Shown piece by piece: positions 1 to 20,000 of a DNA stretch of 20,000 bases. This DNA comes from an uncultured virus (IMG/VR IMGVR_UViG_3300047499_000023). Its lineage: Duplodnaviria > Heunggongvirae > Uroviricota > Caudoviricetes. The position numbers were made by a program, and so were the translations under genes. The notes under the pieces are model-generated. The model searched no databases and had not been told where the DNA came from. It worked only from the letters and a program-made list of their open reading frames with translations. The stretch is taken from IMG/VR virus record IMGVR_UViG_3300047499_000023; one strand, written 5' to 3'. Numbering within the stretch: position 1 is the first letter of the stretch; each line of letters begins with the position of its first letter.

Positions 1-750
1 AAGGCGTTGATCGACCCGCTGCACGACCCGGTCGCGTACGCCAAGATCCTCGCGGACATCGAATCGCTGGAACTGCAGCACGACAACCGCATTTCGCAGA
101 TCCGGAAGGAAGCTGCGCAGCGCGATCGACAGGTGTGGGACTCCTTGAACAAGGAGATCCAGAGCGGCTTCGCATCGAACATCACGAAGCTGGTTGAGGG
201 CACCGAGACGTTCAGCCAGGCGATGCGAAACCTGCTGAAAGACGTGCTCAATTCCATCATCCAATTCCTTGCGCAGTGGGTGGTGCAACACGCGGCGACG
301 ATGCTCGCGAACCTGGTGCAGACCAAGGTCACGGCCCTCGGGCAAATTCAGGCGAATGCCGGTGTCGCCGGCGCCGCCGGCGTCGCATCGTTCGCGGGCG
401 CGCCCTGGCCCCTGGACGTGGGCGCCCCGGCGTTCGGCGCCGAGGCCGCGTCCGCTGCCGCGAGTTTCTCGACCCTGTCCGCCGAAGGCGGGTACGACAT
501 CCCGCGCGGCATCAATCCTCGAGTGCAATTGCACGAAGAGGAAATGGTGTTGCCGTCGCCCATCTCCAAGGGGCTCCGCAACCTCATTGCCGCGAACGAT
601 GGGGGCGGCCGGGGAAGCCGCGGCGGCGCGGGCGATACCAACATCAGCGTCAGCGCCATGGACTCGAAGTCCGTCGAACGTGCGCTCAGGGGCAACAATG
701 GCCCGCTGCACAAGGCGATGCGGGACCTCAATCGGCGTAAGGCGAGATGA
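1..750 (+). CDS. Phage tail tape-measure protein, C-terminal part (5'-truncated by window)
   Basis: Frame is open from base 1. Helical Ala/Gln-rich region followed by SAEGGYDIPRGINPRVQLHEEEMVLP and a terminal 'ISVSAMDSKSVERAL', typical of tape-measure C-termini. Lies directly upstream of the distal-tail gene with an ATGA overlap. Confidence 0.85.
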   Translation, partial: KALIDPLHDPVAYAKILADIESLELQHDNRISQIRKEAAQRDRQVWDSLNKEIQSGFASNITKLVEGTETFSQAMRNLLKDVLNSIIQFLAQWVVQHAATMLANLVQTKVTALGQIQANAGVAGAAGVASFAGAPWPLDVGAPAFGAEAASAAASFSTLSAEGGYDIPRGINPRVQLHEEEMVLPSPISKGLRNLIAANDGGGRGSRGGAGDTNISVSAMDSKSVERALRGNNGPLHKAMRDLNRRKAR

Positions 751-1397
751 GCAACAACATCTACCCGACGCTGCCCGGCCTTACCTTCGATTCCGTCCGG
801 AGCCCGAGTTTCAACACCGGGATCCAGCAGGCGCTCACGGGCAAGGAATCGCGCATCGCCTATCAGATGTACCCGCTCTATAAGTGGGAACTGATCTACG
901 AGATCCTCCGCGGGTATTTGACGCCCAGCGAAGAGCGGGCGCTCCGCGGGATCTATATCGCCGCGCAGGGGAGTTTTGGGAGCTTCCTGTACTCGGACCC
1001 GCAGTTCAATTCCGTCACCGCGATGCAATTCGCCGTGGCCGACGGGACGGCGGGGCCGTTCCAGATCACGGCGACCGATCAAAACACCGGCGGTTCCGGG
1101 TCGTTCTATTACGGTGGGCCCGAGATCATCCAGGATTTCAACGGCGTGCCGCTGATCTATTCGAACGGCGTGCTGCAGACGCCGACGGCGTACTACACGC
1201 TCGGCCCGACGACGACGCTCGCCTCCGGAGCGATTCAGTTCACCGCCGGCCACATCCCCGCCGCGGGCGCCGTGCTGACCTGGACGGGCTCGTTTTACTA
1301 CCGCGTGCGATTCGACGATGACCAGCTCGACGTGAGCCAGTTCATGGAGAACTTCTACGAAGTGAAGAAGGTTCGATTGCGGCAGGTGAGACTTTGA
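747..1397 (+). CDS. DUF2460-family distal tail protein (RcGTA g12-like)
   Basis: Motifs 'PSFNTGIQQALTGKESR', 'GSFGSFLYSDP', 'FAVADG', 'PAAGAVLTWTGSFYYRVRFDDD'. Positioned after the tape measure. Confidence 0.88.
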   Translation: MSNNIYPTLPGLTFDSVRSPSFNTGIQQALTGKESRIAYQMYPLYKWELIYEILRGYLTPSEERALRGIYIAAQGSFGSFLYSDPQFNSVTAMQFAVADGTAGPFQITATDQNTGGSGSFYYGGPEIIQDFNGVPLIYSNGVLQTPTAYYTLGPTTTLASGAIQFTAGHIPAAGAVLTWTGSFYYRVRFDDDQLDVSQFMENFYEVKKVRLRQVRL

Positions 1398-2476
1398 AGA
1401 ACGCAAGTCCCGCCACGCTCGCGATCTTAGCCTCGGGCGCGTACATCAAGTTCGAATGCTGGCAGATCACGATCCCGCCGTCGTACGCCGGCGCGGCCGC
1501 CCAGAATTATTACTTCGTCTCGAGCGACACGGGCCCACTCGTGGTGGGCGGCATCACCTACGCCGGCGGCCTGATCTTCGAGCGCGACGACATCCGCGTC
1601 CGAAACGGTACCGAGGTCGGGTCGCTCGACGTGAACGTGTCGCCGCAGTTCGATTACCCGCAAGGGCAGCCGCTGATCGCCGGCGGCACGTTCCTCTCGC
1701 AACTGCGGGCGGGTGTCTTCGACAACGCGACTTGGCTCCTGTCGAAAGGATTCTTCCTGCCTTCCGGGTCGAACGCCGTCACCGCCAACGGCTACACCTA
1801 CACGCCGCCGCCGGCGGGCACCCAGCTCGACACATCGCCCGGGCTCGTGCCCTGGTGGGCCGGCGTCACGAGCGAAGTGCAGGCCGGGCGCCAGATGGCG
1901 TATCTCACGCTCGATGAGGCGACCTCGATCCTCGCCAATCAGCAGATGCCGCGGAACATGATCCAGGCGGGATGCGTGCACCGCCTGTTTGATGCCGGCT
2001 GCACCTTGAACGCCGCGCAGAACACCTACACGGGGACGCTCTCCGCGGTCTCGCCGCCCAACGTCGTGACGACATCGCTCGCGTCGTCTGGCTTTGCCAA
2101 CGGCTATTTCAATCTCGGCATCGTGACGTTCAAATCGGGCGTGCTCAACGGCTCGAGCTTCACGGTGGCGCAGTCGGTGGGCTCGGCCGGGTCGGTGGTG
2201 CTCACGACCATCCAGCCGCTGCCCTCGACCCCGTCCGATGGCGATTCGTTCTCGATCGTGCCGGGATGCGACAAGACATTCCCGACGTGCTCGAGCGGCA
2301 AGTTCAAGCTGCCCACGGGCTCCTTCGGTTCTAATGCCGCGCACTATCGCGGTTGCCCGTTCGTGCCGCAGCCGGAGACGCTCTACGACGGCGGCACGGG
2401 CTCGCAGACGCTGCCCTCGATCGGCACGCAAGGCAAGCCCGGCTTGGGCTCCCCATTCAGCGGGAAGCGCTACTGA
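1394..2476 (+). CDS. DUF2163 / BR0599 baseplate-hub (lambda gpL-like) tail-tip protein, probably Fe-S binding
   Basis: TTG start overlapping the upstream stop. 'MPRNMIQAGCVHRLFDAGC' and 'PGCDKTFPTC...N..HYRGCPFVP' supply four conserved Cys. Confidence 0.88.
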   Translation: MKNASPATLAILASGAYIKFECWQITIPPSYAGAAAQNYYFVSSDTGPLVVGGITYAGGLIFERDDIRVRNGTEVGSLDVNVSPQFDYPQGQPLIAGGTFLSQLRAGVFDNATWLLSKGFFLPSGSNAVTANGYTYTPPPAGTQLDTSPGLVPWWAGVTSEVQAGRQMAYLTLDEATSILANQQMPRNMIQAGCVHRLFDAGCTLNAAQNTYTGTLSAVSPPNVVTTSLASSGFANGYFNLGIVTFKSGVLNGSSFTVAQSVGSAGSVVLTTIQPLPSTPSDGDSFSIVPGCDKTFPTCSSGKFKLPTGSFGSNAAHYRGCPFVPQPETLYDGGTGSQTLPSIGTQGKPGLGSPFSGKRY

Positions 2477-2910
2477 TGGATCGTCGCCGGCGGCAGGTGT
2501 TGAACGAAGCGCGTTCGTGGATCGGCACGCCCTACCATCACGGTCAGTGCCTGAAAGGCATAGGCGTCGACTGCGTCTGGATCATGATCGCGGTCTATCG
2601 AACCATCGGCGTCGTGCCGAGGAACTACTCGCCGGGCAGCTACACCCGCGACTGGTACATGCATCGCCACGAGGAGCTCTATCTCGAGGGCGTCAAGCAG
2701 TACGCTCGACCGCTGCCGATCGGCGTCCCGCCGCTGCCCGGCGATGTGGCGCTCTACAAGATCGGCCGCTGCGTCTCGCACGGCGCGATCATCGTGGACG
2801 ATGAGCACGTCATTCACGCCTACCGGAAGGACAAGAAAGTCACGATGGGGCTTCGTCGCGAGCCCAATCTCGCGAACTACTTCCACAGTTATTGGAGCCC
2901 GTTTCGATGA
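2476..2910 (+). CDS. NlpC/P60 tail-associated peptidase
   Basis: ATG at 2476 (TGATG overlap). 'ARSWIGTPYHH...GVDC' (catalytic Cys), 'PGDV', 'SHGAI...IHA'. Confidence 0.9.
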   Translation: MDRRRRQVLNEARSWIGTPYHHGQCLKGIGVDCVWIMIAVYRTIGVVPRNYSPGSYTRDWYMHRHEELYLEGVKQYARPLPIGVPPLPGDVALYKIGRCVSHGAIIVDDEHVIHAYRKDKKVTMGLRREPNLANYFHSYWSPFR

Positions 2911-5900
2911 GCGGTCTTTTCGGCAAACCGCCCGCCGCGGTCGTTCCGACGCAATTGAATTCGATCAACGTCGACCAGTCGCGCTACGGGGATCCGGTGC
3001 CGCTCGTCTACGGAGTCCAGCGCATCAAGATGACGCTGCTTTGGTATGGCGATTTCACGTCGACGGCGCAGTACAACAATTCGGGCAAAGGCGGCCACGG
3101 TCCGCCGTCGAACTATTCGTACGCCGCGAGCTGCGTGATGGGTCTTTGCGAAGGGCCGATCGCCGGCATCCTGCAGGTATGGAAGGATAAGGACCTCACG
3201 TCGCTCTCGACGGAGAACCTGACGGCGTTCTACGGTGCCGCCGGCCAAGCGCCGTGGGCGTATCTCACGGAAAACTTCCCGCTGCAGGCGGTACCGTACG
3301 ACCACACCGCCTACGTGGCGGAGGCCAATCTCGCCCTGGGCGGCTCTGCGGCGCTCCCCAATTACACTTTCGAGGTACAGGGGTTCCTGGCGCAGCCGGG
3401 CACGGCGTTCAGCTTCGTGAGCGGCCTGGCCGCGAACTCTTATCAGGGGCAGGTGGCCGGGACATCGCCGGTCCCCGACGGCATCTGGGACGTGACGTTC
3501 TCGGATCACGAATCGCGAACCTGCACGTTCGCGACGTCCGCGGGCGTGACCATCTGTTCGTGGGATTCGACGTTGGGGCTGGTCAACGCGGTCACGTCCG
3601 CGGCGATCGCCGGCGGCTACGATGCGGAGCCCTCCGCGATCCTGATCGACTATTGCACCGACGTAAATCACGGCGCCGGGTTTGGCAATCTCAATATCTC
3701 GCAGATCACCGCTCACTCGTGGAGCAATGGCGGCCCGACCTACTACGACAGCTTTAAAACGTACTGCACGGCGTACGGGCTTTTCATCTCGCCGTGGGAA
3801 GACACACAGCGCGCGGCCACCGACTTCATCAAAGACCTCCTCGAGATCGGCAACTCCAACTGCGTGATGTCGGCCGGCGTGATGAACATCGTGCCGTACG
3901 GCGATGTGCCGATCACCGGCAATGGCGTCACCTACACGCCAAACCTCGAGCCGCTGTTCTCCTTCACGGACAGCGACTACATGAAGAACAATCAGGGGAA
4001 CAACGATGACCCGGTCGTGGTCATCCGCAAGCCCCTGACGGAGACGTATAACGTCGTCCGCGTCGAATTTCTGGATCGCGGGAATTCCTACAACACCGCG
4101 CTCGCCGAATGGACCGACCCGCTCGATATCGCGGTCAACGGGATTCGCGTCATGGCGAACAAGTCCTTCCACCAGATTTGCGATGCGCGAGTCGCCGGCC
4201 AGGTCGCGGCGCTCATCGGGCAGCGGCAACTGTACGTCCGGAACACCTATCAATTCACGGTGCGCGCGGACTACTCGATCCTCGAGCCCATGGATCTCGT
4301 CTCGATCACCGACTCGAATCTCGGGATAAATGACCTCCTGGTCCGGATCACCGAGACGCAGGACGACAAGGACGACGTTTTCACGATCACGGCCGAGGAC
4401 GTGCTCGTCGGGACGGCGAGCGCGCCCAAATACAATTTCCAGTTTGCGCAAGGGTACGCCGCGAACTTCGCAACGCTCCCGTTCCTCGCGGCCGCGCCGG
4501 TGGTCTTCTCGGTCCCGGCCCCGCTGGTCGGCGCCGGCGGCGGCTACGAGCTCGCCATCGCCGTCGGCCCCGGCACCACGGTCTACGGCGGCGGCACGAA
4601 CGGTGACTGGGGCGGATGCGACGCCTATGGGTCGCTCGATGGGGTGACGTATCGCTACATCGGCCGCGTATCGGGTGCCGCCCGCTACGGGACGATCATG
4701 TCGGCGATCACCGCGACGGCGCTCTCGGTCAACCTCGAGCTCACGGCTGGCGCCATCGAGCTCGGCCTGCAAATGGAGAACGCCACCACGGCGGACTTCG
4801 CCGCCAACCGGGCGCTCCTGTATTTGGACGGGGAGATCGTCGGTTTCGAGTACGTGACCTCGATCGGCTCCGGCCAGTATGAAGTGGCGATCTCGAGGGG
4901 CCTATTCGGCACCACCGCGGTCGCGCACGCCGCCGGCGCATCCTGGGCGCGTCTCGATCAATCGATCCTGTACTTCACCTTCGATCCGGGCATGGTGGGC
5001 TCGACGCTGTACATGGAGTTTACGGCGTTCAATTCGGTCGGCCGAAACGAACAGCCGCAGAGTGAGTCGACCGTCTTCACCCATCTGATCGAGGTTCAGA
5101 ACGGCAGCCAGCTTCTGGGCGGTCCGCTGACGCTTCAAGGCACAGGCGTCGGCATCGTCGGCAATTCGGTGTTCAAGACGACGAACACTGCGGCCTGGGA
5201 TTCGGGCGCCTGGTCGTTGCAGGGGTATTCCGGCGGCGCATTCGTCACGTTCACCGCGACCGACACGGTGTCGGACGTGATGATGGGGCTGAATGCCGCG
5301 AACGGATATCAGGCGTATACGACGCTCGCCTACGCGATCTATTGCAACACCAGCGGCGAGCTCTACTGCTGGGAATCGGGCGTGCAGCACGATCTCGGCT
5401 CGACCTTCCAAGCCGGGGACGTGCTGTCGATCATCTACAACGGCGTGAATGTCGTTTACACGCAGAACGGCAATCAGCTTCGCAAGGTGAACGCGCCCGC
5501 CGGATTGACGCTTTATCTCAATTCGGACTTCTACACCTATCAGGCGAAACTCTCCGCCATTACGTTTGGGCCGTACGGCGCATCGACGCCGGTGCTTTGG
5601 GCAACTCGTGGCCTTGCGCTCGCAAGTGATTCGTACGCGTTCAAAGGCGGCGGCTCTGCTACGTGGAATAGCGACGATGCGTACAGCATCCAGTCGTACT
5701 CCACATGCAACATAGTTTTCAAAGCCAACAATATTGCGAGTCAATTGTTGGTGGGGTTTGTCGTGGCCGTGCCGGCGTCGCCCGGCTACACGACGATGTA
5801 CGGCTTCGATTTAAATTCGAACGCGATCGATGGGCAGTGGACGATATACGAACTGGGTGCCTCCACCGGGGTCACAGGGGTATACGGCACCGCCACTCGA

Positions 5901-6545
5901 TTCTCGATCACCTACGACGGCACGAATCTCGTTTACGCGGTCGACGGCAACACCGTGCGGACAAAGGCGCTTTCCGCGAGCGCGTTGTTTGCCTACCTCG
6001 ATTTTTATTCGGTTGGCGCCGGCGTCAACTCGCTCGACTTCGGCCCGGGGACCACGGTCCCGTTGATCGACTCGACCGGCATCGGCGCACAGGCGGCGAC
6101 CGAGATCATCAGCTTGGCCGTCCAGGGCCCGGTCAACGTCCCGAACGGCGCTCCCTACAGCGGCGTGTTTGCCGGTAATTCGACGGCGGTGACTTTCGTC
6201 CCGGGGTGCGAGATCGCGGTACCGGCACAGACCCAGCCGTGTCTTGCGACCCTGATCGTTTCGTTCACCGCCGAATGCGCCACGGCGCCCTCGAGCTCGG
6301 TAGACCCCTATCAGGCCTACACCACCGGCGGGTGTGATCAGGCGGGAAACGTGCAGGGCGGCGAAACGTACACCTACTTCGGCGTCTTCTCGGAGAACCC
6401 GACGCAATTCACGGTCACGCGCACGTTCTCGCTTCTCGAAAATGTCGCCTGCAATATCGGCTTGCTCGCGGCATTCGTGGCGTCGGTCGGCGTCGAGGTC
6501 ACATTCAGCAATGTCAATTCGCGCGTCGAAATCATCAAGAAATGA
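2907..6545 (+). CDS. Phage tail-tip / host-specificity protein (central fibre, about 1212 aa)
   Basis: ATG at 2907 (ATGA overlap). 'SRYGDPVPLVYG', 'GKGG', 'MGLCEGPI', 'LPNYTFEV', 'YNVVRVEFLDRGNSYN', 'LEPMDLV', 'SRGLFGT..HAAGA'. Tandem beta-rich repeats near the C-terminus. Confidence 0.9.
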   Translation: MSGLFGKPPAAVVPTQLNSINVDQSRYGDPVPLVYGVQRIKMTLLWYGDFTSTAQYNNSGKGGHGPPSNYSYAASCVMGLCEGPIAGILQVWKDKDLTSLSTENLTAFYGAAGQAPWAYLTENFPLQAVPYDHTAYVAEANLALGGSAALPNYTFEVQGFLAQPGTAFSFVSGLAANSYQGQVAGTSPVPDGIWDVTFSDHESRTCTFATSAGVTICSWDSTLGLVNAVTSAAIAGGYDAEPSAILIDYCTDVNHGAGFGNLNISQITAHSWSNGGPTYYDSFKTYCTAYGLFISPWEDTQRAATDFIKDLLEIGNSNCVMSAGVMNIVPYGDVPITGNGVTYTPNLEPLFSFTDSDYMKNNQGNNDDPVVVIRKPLTETYNVVRVEFLDRGNSYNTALAEWTDPLDIAVNGIRVMANKSFHQICDARVAGQVAALIGQRQLYVRNTYQFTVRADYSILEPMDLVSITDSNLGINDLLVRITETQDDKDDVFTITAEDVLVGTASAPKYNFQFAQGYAANFATLPFLAAAPVVFSVPAPLVGAGGGYELAIAVGPGTTVYGGGTNGDWGGCDAYGSLDGVTYRYIGRVSGAARYGTIMSAITATALSVNLELTAGAIELGLQMENATTADFAANRALLYLDGEIVGFEYVTSIGSGQYEVAISRGLFGTTAVAHAAGASWARLDQSILYFTFDPGMVGSTLYMEFTAFNSVGRNEQPQSESTVFTHLIEVQNGSQLLGGPLTLQGTGVGIVGNSVFKTTNTAAWDSGAWSLQGYSGGAFVTFTATDTVSDVMMGLNAANGYQAYTTLAYAIYCNTSGELYCWESGVQHDLGSTFQAGDVLSIIYNGVNVVYTQNGNQLRKVNAPAGLTLYLNSDFYTYQAKLSAITFGPYGASTPVLWATRGLALASDSYAFKGGGSATWNSDDAYSIQSYSTCNIVFKANNIASQLLVGFVVAVPASPGYTTMYGFDLNSNAIDGQWTIYELGASTGVTGVYGTATRFSITYDGTNLVYAVDGNTVRTKALSASALFAYLDFYSVGAGVNSLDFGPGTTVPLIDSTGIGAQAATEIISLAVQGPVNVPNGAPYSGVFAGNSTAVTFVPGCEIAVPAQTQPCLATLIVSFTAECATAPSSSVDPYQAYTTGGCDQAGNVQGGETYTYFGVFSENPTQFTVTRTFSLLENVACNIGLLAAFVASVGVEVTFSNVNSRVEIIKK

Positions 6546-6886
6546 AACAGTATTCGACCTATCGATTGACCGACGGCGTGATCGTCGCGCATCTCGAGGC
6601 GCAGAGCGATGCGGCCATCAAAGCCAACACGCCGGCCGGGCATGCCCTGGTCGAAGGGCATCATGATCCCAAATCGGTGCGCATCGACACGACGACCGGC
6701 AAGCCCGTGCCGTACGCGTCGCCGGCGGACCCGCTCGCGATCAAGCGTGAGGCGCGCGCCGCGATCGCGAGGCTGGAGGCCTCGCAGCATCGTGCGGTGC
6801 GTGAGGCGCTGATCGGTATCGCCGGCGCCGCGGATCGCTTAAAGGCGATCGACGAACAGATTGCCGCCCATCGCAAAGACCTATGA
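6542..6886 (+). CDS. Putative tail-fibre assembly/chaperone-like protein
   Basis: Coupled to the tail-tip gene. C-terminal helical hairpin 'IARLEASQHRAVREAL...RLKAIDEQIAAHRKDL' resembles proteins found downstream of tail fibres. Confidence 0.55.
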   Translation: MKQYSTYRLTDGVIVAHLEAQSDAAIKANTPAGHALVEGHHDPKSVRIDTTTGKPVPYASPADPLAIKREARAAIARLEASQHRAVREALIGIAGAADRLKAIDEQIAAHRKDL

Positions 6887-7221
6887 AGATCGCGGCGGTT
6901 GGCATCGTGCTCGCGTTGTCGGGATGCGTCCTCGCGCCTGACTCGGTGCGGCCGGAGCTCGAGCACCTGTCGCACCTGACACAGCACGAGCCGTTCACGG
7001 ATCACCCGACCGACTACGGGGCGAACACGGTGAATCTGATCGCCCACTGGGATCTCCCGGCGCGCGCCTATCTCGAGGTCGGCGAGGGGTATGACCTGAG
7101 CCGCCACTATCCGCAGACGCGCACCGCCGGCGCGAGCGATGGCGAGATCATCGGTCCGCGCGAGGAATTTACCGCCCGTTTTGGAATTGTGATTGGCATC
7201 CCGCACAGGAGTACGAAATGA
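6883..7221 (+). CDS. Lipoprotein of unknown function
   Basis: MKIAAVGIVLALSGC: basic N-terminus, hydrophobic core and LSGC lipobox. ATGA-coupled on both sides. Confidence 0.7.
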   Translation: MKIAAVGIVLALSGCVLAPDSVRPELEHLSHLTQHEPFTDHPTDYGANTVNLIAHWDLPARAYLEVGEGYDLSRHYPQTRTAGASDGEIIGPREEFTARFGIVIGIPHRSTK

Positions 7222-7634
7222 CCAATGCCGTCGATATCGCCGTGCCGCGCCTCGCGCGAGAGGAAGCGTTCAAGCCGTTCAAGTACAAAGATCCGCGCGG
7301 GCACGAGACGATCGCGTATGGGTTCAACATCGACGCGGGCATTTCGCAGTACGCGGCGCTCGCGCTCCTGCAGGCGCAGTCCGAGGAGCGGCATATCGCG
7401 CTCGGCAAATTCCCCTGGTACGCGACCCTCGATCCGCCGCGCCAGTCCGTGTTCGTCGACCTGTCGTTCAATGATGGGATCGAGGGGCTCCTGCACTTTC
7501 ACAAGACGATCACGGCGACGGCGGCCGCCAACTGGCAGACCGCGCACGACGAGCTCTTAGACTCGGACGCCGCGCGCGAACTGCCCAGCCGCTACAAGCC
7601 GCTTGCGCAAATTATGCTGACGGGGGCCGTGTGA
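7218..7634 (+). CDS. Endolysin, T4-lysozyme-like (GH24)
   Basis: E16-x8-D25-x5-T31 catalytic triad (EAFKPFKYKDPRGHET), plus 'TIAYGFN', 'LDPPRQSVFVDLSFN' and 'ELLDS...R'. GGAG RBS upstream. Confidence 0.88.
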   Translation: MTNAVDIAVPRLAREEAFKPFKYKDPRGHETIAYGFNIDAGISQYAALALLQAQSEERHIALGKFPWYATLDPPRQSVFVDLSFNDGIEGLLHFHKTITATAAANWQTAHDELLDSDAARELPSRYKPLAQIMLTGAV

Positions 7635-8011
7635 AGACGCCTCCCGCGCGGCGCCGTTGGGTGTCGTCTGTGCCTGGTTTTCAACCGAGCATCTCGCAGA
7701 AGGTGCGCACCGCGTTGATCGAGTCAGGCAACGAAGACCTGGTCAACGAAATCTATACCGATGCGCTGTCCCAGTTTGAGGAACGTATCTACGTCCTCGA
7801 GCGGGACGTGCGCCTATTGCAACAAGCCGAGCAGGATCGAATTACGCGATCCGGCGTCTGGACCATCGTCAAAGGCAAACTCGATTCCGAGGCCGTCGAT
7901 TGGATGCGATGGGCAGCCCGCATTACCGCGGGCGCCATCATCGGCGCCGTCGTCACCGGAATCTTTTGGTTTGCGAAGTATCTCTGGTCGTCGTCGCACG
8001 GGTCTGGATAG
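7631..8011 (+). CDS. Membrane protein (coiled coil plus C-terminal TM helix), holin/antiholin-like
   Basis: GTG start in a GTGA overlap. Heptad region 'FEERIYVLERDVRLLQ' and TM segment 'ITAGAIIGAVVTGIFWFA'. Confidence 0.6.
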   Translation: MKTPPARRRWVSSVPGFQPSISQKVRTALIESGNEDLVNEIYTDALSQFEERIYVLERDVRLLQQAEQDRITRSGVWTIVKGKLDSEAVDWMRWAARITAGAIIGAVVTGIFWFAKYLWSSSHGSG

Positions 8012-8044
8012 AGAACGGTCAAATCATGGAGCAGAAGTCCCGAG

Positions 8045-8461
8045 ATGAACGCGCATCAGATCATCATTGCACTCGAATGCCTGGGGCTGCTCCTCTCCGG
8101 AGCAATCCTCGCGATCATTCTGTGGTACCGCCCGAAGATCGATCGACATTTGCAGCAGAAACTGCCGCTGCAATCAGGGCATGAGGAACTGCGAAACGCC
8201 ATCGAAGACGCGGCGATCGAGACGGCCGCGATTGTCCGTGAGGAGGGCGAGTCGGTGCGCGTTGCGATCGACGGAGTGACTGAGGCCAACCGGCTCGATC
8301 ATCGCGAGATGAGCACGCAGCTCAGAACCGTATCCGGCCGTGCGCAATGGCTCGTTGCCAATTCGCTCTCGGAAAAACTCGACGAGATCAAAAAGGAAAA
8401 AGGGGACGTTCCTAACACGCCTTCTCAACCGCAACCCACGGAGGATTCTGATCATGGCTGA
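8045..8461 (+). CDS. Single-pass membrane protein with helical soluble domain (lysis-cassette associated)
   Basis: N-terminal TM 'IIIALECLGLLLSGAILAIILWY' followed by RPK, then a charged helical region. Confidence 0.6.
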   Translation: MNAHQIIIALECLGLLLSGAILAIILWYRPKIDRHLQQKLPLQSGHEELRNAIEDAAIETAAIVREEGESVRVAIDGVTEANRLDHREMSTQLRTVSGRAQWLVANSLSEKLDEIKKEKGDVPNTPSQPQPTEDSDHG

Positions 8462-8792
8462 TGATTCAATGACGTCGACGCCGGCCGCCTCGAGCACGCC
8501 GGCGCAACTGCCGGCGACGCCCTGGTACAACTCGAAGGTGCAGATCGCGCAGGTGGTCGCGCTCGTCTCGGCGCTCACCGCCATCTCGCCGAAGATCGCG
8601 AGCACGCTGGGGCTCACGAGCCTCGCCGCGATCCAAACGACCGTCGAGGCGGTGTTCGGCACCATCGCGTTCATCGCGCCCGTCGTCGGGACCTGGTTCC
8701 GCGCCAAGTCCACCGTGCAGCCGCTGACGCTGACCCAGGCGGCCGCGGATGCGCACCCGGCAACCCTCGTTGCCAATTCTCAAACCAAGTAA
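8454..8792 (+). CDS. Putative holin (two TM segments)
   Basis: ATG at 8454 with GGAGG RBS. 'PWYNSK' motif, two hydrophobic helices and a 'WFRAKSTVQPL' tail, as in small phage holin-like proteins. Confidence 0.65.
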   Translation: MADDSMTSTPAASSTPAQLPATPWYNSKVQIAQVVALVSALTAISPKIASTLGLTSLAAIQTTVEAVFGTIAFIAPVVGTWFRAKSTVQPLTLTQAAADAHPATLVANSQTK

Positions 8793-8804
8793 AGGAAGTT
8801 CCCC

Positions 8805-9254
8805 ATGAAGAAACTGTTTGCTGCCTCCGCGGCGGCCTGCCTCGTCGCGCTCTCCGGATGCGCGGTCCTGTCGAAACTCACGACGCCGGCGGCCGCGCCG
8901 TTCGTCCAGGTGGCGGTCGATGCAGCCGTCGCCGGCGCCGTCGGCACGAACCCGGCGATCGCCAAGACCAAGGCCGTGAAGATCAAGGCGATCGCGCAGC
9001 AGGCGCTCGCGGCCGATTCCGGTACCACGGCGACCTTGGCGGCCGTCGAGGGCGTCGTCAACGCGCAGATCCTGAAGCTGAATCTCCCGCCGGCGGACGT
9101 GGCGGCCGCGCAGCTCCTGACGGCGACGCTGACGGTGGTCATCCAGAACCAGCTCTCGAGCCCGTCAGCCAGCGGCGTTACGGCGTCGACGCAAGTGGCG
9201 ATCGCCCAGGTGCTGCAGGACGTGATCCTCGCCACGAGCGCCTACGGGGCATAA
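8805..9254 (+). CDS. Ala/Val-rich alpha-helical lipoprotein (lysis-associated, spanin-like role possible)
   Basis: MKKLFAASAAACLVALSGC lipobox. AAGGAA RBS. Confidence 0.7.
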   Translation: MKKLFAASAAACLVALSGCAVLSKLTTPAAAPFVQVAVDAAVAGAVGTNPAIAKTKAVKIKAIAQQALAADSGTTATLAAVEGVVNAQILKLNLPPADVAAAQLLTATLTVVIQNQLSSPSASGVTASTQVAIAQVLQDVILATSAYGA

Positions 9255-9548
9255 ATGCGCCTCTGCGACCTATCGCCAAAATGGTACGTGCTGCATGAGG
9301 GCGGCCCGCGCGTGGGCTTCACGTTCCTCTGCCCTCATTGCCGCGCGCATCGGATGGGAATCGCCGTCCACGATCAGGGTCATCGCATCATCACCGAAGC
9401 CGAGGAGGACACCCATGCTCCGCGGGCCGGCTTCGTCTGGCAGATCACCGGCGGCACGGATTTCCACGATATCAGCGTGACGCCGAGCGTGGACGGTAGC
9501 AGTTTCGGGTGTTGGCACGGCTTCATCACGAACGGTGAATGCAAATGA
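9255..9548 (+). CDS. DUF6527-like small Cys/His (Zn-binding) protein
   Basis: 'FLCPHC', 'WQ', 'SVTPSV', 'CWHGFITNG' pattern. Confidence 0.6.
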   Translation: MRLCDLSPKWYVLHEGGPRVGFTFLCPHCRAHRMGIAVHDQGHRIITEAEEDTHAPRAGFVWQITGGTDFHDISVTPSVDGSSFGCWHGFITNGECK

Positions 9549-9949
9549 CCGACGAGCCGCGCAAGAAAGCCGTTTACGTTGGAGCGCCGGCGATCTTCCG
9601 GCTCGAGCTCGCCTGTCAACATCTTGAAGAGGCATTTTGCGAGAAAGGATTGGGCGGGGTCTATCTGGTTGGGTCGGCTTTGCAGCGACCCGATTGGCGT
9701 GACGTTGATCTGCGACTGATCCTACCCGACGAGCAATTCGCCAAGCTGTTCCCTGACGCGGGTCAGTTTTGGGAATTCGATCCGCGATGGCTCGTGCTTA
9801 CCTGCGCAATATCCGCATGGCTCAAAGAACAGAGCGGACTGCCGATCGACTTCCAATTCCAGCCGCAGACTCACGCCAACGAGCGTCACAAGGGCGGGCG
9901 CAATGCAATGGGAATGCGGATCTCCAAACCGAAAGGAGAGCACCCATGA
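9545..9949 (+). CDS. Minimal nucleotidyltransferase (pol-beta superfamily)
   Basis: ATG at 9545 (ATGA overlap). 'VYLVGSA...DWRDVDLRLIL' gives GS plus DxD, with a third acidic residue in 'PIDFQ'. Confidence 0.75.
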   Translation: MTDEPRKKAVYVGAPAIFRLELACQHLEEAFCEKGLGGVYLVGSALQRPDWRDVDLRLILPDEQFAKLFPDAGQFWEFDPRWLVLTCAISAWLKEQSGLPIDFQFQPQTHANERHKGGRNAMGMRISKPKGEHP

Positions 9950-10170
9950 CACTTGAACTTCTGATCCAACTCCTCCCGCTGATCGAAAACGGCATCACCG
10001 TCATCGGCGCCGTCATCAAGGATCTGCAGGCCTCCGGCCACGATCCGAAAGCCCCACTCCCCCTCGAGCACCAGGCGAAGATCACGGCGGCGCTCGCGCC
10101 GATCGCGCAGCCTCTCTTCGATGCGGGGAGTGGCGGCCTGGACGACCCCGACGGGCCCGAGGGCGGCTGA
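9946..10170 (+). CDS. Small hypothetical protein (74 aa)
   Basis: ATG at 9946 in an ATGA overlap, AAGGAG RBS, amphipathic N-terminal helix. Fills the gap in the operon. Confidence 0.6.
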   Translation: MTLELLIQLLPLIENGITVIGAVIKDLQASGHDPKAPLPLEHQAKITAALAPIAQPLFDAGSGGLDDPDGPEGG

Positions 10171-10171
10171 G

Positions 10172-10657
10172 ATGTTCGCGACCAGCCTTTGCCTGACCGC
10201 GCTTACGCCCGATCTTTGGTCCATCGATCAGCCGCTCACCTGGATTGGCGATGAAGGCCCGATCGTGGTGCCGAAGGGCTTCATAACGGACCTGGCTTCG
10301 ATCCCGCGCGTCCTGCGGAATCTCCCGCTGCTCGACGTGGACGGCCTTTCGCGGCGGCCGGCGGCGCTCCACGACTGGCTCTACGCCGGGTATCGGCACA
10401 AGGGCAAGGCGTTCGCCGATCAGACGCTGCGCGCCGCGCTGATCGCCGAGGGCATGACCCACGCGGGCGCCTCGATCTATTACTACGGGGTGCATTGGTT
10501 CGGCGCCGGCGGCTGGAATTTCGATGCGATGCGCCACCCGTACGTGAATGTCAATCAGGCGAATCCGACGCCGTCGAACCTTGAGAGTTTCGATTTCGTC
10601 ACCGAGGCGGACTGGCAAGCCTGGCTTGCGACAAGCCCCGAGCCCAACGAGCGATGA
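10172..10657 (+). CDS. DUF1353 family protein
   Basis: 'VPKGFITDLASIPR', 'AALHDWLY', 'ADQTLRAAL', 'YYGVHWFG'. Confidence 0.88.
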   Translation: MFATSLCLTALTPDLWSIDQPLTWIGDEGPIVVPKGFITDLASIPRVLRNLPLLDVDGLSRRPAALHDWLYAGYRHKGKAFADQTLRAALIAEGMTHAGASIYYYGVHWFGAGGWNFDAMRHPYVNVNQANPTPSNLESFDFVTEADWQAWLATSPEPNER

Positions 10658-10848
10658 GCCTCTTCGGCTGGCTGTTCCGCCGGCGCGCGAAACGACCCGA
10701 CATCCCCCCGTATCAACCGCCGCCCGTGATCGTCCGCGAACAGGCGGCGCCGAAGGACGAGGGATTGATCGTTGAAGAACATGACACGTCGGCCATGACC
10801 CAGACGGGGGTCCATCGAGCGTGGCGGAAACTCACAGGAAGGGAATAG
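10654..10848 (+). CDS. Small hypothetical protein (64 aa)
   Basis: ATGA overlap with DUF1353. Ends 3 nt before the next ATG. Confidence 0.5.
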   Translation: MSLFGWLFRRRAKRPDIPPYQPPPVIVREQAAPKDEGLIVEEHDTSAMTQTGVHRAWRKLTGRE

Positions 10849-10856
10849 CCCATGGC
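10846..10856 (+). repeat. 11-bp direct repeat TAGCCCATGGC, copy 1 (copy 2 at 11848-11858)
   Basis: Identical stop-CCC-start junction on both sides of gene 10852-11850. Confidence 0.7.
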
Positions 10857-11850
10857 TAATTCAGAAGTCCCCATTACACCGGGGACTGGCTCAGAGATCG
10901 CGGTCTACACCGATACGGGCAGCGTCAACCATCAACGCGTCGTCATCGAGACGCAGAGTGGCACGGCAGATCCGGTCTCGGTCGGCGCCAGCAACCCGCT
11001 CCCCGTCACCGGCACGGTCGGCGTCTCCGGCGTCGTCTCGGTTGCGGAGAACGTGGAGGACGGCGAGGCGTTCACTCGAGGCGTTAACGCCGCGCTGCCC
11101 GTCATGGGCGTCGCCGAAACATCCAATCCCACGCTCACCGCCAACAAAGCGGCGACGCTGTCGATGGACCTTTCCGGGAATCTCCGCACGAAGGATGCGA
11201 ACGGCGGCAACGCGGCGACCGGCGTCACCATACCCACCGGAGGCCTCGGTATCCTGGGATGGCTTTCGGGGATCTACAACAGCCTTTTCGGCGGCATCCT
11301 GGGCGTGCACAACACGACGGCGCCCACGCTCACCAACGGCCAGGTGGGTCCCATTCAGTTGGACGCCTCCGGCAACCTGATGACGAATCTGTCCGCCGGC
11401 GGCGCCGCGGCGGGCACGGCCGGCAACCCCTCGGCCGACGTGATGACCATTCAGGGTGGTCCTGGCATGACGCCGGTCCAGGTCTCGCAGCCGCTCACGA
11501 CGACGGGCGGGGCGAGCTACTCAAATGAGATCGCGCCGGCGACGCCGGCGGCGGTGGCCGTCAAGACCTCGGCCGGCAACATCTACGGCGTGACCGCGAT
11601 GAACCTCGGCACGACGCCGGTCTACATCAAATTCTGGGACACCACCACGGCGCCCACGTTGGGATCGACCGCGGCCAACTATCAATTCATGGTCCCGGGC
11701 AACACGGGCGGCGCCGGCGTCGTGATTCAGTTCAACTTCCCGCGCTCGCATGCGAATCGCATTTACTACGCGGTCACGGGCGCCATCTCGCTCACCGATG
11801 ACACGTCGATCACCGGCAGCTCCGTCGTCGTGGACGTGGCCTACAACTAG
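10852..11850 (+). CDS. Putative virion accessory/fibre-base protein, module 1 (paralogue of 15859-16386)
   Basis: N-terminus 'EVPITPGTG..IA.Y.DT....HQ...SNPLP', Thr/Gly-rich spacer, C-terminal beta domain 'VKTSAGNIYG...YIKFWD...APTLG'. Confidence 0.65.
   Translation: MANSEVPITPGTGSEIAVYTDTGSVNHQRVVIETQSGTADPVSVGASNPLPVTGTVGVSGVVSVAENVEDGEAFTRGVNAALPVMGVAETSNPTLTANKAATLSMDLSGNLRTKDANGGNAATGVTIPTGGLGILGWLSGIYNSLFGGILGVHNTTAPTLTNGQVGPIQLDASGNLMTNLSAGGAAAGTAGNPSADVMTIQGGPGMTPVQVSQPLTTTGGASYSNEIAPATPAAVAVKTSAGNIYGVTAMNLGTTPVYIKFWDTTTAPTLGSTAANYQFMVPGNTGGAGVVIQFNFPRSHANRIYYAVTGAISLTDDTSITGSSVVVDVAYN
10862..10877 (+). repeat. 16-bp direct repeat CAGAAGTCCCCATTAC, copy 1 (copy 2 at 15872-15887)
   Basis: Exact match at the 5' ends of the two paralogous module-leading genes. 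Confidence 0.8.
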
Positions 11851-11853
11851 CCC

Positions 11854-12552
11854 ATGGCGTATGCACCGATCAACGTCGGGCCCGTCGCCTCGGCGTACAA
11901 CGCTGCGCTCTCGATCACCATGCCGACGGGCTTTGCCGCGGGCAATCTTCTCCTGCTCCAGAGCCAAATTTACCAGGGGAGTGCCGCCACGCCCACGGTG
12001 AGCGGATGGACGCGCTTGTCACCCGGCGTCAATGCCAAGCAGATCGCCCTCTGGGGCAAGATCGCTGTGGGGTCGGATGCGGCGCCATCGATCAATTGGG
12101 GGAGCTCGGTCAACGTGTTCTCCTCTGCATGGGTCGCCGCCTATTCGGGCAACCCGTCGACGCTCACCGGCATCGTTCATGCGAGCGCCGATGAGCTCAA
12201 CAACAACAAGCAGGACATCGATTACCCGGCGCTTGCGATCACGCAACCGGACTGCCTTGTCATCGCCGGCGGCGCGCGCGACAAGACCTCGGCGACCGAT
12301 TCCGCGACCTTCGGCACGTTGGGCGACTTCGTCATCCGCCAGTCGAGTGTGTTGCCCGCCTCGAGCGGCAATCTCGCGGCGGTGATGAACGAGCTGATCC
12401 AAACAAGCCCGACGAGCCTCGCGGCCGTCTATCAGTCGATGTCCACCGAGGATGCGACCACGCAGCAGTTCGAATCTTTCGTGATTGCGCTCTTGCCGGC
12501 CGTGACCGCCTCGAGCAGAACGCCGTCGCTCATGACCATGGGGGCGGGATGA
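11854..12552 (+). CDS. Beta-sandwich putative minor structural protein
   Basis: 'ITMPTGFAAGNLLLL...TVSGWTRL...LWGKIAVGSD', a pattern recurrent in phage minor structural proteins. Ends in LMTMGAG. Confidence 0.55.
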   Translation: MAYAPINVGPVASAYNAALSITMPTGFAAGNLLLLQSQIYQGSAATPTVSGWTRLSPGVNAKQIALWGKIAVGSDAAPSINWGSSVNVFSSAWVAAYSGNPSTLTGIVHASADELNNNKQDIDYPALAITQPDCLVIAGGARDKTSATDSATFGTLGDFVIRQSSVLPASSGNLAAVMNELIQTSPTSLAAVYQSMSTEDATTQQFESFVIALLPAVTASSRTPSLMTMGAG

Positions 12553-12839
12553 CGCATCGATTCGGATTCCTGCGGCGGACGATCACCGCGCTCATCCTCG
12601 AGCAGAACGTCACGTTGCCCACGGCGACGCTCGGTCAGCCGTATTCGCAGAGCATCGCGTCCTACGTGACGGGCGGCCAACCGACGCTCACGTTCCGCGA
12701 GCTCATCGACGCGGGCAACGGCGGTTTCGCCATGAGCTCCGCGGGCCTCATTACCGGATCGCCTGCCGTGCCGGCGCTGCTCACGGATCCCAACGGGGAT
12801 TATTTCGTGGATCAATCAGGGGATGTCTACACCACATGA
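12549..12839 (+). CDS. Small protein with an incomplete putative Ig (He_PIG-like) domain and an acidic C-terminal peptide
   Basis: 'LPTATLGQPYSQSI...GGQP...MSSAGLITGSP' matches the first part of the Ig repeat. ATGA-coupled on both sides. Confidence 0.65.
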   Translation: MTHRFGFLRRTITALILEQNVTLPTATLGQPYSQSIASYVTGGQPTLTFRELIDAGNGGFAMSSAGLITGSPAVPALLTDPNGDYFVDQSGDVYTT

Positions 12840-14011
12840 CCGTCAAGAGACTCGTTGTTTCAGGCGTGCAAACGAGCGCCTACATCCTCGCGAATTACCC
12901 GCCGGCGTCGAACGCGGGACTGCAGGCGAGCACGAGCGACATGGACCTGATGTCGTGCGACGGCATCCGATGGAACGTCATCGGCCGCCCGCCAATTCCG
13001 CCCGGCGCGGCAATGATCGGCGCCTGCAAGAATCTCTACACCTGTTTCCCGACGGTGAATGACATCGGCAATTGGAACGGGAGTTCCAACGCAGCCGGCG
13101 CGTTCCGGCTCTACAACGGCTTCGCCCCTTATGGGTACGCGCCCGATTCGACGGCCTATACGACCGCGTCCAACGGTCAATTGCAGTTGCTCTATCAGGG
13201 CAACGGCAGCACCGGAAATGGCCTTCTGACGTGCTGGCCTTACGCGACCGGCAAGGTTTACGCGAACTACGGCATGCTGCCTTCGCCGCAAGCGGGCCGC
13301 AGTTTCCACGCGCAATGCAACGTGACCATGAGCGGCAATCCGACCGACATGTTCAACGCGATGTTCCTGCTGCCGCAGGAGAAGAACAACGAACAGGACG
13401 ACACCGACCCGGCGCAGGGCGTGTCGCAATACGAGAAGTGGGCCGAATTCGATCTCAACGAGTCGGGACTCGGGACGAATCTTAGCGGCACGTATCGCGG
13501 CGCGTATTTGCAGTGGTCGGGCAAATACAATTGGGCGCTCACCATGGCGGCCGCCTACGCGTCGGGCACCACCAGCGTTTCGTTGTCGAGCCCATGGCAA
13601 GGCGAGACGGGCGCGTGGAACACGGTGTTCCAATCGGGTGATCAGCGCACGCTGAATCTGGTGAACGGATCGGCGGGACCGTATACCTGCACGGCGCTCT
13701 CGACGACCAACACCACGACCGCGGTCACTATCGGCTACACGCGCCTGCTCGCCGAATCGACCATCAGCACCACGGCGATCGACATGACGCAGGAGCACAC
13801 GCTCGCTGCAACCTACGATGCGACGAACGAGCTCTACACGACCTGGGTCGACAACTTGATGCTCGGGCAGGTGAGCACCTACAACGCGAATTCATCGAAC
13901 ACCTTCCGCGACGCGCTGCATTACAACTGGATCTTCCAGATGGCATCGCACGGCTCCCCGTACACGCCGACGACGATGAATCTCAAGTGCTTTGGTATGT
14001 GGGTGCCGTGA
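12836..14011 (+). CDS. GH16-like glycoside hydrolase with fibre-type N-terminal segment
   Basis: 'FNAMFLLP' followed by 'WAEFDLNE' (ExDxxE, 13445-13462) and 'QEHTLAATYD...TWVDN'. N-terminal 'YPPASNAG..A.TSD....SCDGIRW'. Confidence 0.7.
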   Translation: MTVKRLVVSGVQTSAYILANYPPASNAGLQASTSDMDLMSCDGIRWNVIGRPPIPPGAAMIGACKNLYTCFPTVNDIGNWNGSSNAAGAFRLYNGFAPYGYAPDSTAYTTASNGQLQLLYQGNGSTGNGLLTCWPYATGKVYANYGMLPSPQAGRSFHAQCNVTMSGNPTDMFNAMFLLPQEKNNEQDDTDPAQGVSQYEKWAEFDLNESGLGTNLSGTYRGAYLQWSGKYNWALTMAAAYASGTTSVSLSSPWQGETGAWNTVFQSGDQRTLNLVNGSAGPYTCTALSTTNTTTAVTIGYTRLLAESTISTTAIDMTQEHTLAATYDATNELYTTWVDNLMLGQVSTYNANSSNTFRDALHYNWIFQMASHGSPYTPTTMNLKCFGMWVP

Positions 14012-15831
14012 GCGATCTGCTGACCGTCCAAGTCGAGGATGCGCGCGCATCGATCGTTCACGGACAGTTTACGATCCCGATTTCGAATCCTTTGTCGATC
14101 TCGCCGGCGCCGCTCCCGAATGCCCAGGTGGGTGTCGCTTACTCGGCGCCGCTGACGTATCTCGGCGGCACCGCGCCCTATATCGAAACGATCATCGATC
14201 AGTCGGCCGGCAATACCTGGAGCATTTCCGGCGGCAATGTCGTCGGCACGCCGACCACGGCCGGCACGTTCTACATCAACGTCCTGATCGTCGATGCGAA
14301 CGAGGTGCCGCAGAATCAGGTGCTCACGATCATCGTGGCGCCCGCCTCGAGCGGCGGCGGCGCGGCCGTGGTTCAAAAGTTCGTTCCCGGTTATTACGTG
14401 CAGACCTCCGGGCAGACCGGGCTCAACACGGCGGAACTGTCCGTTCTCGCGCCCTACATGCCCGGCACGATCAAGGGCTACGGCATCTCGTATCCGTGGA
14501 GCCTCTTTCACACGGGGCTCAACACCTTCAATTTTTCGAAATACGATTCCGATTTTGCGGCGCTCCAGGCGTCGGCGCCGGGCGCGTACTTCGTGCCGAT
14601 GATTCGCTGGTTCAAGATCACGGGCAGCATCAACGCCACGGACGTTTCGACCTATAACCCAAATGGCGATTGCGTCCCCGCTTTCATTCTGAGCAACCCA
14701 AGCACCTACGGATCGGGACCGCCGGGGAGCGAGTGGGGCGGTTGGAACGCCAACGGCTATGGCGGGTCAGCGTTCGGCTACGACGAAGCCAACATGTGGA
14801 CGCCGGCGATCTACCAGCAGTATCTCGCGTTCCACGCCGCATTCATGGCGCATGTGCGTCCGGGTCAAAGTTATACGGTCGATGAAGATCCGCTCGTGCC
14901 GATCATCTTCGATTGGACGCCGACGGATCTCAATCTGCAGGGCAACCCTTCCGGCACTACGCCCTCGAGCTTCTCGGTCACGGCCTGGAAGAATGCGTGG
15001 CTCGCGCTGACGGATCCGATGACCGGCGTGGCGGCGCAATACGACTACACCCCGGTTGCGCAGATGCCGATGTTCGGCGGCAACGGCAACGGTGGATCCG
15101 AGTCGCCATCGGACCAGGGCCTGATCGTCACGAACATGTCGGAGGGCCCGACTTCAGCGATGTCCTGCACGGACATCACCGGCCAGATTGTCGGCACGCC
15201 GAGCGATGCGTCCTACGGCCAGTGGGCCTTCATGGGCAATACCTACTCGGGATCGACGCCGGTCACGGGTGGTGGCACCGATCGACGCAAGCAGATGCTC
15301 TCGGCGCCCACGATCCAAGGCGATGACATCAACGGGCCGAGCGGTCCCTACGAGCCGGGCAGCTATCCCTCGAGCACCACCGCGCAGCTCGTCACGCTCG
15401 CGACCGCGCTCGCCAACTTTGCGACGTCCTCTTCGGGGCTGAACGCGAGCATTGTCATGATGCCGTACGCGACGGCGAAGTTTTTGAGCACCGATTTTTC
15501 GAACATCATTTTGCCGGCGATCGAAGCGGCGAACGCGGTCAATACACTGCTCCCGCTCAATTACATGAATGCGCCGGGCGGCCTTACGGTGACGGGCACG
15601 ACCTCGAGCACGGTGTCGCTCTCCTGGACGCTGCAATCCCAGTACACCGGGACCGGGCTCACTTACACGATCTATCGGAACGGCACCGCTGTCGGCACCG
15701 GGCTCACGAGCGGGACGTACACCGATACCGGGCTCGCGGCCTCGACGACCTACGTCTACAAGGTCGCGGTCGCGAATTCAAATGGCACGGGCCCGCAGAG
15801 CGCGGGCGTGTCCGGAACTACCACATCCTGA
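14008..15831 (+). CDS. Multidomain protein: partial Ig + Ig + putative glycosidase-like barrel + FN3
   Basis: GTG at 14008 (GTGA overlap). Complete Ig 'LPNAQVGVAYSAPL...GGTAPY...GTPTTAGTFYINVLIVD'. Central 'KFVPGYY...YPWSLF...FNFSKYD' region. C-terminal FN3 'APGGL.VTGTTSSTVSLSW...YTIYRNG...YTDTGLAASTTYVYKV'. Confidence 0.7.
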   Translation: MSDLLTVQVEDARASIVHGQFTIPISNPLSISPAPLPNAQVGVAYSAPLTYLGGTAPYIETIIDQSAGNTWSISGGNVVGTPTTAGTFYINVLIVDANEVPQNQVLTIIVAPASSGGGAAVVQKFVPGYYVQTSGQTGLNTAELSVLAPYMPGTIKGYGISYPWSLFHTGLNTFNFSKYDSDFAALQASAPGAYFVPMIRWFKITGSINATDVSTYNPNGDCVPAFILSNPSTYGSGPPGSEWGGWNANGYGGSAFGYDEANMWTPAIYQQYLAFHAAFMAHVRPGQSYTVDEDPLVPIIFDWTPTDLNLQGNPSGTTPSSFSVTAWKNAWLALTDPMTGVAAQYDYTPVAQMPMFGGNGNGGSESPSDQGLIVTNMSEGPTSAMSCTDITGQIVGTPSDASYGQWAFMGNTYSGSTPVTGGGTDRRKQMLSAPTIQGDDINGPSGPYEPGSYPSSTTAQLVTLATALANFATSSSGLNASIVMMPYATAKFLSTDFSNIILPAIEAANAVNTLLPLNYMNAPGGLTVTGTTSSTVSLSWTLQSQYTGTGLTYTIYRNGTAVGTGLTSGTYTDTGLAASTTYVYKVAVANSNGTGPQSAGVSGTTTS

Positions 15832-15858
15832 TTTTTACCCTGAGAGGAGATTGCGACC

Positions 15859-16386
15859 ATGGCCGGTGATACAGAAGTCCCCATTACGCCCGGAACAGGC
15901 GCCGATATTGCCGGCTATCTGGATACGGCTGGCAATGTGCATCAGAAATTCATTCTTGAGATGCAGGGCCCGACCGATCCGCAGGACCCGGTCAAGATCA
16001 ACTCATCCAATCCGCTGCCGATCACGTTGGTTCCTGGCTCCGTCGGTACGACGCGATCGCGGATCAACTCCGCGGCGACCACCAACGCGACCAACGTCAA
16101 AGCCGCGGCTGGCGATCTCTTGGCCTTCGAGCTGTCCAACCAGTCGACCGGCTATCGATACGTCAAGTTCTACGATGCTGCGACGGCGCCCACGGTCGGC
16201 ACGACCGCGGTGGCGTTCGTGATCACAATCCCGCCCGGCGGCATGGTGAGCCCGGACTATACGGCCGCCGGCGGCATTCCGTTCACCACCGGAATCTCGT
16301 ATGCCATCACGGCCGGCACGGGGTTGGATGCCGACACGACGGCGGTCGCGGCTGCCGATGTGTCGGGATTCCTGCTCACCAAATGA
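15859..16386 (+). CDS. Putative virion accessory/fibre-base protein, module 2 (short paralogue of 10852-11850)
   Basis: GAGGAG RBS. Same N-terminal motif and same C-terminal domain ('VKAAAGDL...YVKFYD...APTVG') but without the long spacer. Confidence 0.65.
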   Translation: MAGDTEVPITPGTGADIAGYLDTAGNVHQKFILEMQGPTDPQDPVKINSSNPLPITLVPGSVGTTRSRINSAATTNATNVKAAAGDLLAFELSNQSTGYRYVKFYDAATAPTVGTTAVAFVITIPPGGMVSPDYTAAGGIPFTTGISYAITAGTGLDADTTAVAAADVSGFLLTK

Positions 16387-16634
16387 GCAGCTCCTGTTTC
16401 TACGTTCTGCCGCTGCAGCCGCTATGGCCGGATCCGCTGCCGACGTTCCCCGAGAACGTCGCAGTCTCGTACCAGCTCACGGCGGTCGGCGGCGTATTGC
16501 CCTACACATTCGGCCAGAGTTCGGGCAGCCTCCCGACGGGCTTAAGCTTGAGTTCATCGGGCCTCATCACCGGAACGCCGACCGTCGCCGTCACCCTGTC
16601 TCCCGAAACCTTCACTGTCACGGATAGCTCATGA
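16383..16634 (+). CDS. Small single putative-Ig protein lacking its last strand
   Basis: 'LPTFPENVAVSYQLTAVGGVLPYTF..SSGSLPTGLSLSSSGLITGTPT...FTVTDSS*', a canonical He_PIG pattern that stops at VTDS. Confidence 0.75.
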   Translation: MSSSCFYVLPLQPLWPDPLPTFPENVAVSYQLTAVGGVLPYTFGQSSGSLPTGLSLSSSGLITGTPTVAVTLSPETFTVTDSS

Positions 16635-19108
16635 TCAAGAAATATCTCATTGCCGCGACGGCCATCGTTGTCGCCACCCTCTGCGGGATTCATGCCTGGT
16701 CGCAAGTCACGGCTTCGAAGGGCACGCACATCACCGTCAGCGGTGCATCGCTCGTGTTCAATTACACGACGTTCACCGGCTCGACGCCTGTCACGTCGAT
16801 CGTGAATGGCGGCACGGGCAACGGTGTGAGCGGCGGCGTCGTCTATATAGCCCAAGGCAACGGGCACCACCAGGGCGGCTCCGTTTGGAACAATGCCCAG
16901 GTAAACATCCAGTCGTTCACGATGAACGCGACGTTCACGCTGCCGACGTACAACGTGACGCTCACCGCGGGCAGCCCCAATATCACGCTGCCGTCGAATA
17001 ATGGATTCACGTCCACACAGACAGCGACCTTCACCGCGTCGTCCGCATCGATCGCCGCTTCGAATAATTTCGTGGCGGGCCTCCGAGTCACCTTCTCGAA
17101 TTCTGGCGGCGCGCTTCCCACGGGCATCTCGGCGGGGACGCAATACTACGTTCTCTCAACCGGGCTCACCGGCTCGACGTTTGAAATATCGCTGACGAAT
17201 GGCGGATCGGCCGTCGTCCCATCGAGCGCGGGAACCGGTACGCAGACCGTCACCTACTCCGTTGACGGCATCAAATTTGGTGGAAATTTCTCCAACGTCA
17301 CGGGGCTGACGCAGTACGGCTATTACTACATCGTGCAGATTTCCACGACGGGTGGAACGACCACGATTCAGGTGAGCTCGACCGCCGGCGGCACCCCAAT
17401 CACCCTGGGCGGGACGGGCACGGCGTCGGCGTCCATCGTTCCGATCGTGGGCGCAGGGTTCAGCGTACAAACCAGCACCAACACGACGCAAGGCGGATCC
17501 GGATATTACGGGCTTCAATTTACTGGGGACGCAAATCTATCTGGCATCGGAGGGTATGCGACTTCCGGCGGCACTCAGTACCCGCTCGGCAACAGCATCA
17601 ACATTAAGCTGGACATGGGCGCGTGCAACCAAACCGCCAACAGCTACGGGCCCGGCCAGACCTCAAACACCATTTCGCTGACGATCAACGGTGGACCGTT
17701 CAACTGCATCCAGCCGGTATTCGATCTAAACCCCTACGGCCTCGATCTTCATTCCGGCGACCTCATGTCGATCAACGTCGTTTACGACGGCAGCAATCTC
17801 GATGTCACGATCGCCGACACGGTGACAAGCGCCCAGGCGCGTTTCATCTGGCCCATGTCGAACCTAACCAGCATTGTCGGCGGCAACACGGCCTACGTGG
17901 GATTCACGTCGGGCATGATCCCGGCCGCGCAGGCCTGGGTGAGCACCTGGTCCTACTCGACGGGATACAACCCGCGTCTGTCGGCACCCTCTTTTGGGAG
18001 CGTGACGCCCGGCCTCTATTCGTCATCGCAGACCGTGACGCTGACGGCCGCCGCCGGCGCCACGATCTATTACTCGACGAACGGACTCCCGCCGACGAGC
18101 TCGTCGACGCAGTACACCGGGCCTTTCACGGTGAGTTCGACCCAAAACATCCAGGCGATCGCCGTCAAGTCGGGCTACACGACAAGCTATCCGAGCGGCG
18201 GCGTCTTTGAGATCGCATCCGGCAGCCCGCCCAACATCAATTTCCCCTCGGGATTCGCGTCGGCGGTTTCGTCCGGACAGATGGTGTTGAACGGCTACCC
18301 GTTCATCAGCGGGTCAAACCTGCAGCTCTCTCAAGCGCCTGGCGCGCAGGTGTTCAACATGGGGTCGGCCTGGTATGCCGTACCTCAGACTATCTCAACG
18401 TTCACGAGCAATTTCACTTTCTCCGCCTCGAGCCTGTTCAACAACGGCGGCGGCAGCCAGGTCGGGTTTCTTTACTGCCTGCAAAACTACTACCAGAGTC
18501 CCACGACCTACAACACGCCCCAGGATGGCGGATGGGTCACGGGCGGCCCTTCGTGGATGTTTGCGAACGCGGTCTCGCCGACCTCGTCGAGCCTGGTGAG
18601 CGGCATGGGATACGCGGCTGTCACGAACCAGGGGAGTTTGGTCGCGAATCAAACGCCGGGCCTCGGCAACAGCGTCTGCGTTGCATTCGATCTCACGGCC
18701 GGCAGCTACGGCGGCGTCGGCGAGTACAGCGGCGGCGCACCGCCCACCGGCAACACGGTCAACATGGCCTCGACGATGAACCTGTCGAACGGCGATCCGT
18801 ACTCGGTGGCCTTGAGTTACGACGGCACGACGCTCTCGCTTCTGATGACGGACACGCTCCATACCTCGAACACGTACTCGACCAGTTGGACGGTCAATAT
18901 CCCGTCGCTGGTCGGCGGCTCGACGACGGCCTATGCGGGGTTCGTGACCGGGGAGGGGTACTCGATCGCCAACATCGCCTTGTCGAACTGGACGATGTAC
19001 ATGCTGCCGGTGTTTTGCATCCCGCGCGGCCGCGGCTATCGGCGCCGGAGGCGGTCAAAACGTCGTGGGGTACAAGACGCCAGTATCCGCGGGTTCGCCC
19101 AAGGCTAA
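16631..19108 (+). CDS. Tandem L-type (legume/ConA-like) lectin protein with signal-peptide-like leader and a central chitobiase-C/FN3-associated domain
   Basis: Leader MIKKYLIAATAIVVATLCGIHAWS. Two lectin-like repeats ('GS.W...I.(S/T)FT.N.TF', 'YDG..L...D', 'VGG.TAY.GF', 'W'). Linker domain 'GLYSSSQTVTLT...GATIYYSTNG..PT.SST.YTGP...AIAVKSGY'. Confidence 0.75.
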   Translation: MIKKYLIAATAIVVATLCGIHAWSQVTASKGTHITVSGASLVFNYTTFTGSTPVTSIVNGGTGNGVSGGVVYIAQGNGHHQGGSVWNNAQVNIQSFTMNATFTLPTYNVTLTAGSPNITLPSNNGFTSTQTATFTASSASIAASNNFVAGLRVTFSNSGGALPTGISAGTQYYVLSTGLTGSTFEISLTNGGSAVVPSSAGTGTQTVTYSVDGIKFGGNFSNVTGLTQYGYYYIVQISTTGGTTTIQVSSTAGGTPITLGGTGTASASIVPIVGAGFSVQTSTNTTQGGSGYYGLQFTGDANLSGIGGYATSGGTQYPLGNSINIKLDMGACNQTANSYGPGQTSNTISLTINGGPFNCIQPVFDLNPYGLDLHSGDLMSINVVYDGSNLDVTIADTVTSAQARFIWPMSNLTSIVGGNTAYVGFTSGMIPAAQAWVSTWSYSTGYNPRLSAPSFGSVTPGLYSSSQTVTLTAAAGATIYYSTNGLPPTSSSTQYTGPFTVSSTQNIQAIAVKSGYTTSYPSGGVFEIASGSPPNINFPSGFASAVSSGQMVLNGYPFISGSNLQLSQAPGAQVFNMGSAWYAVPQTISTFTSNFTFSASSLFNNGGGSQVGFLYCLQNYYQSPTTYNTPQDGGWVTGGPSWMFANAVSPTSSSLVSGMGYAAVTNQGSLVANQTPGLGNSVCVAFDLTAGSYGGVGEYSGGAPPTGNTVNMASTMNLSNGDPYSVALSYDGTTLSLLMTDTLHTSNTYSTSWTVNIPSLVGGSTTAYAGFVTGEGYSIANIALSNWTMYMLPVFCIPRGRGYRRRRRSKRRGVQDASIRGFAQG

Positions 19109-19122
19109 AGGTGGCTCCCCCG

Positions 19123-19145
19123 TCCCGCGCTGGCGTACCGCGGGA
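19123..19145. terminator. GC-rich hairpin between convergent genes (possible bidirectional terminator)
   Basis: TCCCGCG-N9-CGCGGGA lies between the stops at 19108 (+) and 19153 (-). No clear U-tract. Confidence 0.3.
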
Positions 19146-19152
19146 GGATGTC

Positions 19153-19527
19153 TCATTGCTGGTTCGCGATCCCAGTATGCATGTCGACGTGGGTCGCGTT
19201 GGAGCTCGTCGACTTGAGCACGCCATTCTTGTCGAACAGCAGCACCGCCGTCTCGTTCGTCCCCTTGGCGCCGCCGGCAAAGAGCCCGACCACCGGCACA
19301 TAGCTCGCCGCGGTCGCGTGCGCCGCCGTGTGCATGTACACGTCCGACTTGGTCCCATCCGCCAAATAAGAAACGCTCGTAGGAGCCCCATACGCGGCGA
19401 TCACCTGCGCCTCCGTGGTCTCGCCCGGAACCAGGGTCGATAGCTGCGCCTGCGTGACCTTCGTCCCGCTGCTCATGCATCCCGCCATCAATCCCGCCAC
19501 CATCATTCCCGCCCATAGAGTCTTCAT
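19153..19527 (-). CDS. SmpA/OmlA (BamE)-like outer-membrane lipoprotein (moron)
   Basis: ATG at 19527 with GAGGGA RBS. MKTLWAGMMVAGLMAGC lipobox. 'LVPGETTEAQVIAAYGAP' and 'LLFDKNGVLK'. Confidence 0.75.
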   Translation of the reverse strand: MKTLWAGMMVAGLMAGCMSSGTKVTQAQLSTLVPGETTEAQVIAAYGAPTSVSYLADGTKSDVYMHTAAHATAASYVPVVGLFAGGAKGTNETAVLLFDKNGVLKSTSSNATHVDMHTGIANQQ

Positions 19528-19559
19528 CGTCGTTCCCTCGCTTGTTGTCGAAAAGCCCT

Positions 19560-19691
19560 TCACCACGCGTCGCAGTTTTGGCAACTCCCGGCGCGATTGC
19601 TGCGCTCGAGCGCCTCACCGCACCCCATGCAGCGCGTTCTCGTCCAAACGAGCCGCCGCCAAAGCCTCCATGCGCCTGCCAGAATCCTCAT
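19560..19691 (-). CDS. Putative 43-aa zinc-ribbon protein
   Basis: MRILAGAWRLWRRLVWTRTRCMGCGEALERSNRAGSCQNCDAW has CxxC-x12-CxxC. No clear RBS. Confidence 0.4.
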   Translation of the reverse strand: MRILAGAWRLWRRLVWTRTRCMGCGEALERSNRAGSCQNCDAW

Positions 19692-19841
19692 GACGTGGGA
19701 TGCTGCCTGACGCTGTGTTACATCACAACCACGGGTTGTATTCGTTTGGAATATCCGCATGGCTACTTCTGGAAAATCCCTGCCGATCGCCCGATATCGC
19801 GGAAAAATATTCCCACCGTCATGGCATTGATATGCCATAAG

Positions 19842-19854
19842 AATCACATTGTTA
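19842..19854 (+). promoter_or_regulatory. IHF-like site (left arm of att)
   Basis: AATCACATTGTTA has one mismatch to WATCAANNNNTTR. Confidence 0.4.
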
Positions 19855-19873
19855 TGCGCGAGAGCACGCCTCT

Positions 19874-19918
19874 CTACGAACCAGGAGGTCGGGAGTTCGA
19901 ATCTCTCCGGGCGCGCCA
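19874..19918 (+). mobile_element. Phage att core: 3' half of tRNA-Arg(ACG), anticodon loop to CCA
   Basis: CTACGAA anticodon loop, CCAGG, variable loop AGGTC, T-arm GGGAG-TTCGAAT-CTCTC, acceptor strand CGGGCGC-G-CCA. The 5' half of the tRNA is absent upstream. Confidence 0.88.
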
Positions 19919-19922
19919 TTAA

Positions 19923-19935
19923 ATTCAAGCACTTG
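19923..19935 (+). promoter_or_regulatory. IHF-like site (right arm of att)
   Basis: ATTCAAGCACTTG has one mismatch to WATCAANNNNTTR and lies immediately 3' of the CCA. Confidence 0.45.
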
Positions 19936-19965
19936 TCCTCGCGCCCCTTCCGCCTCTTTTGGCCC

Positions 19966-20000
19966 TGCTACCAAAATGCTACCGCTGCCCGCGAGTAGCA
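19966..20000. repeat. Putative integrase arm-type repeats (TGCTACC x2, plus inverted GTAGCA)
   Basis: TGCTACC at 19966-19972 and 19977-19983 (11-bp spacing). GTAGCA at 19995-20000. Confidence 0.5.

Follow-up and report, generated by a model that had tools for sequence, protein, structure and literature searches.

In a 20,000-nucleotide stretch of DNA from an uncultured tailed phage (the window), a gene for an 83-aa immunoglobulin-like (Ig) protein lacking its last strand, strand G, is followed directly by a lectin gene whose product carries, behind a signal-like leader, a strand resembling the missing one. We consider it likely, from the sequences of this pair and of a second pair elsewhere, that the two genes form a cassette of adaptor and tag, in which strand complementation docks exchangeable cargo. 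The small gene would encode an Ig domain without strand G (the socket) and the next gene would provide the leader and the strand that fills the gap (the plug), so that the passenger completes the small-Ig fold in trans. The cargo behind the tag would be swappable, being a double lectin in the window and an unrelated 1262-aa protein at the second locus (L116). The probable partner of the small Ig's variable leader is a protein of the virion or a hub, possibly the product of the preceding 175-aa gene, and the pair of small Ig and passenger would display the adhesin, presumably on the virion.

The window is the end of a tailed phage, with a Phage-tail_3 gene at 2892-6545 and a weak phage-lysozyme match at 7218, and a cluster of adhesin-like genes extends from 10852 to 19108, downstream of the tail and lysis genes (Table 1). 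All or part of the stretch was present in 10 DNA runs labelled as moss metagenomes, half or more of it in 6 of these, and no RNA runs with it were listed. The window's proteins were found on contigs of up to 64,648 bases; a tRNA at the window end was looked for and none was confirmed. The 175-aa gene has relatives in 45 viral loci, and no tblastn match to the small Ig was found in these 45 loci at E 1e-4; its product is perhaps a candidate anchor for the small Ig.

Table 1. Features of the gene pair and its upstream neighbour (coordinates of the window)
Feature	Coordinates	Strand	Basis
175-aa protein, family unassigned, heads the module	15859..16386	+	Paralogue of the 10852 gene; stop overlaps small-Ig start (ATGA)
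Stand-alone 83-aa He_PIG domain, strands A-F, no strand G (putative socket)	16383..16634	+	Pfam, AlphaFold2, family of 24
Small-Ig leader, 10 residues	16383..16412	+	G-profile score -18; pLDDT 67, no strand; variable in family
Strand A family signature L-W-P-D-P-L-P	16422..16442	+	Alignment; Trp here in 0/790 ordinary repeats
Lectin-frame stop (16625-16627), then ATGA stop/start overlap	16625..16634	+	Sequence; same layout in L116
Signal-peptide-like leader of lectin, residues 1-24	16631..16702	+	Hydrophobicity heuristic positive; counterpart in L116 passenger
G-like donor strand, lectin residues 27-38, K-x-T-H-I-[ST]-V (putative plug)	16709..16744	+	G profile
Passenger body, CHB_HEX_C/Fn3_assoc domain flanked by two legume-lectin-like modules	16751..18997	+	Pfam, homologues
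36-residue C-terminal extension, absent from homologues	18998..19108	+	Alignment; same letters in run X5

The small Ig domain and its family

An earlier reading made from the sequence alone (the sequence-only reading) had described the 83-aa open reading frame as a putative-Ig repeat that stops one strand short, and this was confirmed: the frame exists and stops where the quoted F-strand motif stops, two residues past the F-strand Asp. The protein matches the Pfam family He_PIG (PF05345) with 45.1 bits, above the curated cut-off of 24, and covers positions 8-83 of the 96 in the model, with positions 84-96 absent. An AlphaFold2 model built with 23 aligned sequences (pLDDT 84.6) places the last strand at residues 76-80 and no strand in residues 1-11. 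All fold matches of this model are Ig- or cadherin-like, every one with Z below 8. The best matches include SraP, cadherins and a putative alpha-galactosidase, the last through its N-terminal domain (Z 7.7, rmsd 3.1, 76 aligned); in cadherin-23 EC1 the match takes in residues 1-89 of 102. A PDB sequence search returned weak matches only (E 0.48-0.94). The hydrophobicity heuristic was negative for an export signal on the small Ig, and the stretch SSCFYVL, singled out before as an N-terminal extension, proved neither G-like (score -18) nor conserved.

Among proteins of 45-170 residues, 151 matched in a profile search, and 120 of these were listed. The strand A signature W-[PT]-[DN]-P is present in 24 of the 120 listed short homologues, the window's small Ig included, and we refer to these as the WPDP family. 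Its members share 34-92% identity in the core (median 63%), and all 24 end 2-3 residues past the last F-strand Asp. Since several members are on contigs of 10-82 kb, contig ends are not the cause of this shared truncation; by comparison of the members, the truncation is conserved and is not decay. Because the search was limited to 45-170 aa, fused WPDP forms that keep strand G could not appear in it. In a tree of 43 rows and only 76 columns (three rows skipped) the members fall together on one side of a branch whose support, 92/87, does not reach the starred bar. Trp15 is invariant among the 23 aligned members and has no counterpart in 790 ordinary repeats, while the leaders are variable, ranging from 9 to 86 residues, with a signal-like leader flagged by the heuristic in one of 23 members. 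Ordinary He_PIG domains lie inside long proteins in 25/25 viral loci, and strand G is kept by the terminal He_PIG domains of both cultured-phage tail proteins checked. The top Atlas cluster was a He_PIG group with a length of 85 residues and 80 members; of the members with a record, 53% were viral.

The lectin's N-terminal strand and a second gene pair

The strand at the start of the lectin was scored with a 12-position profile of strand G, built from 619 G strands out of 715 inter-repeat segments in 128 long repeat proteins. These came from a profile search of 1.84 billion representatives, used only for this training, in which all 150 listed matches were long repeat proteins. As the sequence-only reading had proposed, the lectin N-terminus fits the missing last strand: the strand that it quoted is at residues 25-38, and residues 27-38 (score 8.9) come first among 814 windows, although the training set of the profile held other proteins only. 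Its statement that the complete Ig of the 14008 protein runs on into strand G was likewise borne out (score 9.2, rank 1 of 596 windows). As a control, 2 of 478 distinct viral-locus ORFs, many of them shadow frames, reach 7.2 within their first 40 windows; by its rank and against this background, the lectin strand exceeds chance. The profile is not specific, since a score of 10.4 is reached inside the 175-aa neighbour. The training G strands themselves have a 5th percentile of 4.7, a 25th of 12.5 and a median of 16.2, which puts the tags of the window (8.9) and of L116 (7.2) within the bottom 25% of genuine G strands. Both tags have Thr where 92% of training G strands have Tyr, Leu or Phe, and we conjecture that the family's invariant Trp might compensate for it.

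From the heuristic and by eye, we infer that the lectin leader is cleaved after Ser24. Among the cluster genes from 10121 to 19108, the heuristic flagged a signal-like leader on the lectin alone. If it is a true signal, such a leader on the plug, with none on the socket, would keep the partners apart until the cell lyses; were it left uncleaved, socket and plug could pair in the cytoplasm. At the junction of the two genes, a stop in the lectin frame sits one codon before the lectin ATG at 16631 and a search of 16381-16640 turned up no slippery heptamer, so that small Ig and lectin are not one frameshifted product. Judged from its layout, the ATGA overlap is a translational coupling of the two genes, and coupled translation would yield similar amounts of small Ig and lectin.

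A DNA pattern for the WPDP family led to two viral loci, L116 and L117, which belong to one phage. L116 is the only other family locus found, and its portal-region layout differs from that of the window phage: its small Ig (member P0166) comes directly after a gene for a PF12236 head-tail connector (portal), a protein typical of T7-like short-tailed phages. P0166 overlaps a 1262-aa gene by ATGA, with a stop in the passenger frame two codons before the ATG, and the 1262-aa protein begins with a hydrophobic signal-like leader followed by a K-x-T-H-I-[ST]-V strand that ranks first among 1251 windows (G score 7.2). The window tag and the L116 tag share 6/12 identities in register, the best of all L116 passenger windows, although the leaders before them differ in length and the proteins behind them show no similarity of note (best E 0.022). 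By eye, the likeness of the two loci at the DNA level spans the Ig gene, the overlap, the leader and the tag and thins afterwards. In L116 the likely cleavage site is followed by Pro, which makes it doubtful, as signal peptidase I disfavours Pro after the cleavage site.

A G-like strand is thus present at the N-terminus of the downstream gene in both known pairs, which cover 2 of the 24 family members and are the two independent pairs when L116 and L117 are counted once. Since adaptor and tag are inherited together, their co-occurrence in the second pair is not independent of descent. The sequence-only reading had raised the concern that the split might be unique to this genome, and it is not, with the truncation in 24/24 family members and the pairing found again in L116. 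Other searches added no pairs. The DNA pattern that had led to L116 and L117, a long one, matched 0/5, 0/401 and 0/401 genomes; in the 25 + 6 viral and 19 genome loci searched, the matches were ordinary Igs within long proteins or due to chance; and a short DNA pattern had 10 viral matches, of which the 7 examined were unrelated. The window's small Ig had no match among cultured phages at E 1e-5, and two relatives matched mostly major tail proteins there. With the L116 leader as query, no Atlas match exceeded 0.79.

The body of the passenger matches PF13290, PF13287 and, weakly, PF03388, and PF00139 is precomputed on 7/7 lectin homologues. A structure model of the full lectin was too poor for use (pLDDT 44). 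The lectin's stop codon has apparently been lost, giving the C-terminal extension of 36 residues. Leader and tag are absent from all seven homologues, whose G scores are all below 0, so that the lectin fold does not depend on this strand. A Gly-rich leader is common to two of the seven and to three members of the small-Ig family, which suits the idea of such leaders as an alternative attachment route. In the viral locus L081, two complete He_PIG domains are fused in front of a lectin with 41% identity to the window's, and no small Ig gene was seen in 6 metagenome loci with lectin relatives.

Competing explanations and known systems

The strand-complementation reading was weighed against four others. 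It is unlikely, in our judgement, that six strands suffice for the small Ig, as a monomer or a homodimer and with its Trp covering the core, the tag being a non-binding remnant of a fused gene. The confident monomer model, the family-specific Trp15, the weakness of both tags as G strands and the existence of fused He_PIG-lectin genes such as that of L081 are all in accordance with it. However, AlphaFold2 is often confident on incomplete Ig domains, and a remnant fits poorly with 6/12 tag residues kept in register despite unequal leaders and unrelated passengers.

Still less probable is a self-polymerising stalk, a lectin-capped fibre in which every copy of the small Ig is completed by the N-terminal extension of its neighbour. 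Three of the 22 scoreable family leaders contain a G-like window (score 5 or more), two of which (P0166, 7.4; P0177, 9.0) lie 2-3 residues before strand A, and separate G-less small Igs start with a clear G strand in a pilin-like architecture (P0202, 19.6; P0227, 17.8; P0224, 15.7). Against this, the other 19 leaders score below 5, and the window's own leader scores -18 and forms no strand in the model, for which we rejected it as the strand donor. The G-first small Igs fall outside the WPDP branch and, by sequence, appear a better candidate for pilin-like fibres than the window small Ig, and ATGA coupling would suit approximately equal amounts and not a many-to-one ratio. The sequence-only reading had left adaptor and stalk side by side; the conserved truncation and the L116 pairing favour the adaptor, and the leader score speaks against the stalk.

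We give the same low credence to the strand coming from another phage protein, for instance the 14008 product, which begins with strands F-G, with the lectin as an independent lysogen export. The 14008 protein does start with a candidate G strand (5.3, rank 2 of 596), and the lectin's being alone in having a signal-like leader would fit export from a lysogen; a search for viral relatives of the 14008 protein found none. However, this start brings a strand F as well, although the small Ig has one of its own, and is better suited to the 12549 product (strands A-E by eye), while L116 repeats the pairing with the adjacent gene. An artefact or recoding is very improbable: frameshifts that append Ig domains to phage proteins are known and the lectin's own end looks degraded, but decay, assembly error and frameshift fusion were rejected by the end position shared by 24/24 members, by a contig of run X5 (another sample, perhaps of the same campaign as the window) that bridges 15908-16747 without differences, and by the stops before both passenger ATGs together with the lack of a slippery heptamer.

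Strand complementation of this kind has a model in the chaperone-usher pili (Fim, Pap, Caf1), where a G-less Ig domain is completed by the N-terminal strand of another chain. In the window, too, the small Ig has no last strand, and a downstream N-terminal strand, exposed after leader removal, would complete its fold. In contrast to pilus subunits, the small Ig appears to have a He_PIG/cadherin-like fold and has no export signal and no donor extension, and the polarity would be reversed, with the adhesin of the window as the donor. No chaperone or usher Pfam family matched any of the 15 window proteins scanned. The window pair would work like donor-strand complementation, yet the small Ig is not a chaperone-usher subunit. 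He_PIG domains also end the major tail proteins of cultured actinophages, and those of phage tail and bacterial surface proteins belong to the same family but keep strand G (2/2 checked) and lie within long proteins (25/25 viral loci), whereas the window's small Ig is a separate gene without it.

Among phages, the closest precedent is the joint of Lactococcus phage Tuc2009, in which a hairpin of BppU completes the β-sheet of a titin-like domain of the carbohydrate-binding BppA (PMC4742702), an auxiliary and non-essential protein (PMC9692632). As would be the case in the window, strands of one chain complete the Ig-like β-sandwich of another and dock a carbohydrate-binding protein. In Tuc2009, however, the scaffold BppU donates a C-terminal hairpin and the carbohydrate-binding BppA holds the incomplete domain; in the window the reverse would apply, with a single strand at the lectin's N-terminus completing a He_PIG socket of 83 aa encoded separately, a signal-like leader preceding the donor strand and the passenger being exchangeable. 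Small ORFs downstream of tail spikes that encode Ig-like domains related to lambda gpJ have also been described (PMC12309495); there too the domain has its own gene beside a receptor-binding gene, but the domains are whole, and the word 'strand' is absent from that paper's main text. The suggestion that such docking was new for phage Ig appendages thus stands only in part, the Tuc2009 joint being a precedent for its principle. Our literature search, with subscription papers mostly outside its reach, found no description of G-less He_PIG adaptors with tagged, signal-bearing passengers, nor of the WPDP family, its swappable cargo or its one-sided export signal. The principle is already known from chaperone-usher pili and Tuc2009, and what appears to be new is the WPDP family, the swappable cargo and the one-sided export signal.

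Implications

In L116, a locus of an unrelated phage, the small Ig is paired with another large protein, which points to a clip that can be reused for cargo, if the sequences are a guide to binding. A broader version of the strand-complementation reading, which we regard as possible but doubtful, is a mobile clip of soil and moss phages whose cytoplasmic socket and periplasmic plug join only at lysis and decorate virions. The G-less Ig would be made in the cytoplasm and ride on the particle, while the exported passenger would fold in the periplasm, where signal peptidase would unmask the plug strand. Any tagged adhesin or enzyme could in this way become a virion appendage, across different tail types.

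If the docking of cargo by strand complementation is right, short 'putative Ig' genes that look truncated would be sockets by design, and where phage structural modules contain large genes with a signal, these could be read as plug-in cargo. This would provide a simple route for adhesin swaps between unrelated phages and perhaps a means of placing periplasm-folded proteins on virions. The 83-residue domain and its 12-residue tag would also make a compact candidate for a natural tag-and-catcher pair, one that is directly testable.

A second divided Ig and the ends of the lectin gene

A split Ig is also seen at another gene boundary in the window, where by-eye assignment places strands A–E and a short acidic hairpin motif in the product of the 12549 gene and strands F–G at the start of the 14008 product, with the 12836 gene sitting between the two halves. 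The candidate N-terminal G strand of the 14008 product scores 5.3 and ranks second of 596 windows against the profile of ordinary He_PIG G strands. Lectin and 14008-type modules are also found in one chain, since in the homologous protein P0161 a lectin homologue is fused C-terminal to a stretch with a by-eye resemblance to the 14008 protein's body and FN3 domain.

The lectin itself extends 36 residues beyond the C-terminal end of all seven of its seven homologues, and the letters encoding this extension are identical in X5, a run from another metagenome sample. At its other end, Leu-Cys closes the hydrophobic stretch of the signal-like leader, as it does at residues 11–12 of the 1262-aa passenger in locus L116 of another phage; a standard lipobox is absent at the Leu-Cys of both leaders.

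Features of the window and the basis of their assignment
Feature	Coordinates	Basis
Second split Ig	12549-12839 and 14008-14090	strand assignment by eye; G by profile
Leu-Cys of lectin leader	16679-16684	
Lectin C-terminal extension	18998-19108	
BamE-like lipoprotein gene	19153-19545 (-)	Pfam PF04355, score barely over cut-off
3′ half of tRNA gene	19872-19918	by eye; confirmed by neither ARAGORN nor Rfam

Flanking genes

The genes at 10852-11850 and 15859-16386, each the first in one run of coupled adhesin-like genes, are paralogues, matching at 50% across their first 62 residues. They hit no Pfam or PHROG family and have relatives in 45 viral loci. Towards the 3′ end, the BamE-like gene is likely a lysogenic-conversion gene. 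The tRNA-like stretch shows, by eye, an arrangement as at a prophage attachment site.

Small Igs carrying their own G-like strand

Five small Igs (P0213, P0214, P0244, P0264 and P0278) carry a G-like strand close to the N-terminus, mostly directly behind a signal-like leader and Gln, together with an extra strand-like tail at the C-terminus, and may possibly serve as chain links. The small He_PIG proteins P0200, P0202, P0204, P0224, P0227 and P0270 lack the final G, and several have a strong G strand immediately N-terminal to strand A (profile scores up to 19.6), preceded in two of the set by a signal-like leader. This G-first, G-less arrangement is a true pilin-like architecture, making these proteins candidates for self-polymerising fibres.
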